This document shows positions 1 through 53,180 of a stretch of 53,180 bases of DNA, piece by piece. Position 1 is the first letter of the stretch, and each line of letters starts with the position of its first letter. This DNA is from a virus. Taxonomy: Duplodnaviria; Caudoviricetes. The position numbers were made by a program, and so were the translations under genes. Below the pieces are notes generated by a model. The model searched no databases. It saw nothing but the letters and a program-made list of their open reading frames with translations, and was not told the DNA's origin. The DNA is taken from positions 1-53,180 of the IMG/VR virus record IMGVR_UViG_3300024255_000034; one strand, written 5' to 3'.

Positions 1-120
1 GAAGGACATGACTGGTTATTTGAAAACAACTATGACTCATGGGATTGTGAACACTTCTTTGGACTGCCTTTAATTGCAGACGAAGTAGACCCCGACAACA
101 GATACAACACAAGGTTTTAA
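1..120 (+). CDS. 3' end of a hypothetical protein (partial)
   Basis: Frame 1 is open from the window edge (EGHDWLFENNYDSWD...RYNTRF) to TAA at 118-120, directly before the gp33 ATG. Confidence 0.5.
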   Translation, partial: EGHDWLFENNYDSWDCEHFFGLPLIADEVDPDNRYNTRF

Positions 121-121
121 T

Positions 122-367
122 ATGATATCAAGAAAAGAATTTACTGAAAAGGTAGAACGATTACTTTCACGAGGAAAAGGTGTTGATGTAATGGGTGCAA
201 TAGTTAGAGTTTGTGAAGAGAATAATTTAGAACCCGAAAGTGCTAAGAGACTTTTAACACCACCTCTTAAAGAGAAGTTGGAAGCAGAAGCACAAGGACT
301 AAACCTAATCAATCGTGGTAGGACTAGTCAAGGAACAATCACACGATTTTATGAGGAAAAGAAATAA
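122..367 (+). CDS. gp33: Late-promoter transcription co-activator (T4 gp33-like)
   Basis: AIVRVCEENNLEPESAKRLLTPPLKEKLEAEA motif; gp33-gp59-gp32 gene order. Confidence 0.85.
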   Translation: MISRKEFTEKVERLLSRGKGVDVMGAIVRVCEENNLEPESAKRLLTPPLKEKLEAEAQGLNLINRGRTSQGTITRFYEEKK

Positions 368-669
368 TGGAAATTAATGATATAGTCACGGTAGTGGCCA
401 CAAGTGGTGAATACATTGGTAAATTTAAAAGTTTAGAAAATGGTATACTGAATATTGAAGACCCTAGAATGGTAATCTCTCATCCAAACGGAGACGGTGG
501 AATGGGATTTGCAAGAGGGATTGCAGTCACTGGACAAGAAAATCCAAGTGAAGTTTCATTCAATGAATTCGTATTTGTTGTTGCAACAAACCAACCTATT
601 CAAGAAGCATACCAACAAGCAACTGGGTCTATAGTGACACCACCACAAACTCCTACTATCATAACTTAA
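367..669 (+). CDS. Conserved hypothetical protein, possible Sm-like beta fold
   Basis: DIVTVVATSGEYIGK start; coupled to both neighbours by TAATG overlaps. Confidence 0.6.
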   Translation: MEINDIVTVVATSGEYIGKFKSLENGILNIEDPRMVISHPNGDGGMGFARGIAVTGQENPSEVSFNEFVFVVATNQPIQEAYQQATGSIVTPPQTPTIIT

Positions 670-1262
670 TGACCAGTAGGGAAGGATATGATGCATACAC
701 TCTTTATCTTGGAATAAAACTACACTTCTATTCCAAGGACTACGACTTTATAAAGTACAATGGTAAAGTAAAGAGTGACATCAATTCCTTTCTAAAACGA
801 AAAGATAAATTTCATTTTGGTAAGTTATTTAAAACTTACAAACAAGACTTACAAGATTTCTATATTGCAAATCTAAGTCTTAAAGACAGTTGGGCAGGAG
901 ACCTATTAGACAATGAATGTGAAAGAATTTATAAAGAATGGAAAAAGAGACAACAAAAATTGTCATATATGTATGAAACAGAACTCTCTGATATCCTACT
1001 TAAAAGAAGTATACAAAAGGTATTGGAAGTAAAGAACGGACAACACCCTATACTATTAAAAGAATACATGGCAAAGAGCATATCTTTAGAGACACTTTGT
1101 ATAATGGATTCTATTATCGGATTCAGTTCCGATTGGGAGAGACTAATATCAGAGAAGGTAGTCTACCCCGAAATACACATAAAGATTCAGAAGTATAAGT
1201 CTTTTGTAGACTTCGATTACACAAAATATAAAACTAAGACAATAGAGTTATGTCAGAAATAA
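669..1262 (+). CDS. gp59: Helicase loader (T4 gp59-like)
   Basis: YLGIKLHFYSKDYDFIKYNGK...FLKRKDKFHF and ISLETL motifs. Confidence 0.9.
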   Translation: MTSREGYDAYTLYLGIKLHFYSKDYDFIKYNGKVKSDINSFLKRKDKFHFGKLFKTYKQDLQDFYIANLSLKDSWAGDLLDNECERIYKEWKKRQQKLSYMYETELSDILLKRSIQKVLEVKNGQHPILLKEYMAKSISLETLCIMDSIIGFSSDWERLISEKVVYPEIHIKIQKYKSFVDFDYTKYKTKTIELCQK

Positions 1263-1972
1263 CTATATTAGGAAACGGGCCTAGTAGAGAGGACTTTGAT
1301 ATCGACAATTGCACACATGAAGTATGGGGTTGCAATGCAATCTACAGGGACACTAATAAGTGTGACATAGTGTTTGCAGCTGATATGCCTTTACAAAAAG
1401 AGATTGTAGAGACAGGATATTATAAAGAAAACCTAGTATGTTTTGCTGACATTGAACCCCTTCCAATAGAAATGTTAGAGTTAATGTCTGCAGGTTTCAA
1501 CTACAGTCATGACGATATACGAATAAGTAAAAAGGATAATGACACACACTTCATTATTCAAGGTAATGAAACTTATACAGATTTTTTGGGATTAACAAAT
1601 CCCGAACTAATACTCACATACAATGACCCTATGTTTAGGAACTTGTTTACTGGAATGTCAGCATTAAGTTATGCTATGCAACAAAGTTATGAGACTATAA
1701 ACATGGTGGGATTTGATGCACTGGAAAGTGATATTTGTGATAATATTTATGAAGGTAGTGCTAACTACGGACATAAATATAGTACAGACTCAACTGTTCT
1801 TGATGTTCAGAGGAGTCAGTTCATAGCACTATTAGAATGGTACTATGGAAAAGGTTCAGTATACTGGAAAAACCCTCTTGACAAAGAGGATGAAATCAAG
1901 TATAATGAATTATCTTATTATGAAAGTAGTGAGAGATGGATTCTAGGTCAAGGCCTAGAGTCTTTAATATAA
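1250..1972 (+). CDS. Putative CMP-sugar glycosyltransferase (GT42/GT29/Maf-like Rossmann fold)
   Basis: ILGNGPS, WGCNAIYR, TGMSAL and INMVGFD motifs, typical of the Cst-II/Maf(DUF115)-like fold. Confidence 0.5.
   Translation: MSEITILGNGPSREDFDIDNCTHEVWGCNAIYRDTNKCDIVFAADMPLQKEIVETGYYKENLVCFADIEPLPIEMLELMSAGFNYSHDDIRISKKDNDTHFIIQGNETYTDFLGLTNPELILTYNDPMFRNLFTGMSALSYAMQQSYETINMVGFDALESDICDNIYEGSANYGHKYSTDSTVLDVQRSQFIALLEWYYGKGSVYWKNPLDKEDEIKYNELSYYESSERWILGQGLESLI
1878..1906 (+). promoter_or_regulatory. Consensus sigma70 promoter upstream of gp32
   Basis: TTGACA (1878-1883), 17 nt spacer, TATAAT (1901-1906), inside the upstream CDS. Confidence 0.8.
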
Positions 1973-2005
1973 TGCGATATAATTGTAATACAATAGGAGA
2001 ATACA

Positions 2006-2896
2006 ATGTCAAGTTTAGATAAACTAAGAGCAGCCATGGAAACTGCTTCACCTACAGAAGGTGCAAAAAAATCCTACGGAGACGATAGTTATTGGAAACC
2101 CGAACTAGATAAAACTGGTAATGGATTTGCAGTAGTTAGATTCTTGCCAACTCCCGAAGGAGAAGAGATGCCTTGGGTATCATACTTCGACCACGGGTTC
2201 CAAGGGCCAGGTGGCTGGTATATTGAGAAGTCTTTAACGACTCTTAATAAACAAGACCCTGTTTCTGAATACAATACCCAGTTATGGAATACAGGTATTG
2301 AAGCAAATAAAGAGATTGCACGTAAACAGAAAAGACGTTTACATTATGTGTCTAATGTCTATGTTGTTTCAGACCCTAAAAATCCTGCTAACGAAGGTCA
2401 AGTATTTAAATACAGATTTGGTAAAAAAATCTTTGAACAACTCAAAGAGGCTATATCACCTGCATTTGAAGATGAACAAGCAATCAACCCTTTTGATTTA
2501 AGGGAAGGTGCGAACTTCAAAATCAAAATTAGAAAAGTGGACGGTTACTGGAACTATGATAAATCAGAGTTCGATTCAGTTTCACCATTATTCGAAGATG
2601 AGGATAAGTTGAACACTACATATAGTTCTGCATATTCTTTGACTGGTATTATTGCACCAAGTGAATTCAAAACATACGAGGAACTCAAAGAGAAACTCGA
2701 TAGAGTGTTAGGATTAACTGGTTCAGTAAGTACATCAACTGCAGAGTCAGTTGCAGAAGACCTAGACGAAGTGCCTTGGTCTAATGTTAACACTGAGTCA
2801 GTTGCAGATGAACCTGTAATCTCATCAGTAGAATCTACTTCTGAAGGTGAAGAAGATGATGCGATGGATTACTTCAAAAAACTTGCTTCTGAATAA
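2006..2896 (+). CDS. gp32: Single-stranded DNA-binding protein
   Basis: WKPELDKTGNGFAVVRFLP, HGFQGPGGWYIE, FGKKIF and NYDKSEF motifs; acidic tail ending YFKKLASE. Confidence 0.97.
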   Translation: MSSLDKLRAAMETASPTEGAKKSYGDDSYWKPELDKTGNGFAVVRFLPTPEGEEMPWVSYFDHGFQGPGGWYIEKSLTTLNKQDPVSEYNTQLWNTGIEANKEIARKQKRRLHYVSNVYVVSDPKNPANEGQVFKYRFGKKIFEQLKEAISPAFEDEQAINPFDLREGANFKIKIRKVDGYWNYDKSEFDSVSPLFEDEDKLNTTYSSAYSLTGIIAPSEFKTYEELKEKLDRVLGLTGSVSTSTAESVAEDLDEVPWSNVNTESVADEPVISSVESTSEGEEDDAMDYFKKLASE

Positions 2897-3064
2897 GTAA
2901 GTTTTTTAAACGGGGGTGTTGACATATCATTATGTGTCCTTGAATAGTCAACACCGAACTGATAACGAAGGAGTGGGGTTAATCAGTAAGGGAAAGATTC
3001 TTGGGGTCAGAGCGGAAGAATCGGTTAAGAGCGGGAATGCTGTAAAGTGAAGGGGCGACTTAAC
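2876..3064 (+). ncRNA. Candidate structured RNA or leader: five consecutive hairpins upstream of rpsU
   Basis: Stems 2876-2888/2895-2907, 2915-2923/2947-2955, 2958-2966/2978-2987, 2996-3002/3016-3022 and 3024-3029/3059-3064; G-rich loops. Confidence 0.55.
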
Positions 3065-3085
3065 ATCTAATTTAAAGAGAGAAAT

Positions 3086-3322
3086 ATGCCAGAAGTTAAA
3101 CCAAGAATAGATAGGAAAAGTAATAATGTTGAACCATTCGATAGAATGTTAAGACGTTTTAAAAAGATGTGTGATAATGCAGGTATTGTACAAGAGGTTA
3201 GAGATAGAAAGTATCACGAAAAACCTAACGATACTAAGAATCAAAGGAATCAAGATTTAAAAAGAAGGAAAAAGTTAAACAAGAAGAGAGAACAATCTGC
3301 TTCTTTTAGAAAGATAAGATAA
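3086..3322 (+). CDS. rpsU: Phage-encoded ribosomal protein bS21
   Basis: [32 protein letters not shown] matches the S21 signature; basic C-terminus. Confidence 0.9.
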
Positions 3323-3516
3323 TGAGTAATTGGCATGGGGGAAAAGGTTCCAAGAGAAGGAACTCAAACGAAGAAGCCTATGCTGATAACTGGGAGAAAA
3401 TCTTTGGTAAAAAGAAACCCGAAATTAAAGTAAGAAAAGAAACACCGAGTCACGGTGCATCACAAGTCCATTCGGACAAAACAAAATACAATCGAAAGAA
3501 AATTAAGAGTACTTAA
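3322..3516 (+). CDS. Small basic hypothetical protein
   Basis: GGKGSKRR...YADNWEKIFGKK; coupled to rpsU by a TAATG overlap. Confidence 0.7.
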   Translation: MSNWHGGKGSKRRNSNEEAYADNWEKIFGKKKPEIKVRKETPSHGASQVHSDKTKYNRKKIKST

Positions 3517-5917
3517 CGTCTACTAGTCTAGCAGTATCATCAGGATTTCTGAAACTATGTCTACCAGTTTGTATTGTTGTATTTTTATTATTCACAACAC
3601 TAGTATTAATTGACCCTACACCATTACCATCTTGTGTAGCATTTGGTGACATTCCAAGATTTGAAGCATTCTTAAGAACAATTTCTGTAGGTGTTCCATC
3701 ATTCATAACACCCCTATACTTTTTAAGTGCAGACATCACCATCTTTTCTTTTTGTTCTTTGGAAGCATTTGAACTATCAATCATTGCTAATTCTTGTGTT
3801 AGGGATTGAGCTCCATTATCGAATGTTGCAATCTTATCTCCTGTTCTTCCTCCTATAACTGCCCCTGTTATACCAGTAAGTAAACTAGCAGCGAGAATAC
3901 CCCAACCAACAGGATTTGAACCCAGTACAACTGCGGCCGCGGCTGGTACGGCTGCACCTAAGAGACCACCTGCCCAACTACCAATACCACGTCCAGCACT
4001 ACCTCTTTTGTTTGCTTTTTCAGCACCTTCAACGGTCTTTAAATTGTCGCCAGATAATAATCCTTGATTCTCTAATGAGTCTATACCTTTACCATATTTG
4101 TTTTGGTCATATGCATCAAAACCATAATCTATTCCAGCACCTACGATTGGTAGTTTTGCAAAGGCACCTCTTGTAAATGATTTACTTAGTGCCATTTGTG
4201 AATTGGCCCTCTTCATAAGGTCTTGTCCTTGTTTAGAATCTATAAACAAATCCAACTGGTTTGGATTTATGTTTAACATCTTATTCAAATACTCGGGATT
4301 ACCTTTAAAGATATATCCCATCTTTTGAGACCACTTCTTGTAGAAATTAGTTCTTTTGTCTAATGTCCCATCACTGTTAAATAACCTATCAACTTTCTTT
4401 GCATCACTAGCATCAAAGTTATCTAGTTCTGATGTGAACGAACCTCGCATACCATATGACTCTGCACCTTCTGTTACTACCTCATCAGGTCTAACCACTG
4501 GTATGGAATTTCTATAAGTATCCATTGACCTACTAAGGGATGCACCTGCTTCCATACCAATTGCTACACCAGCATTAGAAACTGCTTCATTTGGGTTGAT
4601 GGGGTCAATTGGCGGTGGTCTTAATAGAGTAGGAGTGTCTTCATTATCAAAAAGTTTTGGAAGGCCGAAGGCGACCCCAACGCTACCTAGTATAGCAGCT
4701 ACCATTCCAAGTCTTCCACCTTTTGGAAGTTTTAGATTTTTTAACATGCTTCCTTTGGGTTTTCCACCATCTTTATTAGCATCAAATAATTGCTTAGATA
4801 TTTTATCATAACCAAAGTAACCTGCTAATGAACCAGCAAGAGGAAGAATAGCTTTTGAAAGGCCAGGAAGATAAGTGAGACTGTTCTTAGTGTTTTCGTC
4901 TCCACCTTTGATACTATTAAGACCACCGCCAATTACCAATGCTCTTAATAGTTTATTAGTTGTCTGAACACCCTCGTTGACTTCTTCAGTTTCTTTTAGT
5001 TCTTTCTTTGCAATTTTTATTGCAGGGTCTACTTCTTGACTATCTCCAGCAATTGAAGCTGCAATACCTTCACTAACACCACCAAAGGAGAAAGCACTAG
5101 CGATACTGCCAGACAAATCTTTGTTTCCAAATATCTTACCTACTGCATCTACCTTATCGACAACTGTATCTAAAGTTCCCAATAAATCAAAACCTGTAAG
5201 TTCTTTAAGTCCTTGACCGAACATAGTGAACTTAGTATCTTGTTCTGCAATTTCTTTTGATTGTTTCTCAACAGTCTCATTAAGTTTGTCCAAATTAGAT
5301 TTAGACTTATCTATTAAGTTCTTCTGTACTTCTAATTCTTCTCTCTTAGTATCAAAGATTTCCGTTTCAAACTTTAGAAGACTTGCAGATTGTTTTTTCT
5401 TTTCTTCTAAAAGTTCTTTATGTTTTTTCTCATCACCAAGACCTTCTGCACGGATACTATCAAATTCAAGTTGTTGTATTTTATCTCTGAAGTCTTTAAT
5501 CTTTTTACGGTTCTTAATTTCTGATTCTGCAATTTCTTGTTCTAGTGTCATTGCTTTTAATTGATTTAGATTATGTGTGTCTTGTGCAAGTTTAAGTTTC
5601 TCTACAAATCCAGTACTTCCACTAAGTCTATCTAATCCTTCTGAGAGTTTTTTATATTCTATTGTAGTTTTATCTACATTATCAGCAGTTGCTTTTACGA
5701 TTTTTTGGGTATAGTTCTGCAGTTCTTTAGCATTGGCGGCTGCCTTAAAAGAACCTTTAGTAGTTTCTCTTAAGTCTGCAATTGTCTTTGCAAGTGGAGT
5801 GTTAACCTCTTGTAAATTTGAGACGACAGTTTTAAATTTCTTACTAAACTGTTCTGTAGTCTTAGCAATTTCTTGTGCCTTTTGTTGCCTTAGTATGTTT
5901 ATGCTATCGTCTGCCAT
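3503..5917 (-). CDS. Probable tail tape-measure / hub protein (gp29-like position)
   Basis: 804 aa; N-terminal coiled coil, Gly/Ala-rich hydrophobic segments, INTSVVNN-type C-terminus; downstream of gp26/gp51. Confidence 0.65.
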   Translation of the reverse strand: MADDSINILRQQKAQEIAKTTEQFSKKFKTVVSNLQEVNTPLAKTIADLRETTKGSFKAAANAKELQNYTQKIVKATADNVDKTTIEYKKLSEGLDRLSGSTGFVEKLKLAQDTHNLNQLKAMTLEQEIAESEIKNRKKIKDFRDKIQQLEFDSIRAEGLGDEKKHKELLEEKKKQSASLLKFETEIFDTKREELEVQKNLIDKSKSNLDKLNETVEKQSKEIAEQDTKFTMFGQGLKELTGFDLLGTLDTVVDKVDAVGKIFGNKDLSGSIASAFSFGGVSEGIAASIAGDSQEVDPAIKIAKKELKETEEVNEGVQTTNKLLRALVIGGGLNSIKGGDENTKNSLTYLPGLSKAILPLAGSLAGYFGYDKISKQLFDANKDGGKPKGSMLKNLKLPKGGRLGMVAAILGSVGVAFGLPKLFDNEDTPTLLRPPPIDPINPNEAVSNAGVAIGMEAGASLSRSMDTYRNSIPVVRPDEVVTEGAESYGMRGSFTSELDNFDASDAKKVDRLFNSDGTLDKRTNFYKKWSQKMGYIFKGNPEYLNKMLNINPNQLDLFIDSKQGQDLMKRANSQMALSKSFTRGAFAKLPIVGAGIDYGFDAYDQNKYGKGIDSLENQGLLSGDNLKTVEGAEKANKRGSAGRGIGSWAGGLLGAAVPAAAAVVLGSNPVGWGILAASLLTGITGAVIGGRTGDKIATFDNGAQSLTQELAMIDSSNASKEQKEKMVMSALKKYRGVMNDGTPTEIVLKNASNLGMSPNATQDGNGVGSINTSVVNNKNTTIQTGRHSFRNPDDTARLVDVKYS

Positions 5918-5931
5918 GTCTTATTGTATCC

Positions 5932-6252
5932 TTATTTTTTACTAAATGCTTGAGCACCAAAGAAAGCTGCAACGATACCAGCAACAGCAATAAAGTATAC
6001 TCCTGCCATATCTCCTAGTATATCACCAGCCTTTTCATAACCAGCAAAGTTAGTTCCAATAACTAACACTGGATATAGTAACATACCATATAAAGAGTAC
6101 CATGCCATTTGTCTTTGTGCATCACGCATTGCATCTGCATCTTCTAACTCTTTACGTTTAAATTCTAAATACATTTTTTCTTCTGCTTTTGAAACTTTAC
6201 CATCACCGTTTGAATCTGCAGGGTGAAATGTTTTATTGTCTTCATCACTCAT
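5932..6252 (-). CDS. Small membrane protein with an EF-hand-like loop and two TM helices
   Basis: DSNGDGKVSKAE loop; two hydrophobic stretches. Confidence 0.65.
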   Translation of the reverse strand: MSDEDNKTFHPADSNGDGKVSKAEEKMYLEFKRKELEDADAMRDAQRQMAWYSLYGMLLYPVLVIGTNFAGYEKAGDILGDMAGVYFIAVAGIVAAFFGAQAFSKK

Positions 6253-6297
6253 AATTTGTGTCCTCTATTATTATGAATCACTTACAAATAATCAAAA

Positions 6298-6486
6298 TTA
6301 ATTTTGTTGTTCTTGTCTAATCCTCTCTCGTTCTTCTTCTAAATGATTGACAAGAAGTTTTACATATATCTCCCTTTCCCATGGTATCATTTCTTCTAAT
6401 TCTGTTAATGAGTACTTGTGTTCCTGCATTAACTGAAAGTTAGATTGATAATAACCAACTAAACTTTCATGAGAAAGAGATATTAA
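6298..6486 (-). CDS. gp51: gp51-like baseplate hub assembly chaperone segment (absent from the ORF track; probably reached by -1 frameshift from gp26)
   Basis: Translates as LISLSHESLVGYYQSNFQLMQEHKYSLTELEEMIPWEREIYVKLL...QQN*; first in-frame ATG only at 6429. Confidence 0.8.
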   Translation of the reverse strand, partial: LISLSHESLVGYYQSNFQLMQEHKYSLTELEEMIPWEREIYVKLLVNHLEEERERIRQEQQN

Positions 6487-7184
6487 AAAAAAGAGTTAAG
6501 TCCTTGTAGTACTCTCTCTTGTTTGGTACTACATAACTCACAAGTATACTCAACAGTTTCCTTCAATGAAGGTGTTTGTATGAAATACTCATTTACTTTT
6601 TCTAACTGTTCTAGTGTGAGAGACTCTACAAACTCTTTTAAGTCAGAACTTTGTACATCTTTACACTCATAAACTTCATTTTCGTCAAATACAGTTTCTA
6701 TACCATACATAACTGTTGCAATTAGACGGTCATCAGTGTCTTCTATGCCTTCTACTATGGATAATTCTCCAACTGTAGGGTATTTTAACACTAAACCTAA
6801 GTTATCTGTTAACATAAGTTTAGAATCTAGTGGATTTTCAGTAAGTTTAACTTCATTTAAGTTAATTTCTGTACTTCCACTACCTGTACAGTCTTCTTCT
6901 GCACATAAAAACTTAACTTTAGTAGTTTCACCTACAGATTTAGTTCTAATTTGTAAAAACAAGTACTCTAAATCAAATAAAGAAAGTTTATTTGCATCAA
7001 CTTTTCCAAAAGTCACACTTTCAATCAATTGAGTGAGTGCTTCTGCAATTTCTTTACCGTCTTCACTCTCTTTTGCAATCAAAAGATACTTCTGTTCTTT
7101 AACTAAGAAAGGTCTGTACTTAACTTCTCTTCCATCACTTAAATTGCACACATATGTTGGTGCAGCTTGGATTGGTAATCCCAT
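6483..7184 (-). CDS. gp26: Baseplate hub subunit / assembly chaperone
   Basis: VKYRPFLVKEQKYLL, FDLEYLFLQIRTKSVGE and two Cys pairs; ends LQGLNSFF. Confidence 0.9.
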   Translation of the reverse strand: MGLPIQAAPTYVCNLSDGREVKYRPFLVKEQKYLLIAKESEDGKEIAEALTQLIESVTFGKVDANKLSLFDLEYLFLQIRTKSVGETTKVKFLCAEEDCTGSGSTEINLNEVKLTENPLDSKLMLTDNLGLVLKYPTVGELSIVEGIEDTDDRLIATVMYGIETVFDENEVYECKDVQSSDLKEFVESLTLEQLEKVNEYFIQTPSLKETVEYTCELCSTKQERVLQGLNSFF

Positions 7185-7202
7185 AATTTACTCCATATTT
7201 TA

Positions 7203-8264
7203 TTAACCACCAAATAAACTACTAAAATCTCTTAATGAGTCTTTTAGTCTGCTTACTTGTGAATCATATTTATTAAATCTCTTAAGGTATTTTTCTGCCC
7301 CATCGTCACCAAACTGGGCTGCAAGTCCTAGACCTTCTAAAATACCATCAAATCTTCTTCTACCACTATTTAGACCACTAGGATTGACCTTATTACTACC
7401 ATTGTATACACTATGTAAGTCTGATAAGTCGGCAACTAATTTTGCATCTTTATATTCTGTAGTAAAATGTTGGAATGCCATGGTGACTGAAAATAATAAC
7501 ATATCAGCACTATCCATTGATAGAGTTTGTGCTGTAATTGCTTTTGGAAATGCATTATGTAATGTATTTTTAACTGTTGTTGTCCCTTCACCCATTCTTC
7601 CGTCTCTTCTTAAATGTTCAATCTCAACACTTCCATGGTATGTAATAGGATATTGGAATACTGGAAGTTTATTTCTTTCGTGCGATACTGAACTATAGTC
7701 ACCGTCAGTTAAAGGTGCAGTATCAGTAGATACAATGTAATCCATCCATGCTTGTAATATTTTTCTATCTACGAAATCGGTATCACAATAGAATGATATT
7801 TCCATTTCATGCATGTCATTAACAACACCTGTTGGAACTATTTTAGTTTTTCCTACTGGAGAATACCCTTCAGTTTCTATTGTCCTTGAAGGTAACGAAG
7901 CATTTCTACATCTCACGCCTTCTAGTGAAAGACTTACACCTTTTGCGTTATTTCCAGCTGCTACACCCACACTTTCTATACCTAGTAATTCATCTTCAAA
8001 CTCTGTTTCAATTCGCCTTTGGTCAGTTCTAGTATTTTTACTTTTGTATAAAGTAGGCCCAAAGAAGTTTACTCTGAACTGGTTTGTCATTGCAGGAGTA
8101 GATAAGTTTGCCATTAATTTGTCTATAGAAAAACTTGGTCTTGAACTTATTCTTTTTGATTCAGCATTAGCTGCATCACTTCTTAGTCCTTCTTGTAATG
8201 CTTCAACATCTATCTTTGGTTGAACATCTTTGATACTTGGTATTTTATATTTTTTTATTTCCAT
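7203..8264 (-). CDS. Tail tube initiator / tube-fold protein (gp54-like)
   Basis: NQFRV, CRNASLPSR, ISFYCD, AWMDYI, NAFPK and FSVTMAF tube-fold motifs; adjacent to gp2. Confidence 0.65.
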   Translation of the reverse strand: MEIKKYKIPSIKDVQPKIDVEALQEGLRSDAANAESKRISSRPSFSIDKLMANLSTPAMTNQFRVNFFGPTLYKSKNTRTDQRRIETEFEDELLGIESVGVAAGNNAKGVSLSLEGVRCRNASLPSRTIETEGYSPVGKTKIVPTGVVNDMHEMEISFYCDTDFVDRKILQAWMDYIVSTDTAPLTDGDYSSVSHERNKLPVFQYPITYHGSVEIEHLRRDGRMGEGTTTVKNTLHNAFPKAITAQTLSMDSADMLLFSVTMAFQHFTTEYKDAKLVADLSDLHSVYNGSNKVNPSGLNSGRRRFDGILEGLGLAAQFGDDGAEKYLKRFNKYDSQVSRLKDSLRDFSSLFGG

Positions 8265-8863
8265 TAATAACTCTCTACTTTTATCCTACTATCTCTGTAA
8301 ACTGTATGTGCATTTGTACTTTTGGTAAATTCATAAGCTGGTAGTAAACTTACAATATCCCAATCACTGTATGGTACTTCTTTAATTTGTCCTTGTATTT
8401 CAGATGTAAGATATCTTTTAATACAAGGTCTTGCCCATTTCAACCTAGCAGACTTACGAATCAAATCATAACTCATTTGTATCCTTGTATCTTCTTCACT
8501 TTGACCGTCAAAGTCTCTAGTGTATCTTAATAATTCTGTTAATAATTCTACTCTTCTTAATGGATGAATGTAGTGTAAATTCAATCCATAAAATCCATCT
8601 GTTGTAAATTTAAATGGTATGACTAATGGAAATCTATCATAGTAAGGTAGTACATCTCTCCATTTTGCAATGTATGAAAACATGAACATTCCACCTATGA
8701 CTGGTCTATCCTTATCAATGTAGTTTTCAGAGTATTCTTCTCTTACTCTAGAGCTTATTTTCATAGACCCTATCGCACCTCTAAACCAGTTTAAGGATTC
8801 TTGCGATTGTCGTTTTAACTCAACAGGAGTCATTTCACTAAGACGTGTGACAAGATTAATCAT
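8264..8863 (-). CDS. gp2: DNA end protector protein
   Basis: LPYYDRFPLVIP, GLNLHY and PCIKRYL motifs. Confidence 0.92.
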   Translation of the reverse strand: MINLVTRLSEMTPVELKRQSQESLNWFRGAIGSMKISSRVREEYSENYIDKDRPVIGGMFMFSYIAKWRDVLPYYDRFPLVIPFKFTTDGFYGLNLHYIHPLRRVELLTELLRYTRDFDGQSEEDTRIQMSYDLIRKSARLKWARPCIKRYLTSEIQGQIKEVPYSDWDIVSLLPAYEFTKSTNAHTVYRDSRIKVESY

Positions 8864-8868
8864 AATAC

Positions 8869-8876
8869 TATTTATA
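8869..8876 (-). promoter_or_regulatory. T4-type late promoter, 5 nt before the gp2 ATG
   Basis: TATAAATA-GTATT-ATG on the minus strand. Confidence 0.8.
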
Positions 8877-8877
8877 G

Positions 8878-9504
8878 TTAAAAGGAATAATTTAGTAGAG
8901 ATTCTTCTGTAAATTTAATTTCTTTTACAGTTTGCATAACCTTAATACTGTTTGCATACATTTCGGGTCGGTCTTCTGAAACATGCATCTCAATCATGTT
9001 GGGTTTTATAACTGCAAACATATTATTACCACTCTTAGAATACAAACCTAACCAAGTATCAAAATCAAGTGTTTCGTTTGGGGTAGATTCTTTATCCCAT
9101 AGAACAAACTCTTGGTCTAACTTATTTAAATGTATGAGTGCATGAACTCTATGGGTGCCTGGATGTACAATCCACTTATCATCTTTCATGTAAGCTTGTG
9201 GAGTTGAGTACAACCCCTTAGTTCTAATCTCATTGATTAACCATATAAGTTTTGTTGCATGAAAGTTTTCGTTGTATTCATAGATATCCATTTTCTCTCT
9301 GAAGTTTTCTGCAACAACTGGTTCTAGTTCTTTGTTTTCTAGTAAATGTTTTGCTAGTCTTATGTGGTCTTCAGGTCTAGGTTCCCAATCGTTTTCTAGT
9401 GCTTCACCCAATGTGACTAATTTAGGTTTGACCACTAACCCATCAAATATTGTTCTGAGCTCGTCTATATCATTTTGGGTGTTTAAGTGCTTAATCTCTT
9501 CCAT
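8878..9504 (-). CDS. ParB/Srx-fold domain protein
   Basis: LINEIRTKGLYSTP...IVHPGTHRVHAL resembles the ParB-like core. Confidence 0.55.
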   Translation of the reverse strand: MEEIKHLNTQNDIDELRTIFDGLVVKPKLVTLGEALENDWEPRPEDHIRLAKHLLENKELEPVVAENFREKMDIYEYNENFHATKLIWLINEIRTKGLYSTPQAYMKDDKWIVHPGTHRVHALIHLNKLDQEFVLWDKESTPNETLDFDTWLGLYSKSGNNMFAVIKPNMIEMHVSEDRPEMYANSIKVMQTVKEIKFTEESLLNYSF

Positions 9505-10201
9505 TTAAATATTCCTCTACTAGTTTTATATCGTTAGGTGTATCTACAGATAATCCGATATCATTAACCTTTACCATTTTAACTTTATGTCCATTCTCTA
9601 TGTATCTAAACATTTCTACATTCTCTCTTTTTTCAAACTCACCTCTAGTAAGTGTTGAGAACATTGATAACATGTCTCTACTGAATGCATACAATCCCAT
9701 TTGTTGATACGGTGAAATAGGTAGTCTAGAAAAATGAGTTGCGTAGTTGTCTTTATTGAATGAAACTTTAACAACATTTATATCACTGTTTTTATAATCC
9801 TGTTCTATTTTAACATATGCATTAGATACACTACCTAGTGTGTAAGACTCTATTAGTTTATCAATTGCGTCAGGGTCAATCAGGGGTTCGTCACCTTGAA
9901 TGTTAACATATATGTCTGCATCAAGTGTATCAAGTGTAAGTGCAATTCGGTCAGTACCAGTAGGGACAACATTATCAATCCTGATTACATTCAGGTCATT
10001 GTCATTACAGTAGTTCTCAATTCGGTCATCATCCGTAACCACGTAGACTTCGTCTAGTCTCTTCGACATGGATGCTCGGTCATAGACACGTTGTATCATT
10101 GGTTGACCACTAATCATTGCAAGGGGTTTACCCTCGAATCTAGTTGAGCCCCAACGGGAAGGTATTAGACCGACTGTATTGATTTTGCTTTGTTCCAACA
10201 T
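9491..10201 (-). CDS. kdsB: CMP-KDO synthetase-like cytidylyltransferase
   Basis: IPSRWGSTRFEGKPL, TGTDRI, VNIQGDEP, FSR and SVDTP motifs. Confidence 0.88.
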   Translation of the reverse strand: MLEQSKINTVGLIPSRWGSTRFEGKPLAMISGQPMIQRVYDRASMSKRLDEVYVVTDDDRIENYCNDNDLNVIRIDNVVPTGTDRIALTLDTLDADIYVNIQGDEPLIDPDAIDKLIESYTLGSVSNAYVKIEQDYKNSDINVVKVSFNKDNYATHFSRLPISPYQQMGLYAFSRDMLSMFSTLTRGEFEKRENVEMFRYIENGHKVKMVKVNDIGLSVDTPNDIKLVEEYLNGRD

Positions 10202-10743
10202 TCTACTTTACCGTATCCATATTCTGCATGTATGAAATCTACGCCTGATGCATCTGCACATTCTTTGTCTACTATCATGTCTCCAACATAGACTGCATCT
10301 TTAGGACTAGTATTACAATGTGCAAGAGTAAATAATAATTGGTCGGGTGAGGGTTTACCTCTTAATCCTTCAGTGGGACAACAGATAAAATCAAACTCAA
10401 CATCTAACTTAGATAAGATGTCGTGTGTTCTATCTTTATGTTTAGATGTGACAACTGCAAGTTTCTTTCCTTGTGACTTAAGGTGTTGTAAATGTTCTTC
10501 TACACCGTCATAAAACTTAATCAACTTACTATTCTTTGATGAGAACTTGTTATATTTTATCATTAACTCATCTTGGTCAGTAAGTATACCTATTTCAGTT
10601 AGTATATCTTTGAATGGTTTACCTATTAACTTGAAGTAATCTTTAAAATCTCTACCAGTGTTAAGAGAGTTGAATGACTTCTCCATGTTTTCTTTTGAAT
10701 CAATTAAGACTCCGTCTAAATCAAATATGTATAATGTCTTCAT
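10165..10743 (-). CDS. HAD-superfamily phosphatase (Gph-like)
   Basis: FDLDGVLIDS, VVTSK, KPSPD and YVGDMIVD motifs I-IV. Confidence 0.9.
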   Translation of the reverse strand: MKTLYIFDLDGVLIDSKENMEKSFNSLNTGRDFKDYFKLIGKPFKDILTEIGILTDQDELMIKYNKFSSKNSKLIKFYDGVEEHLQHLKSQGKKLAVVTSKHKDRTHDILSKLDVEFDFICCPTEGLRGKPSPDQLLFTLAHCNTSPKDAVYVGDMIVDKECADASGVDFIHAEYGYGKVECWNKAKSIQSV

Positions 10744-11171
10744 GTTAGGTGGTCTTCAGTTAATATTCTAAACTTCAATCGTCTATCGTTACAATACTCT
10801 TCTGCAGCTTTAAACTTTGCTTGATTGACAGCATAGGTTGCAATCTCATTGATGTATCGTTTGGTTTGTCGTTTAGGTTCCTTTGGGGGTTTAAGTTGCT
10901 TCTTGGGTTTAACTTCTATAATCTCTCTTATAGATTGTCCCTTATCGTTAACATACTTTATGTAAAAGTCAGGAAAGTATCTATGTACTTTTTTATCTAA
11001 AGGAGACTTATATGGAATGATAACTTCTTCACTACCCCATTCTATGATATTGGTATTAGTATCACAATAGACCATGAATCTTCGTTCCCATAAAGACCTG
11101 TATATTATCTTTGTGGGGTCTCCTTTGTATTTTTTATAGTTCTTTGGTTTAAACCTTCCGCTGTACGACAT
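10740..11171 (-). CDS. gp4: Head completion nuclease (start revised to MSYSGRFKP at 11171)
   Basis: KYKGDPTKIIYRSLWERRFM, WGSEE, RYFPDF and IEVKP motifs. Confidence 0.92.
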   Translation of the reverse strand: MSYSGRFKPKNYKKYKGDPTKIIYRSLWERRFMVYCDTNTNIIEWGSEEVIIPYKSPLDKKVHRYFPDFYIKYVNDKGQSIREIIEVKPKKQLKPPKEPKRQTKRYINEIATYAVNQAKFKAAEEYCNDRRLKFRILTEDHLT

Positions 11172-11207
11172 AAATAGATATGAATAAGTTATATACAGGT
11201 ATTTATA
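11169..11207. promoter_or_regulatory. Overlapping late promoters for the divergent gp4 and gp48 units
   Basis: TATAAATA on the minus strand at 11200-11207; variant CATAAATA on the plus strand at 11169-11176. Confidence 0.65.
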
Positions 11208-11208
11208 C

Positions 11209-12402
11209 ATGGCATCAGTAAACAAATTTTTATCAAAACTCAATCAAGCATCTACAGCACTTAAGTCGGTTAAAGGTATATCGAGTAAAATATTTGGTAC
11301 AGGATACCAAACGAATGTATCTACACAAGAACAAGATGTTGAAATTGAAAGAAGAAGACTTCAAGAAAGAGCAAAAGCTTTAAAAAGTAAAAACATTGGG
11401 TTAAATATGATACCCAAATATGAAGCTAAAGTGAATCCTCAACTTTCAGCAACTGAATTGGTTTATCCAAAGGATAATCTTGTAGATAATTATATTCACT
11501 TTACAATTGAACCAAGAAAAGAGAGGGAAGGTTCACCAAGTGCATTATCATCTTCAAGTACAGAGATTTACCTATATGCTCCAAATGTAAAGAATGATGC
11601 ACCTTCCATTTCTTATAATAATGTTGATTTTGGAAACGTGCAGAGAGATATATTAAGTGGTGGACTTAATATTGCTGATATGGATGGTGGTATTAGTGCT
11701 GAACTAAAAGAGATGATAACGAAATTAGGCAATAGTATTGCATTGGGTACACGTAACTTTAAGGACGATAGAACATTTAATCCACAAAAGGAAGTTATGT
11801 TTGAAGGTATTCAGTTTAGAACTTATGATATGGCATTTCAATTTAGACCAAATAGTATAGAAGAGACAGAAGAGATTAACAATATCATATGGGCATTCAA
11901 GACTGCAATGTTGCCAGATACATTTCAAATGGCTCAAGGAATAGGTAAAGAATCAGAAAAATTTAGTGAAAACTACTTCAACTTACCCAATAATATCTTA
12001 ATAGAGTGGTACGGTACAATTAAACAGAAGATTGACGGATTTTTACCATCATTCATAACTAATGTATCGGTTCAATACAATGGTGGTAATAAACTGGAAA
12101 CCTTTAGTGATGGTATGCCTTTAGTTGTAGACATGACTCTTTCATTTGTAGAAAATGTTTTAATGACACAAGAAAATTATCAGAGTATTACTGCAAGTAG
12201 TAAAAAAGTAGACCTTAAACCATCTCCAAGTGCTAGAGAGATAAGAGATAATGCTAATGCAACATCTAACGAGGTTCAAAATAAAAAATCTAACATAGAA
12301 CTAAACATTCCAACATATCAAGACCCTGGCTACACAGCTCCTGATGGAACTAAATTTAAAGATGGTAAAATAATTTATCAAAGACCTTTTGGGGCTGGAT
12401 AA
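11209..12402 (+). CDS. gp48: Baseplate tail tube cap
   Basis: NPQKEVMFEGIQFRTYDMAFQFRPNS, ITNVSVQY and DGMPLVVDMTLSFVE motifs. Confidence 0.85.
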   Translation: MASVNKFLSKLNQASTALKSVKGISSKIFGTGYQTNVSTQEQDVEIERRRLQERAKALKSKNIGLNMIPKYEAKVNPQLSATELVYPKDNLVDNYIHFTIEPRKEREGSPSALSSSSTEIYLYAPNVKNDAPSISYNNVDFGNVQRDILSGGLNIADMDGGISAELKEMITKLGNSIALGTRNFKDDRTFNPQKEVMFEGIQFRTYDMAFQFRPNSIEETEEINNIIWAFKTAMLPDTFQMAQGIGKESEKFSENYFNLPNNILIEWYGTIKQKIDGFLPSFITNVSVQYNGGNKLETFSDGMPLVVDMTLSFVENVLMTQENYQSITASSKKVDLKPSPSAREIRDNANATSNEVQNKKSNIELNIPTYQDPGYTAPDGTKFKDGKIIYQRPFGAG

Positions 12403-12407
12403 TAACC

Positions 12408-13145
12408 ATGGCAAACGAACTATATAAAAATTTTCCCGAAATACAATATACTTTATCTAATGGTAAAGTCGTTACAATAAAAGATTTCTTTAGAAAGGCT
12501 AGAATATCATCTTTCAGTCTTGATAAGGTTGTTGACTATGAATACTACGAATTAACCGAAGGCGAACGACCTGATGTAGCCGCATCTAAGATATATGGTG
12601 ACAGTGATTTACATTGGATTTTCTTTTTAGTTAATGACATGGAAAATTACTATGACTGGTATATGAGTTCAGAGACATTTGAAACACATATAGATTCTAA
12701 GTATGCTGGTCAATACTTAACCTTTGCAACAACTGATGATGTTGTACAATACCCTAATTATGATAGTCAAGGAAACTTACTAAACACTAGAAAATATCTA
12801 TTAGGAGAAAAGGTCGACACTACAAAAGGAACTGGACATATCTTAGAAGTAGACCCACTAAATAAAAGAGTTAGGGTAGAAAGAGGACAATGGGAACAAG
12901 GAGAAACCTTAGTTGGATTAAATAAATCATCTGTAATTACAAGTATTATAGAACCTAGAGATGTTATAGTACATTACGAAAATGTTGATGGAGTTAAAAC
13001 CAATGTTCCTACAGCTGGTTATACTAGTGTCTCTTTATGGCAAAACGAATACAATAAAAATGAAAACAAAAGGCGAATAAAAATAGTGAAACCATCTTAT
13101 ATGAATATAGTTTTACGAGAGTTTGAAACCTTAATGTCCAAATAG
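12408..13145 (+). CDS. gp53: Baseplate wedge subunit
   Basis: FPEIQY, GERPDVAASKIYGDSDLHWIFFLVN and ENKRRIKI motifs. Confidence 0.9.
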   Translation: MANELYKNFPEIQYTLSNGKVVTIKDFFRKARISSFSLDKVVDYEYYELTEGERPDVAASKIYGDSDLHWIFFLVNDMENYYDWYMSSETFETHIDSKYAGQYLTFATTDDVVQYPNYDSQGNLLNTRKYLLGEKVDTTKGTGHILEVDPLNKRVRVERGQWEQGETLVGLNKSSVITSIIEPRDVIVHYENVDGVKTNVPTAGYTSVSLWQNEYNKNENKRRIKIVKPSYMNIVLREFETLMSK

Positions 13146-13146
13146 T

Positions 13147-14541
13147 ATGGACAATCAATTAGGAAAAGTCAAAGTACGAGAAGTCACCATTCAATATGGA
13201 GACCAAGAAACCGACTTTGTTAATATAGTAAATCAAGTAAATTCAATTTCAATATATGAAAGTATATTCAGTAAACACCTTACTGGAAATGTTGTTGTGG
13301 TTGATGCAAGAAATCTAATCAATAACTTACTATTGACTGGTCAAGAGAATATAACCATTAATTGTGAAATGGCAGAGGGTGGAAATTCGGTAAACAGAAC
13401 CTTTAGATTATATAAAATTTCTAACCTTATAAGAGAGGGAGATTTAGTTCAGATATACACTATGCACTTTTGTGACCCATTGATGTATAGAAGTAAAGAA
13501 GAAAGAATAAGTCAAGCTCTTAGGGGTTCTCATACAGATATGATTGAAGGTCTTTTTGAAGAACTTAGTGGAGACTCTAATTTTATACCACTATTTACTG
13601 AATTTGAAGAAACACAAGGTGACAATCATCAATTCGTTGTACCAAATTGGTCTGTTAATAAAACATTAGATTGGTTAGTAAATAATAGTAATCCAACTAG
13701 CGAAGCTTCCTATAAAAACTCAATGTTTTTGTATCAGGACATGATAGGACAGTATCAGTTTAAATCTATGGATAACATGTTAAATGATACAGAAGAAGAT
13801 GTATTCCACCATGTTCCATACAATGCATTTACTAACGTAAGTTCCGAAGAACGTAATTTAGTTATACTAAGTTCAAATAAACCACAAGAGTTTGATACTC
13901 TTCGTGGATTGTCTACTGGTGCATACGCTTCACTATTAAAAGTATATGACCCTATTAGAAAACTAGAAAGTGTTAAAGAATATGATATTGAAGATACTAT
14001 TCAAAGGAGACAAGATGTCAGAGATGGTAATAGTATTCTTGCACAAGAAAATCCATTAACACCTCTCATAACAAAAGAGACTACATTTCCTAAACCACAT
14101 AAGTTAGAACAACCTACTACCATACTTCATGAGTATACCACAACTCATATGTTTGATAATAAAGATAAGATTGATGATGAGGAAGTTTTTATGGGTGTTA
14201 AACATACTGATAATAGTAAATTAGAAAGACATGCATTACTAGAAATCTTAAATCAAAATAGAATAGAGGTTGTCGTACCCTTTACTACTAAGATAAGGGC
14301 TGGTAAAAAGATACTATTAGATTTACCAAAAGGTGAAGTTAAAATAGGTAAAAGCAAAGGAATAGAATTTGATAATTATTACTTAATTACAGGAGTTTCT
14401 ATTCATATAGATAATGCGACTAAAGTGGGAACATGTAATTTAGAATGTTCAAAAGAAAGTAAACTATTATCAAAAATAGAACAAAATTATAGTCAAAAGG
14501 TGGCAGATATACTAACAGGTATGGAACCGAATAAATCATGA
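13147..14541 (+). CDS. Baseplate hub protein (gp27-like)
   Basis: ISIYESIFSKHLTG, GQENITI and FLYQD...YQFKS motifs; lies between gp53 and gp5. Confidence 0.65.
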   Translation: MDNQLGKVKVREVTIQYGDQETDFVNIVNQVNSISIYESIFSKHLTGNVVVVDARNLINNLLLTGQENITINCEMAEGGNSVNRTFRLYKISNLIREGDLVQIYTMHFCDPLMYRSKEERISQALRGSHTDMIEGLFEELSGDSNFIPLFTEFEETQGDNHQFVVPNWSVNKTLDWLVNNSNPTSEASYKNSMFLYQDMIGQYQFKSMDNMLNDTEEDVFHHVPYNAFTNVSSEERNLVILSSNKPQEFDTLRGLSTGAYASLLKVYDPIRKLESVKEYDIEDTIQRRQDVRDGNSILAQENPLTPLITKETTFPKPHKLEQPTTILHEYTTTHMFDNKDKIDDEEVFMGVKHTDNSKLERHALLEILNQNRIEVVVPFTTKIRAGKKILLDLPKGEVKIGKSKGIEFDNYYLITGVSIHIDNATKVGTCNLECSKESKLLSKIEQNYSQKVADILTGMEPNKS

Positions 14542-15584
14542 TACATTACTACGGAATAGTTGAAGATAGAAATGACCCTCTTGAAATAGGTAGAGTGAGA
14601 GTTCGTATCTATGGTATTCATACTGAGAACAAATCACTAATTGCAACACCCGACCTTCCATGGTCTCAAGTATTACTTCCAACAACCTCTGCAGGTCTTT
14701 CGGGATTTGGAACACAACATGGTTTAGTTGAAGGGTCAACTATTGTTGGGTTCTTTCGTAATGATGTTGATATGCAAGACTTTATTATCATTGGTTCTGT
14801 TGCAGGTATACCTTCAGAAGGTTATCGAAAAGATGCAAATGATAAGATTAAAAAAAGAACTCCTGATGAAGGTTTCAGTGACCCTAGACGATTAACCAAA
14901 GCTGATTATGATAAAACGGTTGACGGTAAAAATCCACCCGAAGTTAAAAGACCTTTTGGACTAGAACATGGATTAGACACTGCACCTATCAAACCAAAAA
15001 AATTAAAGTTAAAATATTCAGGAAAGGGGTCTTCATATGAGAATCCAAAACTTACTGAAAAAGATTTACCACTATATCCTTTATATACAGACGAATCAGA
15101 TGTATCAAAATATGCAAGAGGTGAGATAGAATATGATAAAGGTGGTGATAATGAGAAAGCTGGTGTCGTAGAATTAGGAGGAAGGGATACTTATTTTAAT
15201 TCTACTGTTATGAATCCACCTTCCAGTTTTCATGATATACCTTCACCTCAATATCCATATAACAAAGTTTATGAATCTGAATCGGGTCACATAATAGAAG
15301 TAGACGATACAAGAGATGCAGAAAGGATTGCAGTGGAACATAGAACAGGAACCTTCTTTGAAATACACCCTGATGGTTCTCAGGTTACTAGAATTGTAAA
15401 TGACAATTGGTATGCTGTATACAAAGACAATGAAATGTATGTTGGTGGTAATTGTAAAGTTTATGTAGAAGGAAATGCGAAGATAGAAGTTAAGGGAACA
15501 ACTGATATAGAATCAACAGGAAATCTATCAGTCGTTGCACCACAAATAAGTTTAGACGGTACAGTTATTAAGTTGAATTCATAA
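14538..15584 (+). CDS. gp5: Baseplate central spike, no lysozyme domain
   Basis: GIVEDRNDPLEIGRVRVRIYG OB fold; YPYNKVYESESGHIIEVDDT; short beta-helix. Confidence 0.9.
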   Translation: MIHYYGIVEDRNDPLEIGRVRVRIYGIHTENKSLIATPDLPWSQVLLPTTSAGLSGFGTQHGLVEGSTIVGFFRNDVDMQDFIIIGSVAGIPSEGYRKDANDKIKKRTPDEGFSDPRRLTKADYDKTVDGKNPPEVKRPFGLEHGLDTAPIKPKKLKLKYSGKGSSYENPKLTEKDLPLYPLYTDESDVSKYARGEIEYDKGGDNEKAGVVELGGRDTYFNSTVMNPPSSFHDIPSPQYPYNKVYESESGHIIEVDDTRDAERIAVEHRTGTFFEIHPDGSQVTRIVNDNWYAVYKDNEMYVGGNCKVYVEGNAKIEVKGTTDIESTGNLSVVAPQISLDGTVIKLNS

Positions 15585-16666
15585 TGGCACTTATACTTCC
15601 AGTAATACCTCTAAGTCTTCCATGTCCCGATGGAACTATAATCAATCTACCAACAAAGGCAGACTTAGTCAATGCAATTGCAAAGATAGGAGATATACCC
15701 AGTCAACTAAAAGTTTATCTTGTAACGAATGCAAGTGAGATAACTGCAGAGGCAAGAGAACAGATTGAAAAAATTATCAAAGAAGTAGAAGACTTCATGG
15801 ACAAACTTGCAAATATCGCTTCTCCTTATTGGGATAAGGGAACAGTTCGTAATTGGGGTAAAGAGGCCAGAGAAGCAATAGAAGAACTATTACAAGAGTT
15901 TCATATCTACATCCCAGTAAAGATTATGGAATTGATTAGTAAGATTATTCCAGTGTCATTTACGGTCACTCTTTTAGGAATAAGTATAGATGTACTTAAA
16001 ATCTTAACCAAAGAAGAACAGACAAATATAAAAATCCAAATCGGTGCAAAGGTAGATACCTTTTATGCACTCATTCCTGATGAGTATAAATTATTTGACG
16101 GTGAGTTTGGAATAGAATGTAATGAGTGGAAAGCAAAAGTTATATGGAAGTATCTAAAAAGTGAAATTATGGATTGGGTGACTAACTCCATATTCAAGTT
16201 ATTTGATAAACTTATAGGTAAGTTTGAAGATATATGGAAAGCACTAAAACTTCCAAGTCTACCTGCTCTTTTTTCATTTGATTTGGGTGCATTAATTAAT
16301 CTATGGAAGGCACAAGCAAAAGCAAAGTTTGGGGAAAAGACTAAAGAGTATAGAGAGTATATTATAAACAAACTAGAAAGTTTAAAAATTGCTGGATTTG
16401 ACATACTTGCAATCATAGGTAGTAAGGTTGAATTAACTGTACAATCACTAGAAGATAAAATCAATGAGATAATTTCAGACTTTAGAGATTTTATAATTAA
16501 CTGGAAAAAGAAACTACTATTTGATTGGGTTAAAATTGTAGAAAAGTTCTTTAAAGCAATAGGACTTGGTAAGATATTTGATTTCATAAATCTAACATTT
16601 TGTGATTTACTAAAACTTGTAGGCTTTCCACAATCAATTGACATTTCACTTCCCAAGAACGTATAA
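15584..16666 (+). CDS. Hypothetical amphipathic-helical protein in the baseplate operon
   Basis: 360 aa ORF coupled to gp5; rich in Ile/Leu/Lys/Trp. Confidence 0.7.
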   Translation: MALILPVIPLSLPCPDGTIINLPTKADLVNAIAKIGDIPSQLKVYLVTNASEITAEAREQIEKIIKEVEDFMDKLANIASPYWDKGTVRNWGKEAREAIEELLQEFHIYIPVKIMELISKIIPVSFTVTLLGISIDVLKILTKEEQTNIKIQIGAKVDTFYALIPDEYKLFDGEFGIECNEWKAKVIWKYLKSEIMDWVTNSIFKLFDKLIGKFEDIWKALKLPSLPALFSFDLGALINLWKAQAKAKFGEKTKEYREYIINKLESLKIAGFDILAIIGSKVELTVQSLEDKINEIISDFRDFIINWKKKLLFDWVKIVEKFFKAIGLGKIFDFINLTFCDLLKLVGFPQSIDISLPKNV

Positions 16667-16669
16667 ATA
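16662..16669 (+). promoter_or_regulatory. Late promoter, 5 nt before the gp25 ATG
   Basis: TATAAATA-GTATT-ATG. Confidence 0.8.
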
Positions 16670-16674
16670 GTATT

Positions 16675-17094
16675 ATGGCACAATATGTTAACAATGGAAC
16701 AACAGTCGCAAGTGAGAACATTTACTCGGACTTAAACATTTCCTTTAAGGCACATCCAATTACGGGAGATGTGACAAGAACCACTGATGTTGATTCAGTT
16801 ATAAGGTCTATAAAAAATATAGTATCAACTAATGCATATGAAAGACCATTCAAACCAAATTTTGGTGCAGACATAAGGTCTATGTTATTTGAATTAGATA
16901 CTACCATGTTTGGTCAGGATAGGGTTGCAAAAAGAATTGCAAATAAAATAGAAACTTTTGAACCTAGAGTAAGTGATGTGAAAATATCATTAGACGAAGT
17001 AAACCGTAATGAACTAAACATGACAATTTACTTTAGAGTAATAAACAGTATTAATGTAGAAGAGATTCAGTACATATTGACAAGGACACGATAA
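16675..17094 (+). CDS. gp25: Baseplate wedge / sheath initiator
   Basis: YSDLNISF, SIKNIVST, ERPFKPNFG and FEPRV motifs. Confidence 0.93.
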   Translation: MAQYVNNGTTVASENIYSDLNISFKAHPITGDVTRTTDVDSVIRSIKNIVSTNAYERPFKPNFGADIRSMLFELDTTMFGQDRVAKRIANKIETFEPRVSDVKISLDEVNRNELNMTIYFRVINSINVEEIQYILTRTR

Positions 17095-18965
17095 TGGCTA
17101 TAAAAAGTTCACAATTAAACATAACCGATTTAGATTTTGATGATATATCAGTAAACCTTAGAAATTATCTTAAAGGACAAGACCAATTCAAAGACTATGA
17201 CTTTGATGGTTCAAACATGTCTGTATTAATAGACTTACTTTCATATGCTTCACACATTGGTGCAGTTAATACTAACATTGCAGCTTCAGAACTGTTCTTA
17301 GATTCTGCTCAAATCAGAAAGAACGTAGTGTCTCGTGCAAAGGATTTAGGATTTATTCCTCAATCAGAAACGGGGTCAACTGCAATTGTAGATATTACAC
17401 TTAATGACGTGAGGAATCCTGATGGAACTTACCCGACAACTACTGAAATGACTTTAAGTAGAGGTTCTATTTTTAACACTACCTTTGATGGTAGTACATA
17501 TTCCTTTGTGTGTCCAACTACAATAAAACCAATACAAAATGGTGATTCTTATGTTTACAATCAAGTAAACTTAGTTCAAGGAATATATGCAAGTGATACT
17601 TTCGTATATGATTCACAATTACCTAATCCTAAATTTGTACTAACTAACAACAGAGTTGATAAATCAAGAATACAAGTAAGTGTAAACTCAAATGGTGTTT
17701 CAACAACTTATGCATTATCAACTAATATCTCAACAATAACAACAGAGTCTACCGTCTTCTATGAACAAGAAAACGAAGATGGTTTTAGAGAAATATATTT
17801 TGGAGATGGTGTATTAGGTAAACAACTATTAGACGGTGACATTATAACTATGACTTATATTATAGTAGATAAGAAACATGCAAATGGTGCTAGAACATTT
17901 TCAATGTTAAACAATATTAATGGGTTTTCAAATACCACAATAACTGCCTCTTCAGTTGCTCAAGGTGGTGCAGAGAAAGAGTCTATAGATTCCATCAAGT
18001 TTAAAGCTAATAAGTTCTATACTTCACAAAACAGACTAGTCACATTGAATGACTACAAAGCAAAAGTCAGTGAGTATTATCCAAATGCAGACGCAGTTGC
18101 AGTATGGGGTGGTGAAGATAACAATCCACCTGAGTATGGAAAAATATTTGTTGCTCTAAAACCTAAGAACTCTGATTACTTATCCGATACTGAAAAAAGT
18201 AATGTTATTAAAAAGTTAAATGCATTGAACATGTTAACAGTTAGACCAACTATTGTTAACCCTGAAATTATTAAGATACTTATATCTTCAACATTTAAAT
18301 ATAACCCAAATGCAACTTCATTGTCAGAGGGTGAGTTGGAGACTGTAGTTACAAATGCAATCAACACATTCGATAATCAAAACTTAAGTAATTTTGATTC
18401 AATCTTTAGACACTCTAATCTTATAAAAGATATAGACAATTCAAACGATTCAATTCTTTCTAACACAACAAACATTAGATTGAAAAAATCTCAAAAAGTT
18501 TTTACAGACACTACAAGAGGTGTAGTTGTTGAGTTCGGTAATGGACTTTACAACCCACATGTAGGTCATGCAAAGGCTAGTGGTGGTATTTTATCCACTA
18601 CTGGTTTCAAAGTTTCAGGTGATTCAGTAAATACTCAGTATTTTGATGATGACGGTAATGGTAATCTAAGAAGATACTATCTATCGGGGTCAACAAGAAT
18701 CTATCAAGATAGTTCTGCAGGAACTGTAGACTATTCAACTGGAAAAATTTCAATCAATACTGTTTTCTTTACTTCGGTAGTAAATGTAGACAGTACGATT
18801 GACTTTACCGTTATCCCTAATAGTTTGGATGTGGTTGCAACTAGAGGTAATCTAGTTGATATCGACCAACAATCTATTACGGTGAAAGGTGAAATAGACA
18901 CCATCGCAAGTGGTGAATCAAGTGCTGGAGTTGGTTATACATCAACCTCTTCCAGTAGTTATTAA
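17094..18965 (+). CDS. gp6: Baseplate wedge subunit
   Basis: LDFDDI...FKDYDFDGS, FLDSAQIR, FGDGVLGK, QNRLVTLNDY and WGGEDN motifs. Confidence 0.95.
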   Translation: MAIKSSQLNITDLDFDDISVNLRNYLKGQDQFKDYDFDGSNMSVLIDLLSYASHIGAVNTNIAASELFLDSAQIRKNVVSRAKDLGFIPQSETGSTAIVDITLNDVRNPDGTYPTTTEMTLSRGSIFNTTFDGSTYSFVCPTTIKPIQNGDSYVYNQVNLVQGIYASDTFVYDSQLPNPKFVLTNNRVDKSRIQVSVNSNGVSTTYALSTNISTITTESTVFYEQENEDGFREIYFGDGVLGKQLLDGDIITMTYIIVDKKHANGARTFSMLNNINGFSNTTITASSVAQGGAEKESIDSIKFKANKFYTSQNRLVTLNDYKAKVSEYYPNADAVAVWGGEDNNPPEYGKIFVALKPKNSDYLSDTEKSNVIKKLNALNMLTVRPTIVNPEIIKILISSTFKYNPNATSLSEGELETVVTNAINTFDNQNLSNFDSIFRHSNLIKDIDNSNDSILSNTTNIRLKKSQKVFTDTTRGVVVEFGNGLYNPHVGHAKASGGILSTTGFKVSGDSVNTQYFDDDGNGNLRRYYLSGSTRIYQDSSAGTVDYSTGKISINTVFFTSVVNVDSTIDFTVIPNSLDVVATRGNLVDIDQQSITVKGEIDTIASGESSAGVGYTSTSSSSY

Positions 18966-19040
18966 TCGTTATGTAGAAAGTGGTCGGGAGTCCCCCGAGT
19001 AGTTTCCCATTAATTTGGATTTTATAGGAGTAAAATTAAA

Positions 19041-19514
19041 ATGGCAGATAAAAAAATAAGTGCTTTAACAGCAGTCGCAGATTCAGAAATCGGTGCTGAT
19101 GATTTATTGCATATAGTAGATAATCCTGGCGGAACACCAGTAAATAAAAAAATGACAATTGGTCAATTGTTTGAAAATATCCCTACTCACCTTGCAGTAG
19201 ATGATATTACAACTTTGACTGCTACAGCAGCAAACCTTGCATCATCATTCGTATCAGCGATTGACTTGTCAGGTGCTAGTGCTTCAGTTGCATTTACTTT
19301 AGATGACGGTACAGATGTTGGTCAGATTAAAATCATTTATGCAAAAACTGAACCTGCAAGTTCATACAGTGCAAACATTGAAGTCACTAACTGGGGTTAT
19401 TCATCAACTTCAGGTACTGAAATAGTACTAGACTCACAAGGTGAAGCTGTGATTTGTATTTGGGACGGTTCTAAATGGTACCCAATTTCTGTTTTCGGTG
19501 CAACAGTACAGTAA
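19041..19514 (+). CDS. Putative virion structural protein
   Basis: MADKKISALT N-terminal motif; DGTDVGQIKII...WDGSKW beta domain; strong SD. Confidence 0.65.
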   Translation: MADKKISALTAVADSEIGADDLLHIVDNPGGTPVNKKMTIGQLFENIPTHLAVDDITTLTATAANLASSFVSAIDLSGASASVAFTLDDGTDVGQIKIIYAKTEPASSYSANIEVTNWGYSSTSGTEIVLDSQGEAVICIWDGSKWYPISVFGATVQ

Positions 19515-19522
19515 AATAGAAT

Positions 19523-22500
19523 ATGAAAGAATATGCAACAGATAGTCTAAGTTCTAGACTTCCAAATCTCTTACCTGAATTTGTAAGAGAGGAAAGTCCT
19601 GCACTTGAGGCATTTCTAAAGTCATATTTTGAATACTTAGAAGCAGAGATAATTACATTATCTTCGCAATCAGTTCTTGATAATTTAAGTTTGGAAGATG
19701 GTATCGGAGACCTATTATTGGAATCCGATACCAGTTTTTCACCGACTTCAGAGTCATCTAAAATTATTACAGAACAATCAATTTTAAATCCAACATTATT
19801 AGCCTCTCCATTTACTAAAGGAGAATATGTTGTTGGTACTAAATCTAAATCCGTTGCAAGAATTGATATTGTAATTGAGGATAAGATTTATGTAAACACT
19901 ATATCAGGAAATGGTTTCTTAAAAGGAGAAACAATTACTGGTAGAGAATCAAAACAAACAGGTGTAGTTGGAAGTTTTAAACAGAACTCTGTTCTTGCAA
20001 ACAATAAACTATTAGACTACTCTGATATTGATAGAACCTCTGAAGAGTTTTTACAATACTTCCAAAATGATTTTATACCTTCATTAGATATAGGTTCTAC
20101 TGTTGACCGAAGGTTAACAATAAAACACATTAAAGATTTATATCAGACAAAAGGAACTGCAGAATCTGTACAGTTCTTAATGAGACTGTTGTATGGTCAA
20201 GACGCAACTATTAGATACCCCGACAATGAAACAATATATCTAAACGAATCAGACTATAGTCAAGTAAGAAGAATGAGGGTGGAAGTTGTATCTGCACCCC
20301 CACAACAAACAGATAGAATTATTCAGTATCAAGGTGATACTAAAATAATCGAGGCAGAATCAGTCGTAGAAAATGTATTTGTAGATTCTGTTGAAGAAAG
20401 AAAATATTCAATAGAGATTACAGATAATCATATTGGTAACTTTACACAAGGCTCTACCGTCACATTTATAGACCGTGATGGTATTACAGAATATACTGGA
20501 ACTGTTATAGGGGTTGTTAATGATGTATCAGACGAATCATCTTCGACCTACATATCGCATAATGATAGTGGGGACTTACTATTAGAAACAGGTGGTGGTT
20601 TATTACTAGAAGAATCATCAATAGGTTCATTGTATTCATTTAATGATAAGGTATTCTTTGCAGGTAGTAAGGATAACACGAATGCTTCAGAATGTCAAGC
20701 AAGAGTTGACGGTTTATCTAAAGGTGGTATTACAGAAATTTTCATTGAGACAGGTGGTCAAAACTATGAAGGTGGAGACCTAATTGTATTTGACAACACT
20801 GGAACATCAGGCGGTGGTGCAGAAGCGGTAATCGGTTCAGTAGGAGACGAAGTATTACTAGAAGGTGGTTCTACATTTGGACATTATGAAGTCACTGCAA
20901 CTGCAGGTCAAACTCTAGTGGGTGGGCCTGGTGTTAGAGACGACAATGGCAATCTAATTATATTCAACGATAATACACTTAAAGTTTTTGTTGATGATGT
21001 ATTACAAACACCAAACACATCATATACTGAAAGAGACTATTCACATAAAAACGATAGAGTGACATTTACTAATGCTCTTTCTGCTGGTCAGAGAGTTGAC
21101 ATGTATACTGAGTTCAATCAATTATTATATGAAGACGGAGAAGAGATAAACTTAGAAACTACTGTTGGTAATATTAGAAGTGTTAAAATATTAAGTGGTG
21201 GTGCAGGTTATGAATCAATTCCTACTGCATTCCCAGGCGGATACATTTACTTTGACGACCTTAGTGGATTTGTTTTAAATGAAGTTTTGACTGGTGGAAT
21301 ATCTAATGCAACAGCAACTATTATAAAAATAGAAGAAGATAAGAAACGAGTAGTTGTAAAAAGATTATCAACTGATACTGGTACATTCCAAAATGCTGAA
21401 ACAATCAATGGTGGAACATCTCTTACTGCACGTGCAAACACACAAGTAAGTGTTTCAAGTGGTACAGGTGGTAAGATATTCTGTTTCTCAGATGAGATTG
21501 GTGGAATTAAATCACTAAACATTATTGAACAAGGTAGAGACTATACAGAAGATTCAGTAGTATCAAACAAATCTGTATTCCCCATGTTGATTACTACACC
21601 AACTAATACTTTAAACAAAGGTGTGACCATTACAGGTCAATCATCAGGAACAACAGCTGAGATTGTTGACTATGATGCAGATAGACACATATTAAAGTAT
21701 ACAAATTTAGACGGACACTTCTTAATAGACGAAGTTGTCACATACCAAAACACCGACCAATTTGAGGTAATGAAATCCAACCCATTTAATGCAAGAGGTA
21801 AGTTTGGTGGTGAAGGTATAATACAAGAACAATTCTTAACAGACAAAGGACATATAAACGCATCTGCAACAAACCTTCAAGACAGTAGATACTATCAAAC
21901 TCATTCATATGTTATTAAGGTTGGAGAATCAATTAACAAATATAGGTCTGCAGTTAAAGACCTACTTCACCCTGCTGGACATATATTCTTTGGTGAGGTT
22001 GCATTAGAAAATTCAATTAGTGGACAAACAAGAACCTCTAAGTTCCAACCAACAATTATTATGGTAATGGAACCTGTTCTTTCTGTATCAAATGCTTTTG
22101 CAAATTCATTAAGAACATATCTCTTACATGCAGATATGTCTGCAACAGGCCCCGAAGGTGGTATTGGTCTATTGACGCTTGACGAAGCAGGACAACCTGT
22201 ATATAATACAGACCCTAGAACTGGTGGTGCAATAACAGAACCCAATACAGAATATGGTGACTCTAAAATGAGAAACCGTCATATGAACATTCTGAAGATT
22301 GTAAACAAATCTATACCTTCAGTTAGAAATGATAATGTAAGAGGAGTTGTTCGTTCAGTAGGTTCTATCAATCTAATGGACAATCAAGATACACTAGACT
22401 ACCATAATAGAAAATTTGTAGCCGCAGACCAAGGTAAAATAGTAGATTTGTATCAACCAAGTGAAGAAATTTTAGTAATGGAAGACGGAAGTAAGATAGA

Positions 22501-23050
22501 ACTTGAAGAAGAAGCATGTATCATGAGATTTGAAGAAAGAAGATTTGCAGAAGTCAAGGGAGAGGCTGGGGATAGAATTATATCTGAAGACAATGAGACT
22601 TTAATACGATTAGAATCTGCAACAACTACAGAAGAAATACAATATTTTGTATCAGAAAGAAATCCCGACCTAAATGATAAGTATACTCTATTTGAAAATG
22701 GAGATAGAATTGTATTTGAGGACGAAAGTGCAATGATTGATGAACAATCATCCGATTCTTCCGTACCTTCTACTACATTTGCATCGTTTGGAACAAACTT
22801 TAAATCCCTAAATACCATTACAGGACAAAGAATATACGATATATCATATTACCTAAAAGATGAAACTGATGGTGATGATATAGTATTAGAAGATGGGTAT
22901 GGAAACATTCTAAGTGAAGAGTCTAAACCCGAAGGTTTGAGAATTAGTGACTTAAATGATTACTATCCTAACCTATTCATTCCCGAATTTGAAAAAAGGG
23001 AGTTAAAAAGAACAAATATTACATATAGTGCATACATAAAGTCTGCCTAG
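19523..23050 (+). CDS. gp7: Baseplate wedge initiator (gp7-like)
   Basis: LPEFVREE, FLKSYFEYLE, LYQTKGT, LQDSRYYQTHSYVIK and LLHPAG motifs; lies between gp6 and gp8. Confidence 0.8.
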   Translation: MKEYATDSLSSRLPNLLPEFVREESPALEAFLKSYFEYLEAEIITLSSQSVLDNLSLEDGIGDLLLESDTSFSPTSESSKIITEQSILNPTLLASPFTKGEYVVGTKSKSVARIDIVIEDKIYVNTISGNGFLKGETITGRESKQTGVVGSFKQNSVLANNKLLDYSDIDRTSEEFLQYFQNDFIPSLDIGSTVDRRLTIKHIKDLYQTKGTAESVQFLMRLLYGQDATIRYPDNETIYLNESDYSQVRRMRVEVVSAPPQQTDRIIQYQGDTKIIEAESVVENVFVDSVEERKYSIEITDNHIGNFTQGSTVTFIDRDGITEYTGTVIGVVNDVSDESSSTYISHNDSGDLLLETGGGLLLEESSIGSLYSFNDKVFFAGSKDNTNASECQARVDGLSKGGITEIFIETGGQNYEGGDLIVFDNTGTSGGGAEAVIGSVGDEVLLEGGSTFGHYEVTATAGQTLVGGPGVRDDNGNLIIFNDNTLKVFVDDVLQTPNTSYTERDYSHKNDRVTFTNALSAGQRVDMYTEFNQLLYEDGEEINLETTVGNIRSVKILSGGAGYESIPTAFPGGYIYFDDLSGFVLNEVLTGGISNATATIIKIEEDKKRVVVKRLSTDTGTFQNAETINGGTSLTARANTQVSVSSGTGGKIFCFSDEIGGIKSLNIIEQGRDYTEDSVVSNKSVFPMLITTPTNTLNKGVTITGQSSGTTAEIVDYDADRHILKYTNLDGHFLIDEVVTYQNTDQFEVMKSNPFNARGKFGGEGIIQEQFLTDKGHINASATNLQDSRYYQTHSYVIKVGESINKYRSAVKDLLHPAGHIFFGEVALENSISGQTRTSKFQPTIIMVMEPVLSVSNAFANSLRTYLLHADMSATGPEGGIGLLTLDEAGQPVYNTDPRTGGAITEPNTEYGDSKMRNRHMNILKIVNKSIPSVRNDNVRGVVRSVGSINLMDNQDTLDYHNRKFVAADQGKIVDLYQPSEEILVMEDGSKIELEEEACIMRFEERRFAEVKGEAGDRIISEDNETLIRLESATTTEEIQYFVSERNPDLNDKYTLFENGDRIVFEDESAMIDEQSSDSSVPSTTFASFGTNFKSLNTITGQRIYDISYYLKDETDGDDIVLEDGYGNILSEESKPEGLRISDLNDYYPNLFIPEFEKRELKRTNITYSAYIKSA

Positions 23051-23053
23051 TGT

Positions 23054-23061
23054 TATAAATA
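23054..23061 (+). promoter_or_regulatory. Late promoter before gp8
   Basis: TATAAATA followed by a leader with GAGGAG. Confidence 0.8.
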
Positions 23062-23090
23062 GTATTAAATATCTGAGGAGATAAAGAAAA

Positions 23091-24554
23091 ATGGCAGCAA
23101 TTATAACAGAGAAGTTTCGTACACATAATGCGAAACAATTTAAAGAGGACTTCGGTGAAAGTGCCTCATCAACATACATTTTCATAGGTCGTTCCCATTC
23201 ATGGGCAGACGATACTTCCCCACCAGTTCCAGTAAACGGAACAAGTGAGGAAATGGATTCATTTTCAGATATGCTTTCTATGAAGAAAGTGTCTACTGCA
23301 GACGTTTCTCATGCATTAACAAGATATGATTGGACAACAGGAACTACATATGATGAATATGCACATGACATTAGTTCTTCAGAAACTTCATCAGGTTCAA
23401 GTGCAAACAACCTATTCAGTTCTAAGTTTTATGTTTTAACAGACGACTATAATGTTTACAAATGTATCAGAACAGGAAGAAATTCTTCAGGTGCAACAGT
23501 TGCTTCAACTGTAAAACCAACTGGAACAAGTGCAACAGACCTAGTGTATACCTCAGACACTGGTGCAGCTGCAGGATATATTTGGAAGTACATGTATACA
23601 GTATCTGCTGCTGATACAATTAAGTATGTTACTTCAGACTTTATCCCAGTAAAAACATTGGGTGCTAAAACTGCTGTTGCTGGTACAGGAACAAACGGTC
23701 AGTTAGGTTCAACTGCAACAAACGACTCATCTTCACTATGGGATGTAGAAAACTCTGCAACTTCAGGTGCAATCTACCATGTAAGAGTAGATAATGCTGG
23801 TTCAGGTTATACGCCTGGAACATATACTAGTGTTGCTATAGACGGTGACGGTTCAAGTGCAACTTGTTCAGTAACTGTTGGTTCTGGCGGTGGTATCACA
23901 TCTGTTTCAGTAACTACATCTGCATATGGTTCAGGTTATAAACGTGCATCTATTGATGTTGCAGGTATATCAGGAATCGGAAGTGGTTCAAGTGCAATAT
24001 TAACACCAATTATATCACCTATGAACGGACATGGTGCAGACCCAGTTGAAGAACTAGGTGGAAACTATGTAATCGTAAACTCAAGATTTGAGTTTAACGA
24101 AGGTTCGGGTGACTTCCCAACAGATAACGATTTCAGAAGAATAGGTTTATTACAAGACCCATTCAGTGCAGGAACAACAACAGTTGCAACTGCAACAACA
24201 CTTGGTGCATATTATAAGATGACATTATCAAGTGTTTCAGGACTATCCGTAGATGATATTATTCTTAATGCATCTTCAGACGGTAATGGAGTTGCAGTGT
24301 CAAGAATTATATCAATTAATGGTTCAGTTCTATCACACCAACCTATTGCAAATAGTGACGGTGGGTATGTAAACTTTGCACAAAACGATACTGTTTTTAA
24401 AAGTGGTGCCACCATTGGTAATGCTGATACAATAGATGCAACATTCCCCGAAGTTGAAAGATTTACAGGTAATATTCTGTATATTGAAAACAGGGGTGCT
24501 GTGACTAGAGCTGCAGACCAAATCGAAGATATTAAATTAATTATAGAAATGTAA
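23091..24554 (+). CDS. gp8: Baseplate wedge subunit
   Basis: MAAIITEKFR, YVLTDDYNVYKC, GYIWKYMY, GHGADPVEELGG and QIEDIKLIIE motifs. Confidence 0.9.
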   Translation: MAAIITEKFRTHNAKQFKEDFGESASSTYIFIGRSHSWADDTSPPVPVNGTSEEMDSFSDMLSMKKVSTADVSHALTRYDWTTGTTYDEYAHDISSSETSSGSSANNLFSSKFYVLTDDYNVYKCIRTGRNSSGATVASTVKPTGTSATDLVYTSDTGAAAGYIWKYMYTVSAADTIKYVTSDFIPVKTLGAKTAVAGTGTNGQLGSTATNDSSSLWDVENSATSGAIYHVRVDNAGSGYTPGTYTSVAIDGDGSSATCSVTVGSGGGITSVSVTTSAYGSGYKRASIDVAGISGIGSGSSAILTPIISPMNGHGADPVEELGGNYVIVNSRFEFNEGSGDFPTDNDFRRIGLLQDPFSAGTTTVATATTLGAYYKMTLSSVSGLSVDDIILNASSDGNGVAVSRIISINGSVLSHQPIANSDGGYVNFAQNDTVFKSGATIGNADTIDATFPEVERFTGNILYIENRGAVTRAADQIEDIKLIIEM

Positions 24555-24559
24555 TTATC

Positions 24560-24576
24560 GGGGACTTAGTGTCCCC
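24560..24576 (+). other. Intergenic hairpin GGGGAC-TTAGT-GTCCCC
   Basis: 6 bp GC stem without a U tract; same GGGGACTTAG core as the 39083 terminator. Confidence 0.5.
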
Positions 24577-24593
24577 ACAACAGGTTAAGGAAT

Positions 24594-27500
24594 ATGCCAG
24601 AAAAAACTGATTTAAATATAGCACCGTATTATGATGACTTTTCGGAAGATAAGAAATTCAATAAAGTTCTTTTTAGAGCGGGTCGTCCATTACAGTCTAG
24701 AGAACTAACTCAAACACAATCCATATTACAAAATCAAATTGAAAGATTTGGTTCTCATATGTTTGAAGAGGGGTCTTTAGTCACTGGTGCAGAATCGGAT
24801 GTAGATTTAGAAATATTTTATGTAAAGGTAAATTCTGCAAACCCAAATTCAAATGGTTCTGCAAATGTCGAAGACTACAGAACAACATTTCATAATAAAT
24901 TTCTAAGAGGTAAATCTTCAGGTGTTGTTGGTAAAGTATTTACTTCAAGTGAAGAAACAACTGATGATGCAATTACATTATTCGTAAAATTCCATTCACA
25001 AGGTACTGATGCAAATAACTCAGTAGTTTTTTATTCAGGTGAAGAATTACAAGAGTGTACATTAGGTGAAGATGGAACAGTCACTGTAAATAGTGCTAAT
25101 AATAATGAGTTTACAATTAAACCTAAAACAGATAGCCCAGTTGGTCGTTCTTCAATTGCAAGTATATCAGAAGGTATTATATTTGCCAGAGGATTCTTTT
25201 GTAAGGTTGATGCACAAACATTAATTTTAGAAAAGTATTCAGGTAAACCAACATACAGAGTAGGTCTAACAATTGCAGAAAGTCTTTTATCTTCTGCAGA
25301 CGATACAAGTCTTTTAGATAACTCTTCAGGTACAACAAACGAAAATGCAGCTGGTGCTGATAGACTTAAAATAGATTTTACATTATCTAAGTACACACTT
25401 GATACTGCTAATGATGTAGACTTTATAGAACTTGTCAGGGTCAATAAGGGTATTATAGAATTAAAAATCACTAGACCGATATACAATGAGATAGAAAACT
25501 CAATGGCACGAAGAACATTCGATGCAAATGGTGATTTCGTTGTAAGACAATTTACACATAGTTTAAGAGAACATTTAGACGACACTACAAACAGAGGATA
25601 TTATACTTCAACTAATGGTGGAGATGTAAATAAATTTGTAATGCAAGTATCGCCTGGTAAAGCATATGTAAAAGGATATGAGATAGACAAAATTGGAACA
25701 ACACCAATACCTTTCAGTAAGGCAAGGTCTACAGTCACACTAAACAACACAAACACTCCAGTCAGACTTGGAAACAAATTAAGAATTACAAATGTTCACT
25801 CTTTACCCGAGTTTGGTAACGAAAGTGGAGATGCAAGTATATCACCATTTAAAGAAGTAACACTTTGGGATACTACAATATCAAGTAGTGGAACAGAACC
25901 TACAACTGGAAAAATTGGTTTTGCAAGATTAAGAAATATAGACCTTCAAGAAGGTGTTGACTCAAGTAATGTATATACAGACGCAGCTGTTTGGAACTTA
26001 TACTTATTTGATATCAAAATGTTAACAAAACTAAGTGGTTCACTTAGTGGAACATTTACAGAAGGAGACCAAGTAGTTGGTGGAACTTCAGGTGCAACTG
26101 GTATTGTTTCATATACTACAACTGGTCAGTTATATGTTCATGACGTAGTAGGTACATTCGTAGTTAATGATGCAATCACAACTAATGGTACAACTAGTGG
26201 AACAACAACAGTCACTGCAGTAAGAAACTACAACATTGACCGTGCAAGAGGTATATCACAAGACCCAATAGATGCAGGTTCAACTATATTCACTGCAAAT
26301 GTTAAGGTAGACGCTTCTAAAGTTTTATTAGGAACATTGACATTTGGTACTAACACTGCAGTCACTGGTTTTGCAACATCATTCACAACAGAATTAAAAG
26401 AAGGTGATTTTATAGTAAACCCTGCAAGTGGTCAATCACTAGTAGTTGCAAGTGTCACTGATGATACTAACCTCGTACTTTCAAGTGCATCTTCAAGTGC
26501 ATATACAGGTAATGTTACAAGAAATCGTGCAACTTTATATAACCAAGACCAAACTGCTTCAGTATTTTCATGGCCAAGAGACTGGGTAAAAACACATTCA
26601 TGTGATTCTATTCAAGTAAGAAGACAACAAGTAGTTGATGTCTCAGGTGGTTCATTTACTATATCTACAGGTTCAAATGCAACCTTCGGTGCATTAAATA
26701 CCGATAACTTTACAATTGCAGTTGTAAATGCTTCTTCAGATGGAAGTGCATATGCTTTAGGAGACCTTTTAAACATAGAAGACTTAACAGGAACTGCAGC
26801 TTCAGATGGTGGTTCAGGTCAAACACTTACTAAATCAATTGCAAACAATAATGGTGCAAAACTTAAAATAACATTTACAGTTAACAGAACAAACCCAGCT
26901 TCTAGAAATAAGACATTGAGACAATCAAGATTACTTGGTGTTGAAAGTGCAAGAAGTGCTGGTGGATTCTTTGGTACTGCATATGATGATAAAGAAATTA
27001 CATTAGGTGTTGCAGACGTTCATAAAATTCATGCAATCTATGAAGGAGTAGGAGGAGCAACACCTCTACCACCTTCTTCATATTTCTCAGTAGATAGTGG
27101 AACCTTCCAAGTCTATGAAACAATCGTAGGACAAACTTCAGACGCACGTGCAATTCTTATTACATATAGTGGTTCACTTGCAACTTCATATTATAGAATG
27201 GTATCAGGTACATTTACAGAAGGTGAAAGTGTTGTTGGTCAAACTTCACTTGCAGTCGCAACAATTACTAGTGTATCACAAGGTTCACCCGATATCAAGT
27301 CTAGATTCTTCTTTGACAATGGACAAAGAGATGGGTTCTATGACCTTGCAAAAATTACAAGAAAGGTTGGGGAACCAGTTCCTTCAGGAAAAATACTAGT
27401 TGTATTTGATTATTTCACTTCAGATAGTGGAGACTTCTTTGATGTTGAGTCATATGACTCTATACCATATCAAGATATTCCAGTATACTCTCCAAGTAGA

Positions 27501-30500
27501 GTAGACTTAGGTGGTTTAGAACCCGATGGAACATTTGAACTTTCAGACGCAGTTGACTTTAGACCAGTTGTAGGACAAATTATTGGTACTTCAACATTTG
27601 GGACAACAAACACACAAGACCCAACTAACCCAGTAAACTTATCAAATTCTACAGAGGGTGCTGTTTATGCACCATTTGGATATGACACTGGTAGAGACTT
27701 CGGTTCTTCAAGAAGTGGTATAACTTCTACTGGTGCAAGTGCAAACGATACTCCAGTGACAGGTTCAAGTGTAGTTGGTGACATATCTTTTTATGTTGGA
27801 AGAATTGATAAAGTATTTTTACATAAGTCAGGGTCATTCCAAACGTCTTCAGGTATTCCTGCACTATCACCGACTAAACCAAAGGCTGTTGATGATGCAA
27901 TAGAATTATTTGAAGTTCAAATTCCTGCATATACTAAAAATTTAAAAAATATAAGGGTAAGAACACAAGACCATAGAAGATTTACAATGAAAGATATCGG
28001 TAAGATTAATAACCGTGTCACAAACTTAGAACGAATTACTGCATTATCTTTATTAGAAAGAGATACACAAACAAAACAAATTTTAGACGCAGACGGATTC
28101 GATAGATTTAAATCAGGATTTTTAGTAGATAACTTTAGAGGTCATAGAGTTGGTGATGTAAATCACCCCGACTATCAAAATAGTGTAGACACTAAACTTG
28201 GTGCAATGAGACCCAAGTCTTATTCACAATTCTTTGACATTGAATTTAATAGTGTATTATCATCAAACTTCCAAAAGACTGGAGACTTGATTACTTTACC
28301 TTATACACCTGAGACATATACAAATCAAGATAAGGCCTCAAGAACAATCAATGTTAATCCATATCATGTATTTAACTTCTTTGGAACAGTCAAGTTATCA
28401 CCCGAAACAGATATATGGAATGATACAGAACAATTACCCGAAGTAAGAATGAACAGAGAAGGAAACTTTGATGCAGTTCTTGCTGAAAATACAAACTCAC
28501 TAGGAACGGTTTGGAACTCATGGCAAACAACATGGGTTGGTGAACCTAATGTAGTATCAACAGAAGTGCAGGCCACTTCTAATGGTTCTTGGAGTGGAGA
28601 CCCAGCACAAGGTGGTGAATGGGTTGCAGGTTTATCCGTCACAAGAGAAGTCACTGAAACTGTAGAGACACAAACAAGAACAGGTGTTACAACAAGTGTT
28701 GTTGAAGACTTCGTAGAAACAAGAAACGATAGAGTTGTAAGTATAACAATAGTACCTTTCATGAGGTCTAGAACTATTGAGATAGATGCAACTAACTTAA
28801 AACCAAATACAAACCACTATTTCTTCTTTGACGGAATACGAGTTGATACATTTACTAAACCATTCAGTACAACATATTCACAAGACGGTGGAATCACAAC
28901 TACATCAGAATGTAAATCAGACGGTAATGGTAGACTTCGTGCATACTTTGAATTACCTAATAGTAATGCACAAAGATTCCCAACAGGACAAAGAGAACTA
29001 AGATTAACTTCTAGTTATTATGATTTATCAAACCCAGGCTCACAAGCGAGTGGTGTCTATCAGGCACAAGGTTTATTACAATCTAACCAAACAGAGATAA
29101 CATCTACAAGAAACGGTAGAGTGATATTAGAAAGAAACAATGGGACTAGACAAATAACTAGGGCTGGTGAGAGAATAAATGCACAAGTATTTGATACTGT
29201 ATCACCACCAGTACCACCAGTGCCAGAATTACCTATAATACCTGAGATTATACAAGACCCTGTACCAATCCCAACACCTCCACCATTCATTGCGGCACCA
29301 TTGCCAGCATTGGTTGAGCCAGAACCTTTCATTGCACCTCCAGTATTTATTCCTACTACAAGACAAATACTTGATATACCCGATAGACTAGAGGACAGAA
29401 GATTCTTTGATTTCCCATTAGAAAGAGGTTGGGGAGACCCACTTGCACAATCATTCTTAGTTGATAAATCAGGTGGCATGTTCGTGACATCTTTAGATTT
29501 ATACTTTGAGAAAAAAGATACAACATTACCAGTTTCTGTTGAAATTAGAAATATGGTAAATGGATATCCAGGCCAGACTGTAATACCTTTCTCAACAGTG
29601 ACTAAGAACCCAGGCGATGTAAACACTTCAACAGACGGTTCTGCAGTGACAACATTTACATTTGAATCTCCAGTTTACTTAGAAGAAGATTTTGAATATG
29701 CATTTGTTGTCTATTCTAACTCAAATGAGTATACTGCATTCATATCAAGAATGGGTGAGAAAGACCTCGCAACAAGTCAGACAATTTCAGGACAACCATA
29801 TGCAGGTTCATTATTTGTATCTCAGAATGCATCAACATGGACTGCAACACAAGAAGACGACCTTAAATTCCACATGAAGATTGCAAACTTTGATGTATCT
29901 AAGATACCAGTATTGAAATTTGAAAACAAAGCATTACCAGTTTCTACATTACAAACAAATCCTGTTGAGACATTTAGTGGTCAACAGTATGTAAAAGTTT
30001 ATAATTATACTCATGGTATGTACACAACAAATTCAAATGTGACCATTGCAGGAGTGACAGGCGATAAAGAGAATGGTGTATTAAATATTGCAACACCTTC
30101 AGTAAGTGGAACACCTAGTGATGGGACATTTAATGTGTCTCTTACTGGTGGAACAGGAACAGGTGCAACTGCAGAATTTACAGTCGCAAGTAATGTTATA
30201 ACTACTTCATACATAACAGACCCAGGCACAGGATATGCAACAACAGATACATTGTCTGCAACAAACTTTGACGGTGGAACTGCAGACTTAACAGTTGATA
30301 TAGATATAGTCGGAGATACACTAGGTGGAGTTCCAGTGGCCGCAATCAATCAAACATTTACTGCAGTTGCAAATATGGAAATAGATTCATTTACAGTAAT
30401 CCCCGATATATCCAGTTATGATGTTAAAACAACATACGCATCCAATGACTCAACAGTTGGTGGTGGAGAAAACGCAACTTCAACTAGAAACTATTACTAT

Positions 30501-31247
30501 GATACACTGCATACATTGATTCCAAGTTTAAATTATAACATGACTAGAATTAGTGCAAGTGTATTAACAACACCTATGAATTCACCTGAAGGATATAGTA
30601 ATGGAACTGCATACACTAAAAACACAACAAGTAAGTTTATCACATTAAATGATAATGTGTTCTTTGATTCACCAAGTGTGGTTGCATCTCCATTAAACGA
30701 AACTAATGAGATGTCTTCAGAGAAATCATTTACATGTACACTTCAATTACAATCTGTAAACGGAAATGTTTCACCAGTAATTGATGTTGGAACAATAGGT
30801 GCAATAGGTATTTCAAATAGAATTAATAACATTGATAGTTCTTCAGATGTACAAACAGGAACAGTCTATACTCCTTCAACAGAACCTGATGGAGATAATA
30901 ATGCAATGGTATATTGCACAAGAAAGGTTAATTTAAAAACACCTGCAACAACACTTAAAGTTATTTCAGATGTGTTTAGACCACCAACAACAGACATTGA
31001 AGTGTTGTATAAAGTTCTTAAGAATGATGAATCAACACCATTTGATGATTTAAACTGGGAGTATTTCAATACAACAGGAACGCCTGATACAACTGTAGAG
31101 GCAGACGCAAGAAACTTTAAAGAATACGAGTGGACTGTTGATGACCTACCCGAGTTTAGTGCATTCGCAGTTAAGATTGTTGGTAAAGGAACAAATAGTT
31201 CAGTAGTGCCTATGGTATCTGCATTAAGATGTTTAGGTCTTGCATAA
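24594..31247 (+). CDS. Large virion structural protein (VrlC/DUF4815-like)
   Basis: NIAPYYDDF, LQSRELTQ, GKAYVKGYE, RFKSGFLVDNF and DPLAQSF motifs; 2217 aa. Confidence 0.8.
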   Translation: MPEKTDLNIAPYYDDFSEDKKFNKVLFRAGRPLQSRELTQTQSILQNQIERFGSHMFEEGSLVTGAESDVDLEIFYVKVNSANPNSNGSANVEDYRTTFHNKFLRGKSSGVVGKVFTSSEETTDDAITLFVKFHSQGTDANNSVVFYSGEELQECTLGEDGTVTVNSANNNEFTIKPKTDSPVGRSSIASISEGIIFARGFFCKVDAQTLILEKYSGKPTYRVGLTIAESLLSSADDTSLLDNSSGTTNENAAGADRLKIDFTLSKYTLDTANDVDFIELVRVNKGIIELKITRPIYNEIENSMARRTFDANGDFVVRQFTHSLREHLDDTTNRGYYTSTNGGDVNKFVMQVSPGKAYVKGYEIDKIGTTPIPFSKARSTVTLNNTNTPVRLGNKLRITNVHSLPEFGNESGDASISPFKEVTLWDTTISSSGTEPTTGKIGFARLRNIDLQEGVDSSNVYTDAAVWNLYLFDIKMLTKLSGSLSGTFTEGDQVVGGTSGATGIVSYTTTGQLYVHDVVGTFVVNDAITTNGTTSGTTTVTAVRNYNIDRARGISQDPIDAGSTIFTANVKVDASKVLLGTLTFGTNTAVTGFATSFTTELKEGDFIVNPASGQSLVVASVTDDTNLVLSSASSSAYTGNVTRNRATLYNQDQTASVFSWPRDWVKTHSCDSIQVRRQQVVDVSGGSFTISTGSNATFGALNTDNFTIAVVNASSDGSAYALGDLLNIEDLTGTAASDGGSGQTLTKSIANNNGAKLKITFTVNRTNPASRNKTLRQSRLLGVESARSAGGFFGTAYDDKEITLGVADVHKIHAIYEGVGGATPLPPSSYFSVDSGTFQVYETIVGQTSDARAILITYSGSLATSYYRMVSGTFTEGESVVGQTSLAVATITSVSQGSPDIKSRFFFDNGQRDGFYDLAKITRKVGEPVPSGKILVVFDYFTSDSGDFFDVESYDSIPYQDIPVYSPSRVDLGGLEPDGTFELSDAVDFRPVVGQIIGTSTFGTTNTQDPTNPVNLSNSTEGAVYAPFGYDTGRDFGSSRSGITSTGASANDTPVTGSSVVGDISFYVGRIDKVFLHKSGSFQTSSGIPALSPTKPKAVDDAIELFEVQIPAYTKNLKNIRVRTQDHRRFTMKDIGKINNRVTNLERITALSLLERDTQTKQILDADGFDRFKSGFLVDNFRGHRVGDVNHPDYQNSVDTKLGAMRPKSYSQFFDIEFNSVLSSNFQKTGDLITLPYTPETYTNQDKASRTINVNPYHVFNFFGTVKLSPETDIWNDTEQLPEVRMNREGNFDAVLAENTNSLGTVWNSWQTTWVGEPNVVSTEVQATSNGSWSGDPAQGGEWVAGLSVTREVTETVETQTRTGVTTSVVEDFVETRNDRVVSITIVPFMRSRTIEIDATNLKPNTNHYFFFDGIRVDTFTKPFSTTYSQDGGITTTSECKSDGNGRLRAYFELPNSNAQRFPTGQRELRLTSSYYDLSNPGSQASGVYQAQGLLQSNQTEITSTRNGRVILERNNGTRQITRAGERINAQVFDTVSPPVPPVPELPIIPEIIQDPVPIPTPPPFIAAPLPALVEPEPFIAPPVFIPTTRQILDIPDRLEDRRFFDFPLERGWGDPLAQSFLVDKSGGMFVTSLDLYFEKKDTTLPVSVEIRNMVNGYPGQTVIPFSTVTKNPGDVNTSTDGSAVTTFTFESPVYLEEDFEYAFVVYSNSNEYTAFISRMGEKDLATSQTISGQPYAGSLFVSQNASTWTATQEDDLKFHMKIANFDVSKIPVLKFENKALPVSTLQTNPVETFSGQQYVKVYNYTHGMYTTNSNVTIAGVTGDKENGVLNIATPSVSGTPSDGTFNVSLTGGTGTGATAEFTVASNVITTSYITDPGTGYATTDTLSATNFDGGTADLTVDIDIVGDTLGGVPVAAINQTFTAVANMEIDSFTVIPDISSYDVKTTYASNDSTVGGGENATSTRNYYYDTLHTLIPSLNYNMTRISASVLTTPMNSPEGYSNGTAYTKNTTSKFITLNDNVFFDSPSVVASPLNETNEMSSEKSFTCTLQLQSVNGNVSPVIDVGTIGAIGISNRINNIDSSSDVQTGTVYTPSTEPDGDNNAMVYCTRKVNLKTPATTLKVISDVFRPPTTDIEVLYKVLKNDESTPFDDLNWEYFNTTGTPDTTVEADARNFKEYEWTVDDLPEFSAFAVKIVGKGTNSSVVPMVSALRCLGLA

Positions 31248-31459
31248 TGTCTGAGTATATTAAAGTGGAAGGACATACATCTTTGTTAAGAGATTCCGAA
31301 TCTTCTGCAATTGTAAGTACAGACATGAGTGCATGGAGATTACAAAAACTTAGAAAAGATAACTATAAAAAACAGGTAGAAGAAATAAATAATATTAAGA
31401 GTGACATAAACGATATGAAAAACATTCTTACTCAAATAGTGGAAAAGATAAATGGCTAA
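31247..31459 (+). CDS. Conserved small protein after the VrlC-like gene (start revised to 31247)
   Basis: IKVEGHTSLLRD...AIV followed by a coiled coil; TAATG overlap. Confidence 0.75.
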   Translation: MSEYIKVEGHTSLLRDSESSAIVSTDMSAWRLQKLRKDNYKKQVEEINNIKSDINDMKNILTQIVEKING

Positions 31460-33245
31460 ACAAGTAGACCAATTCAGTACTTTAGAAGACTTCAGAAAAA
31501 CCTTTAATGAGGTTTCTACAGATGTTGGCGATATAGGTGGACTTAGAACTACAAGTCAAGGTACTATTGTAGACGCAGTAAACAGTATTGAAGACAAGTC
31601 CTTCTTTTTCCAAGAATTTATTTTTATTGCAACTTCAGGACAAACTACATTTTCAGGAACAGATAGTTTTGGTAATACACTAGAGTTTAAAAAAGATAGA
31701 TTACAAGTTTATGTAGAAAGAGACCATCAAATAAAAGATGATGATTATACAATCGGTGGATTTGGTGTATTAAGTGGAAACACTTATAGTCAGATTACAC
31801 TTGCTAGTGGTGCAACTGTTGGTGATAAGATTACTGTATATTCATACACTGGTTCATACTTAGGAGTCGCAGACTCAGGTGTTGCAACAGGGTTCTTTAA
31901 CCAAACTGCAGAAAATGTAATTTACAATAACAATGATAATGGACTTATATTTAATGAGACTTCTATTAATGCAACAACCACACTTTCAACAAGTGCAAAA
32001 ATAGAGTTTGACGGAAATGTATATCACCAAGATAATGTAACACTTGCAAGTGGAAAAACATTATCTGCACCAACACTTACAGACGGAACTATGTCTATTA
32101 ATAGTGGTGCAATAACTAGTGCAACAACTGGTTCATTTAGTAGTAATGTTGGAGTTGGTTCACTTACTTCTGCAGGAGATGTCGCAGGAACAACTGGTAC
32201 ATTCTCTTCAAGTATATCTGCAACTTCAGCTGTACTTTCTTCAGATTTAACCGTTACTGGGAATACTACACTAAACGGTAATGTTGACTTGGGTAATGCT
32301 AGTGGTGATACGATTAGCTTGACAGGTTCAGTAGATTCTGATATAATATCAGATACGAATAATACTCGTGCCTTAGGGTCTAGTAGTAAAAGGTGGTCAA
32401 CTCTATACTCAACAGATTTGAATGCAACAGGCACCTCCACATTGACTACAGTGGACATTAATGGTGGTAATATAGACGGTACAGTAATCGGTAGTTCAAC
32501 TGCAGCTGCAATTACTGGTACAGTAATTACTGCAAGTACAAATTTTGCTGGAGACTTAACTGGTGATGTCACTGGTACAGTTTCAGATATATCAAATCAT
32601 AATACAGGAGACTTGACAGAAGGGTCTAATTTGTATTATACTGATACAAGAGCAAACTCTGCTTTTGATACAAGACTTGCAACTAAAGATACAGCAAACT
32701 TGACAGAAGGCAGTAATCTATACTATACTGATGCAAGAGTATCAACAAGAACAGACACTATATTAAATCACTCTAATCATACTAACATTACCGTAAGTAA
32801 AGTTGGTGATGAGTTAAGATTATCTGCAACAGAAGACAATCTTGCAAATAATACTGCAGATGATTTAAGTGATATCAATTATACTTCAAACCCAACTGCA
32901 GGACAAATACTTGCATGGGATGCTAGTGCTGGATATTGGGAACCTGTAGACCCAAGTAATACTACAGATAATGTTTCTGAAGGTTCAAACAATAAGTATT
33001 TCTCAGACGATAGAATGAATGCAATTATAGATGTTGCAACTTCTAAAGGTCTTGTAAAAACATACGTGGACAATGCGAATGGTGGTGCTGATGACCCTTT
33101 AGATGGGACAATCACAATCGACCTAAATACCTCGAACGGATTAACCGTTAGTAGTAATTCTGTTCAGTTAGATTACGAGACTACAAGTACTGCACCTACT
33201 CAAGTAGGTAGTACTTCGACTGGACACTTATGGTTTGTGATATGA
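31452..33245 (+). CDS. Tail fibre-like protein 1
   Basis: Ser/Thr/Gly-rich; LTEGSNLYYTD repeats; ends TAPTQ...GHLWFVI. Confidence 0.7.
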   Translation: MAKQVDQFSTLEDFRKTFNEVSTDVGDIGGLRTTSQGTIVDAVNSIEDKSFFFQEFIFIATSGQTTFSGTDSFGNTLEFKKDRLQVYVERDHQIKDDDYTIGGFGVLSGNTYSQITLASGATVGDKITVYSYTGSYLGVADSGVATGFFNQTAENVIYNNNDNGLIFNETSINATTTLSTSAKIEFDGNVYHQDNVTLASGKTLSAPTLTDGTMSINSGAITSATTGSFSSNVGVGSLTSAGDVAGTTGTFSSSISATSAVLSSDLTVTGNTTLNGNVDLGNASGDTISLTGSVDSDIISDTNNTRALGSSSKRWSTLYSTDLNATGTSTLTTVDINGGNIDGTVIGSSTAAAITGTVITASTNFAGDLTGDVTGTVSDISNHNTGDLTEGSNLYYTDTRANSAFDTRLATKDTANLTEGSNLYYTDARVSTRTDTILNHSNHTNITVSKVGDELRLSATEDNLANNTADDLSDINYTSNPTAGQILAWDASAGYWEPVDPSNTTDNVSEGSNNKYFSDDRMNAIIDVATSKGLVKTYVDNANGGADDPLDGTITIDLNTSNGLTVSSNSVQLDYETTSTAPTQVGSTSTGHLWFVI

Positions 33246-33246
33246 T

Positions 33247-34485
33247 ATGTCTGATGAAATTTATGTAAATATAGGAACTTCGTTCCAACAACCCTACCAA
33301 GGACAAGGACTTGCACAAGGTCGTACACCTGTTATAGCACAATATATTGCAAGAAAACCTGCAAATGCACAAACCCCTTTTACATATCAAAATAGACAAC
33401 CTGCAAGTGCAAGACAGCCTTCATCTGCTCAAACACCTTATATTGCAAATAGACAAACCCCTTCCATAGTTCAGGCAACTGCAAATTATCCATATATTGC
33501 ATCTGCACAACAGTCATATCCTTATATTGCAAATGCACAAACTACTACTCAAAATACAGGAAGAACACCTGTAATATATCAAGCAACAGGAAGAACACCA
33601 TTCACATATGCAAGACAAGGACAAACACCATATAGTGCAACTGGAAGATTACCTTCTACATATGAAACACAAGGTCAAACACCTTACAGTTTTCAACAGA
33701 GTTATCAACAAACATATGAAACACAAGGAACACAACCTTATACATTTAATGATACTGGACGACAACCTACGATATATCAAGCACAAGGAACACAACCATA
33801 TAGTTATCAACAGAATTATCAGACCCCAAGTATATACACTGCACAAGTAAGTACCAATAGTCAAGCAACATATCAACACCCGACTACATATCAACATCAG
33901 GCGCAGATAACTTATAGACACCCTACTAGTTCTCAGAGTGTATTTCAGACTCCAGTAATAGCACAACAACCTTATCAACATCCTTATACAGCTCAAACTC
34001 CTGCAAGTAAAGTTGGAAGACAACCTACAACATACACTTATCCCGACCCTGCAATTTGGGGCCCGTATCCAGTAACAGGTGGTTTATTATCTAGTTATGC
34101 TTACTATTATGAAGGATTTAGGTCTACAAACCCAGTTGCGCCAACACAATATGGTGATGGTTTTGGTTCAAGTCCTTGGCCTAATCTGCCAAGTGTTTAC
34201 ACACAAAAACAATATTGGTTGAATAGACCTACTAATTCTACTTTATCAGGAACACTAAATGTTGGAAACTTTTCACCAACAATAACACTTGGTAGTCAAT
34301 TTAATTATCTTCAAATTATTAAAAATGGAACCACTACAAATATACCTTATGCAACCTTTACACCAAATGGTGGGCCTATGGCACCACCATCTTATATGTG
34401 GAGTGGAAGTATGCCTATTATCACACAACAATTTCCAACTCATATAATTTTTAACGGTAATAGCGTCACATTAGCATTATTTTAA
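33247..34485 (+). CDS. Repeat fibre protein A (Pro/Tyr/Gln repeats plus 153 aa head domain)
   Basis: 15 aa N-terminus, 244 aa of repeats, C-terminal domain shared with 42180. Confidence 0.8.
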   Translation: MSDEIYVNIGTSFQQPYQGQGLAQGRTPVIAQYIARKPANAQTPFTYQNRQPASARQPSSAQTPYIANRQTPSIVQATANYPYIASAQQSYPYIANAQTTTQNTGRTPVIYQATGRTPFTYARQGQTPYSATGRLPSTYETQGQTPYSFQQSYQQTYETQGTQPYTFNDTGRQPTIYQAQGTQPYSYQQNYQTPSIYTAQVSTNSQATYQHPTTYQHQAQITYRHPTSSQSVFQTPVIAQQPYQHPYTAQTPASKVGRQPTTYTYPDPAIWGPYPVTGGLLSSYAYYYEGFRSTNPVAPTQYGDGFGSSPWPNLPSVYTQKQYWLNRPTNSTLSGTLNVGNFSPTITLGSQFNYLQIIKNGTTTNIPYATFTPNGGPMAPPSYMWSGSMPIITQQFPTHIIFNGNSVTLALF

Positions 34486-34490
34486 TGGAG
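34031..34490 (+). repeat. Direct repeat copy 1 (head domain); copy 2 at 43141-43600
   Basis: Hand alignment: 36 mismatches in 460 nt, no gaps. Confidence 0.95.
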
Positions 34491-34498
34491 GATAAGAA

Positions 34499-35407
34499 AT
34501 GGCAATAGGAAATACTCAACAACCGTATACTTTTCAATATCAGACTCCATATACGTTGCAGGTAACATCTCAACAACCTTATAGTTTTCAACAACCTACA
34601 AGACAACCAGTAAATGTTCAGAATATAAGACAACAGCCATATTCTTTTACTGCAAATAGACAAAACACTGCACAACAACCTGCAATTATTCAAGTATCAT
34701 ATCAAGCGAATAAACAAACAAGTGGAACAAGACCTATTGCAACAGCAACAAGAACTTATCCTTATATTGCAAATAAACAGAATCCATTTCCATTTATTAA
34801 TCAAGGTCAGGTAGCATATCCATTTATAGCAAGAAGACCTGCAACTACACCAGTTGCACAAGCACAAGCAAATTATCCATATATTGCAAATGCACAAACA
34901 CCGTATCCGTATATTGCACAAGCACCGTATCCTTACATTGCAAATGCACAACAACCATATCCATATGAGGCAAATGCACAACAACCATACCCGTACATAT
35001 CTCAAACTCCGAGTACATATGCAAGACAGGGTAGGACACCATTTACATATAACCGTCAGGCATCATACAGTTTTGAAACACCTGCAAGAACTCCAAGTAC
35101 ATATGTGAATCAACAACCTAGTATTTACCAACACCCTGTAATCTATAGAAATCCGTATATTGCTAATGCAAGACAACCTTCAACATATCAACATGCATAT
35201 CAATCATCTTATAGTTTACAACAAAATTATACTTTCCAACAACCATACACAACAACTAGAACAGTCGGCCCGATTGCAAAAGTGAAAGGTGTGTACAGAA
35301 ATAATGCTGGAACTGTAGAGAAGGTTGACGAGATTTATGTCAATGATAGTGGAACTTTGGAGAAAATACACCAATCAGTTCCAACTGCTCAATTCAATAA
35401 GGGTTAA
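34499..35407 (+). CDS. Repeat fibre protein B (mirror partner of A)
   Basis: MAIGNTQQP start, 240 aa of repeats, C-terminal GVYRNNAG and EIYVNDSG motifs. Confidence 0.8.
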   Translation: MAIGNTQQPYTFQYQTPYTLQVTSQQPYSFQQPTRQPVNVQNIRQQPYSFTANRQNTAQQPAIIQVSYQANKQTSGTRPIATATRTYPYIANKQNPFPFINQGQVAYPFIARRPATTPVAQAQANYPYIANAQTPYPYIAQAPYPYIANAQQPYPYEANAQQPYPYISQTPSTYARQGRTPFTYNRQASYSFETPARTPSTYVNQQPSIYQHPVIYRNPYIANARQPSTYQHAYQSSYSLQQNYTFQQPYTTTRTVGPIAKVKGVYRNNAGTVEKVDEIYVNDSGTLEKIHQSVPTAQFNKG

Positions 35408-35412
35408 AAAGG

Positions 35413-35420
35413 TATAAATA
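35413..35420 (+). promoter_or_regulatory. Late promoter
   Basis: TATAAATA 6 nt before the ATG at 35427. Confidence 0.75.
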
Positions 35421-35426
35421 GTATAT

Positions 35427-35759
35427 ATGGCTATACTTGCAAACATATTTATCGACCAAGGTGCTGACTTTTCAATCACTGTAGATGTCACGGACTCTTC
35501 AGGTGATGTATTAAACATGTCAGGATATTCTGCAGCTGCACAAATAAGAAAAACATATTCTTCTGCAACTGCAAGTGGAACATTCACATGTACCGTGCAA
35601 GAGGCGAGTGGTCAAGTGACCATGGCATTAACAGACACGCAAACAACAGCATTAGAAGCTGGTAGATATGTTTATGATATGACAGTCACCAGTGGTGGAG
35701 GAAACAAAACTAGAGTTGTTGAAGGTCAGGCAATTGTGACGCCAGGAGTGACAAGATGA
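35427..35759 (+). CDS. Conserved virion adaptor-like protein (Ig-like beta sandwich)
   Basis: NIFIDQGADF, AQIRK, GRYVYD and RVVEGQAIVTPGVT motifs. Confidence 0.7.
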   Translation: MAILANIFIDQGADFSITVDVTDSSGDVLNMSGYSAAAQIRKTYSSATASGTFTCTVQEASGQVTMALTDTQTTALEAGRYVYDMTVTSGGGNKTRVVEGQAIVTPGVTR

Positions 35760-36001
35760 GCAACATAAAAGGAACATTAAGTAGAGTTGCAACTATCGGT
35801 GGACGAATACAAGGACAAGGCAACCTTCGTGCAAAACAAGTAGCAATCGGTAATGCATCTTCATCTACAGATATATCAACTAAAAATTTAAACGAACTTG
35901 CAGATGTAAATGCAATAGAAACAGATGACGGACTTCTTTCATATGATGCCTCTTCTGATAAATGGACAACTACCACTTCTATAGATGGTGGAACATTTTG
36001 A
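35756..36001 (+). CDS. Small structural protein ending IDGGTF
   Basis: LNELADV...GLLSYD...KW...IDGGTF. Confidence 0.7.
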   Translation: MSNIKGTLSRVATIGGRIQGQGNLRAKQVAIGNASSSTDISTKNLNELADVNAIETDDGLLSYDASSDKWTTTTSIDGGTF

Positions 36002-36004
36002 TTG

Positions 36005-36108
36005 TCTAAATACTAATACAAATCAAGGTTGTCGACATTGAGACAACGACCCACATTGTGAGTGGACAGAAATATATTATGGAATCACGACCCCGAAAGT
36101 GACGGGTC
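36005..36108 (+). promoter_or_regulatory. Late-promoter variant plus structured 5' leader
   Basis: TCTAAATA at 36005-36012; hairpins at 36028-36047, 36051-36065 and 36089-36108. Confidence 0.5.
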
Positions 36109-36142
36109 ATTTAAAATAACACAATTTTTATAGGAAATAAAA

Positions 36143-37771
36143 ATGGCAACAGTAATTCAAATTAAAAGAAGTACAGGTTCAGCTGCTCCTTCAGTCTCAG
36201 ACTTAAGTGAAGGCGAATTAGCGTACGTTCAGGATAGGTCGAATGATGGTGCAAGTGCTAAATTATACATAGAATCAGTAGACTCATTAGGAGCTGCAGC
36301 TATTCACGAAGTCGGTGGTAAATACTACACGGACATCTTGGACGGTGCAAAAGCAACTCCAGCTAACCTTAAGGTTGGTAATGGTTCAACTGCTGGTGCA
36401 AGTGTACAATTATTAGAAGATTCAGACAACGGAACAAACTTCGTTGCATTGAAAGCTGCTGATACATTAAGTGCTTCAACAACATTCGTACTTCCAACTG
36501 CAGACGGTTCTGCAAACCAAGTAATTGGTACAGACGGTAGTGGAAACTTATCATTCTTATCAACAACATCAACACTAGCAGGTGCAACGGATTCAGATAT
36601 CTCATCTCCAACATCAGGACAACTACTTGTTCATGACGGAAGTAATTCTTTTGACAACGTATCAATGAGTGGTGACGTTACTATGGCATCTAGTGGTGCT
36701 GTAACAATCGCAAACGACGCTGTAGAAACAGCAATGATTGCAGACAGTAATGTAACAGTAGGAAAAATCGACTTCTTAGTAGACGAAGACAATATGGCTT
36801 CAGACTCTGCAGTTAAAGTTCCTTCTCAACAATCTGTTAAAGCATATGTAGATTCACAAGTAACAGCACAGGACTTAGACCTTGCTGGTGATTCAGGAAC
36901 TGGTGCAGTCGACTTAGACTCTCAGTCAATCACATTTGCTGGTGGAACTGGTGTGTCAACTTCTGTTTCAGGTCAAACAGCGACTTTCGCTATTGGTCAG
37001 GCAGTTGCAACAACATCTAACGTAACTTTCAACAACGTAGACGTTGATGGAACACTTACATCGGATGATATTACATCTACAAACATCAGTGTTGCAGGTA
37101 ATGCTACAATCACTGGAAACTTAACTGTACAAGGCACAACAACAACTGTAGACTCAACAACAGTTTCAATTGCAGACCCAGTGTTTGAAATTGGTTCAGA
37201 TAGTTCAGATGATAACTTAGATAGAGGTATTAAATTCAAATATAACGATGGAACTGCTAAACTCGGTTTCTTCGGTATGGACGAAAATAATCAAAAATTT
37301 GTTGCTCTTAAAGCTGCAACAGATTCTTCTTCAGTATTCAGTGGTACAGCAATGGACGCTGTATTCGGTGGATTAACAGTATCAAGTGTATCATCAACTG
37401 GTGATTTATCAGGTGCTGACCTTTCATTAAGTGGTGCAATTACAGGTTATGCTGGTTCAGCTCTTACTGCTGGTGAGTTATTCATTGCGAATGGTTCTAC
37501 TGGTGAAATGGAAGCTGCAGTTTTAACTGCTGGAGAAGGTGTAGATATTACTAATGCTGATGGTGCTATCACTATCGCTGGTGAAGACGCATCAACATCT
37601 AATAAAGGTATTGCAAGTTTTGCTTCTGCCATATTTGATGTTACTTCAGGTGCTGTATCTATTAAAGATGCAACAGCTTCAGTAAAAGGTATTGCTTCAT
37701 TTGCTTCTGATAATTTCACACTCACTTCAGGTGCAGTTGCAATTACAGCTATTGATGGTGGAACATTTTAA
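36143..37771 (+). CDS. Tail fibre-like protein
   Basis: MATVIQIKRS...GELAY N-terminus; GNLTVQGTTTTVDST domain; ends IDGGTF. Confidence 0.75.
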   Translation: MATVIQIKRSTGSAAPSVSDLSEGELAYVQDRSNDGASAKLYIESVDSLGAAAIHEVGGKYYTDILDGAKATPANLKVGNGSTAGASVQLLEDSDNGTNFVALKAADTLSASTTFVLPTADGSANQVIGTDGSGNLSFLSTTSTLAGATDSDISSPTSGQLLVHDGSNSFDNVSMSGDVTMASSGAVTIANDAVETAMIADSNVTVGKIDFLVDEDNMASDSAVKVPSQQSVKAYVDSQVTAQDLDLAGDSGTGAVDLDSQSITFAGGTGVSTSVSGQTATFAIGQAVATTSNVTFNNVDVDGTLTSDDITSTNISVAGNATITGNLTVQGTTTTVDSTTVSIADPVFEIGSDSSDDNLDRGIKFKYNDGTAKLGFFGMDENNQKFVALKAATDSSSVFSGTAMDAVFGGLTVSSVSSTGDLSGADLSLSGAITGYAGSALTAGELFIANGSTGEMEAAVLTAGEGVDITNADGAITIAGEDASTSNKGIASFASAIFDVTSGAVSIKDATASVKGIASFASDNFTLTSGAVAITAIDGGTF

Positions 37772-37808
37772 TTAATAGTTCGATTAACCAATTCAATAGG
37801 AGAGTAAA

Positions 37809-38633
37809 ATGGCAACAGTAATCCAATTTAAAAGAAGTTCGACTCAGAACCAAGTTCCTGCGACTAGTGATTTATCACTAGGGGAACTTGCTGTAAATAC
37901 TTACCACGGTAGGTTTTACACTGAAAAGAACGATGGAAGCGCTGCTGTTGTGGAAGTTGGGTCTAACCCAGCCTCTCTAACAATAAACGATGCATTAACA
38001 TTCCCAACCAGTGATGGTACAAATGGACAATTATTGTCCACTAACGGAAGTGGAACCCTAGGTTTCACGGACGCACCTTCTACTGGTGTCACTACATTTA
38101 CTTATAGTGTGACTGGAACCCAAACTCTATTCTCAGGTAATGACGATAACGGAACATCCTTATCGTATACACTTGGTTTAGAACAGGTTTACCTGAACGG
38201 TATTAAACTTGTTGTCGGAGACGACTATGCAAGAACTTCTACTAGTTCACTCACACTACAGGCAAATGCAGTTTCAGGAGATGTTTTGGAGGTAGTCGCT
38301 CAGACTTCGATTTCAAACTTAGTTCAAGGTTTCTTCACAACAAGTGAATTGACTGCAACTACGGCTGACCAAGTCTTGAGTTCAAACGCATCTGGCAATA
38401 AAGCAATTAAGTATGTCGTAATGGCATATCATGCTAGTGCTGGAACTCATGCGACTGAAGTATTATTAATTAACGATGGTTCAAATGCGTACTTTGTACA
38501 ATATGGTGATGCTTTCTCAGCATCTTCATTGTTCTCACTTTCGAGTGATATAAACAGTGGAAATATGAGATTGTTAGTAACACCTACTAATACAAATACT
38601 ACATTTAAAACCTTCCAAATTAGACTTTCATAA
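37809..38633 (+). CDS. Fibre-associated structural protein
   Basis: MATVIQFKRS...GELAVN; VYLNGIKL domain; C-terminal domain shared with 38644 and 39126. Confidence 0.7.
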   Translation: MATVIQFKRSSTQNQVPATSDLSLGELAVNTYHGRFYTEKNDGSAAVVEVGSNPASLTINDALTFPTSDGTNGQLLSTNGSGTLGFTDAPSTGVTTFTYSVTGTQTLFSGNDDNGTSLSYTLGLEQVYLNGIKLVVGDDYARTSTSSLTLQANAVSGDVLEVVAQTSISNLVQGFFTTSELTATTADQVLSSNASGNKAIKYVVMAYHASAGTHATEVLLINDGSNAYFVQYGDAFSASSLFSLSSDINSGNMRLLVTPTNTNTTFKTFQIRLS

Positions 38634-38643
38634 GGAGTAAAAC

Positions 38644-39054
38644 ATGGCGAAAACTAACGCATTTAAAATCGCTGAGTTGATTCGTGGTATACAGTTTGAT
38701 GTAGACAACGATGAGATTACGACTAATAAGAAAGTCAAATCGAAGGATAGGACATCAGGAAACGCAACAAAAACTGCAACTACAGAATTTGCACTCGATA
38801 CATTTGCTCACGCAACGTATAGAGCTGCAAGATATGTTGTTGCAATGTCAGAGGGAACTGATTTTCACTCTACAGAAGTTGTTGTTGTTCATGACGGTTC
38901 TGCAGTCACGTTAACTCAATACGGTACTATGAAATCTAAAAGTCTTGCAACATTTGATGCAGACATTTCAGGCGCAAACTTGAGACTACTATGCACACCT
39001 GCATCAGTTAGTTCAACAGTTGTAAAGTTTGATAGATTGACAGTAGACGCTTAA
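38644..39054 (+). CDS. Fibre-associated structural protein
   Basis: DTF...YRAARYVV...HSTEVVVVHDG...QYG domain. Confidence 0.7.
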   Translation: MAKTNAFKIAELIRGIQFDVDNDEITTNKKVKSKDRTSGNATKTATTEFALDTFAHATYRAARYVVAMSEGTDFHSTEVVVVHDGSAVTLTQYGTMKSKSLATFDADISGANLRLLCTPASVSSTVVKFDRLTVDA

Positions 39055-39082
39055 GCGAAATAAAATAAAATAAAATTATTTT

Positions 39083-39111
39083 AGAGGGGGACTTAGTCCC
39101 CCTCTTTTTTT
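39083..39111 (+). terminator. Rho-independent terminator
   Basis: AGAGGGGGAC-TTA-GTCCCCCTCT 10 bp stem followed by a T run. Confidence 0.9.
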
Positions 39112-39112
39112 G

Positions 39113-39120
39113 TATAAATA
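39113..39120 (+). promoter_or_regulatory. Late promoter, 5 nt before the ATG at 39126
   Basis: TATAAATA-GTATT-ATG immediately after the terminator. Confidence 0.8.
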
Positions 39121-39125
39121 GTATT

Positions 39126-39869
39126 ATGGCAACTAAAACTAAGTTCTTTACCGATTTAGGATTTCAATCCTTAGATAACAGCACCGTAGACGGAGACTTA
39201 ACAGTCACTGGAAACTTTACTGTTCAAGGAACTAGTTTAACAATTGACTCGACAACAGTTTCAGTTACTGATTCTATGTTTGAACTTGCAAGTGGAAACA
39301 CTACAAGTGATATTATTGACATAGGTATATACGGAAACTATGATGACGGATTATCAGATGGTTCAAGTGAATTTACAGGTCTTTTTAGAGACGCAACTGA
39401 TTCAACTTGGAAATTATTTGATGGACTGGAGGTCGAGCCAGGAAATACAGTAAACATTAGTGGAACGGGTTATGCATATGCAGACTTTAAAGCTGGTGAT
39501 ATAGAAGCAACAGGTCAGTTAACTGCAGTAGGCCCACTCTCTTTAAGTAATTTGAGAATGGATGCAGACCAAAATTTAACAACAACTGCAACAACAGAAG
39601 TAGATTTAGATACATTTCCATTACTGAGTTATAGAAGTGCAAAGTATCATATACAAGCATCACAAGGAACTAACTACCATGCAACAGAAGTTATGGTAAT
39701 ACATAATTCTACCAATGCTTATTTCTCTCAATTTGGTGACATCTATACAAACAACTCACTTTTTAGTTTGTCGGTTGACACAAATTCAGGAAATGTTAGA
39801 CTAAGGGTCACTCCTGCTTCAGCATCTTCTACTGCATTCAAAATAAGTAGAAATTTATTAAAAGTTTAG
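39126..39869 (+). CDS. Fibre-associated structural protein
   Basis: GNFTVQGT domain, GLFRDATD motif and C-terminal YRSAKY...HATEV domain. Confidence 0.7.
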   Translation: MATKTKFFTDLGFQSLDNSTVDGDLTVTGNFTVQGTSLTIDSTTVSVTDSMFELASGNTTSDIIDIGIYGNYDDGLSDGSSEFTGLFRDATDSTWKLFDGLEVEPGNTVNISGTGYAYADFKAGDIEATGQLTAVGPLSLSNLRMDADQNLTTTATTEVDLDTFPLLSYRSAKYHIQASQGTNYHATEVMVIHNSTNAYFSQFGDIYTNNSLFSLSVDTNSGNVRLRVTPASASSTAFKISRNLLKV

Positions 39870-39951
39870 TAAAAAAACGTACTTTATGAAGAACAGTATC
39901 TTCTAAATAGTATGTAGATAAAGTAATTTTTCAAATAGGACACACGAAAAA

Positions 39952-40182
39952 ATGGCAACACAAAACAAATTTGTAGTAGAATACGGAGTCAGTGTTGGAA
40001 CCACTGAAGTAATCAATTCATCAGGTAAGATAGTTGCAGGTGCAATATCAGATTTAACTACTGATAATCTTGCAGAAGGTTCCGCTAAGTACTACGCAAA
40101 CTCATTAGTAGATACGCATCTTTCAGATGCATCTACATCAAAAACTCTGGCAAATGTTCAGATTGATGGAGGAACATTATAA
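39952..40182 (+). CDS. Small structural protein ending IDGGTL
   Basis: N-terminus paralogous to 40182 (F.V..G.SVG..EVI.S.G); TCTAAATA at 39902. Confidence 0.7.
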   Translation: MATQNKFVVEYGVSVGTTEVINSSGKIVAGAISDLTTDNLAEGSAKYYANSLVDTHLSDASTSKTLANVQIDGGTL

Positions 40183-42137
40183 TGGCTGGAGAAAAGAATT
40201 TTAATATTAAAAATGGTCTATCCGTTGGTGGTGTAGAAGTTATAACTAGTGCTGGTGCTTTAACTGGTAGTGCAATAACAGAATCGATTGACGATAGAGT
40301 TAATAGTCTATTAACAGCAGGAACAGGTATTTCATTATCTTATGATGACGGTGCAAATACACTTACAATTAACGGACAACAAGGTGATATCACTGGTGTT
40401 AACGCTGGTGCAGGTTTAACTGGTACTGCAACTTCAGGTGATGCAACACTAAACATTGGTGCTGGTACAGGTATCACTGTAAATGCAGATGATATTGCAG
40501 TTAATATGTCTGCATTCGATACAGACGACCTTTCAGAAGGTTCGACAAACGAATATTTTACAGATGCAAGAGCAAGAGCATCAATTAGTGTAAGTGGAGA
40601 TTTGTCCTATAACTCTACAACTGGTGTATTATCATTCACTAATGATGCAGGTGATATAGAAAGTGTCACTGCTGGAGACGGTTTATCAGGTGGTGGAACT
40701 ACAGGTGCATTATCACTTGCAGTAAATGTTGACGATAGTTCAATCGAAACAAGTTCAGATGCATTACAAGTAAAAGCACTTGGTATTACAGATGCTATGT
40801 TGGCAGGTTCTATTTCAAACGGAAAACTTGCTAATAGTTCAATTTCAATCAACTCAAATGCAACTGCCTTAGGTGGTGCAGTCACACTGGATACTGGTGA
40901 TATATCAGAAAATGGAAATTTATATCATACTTCAGAAAGAGTTGACGATAGAGTAAATGCATTAATTACTGCTGGTACTAATATAACAACAACATATGAT
41001 GATACAGCTGGTACACTTACAATTAACTCTTCAGGTAAAACACAAGAAGAAATAGAAGACATTGTAAATGGATTAGTAGTTGGTGGAACAAACATCACTT
41101 CAACTTATGATGATACTGCAGGAACACTAACACTTGCTGGATTATCAGATGCAGATGTCAGAGGATTAGTATCTGCTGGTGGAGATTTATCATACAACAG
41201 TTCAACTGGTGCATTCTCATTTACAGAAAGAACAGATGCAGAAGTAAGAGGACTAATATCGGTAACAGATAACGCTGGAGACGGCTCACTTGCATACAAT
41301 AGTTCAACTGGTGCAATCACATATTCAGGTATCAGTGATTCACAAGTAAGAGGTAAATTATCAGTAACAGATTCAGGTGGAGATGGTTCACTTTCGTATA
41401 ATTCAGGTACTGGTGTAATAACATATACAGGCCCAAGTGCTTCAGAAGTTCGTGCTCATTTAAGTGCAGGTACTGGTGTTGGATTCAGTGGTGGTGCAAT
41501 TAGTATTGGACAGGCAGTTGGAACTTCTGATAACGTATCTTTTGGAGACCTTACACTTTCAGGCGACTTAACAGTTAACGGCACAACAACTACTGTTAAC
41601 ACTGCAACCCTTAATGTCTCAGATAACATTGTTGTTGTTAATAATGATGTGACTGGAACACCTAGTGAAGACGCTGGTCTTGAAGTAGAAAGAGGAACTT
41701 CTTCTAATGTGTCTCTACTATGGGACGAATCAGAAGACGAATGGACATTCGGTTCTTACAATGTTAAGGCATCTTCTTTTGAAGGTTCATTGACAGGAAA
41801 CGCTTCTACTGCATCTAGTGCTGCTCAATTAACGAGTGCAAGAACAATCAGTTTGGGTGGAGACCTTTCAGGTTCTGCTTCATTTAATGGTACTTCAGAC
41901 ATTACAATTACAGCTGCAGTTGCAGATGATTCACATAATCACACAATTGCAAATGTTGATGGATTACAGACTGCCTTAAACACTAAATATGAGAGTGGTT
42001 CTAATGCAACACTAGGAACAATAACAACTAGTAATACATCGAACTCAGGTGGATATGTGAGAAACATATATCAATCAACTTCATCTCCTACAGGTAGTGA
42101 TGGTGCAGTTGGTGATTTATGGGTTCTATACTCTTAA
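40182..42137 (+). CDS. Tail fibre-like protein 2
   Basis: Internal repeats (AGTNITTTYDDTAGTLT; GDGSLSYNS); ends SSPTG...GDLWVLYS. Confidence 0.75.
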   Translation: MAGEKNFNIKNGLSVGGVEVITSAGALTGSAITESIDDRVNSLLTAGTGISLSYDDGANTLTINGQQGDITGVNAGAGLTGTATSGDATLNIGAGTGITVNADDIAVNMSAFDTDDLSEGSTNEYFTDARARASISVSGDLSYNSTTGVLSFTNDAGDIESVTAGDGLSGGGTTGALSLAVNVDDSSIETSSDALQVKALGITDAMLAGSISNGKLANSSISINSNATALGGAVTLDTGDISENGNLYHTSERVDDRVNALITAGTNITTTYDDTAGTLTINSSGKTQEEIEDIVNGLVVGGTNITSTYDDTAGTLTLAGLSDADVRGLVSAGGDLSYNSSTGAFSFTERTDAEVRGLISVTDNAGDGSLAYNSSTGAITYSGISDSQVRGKLSVTDSGGDGSLSYNSGTGVITYTGPSASEVRAHLSAGTGVGFSGGAISIGQAVGTSDNVSFGDLTLSGDLTVNGTTTTVNTATLNVSDNIVVVNNDVTGTPSEDAGLEVERGTSSNVSLLWDESEDEWTFGSYNVKASSFEGSLTGNASTASSAAQLTSARTISLGGDLSGSASFNGTSDITITAAVADDSHNHTIANVDGLQTALNTKYESGSNATLGTITTSNTSNSGGYVRNIYQSTSSPTGSDGAVGDLWVLYS

Positions 42138-42179
42138 TTAGAGTATAGAATTTTTTAACTTTTTAAGGTAATATAGAAT

Positions 42180-43595
42180 ATGGCAACAGGGTCACAAAAG
42201 GTAAAAACCCCTTCGGGTTGGAATTCAACTCAGGGTGGTTGGGTAAAAACAGGTTCTACAACATGGAAAGCTGTTGACCAAATATATGTAAAAACACCTA
42301 CAGGGTGGAATGCTGCTTCAGGACAACAATCTGTTCAACAACCATACCCATACATTGCAAATAGTCAGACTCCATATATTGCTAATAGACAAAATCCTTA
42401 TCCGTATATCGCAAATGCACAGACCCCATATATCGCTAATGCACAAAATCCTTATCCGTATATTGCTAATGCACAAAGTCCTTATATTGCTGATGCTCAA
42501 CAACCATATCCGTATATAGCAAACAGTCAGACTCCATATATTGCTAATGCTAGACAACCTAGTACATATCAACATAGGTCGCCGTTTACATATCAAAATC
42601 CTTCAAATAAACAGTCACCTTATATTGCATCTGCACAACAGGCATATCCTTATATTGCATCTGCACAAGAACCTAATATTAGGTCAGCACAACAACCATA
42701 TCCGTATATTGCTAATGCTAGACAACCTAATACGTATAACCATAGGTCTCCATTTACATACAGAAACCCTGTAAATGGTCAAACACCTTATATTGCGAAT
42801 GCTAGAAGTCCAAGAGGATACAGAAATCCTGTAAATGGTCAAACACCTTATATTGCAAATGCTAGAAGTCCAAGAGGATACAGAAATCCTGTAAATGCAC
42901 AACAACCTAACATAAGGAATAGTCAAGCACCATTTACGTATAACGCTAGATATCCTGCAAATGCTCAGAGTCCTAGTAATAAACAAAGTCCTTTCACTTA
43001 TAACGCTAGATACCCTGCAAATGCTCAGTCACCTAGTAGTAGACAGAGTCCATTTACATACAATGCTAGATACCCTGCGAATGCTCAGAGTCCTAGTAGT
43101 AGTCAGAGTCCATTTACATATAGTTTCAGAAGTCCGACCACATATACTTATCCCGACCCTGCAGTTTGGGGCCCGTATCCAGTAACAGGTGGTTTATTAT
43201 CTAGTTATGCTTACTATTATGACGGATTTAGAAGTGCAAATCCAGTTGCGCCAACACAATATGGTGGTAGTTTTGGTTCAAGTCCTTGGCCTAATCTGCC
43301 AAGTCCTTACACACAAAAACAATATTGGTTGAATAGACCTAGTAGTTCTGTGTTATCAGGAACACTAAATCTTGGAAACTTTGCGCCAGGAATAACACTT
43401 GGTAGTCAATTTAGTTATCTTCAAATTATTAAAAGTGGTGTGACTACAAATATACCTTATGCAACCTTTACACCAAATGGTGGGCCTATGGCACCACCAT
43501 CTACTATGTGGAGTGGAAGTATGCCTATTGTCACATCGCAATTTCCAACTCATATAATTTTTAACGGTCAGAGCGTCACATTAGCATTATTTTAA
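42180..43595 (+). CDS. Repeat fibre protein C (Pro/Tyr/Gln repeats plus 153 aa head domain)
   Basis: 54 aa N-terminus with three VKT...W motifs, 264 aa in 35 units, head domain shared with 33247. Confidence 0.85.
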   Translation: MATGSQKVKTPSGWNSTQGGWVKTGSTTWKAVDQIYVKTPTGWNAASGQQSVQQPYPYIANSQTPYIANRQNPYPYIANAQTPYIANAQNPYPYIANAQSPYIADAQQPYPYIANSQTPYIANARQPSTYQHRSPFTYQNPSNKQSPYIASAQQAYPYIASAQEPNIRSAQQPYPYIANARQPNTYNHRSPFTYRNPVNGQTPYIANARSPRGYRNPVNGQTPYIANARSPRGYRNPVNAQQPNIRNSQAPFTYNARYPANAQSPSNKQSPFTYNARYPANAQSPSSRQSPFTYNARYPANAQSPSSSQSPFTYSFRSPTTYTYPDPAVWGPYPVTGGLLSSYAYYYDGFRSANPVAPTQYGGSFGSSPWPNLPSPYTQKQYWLNRPSSSVLSGTLNLGNFAPGITLGSQFSYLQIIKSGVTTNIPYATFTPNGGPMAPPSTMWSGSMPIVTSQFPTHIIFNGQSVTLALF

Positions 43596-43600
43596 TGGAG
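43141..43600 (+). repeat. Direct repeat copy 2 (head domain)
   Basis: About 92% identical to 34031-34490. Confidence 0.95.
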
Positions 43601-43608
43601 AATAATAA

Positions 43609-43896
43609 ATGTCAATAATAACACAAACAATAGATGGACAAGATTTTTATGTAAGAAGTCCACTTCCAACAGTCACATGTAATGGTGTGGATTATAGTGT
43701 ATCATGTACATTCCCACTTACGAATTACACTGTAGGTGGAAGTGTCGATACTGCAAATGCAATAGAACATTTTGAACTGTTGGAAACAGCAAGAATTAAT
43801 GAAGCAATAGTAGTTTCATACGGACTACCAGTAATAGAAGATGGCGTAGAAGTTTGGACTATAACAGACCAATACCCATACTTAACAGCGGTATAA
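43609..43896 (+). CDS. Hypothetical protein between C and D
   Basis: 95 aa ORF with GGAG SD. Confidence 0.7.
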   Translation: MSIITQTIDGQDFYVRSPLPTVTCNGVDYSVSCTFPLTNYTVGGSVDTANAIEHFELLETARINEAIVVSYGLPVIEDGVEVWTITDQYPYLTAV

Positions 43897-43911
43897 TAGG
43901 AAAATAAACAA

Positions 43912-44790
43912 ATGGCAATAGGAAATACCCAACAACCAAATATAGGAAATGCTAGACAACCTAATATTTATAGGAATCCCTTTACCTATAGGGTTCCGTA
44001 TATTGCCAATGCAAGACAACCTGTAATCTATAGGAATCCTTTTACATATAGGGTACCTTATATTGCTAATGCTAGACAACCTGTAATCTATAGGAATCCT
44101 TTTACATATAGAGTTCCGTATATTGCTAATGCTAGACAACCTAGTACGTATAACCATAGGTCTCCATTTACATATAGAAACCCTGTTGGATATCAGTTAC
44201 CGTTTACTTATAATAATAGACAACCATTTACATACAGAAATCCTGTTGGATATCAGTTACCGTTTACTTATAATAATAGACAACCATTTACATATAGAAA
44301 CCCTGTATCGGCACAAGAACCTAATATACGTAATAGTCAAACACCATTCACGTATGCAAGACAAGGTCAAACACCTTTCACATATCAACATAGAAGTCCG
44401 TTTACATATGCAAGACAGGGTAGAACACCATTTACATATCAAAATAGACAACCTGTAATTTATAGAAATCCTGTAAATGCACAAGAACCTAATATACGTA
44501 ACAGACAAACACCTTTCACATATCAGAACAGACAGCCTGGAACTTATCAGAGAACTGGTCAAACTCCATTCACTTATCAGAATAGACAACCTGTAACATA
44601 TGCAAGACAAGGTCAAACACCTACTACATATCAAAACAGACAACCTAGTACATATGCTAGACAAGGTCAGACACCTACTACATATCAAAACAGACAACCT
44701 GGCACATATGCTAGACAAGGTAGAACACCTGTTATCCGTTGGGACGGTGCATTACAACAAAACTGGCCAGGAACACCTATATCCTCTTAA
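43912..44790 (+). CDS. Repeat fibre protein D (mirror partner of C)
   Basis: MAIGNTQQP start, 264 aa in 35 units, 20 aa tail. Confidence 0.85.
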   Translation: MAIGNTQQPNIGNARQPNIYRNPFTYRVPYIANARQPVIYRNPFTYRVPYIANARQPVIYRNPFTYRVPYIANARQPSTYNHRSPFTYRNPVGYQLPFTYNNRQPFTYRNPVGYQLPFTYNNRQPFTYRNPVSAQEPNIRNSQTPFTYARQGQTPFTYQHRSPFTYARQGRTPFTYQNRQPVIYRNPVNAQEPNIRNRQTPFTYQNRQPGTYQRTGQTPFTYQNRQPVTYARQGQTPTTYQNRQPSTYARQGQTPTTYQNRQPGTYARQGRTPVIRWDGALQQNWPGTPISS

Positions 44791-44823
44791 ACACTAAATA
44801 AGTGTGAGAGGATATAATATATT

Positions 44824-46395
44824 ATGGACAAATTAAAAACTTTAGAGCAAACAAAAGAACTTTTAACATTCCCCGAGTCATTCAAAGATTTAGACCATAG
44901 GTCTAGAAGAGATATAGACCAATGGCATTTAGGTGCAATAAACGACTTATCTAACATAGACGAAGACTCAGAATTTTTTAAGATTTTGGAATACATGTTT
45001 GAAAACATGCCTCCACTTAAATTATGTAAATGGTCTGATTTAGAACAACTTAGAAGAGACGGTAAACTAATTGGTTGGCAAGGTCTCAGATTTCAAGCAA
45101 ACTCATATCATAGATTCTTACCCGAAATTTATACATCAGGTTCCATTAATGAACATGGCGCTCCTTCTACAAAATTTGCAGTATCAGAACCTATAAATGA
45201 TAAAGAAGTTTATATTGGAGACTATGCAGGAGAAGAACTCGAAGAAGGGGATTTTGAAGCAGAAGACTTTCCAATTGCACTAAACTCAATGTATTATCAT
45301 AGTGCAAAAGCACATTGGTTAACTCAAAGTATACAAGAAGAGGGATTGTGGGCACCTATACAGGGTCTTACACAAATGTGTGGAGATAGAATACAATTAA
45401 TGATTCACCCAGGCTCTGTTCGTTCAGGTTGTTTTGAAGAAATGGAAGACCCAACTCATGAATTATTATTATGGGATTCACATGATATTATACCATCAAA
45501 TCCATTAACAGTCAAGCAATGTTTAGAGTACTGGCAAGATAAAGTTTGTAATGGGGTTAGGAAACCAAAGTACAAAGGTCTTTCTGCAATATGGACAATG
45601 GGAACTATAGAGTTCCAAGCAGACTTTAGTAATGTAGATTTTAGAAAGTATGTTTGGGAACATAGTGAAAAGGTCACTAAACTTGCAAAAGGAAAACCTC
45701 TCAATATTTACATTGGGTATGATAGTAGGCACAATGGATTAGAAAATGTATGTAAGGAATCTATACTAAAGTCTATAAAACAATCTATTGGGGGTGGAAG
45801 ACTTGTAAACTATAATAAGTTTATACCCGAAATTAAATTTTTAGATGTGTCTAAGATACCCGAATACAAAAGACCATATGAGAATCAATCCACATGGTTT
45901 ACATACAGTAGATTCTTAATCCCTTACTTAGAAAACTATGAGGGGTTCAGTTTGTTTATAGATGATGATTTCATTTTTAGTAAATCATTACTACCTATGT
46001 TTTACTATTTAAATACAGATGATGCAATTGCATGTATTAAGTATCCTCAAATAAAACATGATGAAACTAAATTTGACGGAGAAGTAAACATAGATTATCC
46101 ATGTAAGTTATGGTCTTCAATGATGTTCTTTAATAATGGACATGAAGACTGTAAAAAGTTAACACCCGAAGTTGTGAATACATGGACTGGAGCTCAATTA
46201 CACCAATTTGAATGGACTGATAAAATTAGTCCTATACCTGAAAAATATATATTTGTTGAAGGGTATGATAACCCTGATGTAAAGTGGGACTATAGCGGAA
46301 TCCATTATACTAGGGGAGGCCCGTGGATAAATGACATGGATTCTAGTCACATAAATAACTTAGAAGATTATAATAAAGTAAAAAATCTATTGTAA
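44824..46395 (+). CDS. Fusion of a ParB/Srx-like domain and a GT-A glycosyltransferase
   Basis: WLTQSIQEEGLWAP...IHPGSVR, then IYIGYDSR, STWFTYSRFLIPYL, FIDDDF, WSSMMFFN and IHYTRGGPW. Confidence 0.75.
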   Translation: MDKLKTLEQTKELLTFPESFKDLDHRSRRDIDQWHLGAINDLSNIDEDSEFFKILEYMFENMPPLKLCKWSDLEQLRRDGKLIGWQGLRFQANSYHRFLPEIYTSGSINEHGAPSTKFAVSEPINDKEVYIGDYAGEELEEGDFEAEDFPIALNSMYYHSAKAHWLTQSIQEEGLWAPIQGLTQMCGDRIQLMIHPGSVRSGCFEEMEDPTHELLLWDSHDIIPSNPLTVKQCLEYWQDKVCNGVRKPKYKGLSAIWTMGTIEFQADFSNVDFRKYVWEHSEKVTKLAKGKPLNIYIGYDSRHNGLENVCKESILKSIKQSIGGGRLVNYNKFIPEIKFLDVSKIPEYKRPYENQSTWFTYSRFLIPYLENYEGFSLFIDDDFIFSKSLLPMFYYLNTDDAIACIKYPQIKHDETKFDGEVNIDYPCKLWSSMMFFNNGHEDCKKLTPEVVNTWTGAQLHQFEWTDKISPIPEKYIFVEGYDNPDVKWDYSGIHYTRGGPWINDMDSSHINNLEDYNKVKNLL

Positions 46396-46418
46396 TTTAA
46401 ACATAATTGAGGTATAAT
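46390..46418 (+). promoter_or_regulatory. Sigma70-like promoter, leaderless geometry for the 46425 gene
   Basis: TTGTAA, 17 nt spacer, TATAAT; ATG 6 nt downstream. Confidence 0.55.
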
Positions 46419-46424
46419 AACAGT

Positions 46425-46982
46425 ATGAACGCACTAATTTACACGGAAGACCAAAAGTTAATAATCAGAAAACCAAATGGTTTACAATACGAGTTTGCAA
46501 ATACAGACCAACCTGAACTTGGATTTGATTTTGATGTATTGGTATATGACGATATTGAAGTCATAATAGAAAAATGGGAAGATGGAAAGTGTTTTGACGA
46601 CCAAGTACAAAGGCCTGTCACTGGGGGTGAGAAAGAAATCATTGAAAACTATATTTCAAACTCTGAACCTCCTGTAGGAATAACATTAAATAATCAATAT
46701 GCACAAGACTTAATGAATCAACTTAAAGGAAACGTAGATGATTTTATGGGGAACTATGGTTTTGAAGACTTAACAGAAGTCACTTTTGCAGGTAGAGAGG
46801 GCTCTAATCACCCATATAGGTCTAATGCAAGAAGAGTAATGGAATACACTGATTCTCAGTATGTCATATATGACCAGTTAGTAAATGAAATATTTGCAAC
46901 TAGAGAAGACCATTTAAAAGATATACAAGAATATATAAACCAACTTCCTATAGCAAGTTTATTGCCTGACCACGAAAGATAA
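46425..46982 (+). CDS. Hypothetical acidic protein (ATG start at 46425)
   Basis: MNALIYTEDQK...; open frame. Confidence 0.7.
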   Translation: MNALIYTEDQKLIIRKPNGLQYEFANTDQPELGFDFDVLVYDDIEVIIEKWEDGKCFDDQVQRPVTGGEKEIIENYISNSEPPVGITLNNQYAQDLMNQLKGNVDDFMGNYGFEDLTEVTFAGREGSNHPYRSNARRVMEYTDSQYVIYDQLVNEIFATREDHLKDIQEYINQLPIASLLPDHER

Positions 46983-46985
46983 GTC

Positions 46986-47705
46986 ATGTATGATGACATA
47001 AAAGTCGTCCACATAGACGAACCTTTTAAAATAAAAGATTTACCACTTAAAGATATCTATGTCTTAGATAACTATCTAGCAACTGAACTACATCATCATT
47101 TTGATGATTACATAGTTGCTAATAACCTTTGGTCTAAAACTAATCAAGTAGGTAGTGGGAGTCCAACGGGTCTACCTCATCATAGTTTTTGGGGTGCAAC
47201 TTATTATAGAGAGGATATGAAATTGGAAAAAAATATGGATAAACTCCATACAGTATTTCCTTACTATTTAAACAGAAGACTACAAACAGAATTTGGATTT
47301 AAGTGGGAAAGATTTCAATACATGGGACTAAACTCACAAACACAAGGCCTACAAGGGACAACACACGCAGATTGTCAAGAGGAAGATGAATGGAATCTCT
47401 CATTCCTTTATTATACCAATAAGTTTTGGAATAAAGAGTGGGGTGGAACATTGAGGTTGTATAATGAAATGCAACAGGGATTAGACGGTAGACAAGAACA
47501 TATAGACAATCACCAAATTGCAGAAGTTGAGTTTAAACCAAACAGATTAATAATTTTTGACGGAAGGATACCACATGGTGCAGATGCACCCACTCCTTCA
47601 GCACGATATATAGATAGAAGGTCTCTTGTTTTAAGAGGGGACGAAGTAAGATTAGTAAAGGAAGAAGAATTTTTTCATGCCAACGATAGAATTTCACACA
47701 TATAA
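46986..47705 (+). CDS. 2OG-Fe(II) oxygenase, prolyl-hydroxylase-like
   Basis: HAD (HxD), WNKEWGG, FKPNRLIIFDGRIPH and a distal R. Confidence 0.85.
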   Translation: MYDDIKVVHIDEPFKIKDLPLKDIYVLDNYLATELHHHFDDYIVANNLWSKTNQVGSGSPTGLPHHSFWGATYYREDMKLEKNMDKLHTVFPYYLNRRLQTEFGFKWERFQYMGLNSQTQGLQGTTHADCQEEDEWNLSFLYYTNKFWNKEWGGTLRLYNEMQQGLDGRQEHIDNHQIAEVEFKPNRLIIFDGRIPHGADAPTPSARYIDRRSLVLRGDEVRLVKEEEFFHANDRISHI

Positions 47706-48570
47706 TAAAGAAACACTTAAGGACTTTAAACCAGTTCTTGCTAGTTCTATATCACCTGATTGGTGGAAGAAAGCAAAAGTTGGTGAAATAGTTAGAGGAG
47801 TAGTTCAACAAACTATTCGTTCATGTCCTGCAATGGACGATTGGTTAAAAAGTGGTTGGTATCTACTTGCAAATAGAGATATTGAAGTTATAAATGGTAT
47901 AAGTAAACATGATTCGGGAAGTCCTACTACTGCAACTGCAGACCCACGCAATACTGCATACAATTCTAGTAGTCACCCAATAACACAAACACTAGACGCA
48001 TTTGAATACTTAGGTAGTGGTAAACCAGTTAAAGATGCATTTAAAATGAGAAACCCTTGGAATATCAAAACACCACCTGGCTATTCTTGTTTTTACCTAG
48101 ACCCATTCTTATTTCAGAATGACTACTTTGCAACTTGGCAAGGAATAATAGATACAGATGATTTTAATGTTGGAATGGATAATGCACAAATCATATTTTA
48201 TCCTAAAGTTGACCATTCTTTTGTAATACCAAAAGGAACTCCTCTTTGTCAAATCATACCATATAAAAGAGATACTTGGAATGCCTCATACGTTGTTAAT
48301 ACACATGAATCTTGGATAAAGAATCGTGCAACAATAACTTCAGAATTTGAAGATGAACCTACAAACAAATCTATGCAAGAGTGGTCTCAAATAACTAATT
48401 TTGAAGATGAGACTATAACTGGATTTGGTGGTTATAGGAGAGGTAAGTTTTGGAAACCAAAAGGTAAATTCTATAGTGAAGATACCCCACCACCCGAATG
48501 TCCTATGCATAAACAAACAGAAGATATACAGAGTGAAACACAATTGGAGTTTGATTTCAATGGCAGTTAG
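47677..48570 (+). CDS. Conserved hypothetical protein of aquatic-phage oxygenase clusters
   Basis: SCPAMDD, PWNIKTPPGYS, GIIDTD and IPKGTPLCQIIP motifs. Confidence 0.65.
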   Translation: MPTIEFHTYNKETLKDFKPVLASSISPDWWKKAKVGEIVRGVVQQTIRSCPAMDDWLKSGWYLLANRDIEVINGISKHDSGSPTTATADPRNTAYNSSSHPITQTLDAFEYLGSGKPVKDAFKMRNPWNIKTPPGYSCFYLDPFLFQNDYFATWQGIIDTDDFNVGMDNAQIIFYPKVDHSFVIPKGTPLCQIIPYKRDTWNASYVVNTHESWIKNRATITSEFEDEPTNKSMQEWSQITNFEDETITGFGGYRRGKFWKPKGKFYSEDTPPPECPMHKQTEDIQSETQLEFDFNGS

Positions 48571-49264
48571 ATTATTATTCCCAACTTTTGTATTTGAGAA
48601 AGATTTATTAGACCCTAGTTTAGACTCGAACAGAGGTATAGACCAAAATTATTTAGACCTTCTTGTAGATACTATGGATGGTATGAGAAGGAAAGACCCT
48701 CAAGGTAGAAGACTATCAAACGCATATACTGGTTGGCAATCACATGATGGTTGTGAGTCTAATCCTGCATTTCAAAAAATCATGAATAGAATACAAACTA
48801 TGTTTTATGATGAGATATGGCCTTTTCATGGATTAGACCGTAATAAAGCACAAATGCAAATAGGTAATTCTTGGGCAAACATAAATGATAAACTTGCATG
48901 GAACAAACCACACTTACATAATGGTTGTTGGTATAGTGGTGTGTTTTACATAAAAGCAGATGGTGATGAAGGTCATATTGAAATGATTGATACAAATCCT
49001 AAAGTTGTTTCAGATTTTCCTAACTCCCCAAGAACTCCTACTAGTAAGGGATATGAACCTAGAAGTGGTAAGTTAATCCTTTTTCCAAGTGGTCTCATGC
49101 ACATGGTAGAACCAAATCCAACTGATAAAGAAAGATACTCAATATCATTTAATATAGAAATGAAATATACTTCTTCTGAAGGACATAGTGGTAATATAGA
49201 TAACTATAATCCTGATGAATTTGTTTATAATATATCTCCAAATGGACAACTTATAACCGACTAA
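48560..49264 (+). CDS. Putative 2OG-Fe(II) oxygenase (TIGR02466-like; start revised to 48560)
   Basis: LFPT start, SWANIN, HLH, SGVFY, LILFPSGLMHMV and RYSISFN motifs. Confidence 0.85.
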   Translation: MAVRLLFPTFVFEKDLLDPSLDSNRGIDQNYLDLLVDTMDGMRRKDPQGRRLSNAYTGWQSHDGCESNPAFQKIMNRIQTMFYDEIWPFHGLDRNKAQMQIGNSWANINDKLAWNKPHLHNGCWYSGVFYIKADGDEGHIEMIDTNPKVVSDFPNSPRTPTSKGYEPRSGKLILFPSGLMHMVEPNPTDKERYSISFNIEMKYTSSEGHSGNIDNYNPDEFVYNISPNGQLITD

Positions 49265-49281
49265 CTATTCTAAATACTAGT

Positions 49282-49542
49282 ATGGAAATAGTAATCGACA
49301 CTCACCTCTTATGGAACCTTATGATAACATTCGTGTTAGCACCACTAGGTTTTCTCATAAGAAATCTTTTGTCCGAACAGAAAAGAATAGATATACTTGT
49401 TAACAAGACAAGAGAAGAATTAGCAAAAGAATATGTTACCCGTGAAGAAGTAGAAATTGTGTCTGAAAGACTAATCGCTACTATGAACAGGATAGACGAA
49501 AAGATAGACCGTCTACAATCTAAGACTTACTTCCAAGAATAG
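49282..49542 (+). CDS. Small membrane-anchored coiled-coil protein
   Basis: N-terminal TM helix; TREELAKEYVT; TCTAAATA 5 nt upstream. Confidence 0.7.
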   Translation: MEIVIDTHLLWNLMITFVLAPLGFLIRNLLSEQKRIDILVNKTREELAKEYVTREEVEIVSERLIATMNRIDEKIDRLQSKTYFQE

Positions 49543-49554
49543 GTTCTAAATTCA

Positions 49555-49562
49555 TATAAATA
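49555..49562 (+). promoter_or_regulatory. Late promoter before gp13
   Basis: TATAAATA. Confidence 0.8.
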
Positions 49563-49593
49563 GTAGTAGACGCAAATTTACTACAGGATTACT

Positions 49594-50409
49594 ATGGCAG
49601 AACCAACATCAAAAAGTACCTTAAAAGACTATATAAAAAGGAAACTTGGAGCCCCAGTATTGGAGATTAATGTTGATGACGACCAATTAGATGATAGAAT
49701 TGATGAAGCACTACAATACTTTCATGAATATCATTACAATGGTTCTATCAAAACTTATCTAAAACACGAAATAACACAAGAAGAAATCAACTCATTTAAA
49801 ACAAATGATACACTTACTGGTTCTACTAGTGGAACACAAGCAATCGCAGGTCAGTCCTATGGTGAGAGTAAAAGTTATGTGACACTACCCGAACATGTGT
49901 TAAGTGTATTACGAATATTCCCATTTAATTCAGGACAAACATCTAGTATGTTTGATATACAATATCAGTTAAGACTAAATGACCTTTGGGATTTAACTTC
50001 CACAAGTGTTTTATACTATTCACAAGTACAACAACATCTTAAGTTAATAAATGATATGTTAGTAGGACAAATACCTATAAGATATAATGCACACCAAAAC
50101 AGATTGTATATTGATTATACTACTGCAAAACTAAATGCTGGAGAGTACATTATTATAGAATGTTATAGAAAGATAGACCCTGCAGACTTTACAGACATAT
50201 ACAATGATATGTTTCTTAAAAAGTATGCAACTGCATTAGTTAAGTATCAGTGGGGTGAAAACCTATCTAAGTTCCAAGGTATTGCATTGCCAGGTGGTGT
50301 GACACTTGATGCACAACAAATTAAAACAGAAGCACAAGAAGAGATTACAAGATTAGAAGAAGAGTCAAGACTGAATTTTGAAATGCCAGTCATGGACTTA
50401 ATGGGATAA
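49594..50409 (+). CDS. gp13: Neck protein
   Basis: LGAPVLEINVDDDQ and QWGENLSKFQGIALPGGVTL motifs. Confidence 0.95.
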   Translation: MAEPTSKSTLKDYIKRKLGAPVLEINVDDDQLDDRIDEALQYFHEYHYNGSIKTYLKHEITQEEINSFKTNDTLTGSTSGTQAIAGQSYGESKSYVTLPEHVLSVLRIFPFNSGQTSSMFDIQYQLRLNDLWDLTSTSVLYYSQVQQHLKLINDMLVGQIPIRYNAHQNRLYIDYTTAKLNAGEYIIIECYRKIDPADFTDIYNDMFLKKYATALVKYQWGENLSKFQGIALPGGVTLDAQQIKTEAQEEITRLEEESRLNFEMPVMDLMG

Positions 50410-50412
50410 ATT

Positions 50413-51267
50413 ATGCCAACAAATGTATTTTTTAACCATGCAGTATCAACTGAACAACACCTTTATGAGGATTTAGTTGTTGAGTCGTTAAGAATGTATG
50501 GACACGAAACATTCTATCTACCAAGAGAAATTGTAGAGGAAGATTCAATTCTTGGAGAAGATGTGCAATCAACATTCGGTGATGCATATTCTGTAGAGAT
50601 GTATATAGAAAATACTGATGGCTTTGAAGGAGAGGGAGACCTCTTTAGTAAGTTTGGTGTATCTGTTAGGGATACTGCAACCTTTGTCATATCTTTAAGA
50701 ACATGGGAAAGATTCATATCATTAGACTCTAACCTTGCAACTTCAATGAGACCTAACGAAGGTGATTTAATACACTTCCCTCTTAGTGGTTCAATGTTTG
50801 AAATTAAATTCGTAGAACATGAGAATCCATTCTATCAAGTAGGTAAATTATTTGTATTTAAATTGCAATGTGAATTGTTTGAATATAGTGGAGAGGATTT
50901 TGATACTGGAACAAACGCAGACTTAGTAGAACTAGACCAAGCATATCAAGTTAAATTAACCATGTTTAATACTGGTAGTGGTAATTATACTGTTAATGAG
51001 AATGTCACTAAAGGTGGAGTTGTTGTTGGAGAAGTAGTTTCATGGTCTCCACAAAATCATTTATTATCCGTAAAAGATAATACAATAACACTTGCAGATA
51101 ATGATGTTTTAATTGGTGCAAGTTCAGCTGCAGAATACACTATTCAATCTATAGAAGATGTTCTAACATTCGGTAATGATGGAAATGCACAAAACAAAGA
51201 TTTTGAAGATACTGCAGACAACTACCTAGACTTCTCAGAAACAAACCCTTTCGGTGAGGTCACATAA
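50413..51267 (+). CDS. gp14: Neck protein
   Basis: YLPRE, SKFG, RPNEGDLI, FVEHENPFYQ and DFSETNPFG motifs. Confidence 0.95.
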   Translation: MPTNVFFNHAVSTEQHLYEDLVVESLRMYGHETFYLPREIVEEDSILGEDVQSTFGDAYSVEMYIENTDGFEGEGDLFSKFGVSVRDTATFVISLRTWERFISLDSNLATSMRPNEGDLIHFPLSGSMFEIKFVEHENPFYQVGKLFVFKLQCELFEYSGEDFDTGTNADLVELDQAYQVKLTMFNTGSGNYTVNENVTKGGVVVGEVVSWSPQNHLLSVKDNTITLADNDVLIGASSAAEYTIQSIEDVLTFGNDGNAQNKDFEDTADNYLDFSETNPFGEVT

Positions 51268-52319
51268 TGTTTGGTACATTTTTTTATAATGAGACAACAA
51301 AACGTGCAGTGTCTATATTTGGAACACTATTTAACAATATAACAATTAAAAAAATAAAAGGTGATGGTACTGTTTTAACAGAACAGAAAGTTCCTATATC
51401 ATACGGCCCTAAACAGAAATTCTTACAAAGACTTGCTGAAGAACCAAATCTAAATGATAACAATAGAACTGCAATCAGTTTACCTCGTATAGCATTTGAA
51501 GTTAGTGGTTATGAATATGATGCATCTAGACAGCAAAACAAACTTATAAGACATCAGAAGACTACCTTAGACACCGCTGACACGTCTAAAAGGTCTTACC
51601 AATACCAACCTGCACCCTACAACCTATCGTTCAATCTAAGTGTTTTGGCAAAGAATATGTCAGACGCATTACAGATATTAGAACAAATTTTACCATACTT
51701 TCAACCTGAATATACAGTCACAATGAAAATGATTGATTCAATGACTGATTATAGAGATGTTCCAATTATTCTAAATTCAGTATCTATGGAAGATACTTAT
51801 GAGGGTGATTTTACAGAAAGAAGAGTTATAGAGTATTCACTTTCCTTTACAATGAAACTAAACTATTTCGGGCCTGTTTACAATGGTAAAGTTATTAAAA
51901 ATGTTATTGAAAGAGATTACATTAATACTACAAGTGGTTTATTTACAACAAGTCAGATAGATAATTCAGGTCTAATAAAAGAAGTTAAACACTATGAACC
52001 TGCATTCGCAGAAACAACATCTACTGCAGTATCCAGTTCTACAACAATACCTTTTGCAACTGCAATAAATAATAGTATAAGTGTGGGTGATGAAGTATTT
52101 GGAACAAACTTAACAACCAATCCAACTATTTCAAGTATTGCAGAAAACAAACTATCGATAGTGGTTTCAGCTGCAGTGACATTAAACGCAACAACTAACC
52201 TAAAATTTGTAGGTTCAGTAGACCCAGGCGATACGTTCGTTGTTGCAGAAACAGTGACTTTTTATGATGATGGCACTCCTTCAACATTTACAGAAGATAA
52301 AGTGACCGATGCAAGTTAA
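51267..52319 (+). CDS. gp15: Tail sheath stabiliser / terminator
   Basis: FGTLFNNI, VPISYGPKQKF, LPRIAFE and QILEQILPYFQP motifs. Confidence 0.95.
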   Translation: MFGTFFYNETTKRAVSIFGTLFNNITIKKIKGDGTVLTEQKVPISYGPKQKFLQRLAEEPNLNDNNRTAISLPRIAFEVSGYEYDASRQQNKLIRHQKTTLDTADTSKRSYQYQPAPYNLSFNLSVLAKNMSDALQILEQILPYFQPEYTVTMKMIDSMTDYRDVPIILNSVSMEDTYEGDFTERRVIEYSLSFTMKLNYFGPVYNGKVIKNVIERDYINTTSGLFTTSQIDNSGLIKEVKHYEPAFAETTSTAVSSSTTIPFATAINNSISVGDEVFGTNLTTNPTISSIAENKLSIVVSAAVTLNATTNLKFVGSVDPGDTFVVAETVTFYDDGTPSTFTEDKVTDAS

Positions 52320-52321
52320 TT

Positions 52322-52732
52322 ATGGCAAAAGATATAGACTCGAAATTAAATGATGTACTTGATATTTCTTCAGAAATAAAGAAAGAAACAACTCAAGTAA
52401 TCAAAAAACCACCCCAGTCAGACAATATTCAGACGGACTATAAGTACACTAGAGAAAATCTCTATGGTCTTGTAGAACGAGGACAAGATGCAATAGATGG
52501 CATTTTAGATGTTTGTAAAGAAACCGAAAATCCTCGTGCATACGAAGTTGCAGGTCAGTTAATTAAAACTGTAGGTGAAACTGCAGAGAAGTTACTAGAC
52601 GTTCAAACCAAATTGAAGAAGTTGGAAGATGAAAACGGAAGTGTTAAAACACAACATAATCATTTATATGTTGGTTCTACTTCAGAACTTCAAAAGTTCC
52701 TAAAGAAAGAAAGTAAAAAAGATGACGGTTAA
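52322..52732 (+). CDS. gp16: Terminase small subunit
   Basis: DYKYTRENLY, PRAYEVAGQLIK and VGSTSELQKFLK motifs. Confidence 0.95.
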   Translation: MAKDIDSKLNDVLDISSEIKKETTQVIKKPPQSDNIQTDYKYTRENLYGLVERGQDAIDGILDVCKETENPRAYEVAGQLIKTVGETAEKLLDVQTKLKKLEDENGSVKTQHNHLYVGSTSELQKFLKKESKKDDG

Positions 52733-53180
52733 TAAGAATGAAGGTTATCTTGGAAATAATCTTATCAAAAGAGCGGGTATTGAAACTCAATACGCAAAAG
52801 AAGAATTAGATGAATATCTAAAATGTTCTAAAGACCCTTGTCATTTCATTGAAACCTATACACAAATTATTTCACTTGACGAAGGTATGGTACCTTTTAA
52901 ACTTCGTGGGTATCAAGATAAGTTAATTAATCACTACAACGAATCTCGTTTTAGTGTGGTTCTCGCATCACGTCAGAGTGGTAAATCAATCACTTCTTGT
53001 GCATATCTATTATGGTTTCTATTATTTCACCCCGAAGTGACTGTTGCAATCCTTGCTAACAAAGGTGCAATTTCAAGAGAGATGATTGCACGTCTTGTCA
53101 CTATGTTAGAGAGTGTACCATTCTTTTTACAGCCAGGTGTTAAGATTCTTAACAAAGGGTCTATTGAATTTGCAAATGAT
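52722..53180 (+). CDS. gp17: Terminase large subunit (partial, runs off the window)
   Basis: MTVNKNEGYLGNNLIK...; Walker A SRQSGKS; AILANK; NKGSIEF. Confidence 0.95.
   Translation, partial: MTVNKNEGYLGNNLIKRAGIETQYAKEELDEYLKCSKDPCHFIETYTQIISLDEGMVPFKLRGYQDKLINHYNESRFSVVLASRQSGKSITSCAYLLWFLLFHPEVTVAILANKGAISREMIARLVTMLESVPFFLQPGVKILNKGSIEFAND

What the first reader, a model, noticed from the sequence alone, without database searches (positions are those of the whole stretch)
33292..35242. A second, more degenerate mirror pair (A/B) obeys the same code with a different unit order
Seen: reading A forwards against B backwards gives PANAQT/PSTYQH, PFTYQNRQ/PYIANARQ, PASARQ/PVIYRN, PSSAQT/PSIYQH, PYIANRQT/PSTYVNQQ, an 18/18 block, SYPYIANAQT/PSTYARQGRT, TTQNTGRT/PYPYISQT, PVIYQATGRT/PYPYEANAQQ, PFTYARQGQT/PYPYIANAQQ, PYSATGRL/PYPYIAQA and PSTYETQGQT/NYPYIANAQT. 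The distal part matches to within one or two residues (244 versus 240 aa overall). This replicates the C/D rule with a different unit order. Inference: the different order keeps the two fibres orthogonal (A with B, C with D).
Basis: partly seen in the sequence, partly recalled or inferred. Interest (0 to 1): 0.85.

Follow-up and report, generated by a model that had tools for sequence, protein, structure and literature searches.

The report
Mirror-coded partner proteins of a phage fibre
Two neighbouring genes of an uncultured marine T4-like phage encode proline-punctuated repeat proteins whose repeat units match each other in reverse order by a fixed pairing rule, which suggests that the two chains zip together head-to-tail into a thin fibre shaft of a kind not described before.

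Summary
A (33247-34485) and B (34499-35407) are adjacent + strand genes made of Pro-started units of 6, 8 or 10 residues. A read forwards matches B read backwards without gaps over 107 residues (A 37-143, B 128-234). A pairing matrix learnt only from other gene pairs scores this 55.5 bits, against 20.7±2.6 for B with shuffled unit order (0 of 300) and 13.4 for the parallel reading. The distal halves keep only the approximate proline register (2 of 400 shuffles) and not the residue code.

The rule is general. All 87 distinct adjacent pairs from viral contigs are mirrored. Partner repeat lengths co-vary (r 0.91), and insertions are compensated at the mirror position. Nine of 11 single-chain fusions carry the same mirror internally.

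Best reading: A and B pair antiparallel as beta strands in a fibre shaft, with A's variable C-terminal domain at the far tip. Cross pairs A/D and C/B match over at most 41 residues and out of register, which fits orthogonality. Structure predictions failed, so physical binding is untested. No family, solved structure or paper describes this.

The parts
33247..34485 (+). Gene A, 412 aa. It has a 15-residue N-terminal strand (contains EIYVN), a repeat region at aa 16-259 and a C-terminal tip domain at aa 260-412.
   Evidence: ORF and translation. No Pfam or PHROG family.
33355..33675 (+). A residues 37-143: the stretch that pairs, read forwards, with B 128-234 read backwards.
   Evidence: 55.5 bits, ungapped, 0 of 300 shuffles reach it.
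33676..34023 (+). A residues 144-259: the degenerate Q/T/Y-rich distal repeats. Only the approximate proline register mirrors B 9-127.
   Evidence: All 25 P-P spacings in A are even.
34024..34482 (+). A's C-terminal globular domain, the presumed distal tip. It is 87% identical to the C-terminal domain of C.
   Evidence: Only 2 true relatives among 1.84 billion representatives. AF2 model pLDDT 49.5.
34499..35407 (+). Gene B, 302 aa, starting 13 nt after A's stop. It has an N-terminus MAIGNTQQ, repeats at aa 9-248 and a C-terminal beta-rich domain at aa 249-302.
   Evidence: PHROG 13729 (unknown function) matches aa 259-293. dN/dS is 0.02-0.06 for the C-terminal domain.
34880..35200 (+). B residues 128-234: the partner stretch of A 37-143.
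   Evidence: dN/dS 0.03-0.18.
34523..34879 (+). B residues 9-127: the distal degenerate repeats, with two 9-residue P-P spacings (the only odd ones here).
   Evidence: dN/dS 0.29-0.54.
42180..43595 (+). Gene C, 471 aa. It is a paralogue of A with its own N-terminal Trp-rich domain, 35 repeat units and the same tip domain.
43912..44790 (+). Gene D, 292 aa. It is the partner of C, with the same N-terminus as B.
   Evidence: 35 ungapped P-P coincidences with C read in reverse (36 P in D's repeat region). 276.9 bits over 267 residues.

Best explanation
A and B are the two chains of one elongated fibre shaft in the host-recognition gene cluster of a marine T4-like (pelagimyophage-like) phage.

Proposed mechanism. 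Both chains are built from Pro-started units of even length (6, 8, 10). An extended beta strand therefore keeps one face of aromatic-plus-small residues and one polar face along its whole length. A runs from the base to the tip and B runs back. Each A unit lies against a B unit of the same length and the complementary type, for example Tyr opposite Ala, Gly or Ser, Ile opposite Arg and Gln opposite Thr. A's 15-residue N-terminus and B's C-terminal domain meet at one end, which I take to be the virion-proximal end. A's variable C-terminal domain and B's N-terminus meet at the other end, the presumed receptor-binding tip. The unit order fixes the register, and because it differs from that of C/D it also fixes the partner.

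Shown here: the mirror relation, the shared code, its generality, the compensated length changes and the single-chain forms.

Inferred: beta conformation, physical pairing, which end is the base, and presence in the virion.

Guess only: a trimer of A/B pairs forming a six-stranded needle like that of T4 gp37.
For: (1) A against reversed B scores 55.5 bits over 107 ungapped residues with a matrix learnt only from non-A/B pairs. The null is 20.7±2.6 (0 of 300) and the parallel reading scores 13.4.

(2) In 161 fetched loci there are 87 distinct adjacent repeat-gene pairs, which form 59, 36 and 19 clusters at 90, 70 and 50% identity. Of these, 78 of 87 have antiparallel proline-register z of at least 4.9, with 0 of 200 shuffles reaching them. 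The other 9 of 87, including 7 close relatives of A/B, pass with the code matrix (9 of 9, 0 of 200 each).

(3) Repeat-region lengths of partners correlate at r 0.91 over 137-559 residues. The median difference is 14, against 91 for permuted partners. Relatives of C/D gained 18 residues (a 10 plus an 8 unit) in both chains at mirror positions. In L002 and L004 the forward and reversed unit-length strings match at 37 of 37 units.

(4) Eleven protein clusters join an A-like N-terminus to a B-like C-terminus in one chain. In 9 of these 11 the N-part pairs with the reversed C-part over 35-135 residues under the same matrix (0 of 200 each).

(5) 6345 of 6850 P-P spacings are even. Aromatic residues make up 29.6% of even positions and 0.3% of odd positions. 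This is the two-residue period of a beta strand.

(6) More distant A/B-type pairs with other unit orders are mirrored along most of their length: L019 z 6.6, L024 z 8.1, L050 z 9.9.

(7) Context: the genes lie downstream of a 2217-aa protein that matches PHROG 358 over most of its length (unknown function; I read it as the VrlC homologue from its place in the gene order, which no tool confirmed) and of baseplate wedge genes, among fibre-like genes. This corresponds to the host recognition cluster described for pelagimyophages (passages of PMC7029224).

(8) B is under purifying selection.
Against: No structural support was obtained. AF2 on a single-chain relative gave pLDDT 29.9 and the tip domain gave 49.5.

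The distal ~120 residues of A and B do not follow the code. They evolve faster (dN/dS 0.29-0.54), and B has odd-length units there, which would break a strict beta register.

On proline register alone, A/B is only marginal (fraction 0.02-0.03 of shuffles). Its close relatives L001 and L007 have z 0.6.

Two of 11 single-chain forms (P0039, P0051) show no internal mirror (26 of 200 shuffles reach their score).

No cultured phage carries the family in the searches made. There is therefore no virion proteomics or imaging to draw on.

The 87 pairs are related to one another, so they are not 87 independent events.
Confidence: 0.72

Rival explanations
1. B is a register-matched assembly chaperone or template. 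It pairs with A's shaft during folding, as downstream tail-fibre assembly genes do in other phages, but it is not kept in the mature fibre.
For: B is encoded 13 nt downstream of the fibre-like gene A. From recalled general knowledge, that is the usual place of tail-fibre chaperones. The mirror evidence shows pairing but not permanence.
Against: Single-chain forms hold both halves in one polypeptide. B's best-conserved part is a C-terminal domain (dN/dS 0.02-0.06). It weakly resembles the N-terminal domain of C (E 0.002 over 18 residues), which suggests a structural end-piece. B has no match to any chaperone family.
Confidence: 0.12
2. A/B is a decaying copy of a mirrored pair. Only the proximal ~107 residues still pair, and the distal halves are flexible or disordered linkers that merely keep a similar length.
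For: There is no code signal in the distal half. dN/dS is higher there (0.29-0.54, against 0.03-0.18 proximally). B has odd-length units there.
Against: The distal proline register is still mirrored (12 P-P; 2 of 400 shuffles reach it). The unit-length run 18, 14, 10 occurs in both chains in mirror order. dN/dS stays below 1. B keeps exactly 302 residues in all 6 distinct close A/B-type pairs with a 302-aa B (L001, L006, L007, L010, L012, L018), as in the window.
Confidence: 0.15
3. The mirror is a by-product of low complexity. With few unit types, any two such proteins can be lined up.
For: The vocabulary is small. Cross pairs A/D and C/B still reach 36 bits over 34-41 residues.
Against: Shuffling only the unit order removes the signal (0 of 300, 0 of 1000). 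Parallel readings score 13. Cross pairs on proline register are at null level (fractions 0.40 and 0.32-0.34).
Confidence: 0.01
4. The symmetry lies in the nucleic acid, either as an inverted DNA duplication or as a long mRNA hairpin between the two genes, and the protein mirror is secondary.
For: None found.
Against: Both genes are on the + strand. The only inverted repeat in 33247-35407 is 17 nt at 88%. In 42180-44790 the longest is 32 nt at 72%.
Confidence: 0.01

Closest known systems
Needle domain of the T4 long tail fibre protein gp37
   Same: Both belong to the tail-fibre module of a T4-like phage. The gp37 needle is a thin shaft of antiparallel beta strands with the receptor-binding part at the far end. 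[quoted passage not shown] That each gp37 chain runs out to the tip and back is recalled, not seen in a call. The single-chain relatives found here would do the same.
   Different: There is no sequence relation. There are no His-x-His metal sites. Here the outgoing and returning strands lie on two separate gene products in 87 loci. The units are proline-punctuated and paired by type. The oligomeric state is unknown.
Heterodimeric coiled-coil zippers with pairing specificity (recalled as a concept)
   Same: Two chains recognise each other through a repeated positional code, and different codes give non-crossreacting pairs.
   Different: Here the period is 2 rather than 7. The chains are proline-rich, which excludes helices. 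The pairing is antiparallel and the units have several lengths.
Triple beta-spiral and collagen-like shafts of viral fibres (recalled)
   Same: They are repetitive, thin shafts that carry a terminal binding domain.
   Different: Those are parallel homotrimers with repeats of about 15 residues or of 3 residues. Here the spacings are 6, 8 and 10, with 93% even, and there are two different chains in mirror order.

Membership tests
T4 gp37-type needle | Sequence similarity to gp37 or to solved fibre chains | tested here: not met
   No Pfam or PHROG fibre family for A or B. Profiles of B and of the tip domain find no PDB chain at E up to 1.
T4 gp37-type needle | Regular His-x-His metal-binding sites along the shaft | tested here: not met
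   The translations of A and B show scattered His but no His-x-His series. His makes up 2.7% of even positions across the family.
T4 gp37-type needle | Chain runs out and back as antiparallel strands | tested here: inconclusive
   The mirror relation between chains and within single-chain forms fits this feature. No structure was obtained.
T4 gp37-type needle | Trimer | not testable with these tools
   Only a 1:1 complex job was sent, and it gave no verdict.
Phage tail fibre (generic) | Encoded in the tail-fibre or host-recognition module | tested here: met
   The genes lie downstream of baseplate wedge genes and of the 2217-aa PHROG 358 protein, among fibre-like genes. Passages of PMC7029224 describe this cluster.
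Phage tail fibre (generic) | Present in the virion | not testable with these tools
   The phage is uncultured and no proteome is at hand.
Collagen-like or polyproline-II shafts | Three-residue period (Gly-X-Y or similar) | tested here: not met
   P-P spacings of 6, 8 and 10 dominate, and 6345 of 6850 are even.
Tail-fibre assembly chaperones (for B) | Match to a chaperone family | tested here: not met
   No Pfam family. The only PHROG hit is 13729, of unknown function.
Hint or intein-like autoprocessing domain | Hint domain in A or B | tested here: not met
   A and B have none. Some C-like relatives do have one.

The most novel reading that the evidence does not exclude
These phages use a natural pairing code between polypeptides. 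The code has four complementary unit pairs, each usable in either orientation, and their order along two separate chains programs both register and partner choice in an antiparallel beta assembly. One virion can then build two non-crossreacting shafts (A/B and C/D) that carry the same tip domain. The same architecture exists as two genes, as a single-chain hairpin and with a self-cleaving Hint domain at the tip.
Probability: 0.5. Interest if true: 0.92.

Novelty: categorically new. Interest (0 to 1): 0.85.

Why it matters
If the pairing is physical, it is a new way of building a long protein rod. Two different chains would be held in exact antiparallel register by a small set of complementary repeat units, with length changes in one chain compensated in the other.

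It would give a sequence-readable rule for partner choice in beta structure, comparable to what heptad rules give for coiled coils. That would be useful for protein design.

It would also explain part of the unannotated host-recognition cluster of abundant marine myophages. Both shafts of one phage carry nearly the same tip domain, while tips differ widely between phages. This points to the tip as the host-range determinant.

Tried and rejected
Complex prediction of A 1-145 with B 125-302, using alignments A1 and A2, returned 'no answer' (score 0.02, mark 0.32). It counts neither for nor against binding.

AF2 of the single-chain relative P0006 with 11 sequences gave pLDDT 29.9. AF2 of the tip domain gave 49.5. 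Both were too poor, so I ran no fold search.

Megablast and tblastn against 50,697 phage records found nothing for the 14-kb region, for C, or for B's C-terminal 60 residues. BLAST's low-complexity filter may hide repeat matches. The fibre region of the nearest cultured relative, Methylophilales phage Melnitz, has no such repeat genes.

An exhaustive search with A's tip domain found only 2 true relatives.

The ESM Atlas gave only viral hypothetical clusters, all scoring below 0.9.

The weak Pfam hits for C and D (Cementoin, SplA) are below cut-off and compositional.

A gapped alignment did not extend the coded A/B match beyond 107 residues.

The promoter and terminator scan showed nothing decisive between A and B.

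Literature searches that returned nothing on this family:
- Four peptide motifs matched anywhere in the text: 0 papers.
- Tail fiber / antiparallel / heterodimer / cyanophage / proline.
- Phage / fiber / two-stranded / beta-ribbon / heterotrimer / antiparallel.
- Pelagimyophage / tail fiber / repeats.
- Tail fiber / needle domain / gp37 / six-stranded / antiparallel.
For these papers I saw only the search listings, plus passages of PMC9659904, PMC6957217 and PMC7029224. Supplementary files were not seen and could list these genes.

Full report
**What is there.** The window carries the baseplate and fibre region of a T4-like myophage. It has a gp6-like baseplate wedge protein, 42% identical to that of Methylophilales phage Melnitz and 39% to those of Pelagibacter phages Mosig and HTVC008M. 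It also has a 2217-aa protein that matches PHROG 358 over most of its length. I read this protein as the VrlC homologue from its place in the gene order; no tool confirmed that. Downstream lies a run of fibre-like genes. This corresponds to the 'host recognition cluster' between VrlC and gp14 described for pelagimyophages (passages of PMC7029224).

Four + strand ORFs in this region consist largely of units that start with Pro and are 6, 8 or 10 residues long:
- A, 33247-34485, 412 aa.
- B, 34499-35407, 302 aa.
- C, 42180-43595, 471 aa.
- D, 43912-44790, 292 aa.

No other ORF of the window is built mainly of such units; three others have 5-10 regex matches each. A and C share a C-terminal domain of about 150 residues. 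B and D share the N-terminus MAIGNTQQ.

On proline register alone, A against reversed B has 12 coincidences. The parallel reading gives 9. Shuffling B's unit order gives 8.6±1.4, and 2-3% of 5000 shuffles reach 12. That is weak. For C/D the same test gives 34-35 of 36 prolines of D, against 16.6±1.6 (0 of 5000).

The residue pattern is decisive. It still scores 38.5 against 20.1±2.7 when every proline term is removed.

A second matrix was learnt from 61 pairs of other loci. All 23 A/B-type pairs were left out, and 3 more were dropped because fewer than 60% of their prolines matched. It rests on 712 distinct unit pairs. With this matrix, A 37-143 against B 128-234 scores 55.5 bits without gaps. 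The null is 20.7±2.6 (0 of 300) and the parallel reading scores 13.4.

The distal halves differ. A gapped, proline-only alignment still finds 12 P-P matches with gaps of 1, 1 and 4 residues, scoring 21.0 against 11.7±2.4 (2 of 400). The code matrix finds nothing there.

**The rule is general.**
- Three scans of viral contigs brought 161 loci. In them I found 87 distinct adjacent pairs of repeat genes. They form 59, 36 and 19 clusters at 90, 70 and 50% identity.
- In 78 of 87 pairs the antiparallel proline register lies at z 4.9-12.9 above unit-shuffled partners (0 of 200 each). The antiparallel count exceeds the parallel one in 85 of 87 pairs.
- The 9 weak pairs include 7 close relatives of the window's A/B. 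All 9 pass with the code matrix over segments of 71-110 residues (0 of 200 each).
- More distant A/B-type pairs with other unit orders are mirrored along most of their length (L019, L024, L050).
- In one locus the gene order is reversed and the mirror still holds (L139).

**Co-variation.**
- Repeat-region lengths of partners correlate at r 0.91 over 137-559 residues. The median difference is 14, against 91 for permuted partners.
- Relatives of C/D are 490-494 and 310 aa, against 471 and 292 in the window. The extra 18 residues are one 10-unit plus one 8-unit in each chain, at mirror positions. In L002 and L004 the forward and reversed unit-length strings match at 37 of 37 units.
- Across the table, the length difference between partners stays near 41-50 in one subfamily, whose pairs range from 366/320 to 585/540 aa. 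It stays near 176-192 in another, from 454/276 to 735/559 aa.

**The code.** The commonest unit pairs are:
- PYIANAxQ with PFTYxxRx (8 residues).
- PYPYIANxQx with PxTYARQGxT (10 residues).
- PxNAQx with PFTYRx (6 residues).
- PNIRxxQx with PxTYxHRS (8 residues).

Each pair occurs in both chain orientations. The enriched residue pairs are Tyr with Gly or Ala, Ile with Arg, His with Arg, Phe with Gln or Glu, and Gln with Thr.

93% of P-P spacings are even (6345 of 6850). Aromatic residues fill 29.6% of even positions and 0.3% of odd ones. Small residues fill 31.7% and 9.3% respectively. A strict two-residue period, with a large residue opposite a small one on one face, is what paired beta strands would show. 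It does not fit a three-residue polyproline or collagen period, and the proline content excludes helices. This structural reading is inference.

**Single-chain forms.** A search with B found 231 proteins. Sources of the 120 listed 'hypothetical protein' and give no descriptive name to any. Eleven clusters join an A-like N-terminus to a B-like C-terminus in one chain of 458-520 aa. In 9 of 11 the N-terminal part pairs with the reversed C-terminal part under the same matrix (41.7-133.8 bits over 35-135 residues, 0 of 200 each). Two show nothing. This is a fusion of the two partners in the geometry that the mirror predicts, a long hairpin.

**Ends.** In the A/B alignment, A's 15-residue N-terminus and B's C-terminal domain lie at one end. 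A's tip domain and B's N-terminus lie at the other. In C/D the same holds, with the end-domain on C instead. B's C-terminal domain weakly resembles C's N-terminal domain (E 0.002 over 18 residues).

**Orthogonality.** A with D aligns over 41 residues (36.5 bits) and C with B over 34 residues (36.0 bits). For each, 3 of 300 shuffles reach the score. Both alignments sit in registers that cannot bring the ends together, leaving 188 against 26 and 43 against 198 residues to the tip end. A/B (119 against 127) and C/D (1 against 6) are in register.

**Rivals.** No nucleic-acid symmetry underlies the mirror. Low complexity alone is excluded by the shuffles. B could be a transient, register-matched chaperone rather than a structural partner. 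The single-chain forms and B's well-conserved end-domain speak against this. The distal half of A/B may no longer pair: dN/dS there is 0.29-0.54, against 0.03-0.18 in the coded part and 0.02-0.06 in B's end-domain.

**What failed.** AF2 and the complex job gave no usable model. Beta conformation, contact and stoichiometry therefore remain untested. No Pfam, PHROG or PDB relative exists for A, B or the tip domain. No cultured phage in the collection has the family.

**Comparison and novelty.** The nearest known object is the needle of T4 gp37, a six-stranded antiparallel needle made by three chains (passage of PMC9659904). It has no sequence relation to these proteins, binds iron through histidines (passage of PMC6957217) and is a single gene product. 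Five literature searches found no description of mirror-coded partner repeats. I rate the phenomenon as new in kind. The finding itself is a real second instance that is half degenerate.

Noticed in passing
window 34024-34482 and 43137-43592; L004-L007, L011, L015, L018, L023, L030, L107: The C-terminal tip domains of A and C are 87-95% identical within one genome in 5 of 6 genomes. A-tips (and likewise C-tips) of different genomes are only 18-79% identical. The two shafts of one phage therefore carry the same tip. The tip is exchanged or homogenised together, as expected of a host-range determinant.
   Followed up: partly
For 17 of them it follows a C-like N-terminus and repeats. In P0035 and P0040 this junction starts a Hint/intein-like domain that replaces the tip domain: Pfam Vint scores 29.3 bits against a cut-off of 27 for P0035, and P0040 is below cut-off. 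This suggests autoproteolytic removal, or possibly ligation, at the distal tip.
   Followed up: partly
L139 3995-5778: Here the gene order is reversed: the short D-like gene comes first and the long Hint-bearing gene second. The mirror holds (25 P-P, z 11.5).
   Followed up: no
window 44257-44718 (- strand); L002 2679-3569 (- strand): Long antisense ORFs (153 aa in the window, 296 aa in L002) run through gene D. They are probably a by-product of the repetitive codon usage, which leaves the opposite frame free of stops.
   Followed up: no
window 43596-43911: There is a 316-nt gap between C and D, against 13 nt between A and B. The same gap occurs in the relatives. No clear signal was found in it.
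   Followed up: partly
window 44824-46395: The 523-aa gene directly after D has a weak glycosyltransferase family 8 match, below cut-off. It is conserved next to D in relatives. This agrees with the glycosyltransferases reported in pelagimyophage host recognition clusters (passages of PMC7029224).
   Followed up: no
window 35225-35404 and 42180-42344: B's C-terminal domain and C's N-terminal domain share a short motif of the type G-x-x-x-x-x-x-T-x-x-x-V-D-x-I-Y-V. A's first residues also contain EIYVN. The presumed base-end module seems to be split differently between the chains in the two pairs.
   Followed up: partly

What the first reader, a model, noticed from the sequence alone, without database searches (positions are those of the whole stretch)
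42342..44727. Two separate genes encode exact mirror-image repeat proteins: a candidate antiparallel 'complementary' protein zipper
Seen: protein C (42180) was cut at its unit-starting prolines, counting PYP and one AYP as the start of a 10-mer. This gives 35 units with lengths 10,8,10,8,10,8,10,8,8,6,6,8,10,8,10,8,6,6,8,6,6,8,6,6,8,8,6,6,8,6,6,8,6,6,8 (264 aa). Protein D (43912) gives 35 units totalling 264 aa whose lengths are exactly this list reversed. The match is at protein level only: both genes are on the + strand and are not reverse complements. Inference: C and D pair antiparallel in register along their whole length, as a two-chain beta-ribbon stalk of even-length Pro-punctuated units. 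The stalk would be up to about 85-90 nm if fully extended. D's N-terminus would lie beside C's head domain and D's C-terminus beside C's N-terminus. I do not know of a described phage fibre built this way.
Basis: partly seen in the sequence, partly recalled or inferred. Interest (0 to 1): 0.97.

Follow-up and report, generated by a model that had tools for sequence, protein, structure and literature searches.

The report
Mirror-image two-gene phage fibre shaft
Two neighbouring genes of a marine phage encode long proline-punctuated repeat proteins whose repeat patterns are exact mirror images, and dozens of related phages keep this mirror, which points to a tail-fibre shaft built from two different chains running in opposite directions.

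Summary
C (42180-43595) and D (43912-44790) each carry a 264-aa stalk of 35 Pro-started units, and D's unit lengths are C's list reversed. None of 5000 shuffles of unit order reaches the observed match.

In 85 IMG/VR loci, 82 hold an adjacent C-like and D-like pair. Among 51 distinct proline patterns of about 23-71 units, one ungapped antiparallel register matches a median 0.91 of D's prolines. The parallel register matches 0.56 and non-cognate pairs 0.53.

Stalk lengths co-vary with r = 0.98. Facing units are of opposite type: aromatic PxTY against small PxNA or PYIANA. Among 8-mers there are 851 opposite and 9 same-type cases. The conserved ends are C's N-terminus and D's C-terminus. Single-chain relatives are internally mirror-symmetric.

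Best reading: an antiparallel, in-register two-chain tail-fibre shaft. It resembles a split, elongated version of the fold-back T4 gp37 needle. Neither binding nor stoichiometry was tested, because the complex predictor was closed. No Pfam, PHROG, PDB or literature match was found for C or D.

The parts
42180..42341 (+). C, N-terminal domain (residues 1-54), proposed proximal attachment end
   Evidence: One search gives the ORF. The segment is highly conserved across 41 relatives: alignment A2 has 80% mean column identity and many invariant G/W/K/T positions.
42342..43133 (+). C stalk: 35 Pro-started units of 6, 8 or 10 residues, 264 aa
   Evidence: One search gives proline positions 55-319. 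One search gives the pattern string. The mirror with D is shown.
43134..43592 (+). C distal head domain (about 153 aa), beta-rich, fold not recognised
   Evidence: The AF2 model has pLDDT 58.8 and pTM 0.61. Foldseek against the PDB gives 0 matches at E <= 0.001. The head is 82% identical to the head of C'. In relatives this position holds other heads, a Hint domain or a short Gly-rich tail.
43609..43896 (+). Small ORF (95 aa) between C and D, a head-associated accessory protein of unknown role
   Evidence: No Pfam or PHROG match. An 86-100-aa ORF fills the C-D gap in 17 of the 18 rows with a gap above 200 nt. The one exception is L057. All 17 have a globular head on C.
43912..43935 (+). D N-terminal 8 residues (MAIG... 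type), proposed to lie at the distal tip beside C's head
43936..44727 (+). D stalk: 35 units, 264 aa, with unit lengths the exact reverse of C's
   Evidence: Complementary unit types are shown.
44728..44787 (+). D C-terminal tail (20 aa, RWDG..W-P motif), conserved, proposed proximal end beside C's N-terminal domain
   Evidence: R76, W77, D78, W85 and P86 are invariant in alignment A3 of 41 sequences.
33247..34485 (+). C': second, irregular stalk protein of the same window (412 aa) with the same head type
   Evidence: The gapped mirror score with D' is 66.4, against 38.0 +/- 4.8 in 60 shuffles.
34499..35407 (+). D': partner of C' (302 aa). Its C-terminal about 45 aa carry a ...DEIYVN... strand motif like the N-terminus of C'
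40182..42137 (+). Upstream tail-fibre protein B (651 aa). It is context and a possible attachment partner
   Evidence: phrog_697 structural protein at 4.8e-28 and phrog_11011 long tail fiber distal subunit at 1.6e-6. DNA match to the Melnitz tail-fibre gene.

Best explanation
C and D are the two chains of one heteromeric tail-fibre shaft.

The stalks lie side by side in opposite directions and in register over all 264 residues. Each Pro-started unit of C faces a unit of D of the same length and of the opposite type: aromatic PxTY-type against small PxNA, PYIANA or PNIR-type. Bulky and small side chains therefore alternate between the chains and the cross-section stays constant. All units are even in length, so the prolines always fall in the same strand parity.

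The conserved N-terminal domain of C and the conserved C-terminal tail of D meet at the proximal, phage-attached end. C's C-terminus and D's N-terminus meet at the distal end. That end carries the variable receptor-binding module: here a 153-aa head plus a 95-aa accessory ORF.

The most likely conformation is extended strands along the fibre axis, probably three C:D ribbons around a threefold axis as in the T4 gp37 needle. That would give a shaft of roughly 85-90 nm.

Shown: the mirror, its covariation, unit complementarity, the conservation polarity and the self-mirrored single-chain relatives. Inferred: physical pairing, beta conformation, trimeric state, and the assignment of roles to the two ends.
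For: 1. Exact mirror in the window. 35 prolines coincide in the antiparallel register, and 0 of 5000 unit shuffles reach this.

2. Covariation across the family.
- 82 of 85 loci hold an adjacent C-like/D-like pair. The other three loci end before D.
- There are 59 distinct sequence pairs and 51 distinct proline patterns.
- Median fraction of D's prolines matched: 0.91 antiparallel, 0.56 parallel, 0.53 non-cognate (2550 combinations).
- Antiparallel beats parallel in 50 of 51.
- In the 28 pairs with equal unit counts, 98.5% of units equal their mirrored partner unit, and 22 pairs match at 100%. Within a chain, only 44-50% of units equal the unit at lag 2 or 3.
- Stalk lengths run 188-544 aa against 184-532 aa, with r = 0.979 and slope 0.98 over 40 distinct combinations.

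3. Complementary unit types in the 48 pairs used.
- 8-mers: both aromatic 0, one aromatic 343 + 508, neither 9.
- 6-mers: 99, 265 + 383, 1.
- Side-chain volumes anticorrelate across the chains only at even register shifts. The best is r = -0.43 with 1.68 bits, where aromatics face G/A/S in 52% and 75% of cases.

4. Conservation polarity. The first 72 stalk residues of C and the last 72 of D are 75% and 74% identical between relatives. The last 72 of C and the first 72 of D are 24% and 25% identical.

5. Single-chain relatives. Seven proteins carry a C'-type N-terminus and a D'-type C-terminus. Six were tested, and in all six the antiparallel self-score exceeds all 25 shuffles. In P0100, residues 2-225 align against 480-264.

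6. The irregular second pair of the window also mirrors when gaps are allowed: 66.4, against 45.6 parallel and 38.0 +/- 4.8 shuffled.

7. Context. The genes lie in the baseplate and tail-fibre module of a T4-like marine myophage. This corresponds to the host recognition cluster described for pelagimyophages (PMC7029224, passages read).
Against:
- Monomer AF2 of a single-chain relative gave no usable model (pLDDT 29.8), so conformation and stoichiometry are inferred only.
- 10 of 51 patterns match less than 0.85 of D's prolines.
  - Three are the irregular C'/D' type.
  - One D (L080) is cut by the locus end.
  - L032, L036 and L075 have local proline losses.
  - L035, L046 and L059 differ by a whole repeat block between partners. 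This is either short-read misassembly or a tolerated mismatch.
- The 'small' units (PANAQS, PVNGQQ) have low beta propensity on their own. This is my judgement.
- Relatives are not phylogenetically independent, so the counts overstate the number of independent events.
- RNA-library contigs cover parts of both genes, but DNA carry-over cannot be excluded.
Confidence: 0.72

Rival explanations
1. The pairing is antiparallel and in register, but the strands run across the fibre axis. C and D would be two intertwined chains of a beta-solenoid or prism, with prolines at the corners and unit length setting the side width. Stacked rungs would then need equal lengths. The shaft would be several times shorter than 85-90 nm.
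For: Runs such as (8,6,6)n, which sum to 20 residues, and (10,8)n, which sum to 18, resemble solenoid coil lengths. The mirror and the unit complementarity fit this model as well.
Against: A solenoid needs each chain to be periodic in itself. Only 44% of units at lag 2 and 50% at lag 3 have the same length, against 98.5% for the mirrored partner. The C'/D' pair has units of 6-20 residues with no period, yet it still mirrors. Block junctions such as 88, 8888 and 66666 would break corner alignment.
Confidence: 0.1
2. D is not a virion component. It would be a length-matched, antiparallel assembly template or chaperone that folds C and then leaves. This would resemble the chaperones encoded downstream of many tail-fibre genes (gp38, Tfa).
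For: Gene order, with the fibre gene followed by a smaller partner gene, is typical of fibre-chaperone pairs. This is recalled knowledge. The mirror and complementarity would also be needed for a full-length template.
Against: D has its own conserved C-terminal tail next to C's conserved N-terminal domain. Single-chain relatives keep both arms in one polypeptide, so the second arm is permanent there. Known fibre chaperones act on the tip, not on a whole shaft (recalled).
Confidence: 0.1
3. C and D form separate homo-oligomeric fibres. The mirror would then be chance or a by-product of DNA-level repeat shuffling.
For: C and D share repeat units on the same strand, for example 72 bases at 97%, so DNA exchange between them does occur.
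Against: 0 of 5000 shuffles reach the observed match, and the mirror is kept in 41 of 51 different patterns. No DNA operation reverses unit order while keeping each unit's orientation. Copying cannot produce opposite unit types at facing positions. There is no reverse-complement similarity.
Confidence: 0.03

Closest known systems
Needle (domains D10-D11) of the T4 long tail fibre protein gp37
   Same: The chain runs out to the receptor-binding tip and returns, so both ends of the module lie at the proximal side. D10 is formed by residues 811-881 plus 1010-1026, and D11 by 882-1009. [quoted passage not shown] A Gly (G921) packs against a Phe (F970) of another subunit, a small-against-aromatic contact like the one seen here. 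Sources: PMC6957217 and PMC7291167, passages read.
   Different: It is one polypeptide, not two genes, and about 130 residues rather than 264 per arm. It has iron sites formed by His residues, whereas the stalks here show His only in occasional xHRS units and no HxH. It has no proline punctuation. phmmer against the PDB finds nothing for C and only a chance hit for D. A gp37_trimer cluster appeared in the ESM Atlas list at score 0.80, which is within noise.
Antiparallel intramolecular coiled-coil arms of SMC/Rad50-type proteins (recalled, not tested here)
   Same: Two long segments pair antiparallel and in register. Their lengths and interruptions have to match in mirror order, with a functional domain at the fold-back end.
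   Different: They are alpha-helical heptads in a single chain, in a cellular chromosome protein. There is no sequence relation.
Triple beta-helix and beta-solenoid fibre segments (T4 gp5C, gp12, tailspike stalks; recalled)
   Same: Short beta units of 6-10 residues separated by turns build a long rigid phage fibre.
   Different: Those are parallel homotrimers with a fixed period. Here the only strong length constraint is between two different chains in reverse order.
Hint / bacterial intein-like autoprocessing domains and C-terminal autocleaving chaperone domains of phage fibres
   Same: In 10 of the distinct relatives listed the C-like protein ends in poly-Gly, then Cys-Phe, about 150 aa, and His-Asn. 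Hint-clan Pfam hits were found in 4 of 5 that I scanned. A self-removing C-terminal module at a fibre tip is a known theme (recalled).
   Different: The window's own C has a globular head and no Hint match. Most Hint hits are below Pfam's gathering scores. Whether the domain only cleaves or ligates C to another nucleophile is unknown.

Membership tests
T4 gp37-type fold-back needle | Sequence similarity to gp37 or to a solved needle structure | tested here: not met
   No Pfam or PHROG family for C. phmmer against the PDB: 0 hits for C at E <= 10, and one chance hit for D at E = 0.2.
T4 gp37-type fold-back needle | Outgoing and returning strands antiparallel along the fibre, with the tip at the turn | tested here: inconclusive
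   Sequence evidence fits: the mirror, the conservation polarity and the self-mirrored single-chain relatives. No structure could be obtained.
T4 gp37-type fold-back needle | His-coordinated metal sites along the core | tested here: not met
   The stalk sequences contain His only in a few xHRS units and show no HxH motif.
T4 gp37-type fold-back needle | Homotrimer | not testable with these tools
Beta-solenoid / triple beta-helix | Constant coil length, meaning unit lengths that are periodic within a chain | tested here: not met
   Same unit length at lag 2 in 0.44 and at lag 3 in 0.50 of cases, against 0.985 for the mirrored partner. C'/D' has aperiodic units of 6-20 residues.
Collagen-like or polyproline/polyglycine-II bundles | Gly at every third position or Gly-rich repeats | tested here: not met
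   The stalk units have no Gly-X-Y pattern. Gly occurs only in some 6-mers and 10-mers.
Hint superfamily (relatives of C only) | Pfam Hint-clan match at or above the gathering score | tested here: inconclusive
   In L036, Vint scores 28.1 against a cut-off of 27 and Intein_splicing reaches 6e-8 but stays below its cut-off. L079, L085 and L040 are all below cut-off, and L074 has none. The window's C has no Hint hit.
Hint superfamily (relatives of C only) | Gly-Cys junction at the domain start and His-Asn at its end | tested here: met
   ...GGGG-CF... and ...VHN... are seen in P0003, P0004, P0008, P0015 and in L032, L036, L050, L063, L084.
Phage tail fibre (functional class) | Location in the baseplate/tail-fibre module, with a modular variable distal end | tested here: met
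   The neighbours match baseplate wedge and tail-fibre PHROGs. Distal ends vary while proximal ends are conserved.
Phage tail fibre (functional class) | Presence in the virion | not testable with these tools
   No cultured relative was found: tblastn of C against 50,697 phage records gave no match.

The most novel reading that the evidence does not exclude
This would be a previously undescribed way to build a long protein fibre. Two separately encoded, sequence-complementary chains zip up antiparallel, unit by unit, over 180-540 residues. The distal half of the fibre (3' end of gene C, tip genes, 5' end of gene D) is then one contiguous DNA cassette. Two crossovers at mirrored repeat levels could swap it between phages.

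In the relatives whose C chain ends in Gly-Cys...His-Asn, the Hint domain might use its thioester to join C's last glycine to the nearby N-terminus of D. That would close the hairpin covalently and reproduce the single-chain form found in other relatives.
Probability: 0.45. Interest if true: 0.92.

Novelty: new variant of a known kind. Interest (0 to 1): 0.86.

Why it matters
Phage fibres are textbook homotrimers of parallel chains. A shaft made of two different chains that must match in mirror order would be a new construction rule for fibrous proteins.

It would come with a built-in code: unit length plus an aromatic or small unit type. That code can be read from sequence alone and tested with short natural pairs.

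It would also explain how marine T4-like phages, which are abundant in the sea, vary fibre length about threefold and exchange receptor-binding tips. The distal module is contiguous in the DNA.

The complementary unit code could serve as a design principle for programmable hetero-specific beta-fibres. The Hint-ended relatives raise a testable question about protein ligation at a fibre tip.

Tried and rejected
Structure prediction
I had prepared a 3:3 job on the conserved proximal ends from alignments A2 and A3. No complex was folded, so nothing here speaks for or against binding.
- AF2 monomer of the single-chain relative P0100 (alignment A4, 7 sequences) gave pLDDT 29.8. It is unusable and counts neither way.
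- The AF2 model of C's head is of moderate quality (pLDDT 58.8). Foldseek against the PDB gave no match at E <= 0.001, so the head fold remains unidentified.

Family and homologue searches
- Pfam and PHROG hits on C and D (Cementoin, SplA, two tiny PHROGs) have no stretch that passes on its own, and the two Pfam hits are also below Pfam's cut-offs. I read them as composition artefacts.
- The ESM Atlas search with D gave best scores of 0.80-0.84, including a gp37_trimer cluster at 0.80. All are within the tool's stated noise, so this is a lead only.
- A search for fused forms longer than 825 aa found none. The tool itself rates this as weak evidence.
- Long hits of the representative search (P0194, P0196, P0204, P0237 and others) lack even-spaced proline runs and look like unrelated low-complexity proteins.
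- P0107 was not found in IMG/VR, so the gene context of the single-chain forms is unknown.

Expression
- RNA-library contigs (X15, X16) cover parts of C and D. They are contigs and may hold DNA, so transcription is not shown. No contig spans the whole repeat region in any run laid. Holes in cover are not evidence.

Literature
- Seven searches were made.
- Passages were read in four papers: PMC7029224, PMC7291167, PMC6957217 and PMC13730344.
- None describes these proteins or a mirror-image two-gene fibre.
- The chain-like two-protein fibres of phage A1002 are dimers strung on a rope protein, which is a different arrangement.
- Supplementary files were not consulted.

Other tools
Full report
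WHAT IS THERE

The window is an IMG/VR virus record of 53,180 bases, estimated by CheckV at 29% complete. Its only DNA matches among 50,697 deposited phage records are short and weak. The best is 263 bases at 74.5% in the tail-fibre gene of Methylophilales phage Melnitz; others are in Pelagibacter and Puniceispirillum phages.

Upstream genes match baseplate wedge subunits, a 2217-aa protein of phrog_358, and tail-fibre and structural proteins. Downstream lie a glycosyltransferase-like gene and other accessory genes. This layout fits the 'host recognition cluster' described for pelagimyophages (PMC7029224, passages read).

The genes of the finding are C (42180-43595, 471 aa), a 95-aa ORF (43609-43896) and D (43912-44790, 292 aa), all on the + strand.

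THE OBSERVATION

D has 35 units (264 aa) between residues 9 and 272. C has 35 units (264 aa) between residues 55 and 318. D's list is C's list reversed.

Two parsing choices are needed for C. 'PY' is merged with the next 8-mer, and one AYP is read as PYP. The second choice is justified, because close relatives have the regular pattern at that place.

Without any parsing, one ungapped antiparallel register superposes 35 prolines of C on 35 of D's 38 prolines. The best parallel register superposes 22. None of 5000 shuffles of D's unit order exceeds 27.

The match is not a DNA palindrome. On the minus strand the two stalk DNAs share only 9-10-base chance matches. On the plus strand they share repeat units.

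DOES THE MIRROR PERSIST IN RELATIVES?

C has at least 412 homologues at E <= 0.001 among 8000 scored candidates in the metagenome protein collection. D matches 147 clusters at 50% identity among 1.84 billion representatives, 87 of them at 1e-10.

In IMG/VR, 302 stretches encode a relative of C. The best 80 were fetched, together with 5 found through the head domain.

In 82 of these 85 loci a C-like ORF is followed on the same strand by a D-like ORF. The other three loci end before D. This gives 59 distinct sequence pairs and 51 distinct proline patterns, with about 23 to 71 units in different orders.

The results on the 51 patterns:

| Comparison | Fraction of D's prolines matched |
|---|---|
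| Cognate pair, best antiparallel register | median 0.91; 41 of 51 at 0.85 or more |
| Cognate pair, best parallel register | median 0.56 |
| 2550 non-cognate C x D combinations | median 0.53; 95th percentile 0.76 |

- The antiparallel register beats the parallel one in 50 of 51, with one tie.
- The cognate C is the best or co-best partner of its D in 41 of 51.

In the 28 pairs where the merged unit counts are equal, 98.5% of units equal their mirrored partner, and 22 pairs are perfect. Stalk lengths range from 188-544 aa for C and 184-532 aa for D, and correlate with r = 0.979 and slope 0.98 over 40 distinct combinations. Close relatives differ by whole blocks, for example an extra (10,8) or (6,6,8), and these are present at mirrored places in both genes.

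The ten weaker cases:
- three of the irregular C'/D' type;
- one D cut by the locus end (L080);
- three with local proline losses (L032, L036, L075);
- three where one partner has an extra or missing block (L035, L046, L059).

The last three may be short-read misassemblies of repeats, or real. In L057 the 5' part of D is out of frame.

FURTHER LINES OF EVIDENCE

(a) Complementary unit types. In the 48 pairs with at least 0.85 match, facing units are of opposite type.

| Unit length | Both have an aromatic at position 4 | Only C / only D has one | Neither |
|---|---|---|---|
| 8-mers | 0 | 343 / 508 | 9 |
| 6-mers | 99 (a PxGY class that faces itself) | 265 / 383 | 1 |

Typical facing pairs are PYIANAQQ with PFTYQNRQ (98 cases), PFTYNARY with PYIANARQ (55) and PANAQS with PFTYRV (41). 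In the 10-mers, C's extra residues sit at the unit's N-end (PY-) and D's at the C-end (-GQT). These ends coincide only if the chains are antiparallel.

Across the chains, side-chain volumes anticorrelate at even register shifts only. The best is r = -0.43 with 1.68 bits of mutual information, two residues from proline-proline coincidence. There, aromatics face Gly, Ala or Ser in 52% (C) and 75% (D) of cases. So the even positions of both chains appear to share one face, where large residues of one chain meet small residues of the other. These counts are inflated by repeats and by relatedness. The comparison between shifts is what carries weight.

(b) Conservation polarity. The first 72 stalk residues of C and the last 72 of D are 75% and 74% identical between relatives. 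The last 72 of C and the first 72 of D are 24% and 25% identical. C's 54-aa N-terminal domain and D's 20-aa C-terminal tail are also conserved. The conserved parts can only be neighbours if the chains are antiparallel.

(c) Variable distal end. After the stalk, C-like proteins carry one of three things:
- a globular head of several types, always with an 86-100-aa ORF between C and D (17 of the 18 rows with a gap above 200 nt; the exception is L057);
- a poly-Gly, then Cys-Phe ... His-Asn Hint-like domain;
- only a short Gly-rich tail.

(d) A second pair in the same window. C' (33247-34485) and D' (34499-35407) have irregular units of 4-20 residues with some odd-length segments. With gaps allowed, the antiparallel proline alignment scores 66.4. 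The parallel alignment scores 45.6, and 60 unit shuffles give 38.0 +/- 4.8 with a maximum of 52.5. C' carries a head 82% identical to C's. In this pair C' starts with a single ...DEIYVN... strand motif and D' ends with a 45-aa segment holding the same motif. In the first pair the larger terminal piece is on C.

(e) Single-chain relatives. Seven proteins of 446-520 aa combine the C'-type N-terminus with the D'-type C-terminus. Six were tested. In all six, the N-terminal half mirrors the C-terminal half better than any of 25 shuffles. In P0100, residues 2-225 align against 480-264. These look like natural hairpin versions of the two-gene form. Their gene context could not be fetched.

WHAT IT MOST LIKELY IS

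The simplest account of all five lines is that C and D are two chains of one fibre shaft, antiparallel and in register. The proximal end is conserved and the distal end is variable and binds the receptor. Even unit lengths keep every proline in the same strand parity. Matched lengths put the prolines of both chains at the same levels. Opposite unit types keep the packed volume constant.

I favour strands running along the axis, which gives about 0.33 nm per residue. That is roughly 85-90 nm here and 60-180 nm across the family. The reason is that the only strong length constraint is between the chains. Within a chain, only 44-50% of units repeat at lag 2 or 3, and the C'/D' units have no period. 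A solenoid with prolines at its corners would need such a period.

A trimer of C:D ribbons is a guess by analogy.

The gene order has a consequence, which is an inference. The DNA from mid-C to mid-D encodes the distal half of the fibre as one cassette. Two crossovers at mirrored repeat levels could exchange tip and shaft length together. This would explain the mirrored block differences between close relatives.

COMPARISON WITH WHAT IS KNOWN

The nearest described architecture is the T4 gp37 needle. It is a six-stranded antiparallel needle of a trimer, in which each chain goes out to the tip and returns. D10 is formed by residues 811-881 plus 1010-1026. A Gly packs on a Phe of a neighbouring chain, and iron sites are formed by His residues (PMC7291167 and PMC6957217, passages read).

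The present family shares the fold-back logic. It differs in these respects:
- no sequence similarity;
- no HxH sites;
- proline punctuation;
- several-fold greater length;
- in most members, two genes instead of one.

It is therefore not a member of the gp37 family on any tested criterion, although it may work like it.

The alpha-helical analogue is the antiparallel arm of SMC/Rad50 proteins (recalled, not tested).

No Pfam, PHROG or PDB entry matches C or D. No deposited phage genome holds a relative: tblastn of C gave no match. Seven literature searches, one of them for the motifs themselves, found no description.

LIMITS

- Everything rests on sequence.
- Monomer folding of a single-chain relative failed.
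- The loci are short-read metagenome assemblies of repeats. Independent marine runs hold identical pieces. One contig bridges the end of C, the small ORF and the start of D with no differences. No contig spans a whole stalk.
- A misassembly would be expected to break the mirror rather than create it.

VERDICT

The object is a widespread, undescribed family of marine phage fibre proteins with a two-chain, or hairpin, mirror architecture.

Noticed in passing
window 33247-35407: A second pair, C' (412 aa) and D' (302 aa), has irregular units and a head 82% identical to C's. The phage therefore seems to carry two fibres of different shaft but nearly the same tip. No small ORF lies between C' and D' (gap 13 nt).
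   Followed up: yes
window 43609-43896: A 95-aa ORF lies between C and D with no family match. An 86-100-aa ORF with a shared ...TVGG.VD... motif fills the gap in every fetched locus whose C has a globular head. It varies with head type and may be a tip chaperone or adhesin.
   Followed up: partly
L032, L036, L040, L050, L063, L079, L083, L084, L085 (C-like ORFs); P0003, P0004, P0008, P0015, P0039: Many C-like proteins end in poly-Gly, Cys-Phe ... His-Asn with Hint-clan Pfam hits in place of a head. An autoprocessing domain would then sit exactly where C's C-terminus meets D's N-terminus.
   Followed up: partly
P0067, P0087, P0091, P0093, P0100, P0107, P0115, P0184: These are single-chain proteins with a C'-type N-terminus and a D'-type C-terminus. 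Of the first seven, six were tested (P0093 was not) and their two halves mirror each other. P0184 has the same kind of ends but was not tested for the mirror.
   Followed up: partly
window 35427-35759: A 110-aa ORF directly after D' matches phrog_3304 'L-shaped tail fiber protein assembly' (1.2e-23) and phrog_1084. It is a likely fibre assembly factor.
   Followed up: no
L035, L046, L059, L028 and L057: In these pairs one partner has an extra or missing repeat block. In L057 the 5' part of D is out of frame. This is either repeat misassembly or natural mismatched or broken pairs.
   Followed up: no
window 42318-42986 and 43882-44718, minus strand: Long antisense ORFs of 91-153 aa run through both stalks. 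They are rich in I, L, S, R and C, and look like by-products of the repeat codon pattern rather than genes.
   Followed up: no
window 42701-42772 and 44115-44186: A 72-base stretch is 97% identical between the C and D stalks on the same strand. The two copies do not lie at mirrored levels, which suggests recent exchange of repeat units between the two genes.
   Followed up: no
window 44824-46395: A 523-aa protein matches phrog_28018 (2.5e-40) and has a weak glycosyltransferase family 8 match (E 0.0047). Glycosyltransferases beside fibre genes fit the pelagimyophage host recognition cluster.
   Followed up: no

What the first reader, a model, noticed from the sequence alone, without database searches (positions are those of the whole stretch)
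42342..44727. A symmetric unit-pairing code between the mirror proteins
Seen: in the reversed alignment, unit types pair by consistent rules whichever chain carries them. PNIRxxQx faces PxTYxHRS (4 of 4, twice in each direction). xYPYIAxxxx faces PxTYxRxGxT (6 of 6). PYIAxxxx faces PxTYxNRQ or PFTYNARY. PV(N/S)(A/G)Qx faces PFTY(R/Q)N, PANAQS faces PFTYRV, PSxxQS faces PxIYRN, and PRGYRN faces PVGYQL. In general a unit with Tyr at position 4 faces a small-residue unit. Inference: this is a knob-into-hole recognition alphabet analogous to base pairing, which would set both partner specificity and register and might be programmable.
Basis: partly seen in the sequence, partly recalled or inferred. 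Interest (0 to 1): 0.9.

Follow-up and report, generated by a model that had tools for sequence, protein, structure and literature searches.

The report
Two phage proteins with mirrored complementary repeats
Two neighbouring genes of an uncultured marine T4-like phage encode proline-punctuated repeat proteins whose unit order, unit lengths and unit types are exact mirror-image complements of each other, which most likely means that the two chains zip together head-to-tail as a long two-chain fibre using a small pairing alphabet not described before.

Summary
Protein A (42180..43595) and protein B (43912..44790) consist of Pro-initiated units of 6, 8 or 10 residues. The unit-length order of A is the exact reverse of B (35 of 35; forward 5 of 35). 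There is no DNA inverted repeat behind it.

In 45 distinct homologous pairs from viral contigs and 2 from MAG contigs the mirror recurs (45 of 45 beat all 200 shuffles). Repeat spans co-vary (r = 0.990, 206-544 residues).

Unit types pair almost deterministically and symmetrically between chains. All Pro-Pro spacings but one are even (4045 vs 1). All aromatics lie on one face, where covariation and size compensation concentrate.

Best reading: an antiparallel, in-register two-chain beta ribbon with one Tyr "knob" unit facing one small-residue "hole" unit. Pairing and structure are inferred. No named homologue and no paper were found.

The parts
42180..43595 (+). Gene A, 471 aa: conserved N-terminal domain, 36 Pro-initiated units, variable C-terminal domain
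   Evidence: ORF list. No Pfam or PHROG family above cut-off. Homologue present upstream of, or next to, B in all 45 distinct pairs.
42180..42341 (+). A residues 1-54: Trp-rich N-terminal domain, proposed proximal anchor and clasp for the C-terminal tail of B
   Evidence: tblastn hit in 42 of 42 loci, median identity 87%. The mirror offset places the end of B at A residue about 35-36 in nearly all pairs.
42342..43151 (+). A repeat region, residues 55-324: units of 10, 8 or 6 residues
   Evidence: TRF periods of 54 and 60 nt.
43152..43595 (+). A C-terminal domain, about 147 aa: variable distal tip
   Evidence: Found in only 5 of 42 loci. Elsewhere it is replaced by other globular domains, by short poly-Gly tails, or by poly-Gly-Cys-Hint domains. 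It is shared with paralogue X of the same window.
43609..43896 (+). Small ORF C (95 aa) between A and B; role unknown and not a constant part
   Evidence: Present between the two genes in 7 of 42 loci only. No family.
43912..44790 (+). Gene B, 292 aa: 8-residue N-terminal cap, 35 units, 20-residue C-terminal tail
   Evidence: 242 relatives in viral contigs. 320 proteins with E <= 0.001 in the metagenome protein collection; none carries a name beyond 'hypothetical' or 'uncharacterized'.
43936..44727 (+). B repeat region, residues 9-272: mirror complement of A residues 55-318
   Evidence: 35 of 35 unit lengths. 35 of 38 Pro residues of B coincide with Pro of A at one offset.
44728..44790 (+). 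B C-terminal tail with the motif P..RWD...Q.WP (plus stop codon), proposed clasp onto the N-terminal domain of A
   Evidence: Motif present in 42 of 45 pairs.
33247..34485 (+). Gene X, 412 aa: paralogue of A with degenerate repeats and the same C-terminal domain, lacking the N-terminal domain of A
   Evidence: 55% identity to A 107-471 over 405 columns. Found with B as query in the window's own record.
34499..35407 (+). Gene Y, 302 aa: paralogue of B with the same first nine residues and degenerate repeats; partial mirror partner of X
   Evidence: Mirror local score 55 against shuffles of 19 +/- 2, with one gapless block of 105 residues.
40182..42137 (+). Upstream fibre-like structural protein (651 aa); genomic context only
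   Evidence: phrog_697 at 4.8e-28 and phrog_11011, long tail fibre distal subunit, at 1.6e-06. Upstream in 42 of 42 loci.
44824..46395 (+). Downstream 523-aa protein with a nucleotide-sugar-transferase-like C-terminal half; candidate modifier, linked by synteny only
   Evidence: phrog_28018 at 2.5e-40. Glyco_transf_8 scores 17 bits, below the cut-off of 24.3. tblastn hits are annotated as glycosyltransferases. Downstream in 42 of 42 loci.
46986..47705 (+). 2OG-Fe(II) oxygenase; candidate prolyl hydroxylase, linked by synteny only
   Evidence: PF13640 at 37.2 bits, above the cut-off of 27. Downstream in 41 of 42 loci.

Best explanation
A and B are the two chains of one hetero-oligomeric virion fibre. 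They lie antiparallel and in register along their whole repeat regions, about 264 residues here and 206-544 in relatives.

Proposed geometry (inferred). Each chain is an extended beta strand. Pro faces Pro at the start of every unit, on the face whose backbone NH and CO point away from the partner. All unit lengths are even, so the two-residue phase never slips. The even-numbered positions of both chains form one common face. That face carries all the aromatic residues. On it each unit pair places a Tyr (position 4 of a 'knob' unit) against Gly, Ala or Ser (position n-2 of a 'hole' unit).

Complementary unit pairs:
- xYPYIA with PxTYxRxGxT.
- PNIR with PxTYxHRS.
- PYIA with PxTYx(N/A/H)Rx.
- Pxx(small)Qx with PxxYxx.
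- A special Tyr-Tyr 6-mer pair that has a small residue at position 3.

Proposed function (inferred). The aperiodic order of lengths and types works as a barcode that fixes partner, register and fibre length. The conserved N-terminal domain of A and the conserved C-terminal tail of B meet at one end, the proposed proximal anchor. The variable C-terminal domain of A and the N-terminus of B meet at the other end, the distal tip.

Shown: the mirror, its conservation, compensatory indels and swaps, even parity, and covariation and size compensation on one face. Inferred: physical contact, beta conformation, stoichiometry, and the place on the virion.
For: Window:
- 35 of 35 mirrored unit lengths.
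- Gapless mirror score 305 at one offset, next best 12.

Family-wide mirror:
- In 45 of 45 distinct pairs the Pro positions of A and reversed B coincide beyond all 200 unit-order shuffles (z 6-18; median 91% of B's Pro).
- 39 of 45 pairs align without a gap over 222-548 residues.
- There are 35 distinct architectures. Repeat spans measured separately in each chain correlate at r = 0.990.
- L001 has an extra 10+8 in both chains at mirrored places, giving 37 of 37.
- Two further pairs from MAG contigs show the same mirror. One has the gene order B then A with the same offset.

Unit types (n = 1668 unit pairs):
- xYPYIA 10-mers of A face PxTYxRxGxT in 207 of 209 cases; the reverse direction is 12 of 12.
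- Tyr-type 8-mers never face Tyr-type 8-mers (0 in all 9 combinations).
- 10 of 12 heterotypic 8-mer combinations occur 6 or more times. 0 of 13 homotypic combinations occur more than once.
- Mutual information is 0.858 bits, against 0.115 +/- 0.010 for shuffles within locus and length.

Geometry:
- Tyr-4 faces G/A/S in 84% of cases in the Pro-Pro register.
- Covariation appears only between even positions of the two chains.
- Aromatics per rung on the even face: 0 in 974 rungs, 1 in 1337, 2 in 85. 237 two-aromatic rungs are expected by shuffling. The odd face holds 3 rungs with an aromatic out of 1783.
- Variance of summed side-chain volume is 3040 against 4230 +/- 88 on the even face. The odd face shows no such effect.
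- Pro-Pro spacings: 4045 even, 1 odd.

Partner choice:
- 49 distinct flank-conserved sites show a class switch in both chains.
- The cognate partner scores above the best partner of another length in 43 of 45 pairs.

Context: T4-like baseplate and fibre module.
Against: - The AlphaFold monomer of A has mean pLDDT 36.
- 6 of 45 pairs need gaps: single unpaired units of 8 or 10 residues, or small shifts.
- L034 and L040 carry an identical A, but their B proteins differ by 44 residues. A strict one-to-one mirror is therefore not always kept, or that contig is misassembled.
- Homotypic exceptions exist. Among 8-mers 21 of 773 were classed hole-hole, and 10 of those are a misclassified Tyr type. 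Among 10-mers 14 of 290 are homotypic. Among 6-mers 5 of 605 are hole-hole.
- Unit pairs are related by tandem co-duplication and by common descent, so counts of cells overstate the number of independent events.
- The rung score matrix was trained on the same family.
- All sequences are metagenomic. Expression and presence in virions are unknown.
Confidence: 0.68

Rival explanations
1. Only the Pro spacing (unit length) is under selection for pairing. The apparent type-to-type code is a passenger: facing units were co-duplicated and simply inherited their partners.
For: Much of both genes is tandem 54- and 60-nt blocks, and the repeated blocks face each other. Only 27 of the 35 unit pairs in the window are unique. 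Lengths alone already give one best offset.
Against: - The same pairs occur with either chain carrying either member, for example PNIR/PxTYxHRS 77 and 100, and PYIA/PFTYNARY 75 and 81.
- 10 of 12 heterotypic 8-mer combinations are used and 0 of 13 homotypic ones.
- 49 flank-conserved sites have the class swapped in both chains.
- Residue-level covariation and volume compensation are confined to one face.
- The window-only shuffle still stands after collapsing duplicates, 5 of 20000.
Confidence: 0.13
2. The two proteins do not touch each other. Each binds in opposite orientation to a common third scaffold or ruler, or each forms its own homo-oligomer, and the mirror reflects that shared template.
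For: No call shows direct A-B contact. Phage fibres of known structure are homotrimers (established knowledge, recalled). A-A and B-B mirror scores (138 and 127) are well above shuffles, though far below A-B at 320.
Against: - No candidate template with variable 6/8/10 units is present in the loci.
- Unit patterns differ in 35 architectures while neighbouring genes stay conserved.
- Size compensation rung by rung between the two chains is most simply explained by direct contact.
Confidence: 0.1
3. The mirror is a nucleic-acid feature: an old inverted duplication read on the opposite strand, or a long-range DNA or RNA duplex between the two coding regions.
For: The two arrays have the same periods and the same spans, 225 nt at each outer end. 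The antisense frames are open across the repeats.
Against: - The reverse complement of A against B in register is 29.7% identical, which is background level. Forward comparisons average 27.8% with sd 4.3.
- The 7 inverted repeats found are short, and the longest is out of register (my arithmetic on the coordinates).
- Pro faces Pro, which antisense reading of CCN codons cannot give (genetic code).
- L091 has the genes in the opposite order with the same protein-level mirror.
Confidence: 0.03

Closest known systems
Heterodimeric antiparallel coiled coils (knobs-into-holes packing, heptad code)
   Same: Two long chains recognise each other along their whole length. They use a short repeated pattern in which large side chains fit against small ones, and the pattern sets partner and register.
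   Different: Here Pro occurs every 6-10 residues and the period is 2, which is incompatible with alpha helices. The units are 6/8/10 residues, not heptads. There is no sequence similarity.
Collagen heterotrimers and collagen-like phage fibre proteins
   Same: Pro-rich, extended, register-sensitive multi-chain fibres. A 2OG-Fe(II) oxygenase of the prolyl-hydroxylase-like Pfam family lies nearby.
   Different: There is no Gly-X-Y triplet. Spacings are even, not multiples of three. The chains are mirrored (antiparallel), whereas collagen chains are parallel (established knowledge).
T4-type long tail fibre proteins and other phage fibres (triple beta-helix, beta-spiral)
   Same: Lies in the baseplate and tail-fibre module of a T4-like myovirus, next to fibre-like proteins. 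It has a conserved proximal end, a variable distal end and a variable length.
   Different: No match to any fibre family. Known fibres are homotrimers of parallel chains (recalled). No known fibre consists of two different chains with mirrored repeats.
Tandem beta-zipper and strand-addition interactions (for example bacterial adhesin peptides on fibronectin modules)
   Same: An extended chain pairs as an antiparallel beta strand with a partner over many residues.
   Different: In those systems a disordered peptide adds to pre-folded domains. Here both partners are repeat chains of equal length with a reciprocal alphabet. This comparison is recalled and not tested.
Hydroxyproline-rich glycoproteins (extensin-like) and the chlorovirus prolyl hydroxylase with its Pro-rich substrates
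   Same: Pro- and Tyr-rich short repeats encoded beside a 2OG oxygenase and a glycosyltransferase-like gene.
   Different: No SPPPP or PAPK motifs. Modification is not shown. Synteny is conserved for the whole neighbourhood, so the link is weak.

Membership tests
Known phage tail-fibre protein families (Pfam, PHROGs) | Significant match to a fibre family profile | tested here: not met
   A: only a sub-threshold Cementoin hit and no PHROG. B: only sub-threshold hits. PDB sequence searches gave nothing with E < 0.09.
Known phage tail-fibre protein families (Pfam, PHROGs) | Location in the tail-fibre and baseplate gene module | tested here: met
   gp6-, gp8- and tail-tube-like genes lie upstream. 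Fibre-like proteins are directly upstream, conserved in 42 of 42 loci.
Collagen-like triple helix | Gly at every third residue; period of 3 | tested here: not met
   Unit lengths are 6, 8 and 10. Pro-Pro spacings are even in 4045 of 4046 cases. No Gly-X-Y runs appear in the translations.
Coiled coil | Heptad pattern in helix-compatible sequence | tested here: not met
   Pro occurs every 6-10 residues. The AlphaFold model shows strands only in the repeats, at low confidence.
Two-stranded antiparallel beta ribbon (structural class, not a family) | Two-residue alternation kept along both chains, with facing residues on the same face | tested here: met
   Even parity. All aromatics sit on even positions, and covariation is even-even only.
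Two-stranded antiparallel beta ribbon (structural class, not a family) | Inter-chain backbone hydrogen bonding seen in a structure or a confident model | not testable with these tools
The monomer model has pLDDT 36.
Prolyl-hydroxylated or glycosylated repeat proteins | Dedicated prolyl 4-hydroxylase and glycosyltransferase acting on the repeats | tested here: inconclusive
   2OG-FeII_Oxy_3 scores 37.2 bits, above cut-off. GT8 scores 17 bits, below cut-off. Both are syntenic in 41-42 of 42 loci, but so are all the neighbours. No chemistry can be tested here.
Hint / intein-like autoprocessing C-terminal domain | Hint domain after a Gly-Cys junction at the C-terminus of A | tested here: not met
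   The window's A ends in a different 147-aa domain with no family. 11 of the 45 distinct pairs have the Gly-rich-Cys-Hint form of A. Vint scores 27.5 bits against a cut-off of 27 for L068.

The most novel reading that the evidence does not exclude
A natural beta-strand pairing code. Two extended protein chains recognise each other antiparallel, unit by unit, through a small reciprocal alphabet of 6-, 8- and 10-residue Pro-initiated units, with Tyr knobs against Gly/Ala/Ser holes on one face. The order of units then encodes partner choice, register and fibre length. The alphabet would be transferable, so new cognate pairs could be written at will, giving a beta counterpart of designed coiled-coil or nucleic-acid pairing.
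Probability: 0.4. Interest if true: 0.95.

Novelty: categorically new. Interest (0 to 1): 0.88.

Why it matters
If the two chains pair as the comparative data imply, this is a protein-protein recognition principle not known from nature: a long hetero-specific antiparallel beta zipper. Its specificity would be written in a modular alphabet and its length tuned by matched insertions in two genes.

It would give protein designers a ready-made, evolution-tested rule set for register-specific beta fibres, which are hard to design because beta strands tend to slip and aggregate.

It would also explain a widespread, unannotated gene pair of marine T4-like phages: 242 relatives in IMG/VR and 320 proteins in the metagenome collection. 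That pair probably builds a host-facing fibre of variable length and tip.

The family also offers a clean case of inter-protein co-evolution, with compensatory indels and unit swaps, that can be read directly from sequence.

Tried and rejected
Searches that found nothing:
- DNA symmetry was rejected. The inverted-repeat search found 7 short pairs, none in register. The in-register reverse-complement identity is at background.
- Self-mirroring of single chains, and therefore a natural fused hairpin form, was not found among the fetched ORFs. All are at or below about 0.7 of Pro coincident, like non-cognate pairs. I did not run the 'longer' protein search for fused forms.
- Cultured phages gave no match. 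megablast and tblastn of the region, of A and of the N-terminal domain of A against the phage collection found nothing. BLAST's low-complexity filter weakens this for the repeats.
- Pelagibacter phages HTVC008M and Mosig and Methylophilales phage Melnitz-3 were searched whole with B and gave 0 of 3. These are the nearest cultured relatives by the gp6-like protein, at about 39-43% identity.
- Names: 7 clusters were looked up and none is named beyond 'uncharacterized'.
- Pfam, PHROGs, the PDB sequence search and the ESM Atlas gave nothing usable for A or B.
- AlphaFold on A with a 10-sequence alignment gave mean pLDDT 36, so no fold search was attempted.

Literature: four full-text searches listed nothing on these proteins. 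I saw only the search listings and abstract openings and read no paper. The motif-string search returned one unrelated paper. Supplements were not consulted.

The remarks on Pro at non-hydrogen-bonded beta positions, on aromatic-glycine pairs in sheets, on homotrimeric phage fibres and on about 3.3 Angstrom rise per residue are recalled knowledge and come from no call.

None was retried.
Full report
WHAT IS THERE. The window is a 53180-base fragment of an uncultured virus (IMG/VR record, CheckV completeness 29%). Its gene content is that of a T4-like myovirus tail and baseplate module. PHROG matches include tail tube, baseplate tail tube cap, and gp6-like and gp8-like wedge subunits. The gp6-like protein is 39-43% identical to those of Methylophilales phage Melnitz and Pelagibacter phages HTVC008M and Mosig. 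The finding spans two + strand genes. A is 42180..43595 (471 aa) and B is 43912..44790 (292 aa), with a 95-aa ORF between them. The given coordinates 42342..44727 run exactly from the first repeat residue of A to the last repeat residue of B.

- Cutting both proteins at Pro gives 36 units in A and 35 in B, each of 6, 8 or 10 residues. The PYPYIA 10-mers are kept whole.
- Read backwards, B's unit lengths equal A's in 35 of 35 positions. Read forwards they agree in 5 of 35, and at other reverse offsets in at most 19.
- Within the window, 33 of 35 unit pairs join a unit with Tyr at position 4 to a unit with a small residue there. The remaining 2 are Tyr-Tyr 6-mers.
- Shuffling B's units among slots of equal length gives a mean of 23.0 heterotypic pairs and never reaches 33 in 20000 trials. 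With tandem duplicates collapsed the count is 26 of 27, reached in 5 of 20000.

NOT A NUCLEIC-ACID ARTEFACT. The reverse complement of A's repeat DNA, laid in register on B's, is 29.7% identical. Forward comparisons average 27.8% with sd 4.3. The inverted-repeat search found only 7 short pairs. The longest is 32 nt at 72%, and it joins residues that are not mirror partners (my arithmetic). Pro opposite Pro cannot come from reading CCN codons on the other strand. In one relative (L091) the gene order is B then A, yet the protein-level mirror and its offset are unchanged.

THE MIRROR IS A FAMILY TRAIT WITH COMPENSATORY CHANGES.
- A scan of viral contigs with B found 242 relatives, of which 79 loci were fetched. 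Together with the window they give 45 distinct A/B pairs. B ranges from 238 to 559 aa.
- In all 45 pairs the Pro positions of A coincide with those of reversed B at a single offset. The median is 91% of B's Pro and the minimum 69%. Every pair exceeds all 200 shuffles of B's unit order (z 6-18). Non-cognate partners of other lengths average 42-61%.
- 39 of 45 pairs align in mirror without any gap over 222-548 residues.
- There are 35 different unit-length architectures. Repeat spans measured separately in each chain correlate at r = 0.990.
- The closest case of a compensatory indel is L001. It has an extra 10+8 in A and an extra 8+10 in B at mirrored places, giving 37 of 37.
- Two pairs from a different collection (MAG contigs, probably binned phage DNA) behave the same way. 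24 of 27 and 24 of 26 Pro coincide, and 23 of 23 and 21 of 23 unit pairs are heterotypic.
- The offset is almost always 35-36. The end of B therefore always meets the same part of A's N-terminal domain.

THE PAIRING ALPHABET. Over 43 non-redundant loci and 1668 unit pairs:
- xYPYIA 10-mers in A face PxTYxRxGxT in 207 of 209 cases. In the opposite direction the count is 12 of 12.
- PxTYxHRS in A faces PNIR in 100 of 112 cases. PNIR in A faces PxTYxHRS in 77 of 98.
- PxTYxNRQ in A faces PYIA in 59 of 59 cases. PYIA in A faces PxTYxNRQ 252 times, PFTYNARY-type 75 times and PxTYxHRS 37 times. PFTYNARY-type in A faces PYIA in 81 of 93.
- Small 6-mers in A face Tyr 6-mers in 311 of 316 cases.
- No Tyr-type 8-mer ever faces a Tyr-type 8-mer (0 in all 9 combinations). 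PYIA or PNIR units face each other 3 times in all.
- Counting combinations rather than cells sidesteps amplification by duplication. 10 of 12 heterotypic 8-mer combinations occur at least 6 times, and 0 of 13 homotypic ones occur more than once.
- Mutual information between facing types, within length classes, is 0.858 bits. Shuffles within locus and length give 0.115 +/- 0.010.
- Tyr-Tyr 6-mers (86 cases) are a type of their own. 80 of 86 have Gly, Ser or Ala at position 3, against 1 of 514 knob units in ordinary pairs.
- At flank-conserved, apparently orthologous sites, 49 distinct sites have the class swapped in both chains. The 52 one-sided changes listed are mostly switches between ordinary and Tyr-Tyr 6-mers, plus one regex artefact.

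GEOMETRY READ FROM THE SEQUENCES.
- Pro-Pro spacings within the repeats are even 4045 times and odd once. A two-residue phase is therefore kept along hundreds of residues in both chains.
- With Pro opposite Pro, Tyr-4 faces Gly, Ala or Ser in 1495 of 1776 cases (84%) and Tyr in 180. Any other shift gives at most 56%.
- Excess mutual information between facing units appears only between even positions of one chain and even positions of the other. It falls on or next to the anti-diagonal predicted by that register. Examples are hole position 4 with knob position 6 in 8-mers (0.80 bits, the Arg/His against Ala/Asn contrast) and hole 2 with knob 6 in 6-mers (0.95 bits). Odd positions show none.
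- All aromatic residues lie on the even face. 1337 rungs have one aromatic and 85 have two, where shuffling expects 237. On the odd face 3 of 1783 rungs hold an aromatic.
- The variance of summed side-chain volume per rung is 3040 against 4230 +/- 88 on the even face. It is not reduced on the odd face, 1725 against 1614 +/- 39.

These are the properties expected of a two-stranded antiparallel beta ribbon (established stereochemistry, recalled). In such a ribbon Pro occupies positions whose NH points away from the partner, and one face carries the specific contacts. Conformation and contact remain inferences.

REGISTER AND PARTNER CHOICE. I built a residue-pair log-odds table from the other loci. 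With it the window pair scores 305 at the true offset and 12 at the next best. The cognate B is the top-scoring partner for 36 of 45 A proteins. The rest rank second or third, behind near-identical relatives. The cognate beats the best partner of a different length in 43 of 45. The table comes from the same family, so this shows consistency and is not an independent test.

ENDS AND CONTEXT.
- A's N-terminal 54 residues are found in 42 of 42 loci at a median 87% identity. Its C-terminal domain is found in only 5 of 42.
- Across the 45 pairs, A ends in one of four ways. 17 have a short poly-Gly tail. 1 has extra unpaired repeats. 16 have one of several unrelated domains of about 150 aa. 11 have a Gly-rich-Cys junction followed by a Hint domain (Vint 27.5 bits against a cut-off of 27 for L068).
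- B's C-terminal Trp motif is present in 42 of 45 pairs.
- The conserved ends of both chains therefore meet at one end of the mirror, and the variable tip lies at the other. That is the usual layout of a host-range fibre.
- The neighbours are conserved: a fibre-like 651-aa protein upstream (42 of 42), a transferase-like 523-aa protein downstream (42 of 42), and a 2OG-Fe(II) oxygenase downstream (41 of 42). Hydroxylation or glycosylation of the repeats is a lead only.
- If fully extended at about 3.3 Angstrom per residue (recalled), the window's ribbon would be about 90 nm long and the family would span roughly 70-180 nm.

WHAT SPEAKS AGAINST, OR LIMITS, THE READING.
- No binding or structure was obtained. 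The complex predictor was closed and the monomer model is unusable (pLDDT 36).
- Six of 45 pairs need a gap, usually one unpaired unit of 8 or 10 residues.
- L034 and L040 have identical A proteins, but their B proteins differ by 44 residues.
- A few homotypic pairs exist.
- Cells are not independent events.
- Everything is metagenomic.

KNOWN OR NEW. No Pfam, PHROG or PDB relative was found. No named homologue appears among 320 related proteins or the 7 clusters looked up. No copy was found in the phage collection or in three cultured relatives. Four literature searches found no paper; I saw listings only. In logic the system resembles heterodimeric coiled coils or register-specific collagen. 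It fails their defining features, since it has no heptads, no Gly-X-Y, a period of 2 and mirrored chains. I therefore rate it as categorically new in kind, with the mechanism inferred from strong comparative evidence only.

VERDICT. Confidence in antiparallel in-register pairing with knob/hole complementarity is 0.68. Interest is 0.88.

Noticed in passing
window 33247..35759: There is a second, paralogous gene pair in the same window. X (33247..34485) is 55% identical to A over 405 columns and has the same C-terminal domain, but a different N-terminus. Y (34499..35407) has the same first nine residues as B. Their repeats are degenerate, yet a 105-residue block still mirrors (score 55 against 19 +/- 2). 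The next ORF (35427..35759) is LtfC-like at 25.5 bits, just under the cut-off of 27.
   Followed up: partly
L068:2547-4370, L079:3154-4929 and nine other loci (L033, L035, L049, L050, L067, L070, L071, L073, L075); also L090 and L091: In 11 of 45 pairs A ends in a poly-Gly run, a Cys and a Hint/intein-like domain. 17 others end in a short poly-Gly tail. In the mirror the C-terminus of A lies beside the N-terminus of B. Self-cleavage, or even ligation that closes the hairpin, is conceivable but untested.
   Followed up: partly
L091:4001-5796: The gene order is reversed here, B then A, on a 121-kb contig binned into a Sphingobacteriales MAG. The mirror and the offset of 35 are unchanged.
   Followed up: yes
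L034 and L040: The A proteins are identical (416 aa), but the B proteins are 416 and 372 aa. This is either an uncompensated 44-residue difference in nature or a repeat misassembly.
   Followed up: partly
window 42291..42341 and 44728..44787: The reversed C-terminal tail of B reads much like the forward end of A's N-terminal domain (Pro-Thr-Gly, Trp-Asn, Gln-Gln). In the mirror Trp then faces Trp and Asn faces Asn. This may be a pseudo-symmetric clasp; no statistic was computed.
   Followed up: no
window 43609..43896: The 95-aa ORF between A and B is found in only 7 of 42 loci. Elsewhere A and B abut or overlap, with gaps from -15 to about 50 nt. It has no family.
   Followed up: partly
window 44824..47705: A transferase-like protein (phrog_28018; GT8 below cut-off) and a 2OG-FeII_Oxy_3 oxygenase follow the pair in 41-42 of 42 loci. 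PHROGs labels the oxygenase family 'DNA endonuclease V', which looks like a mislabel.
   Followed up: partly
window 42318..42986, 43882..44157 and 44257..44718, minus strand and other + frames: Long open frames overlap the repeats on the opposite strand and in shifted frames. They encode low-complexity Ile/Cys/Arg/Ser strings. I read them as by-products of the codon-poor repeat DNA and not as genes. The repeat regions also show negative GC skew.
   Followed up: no
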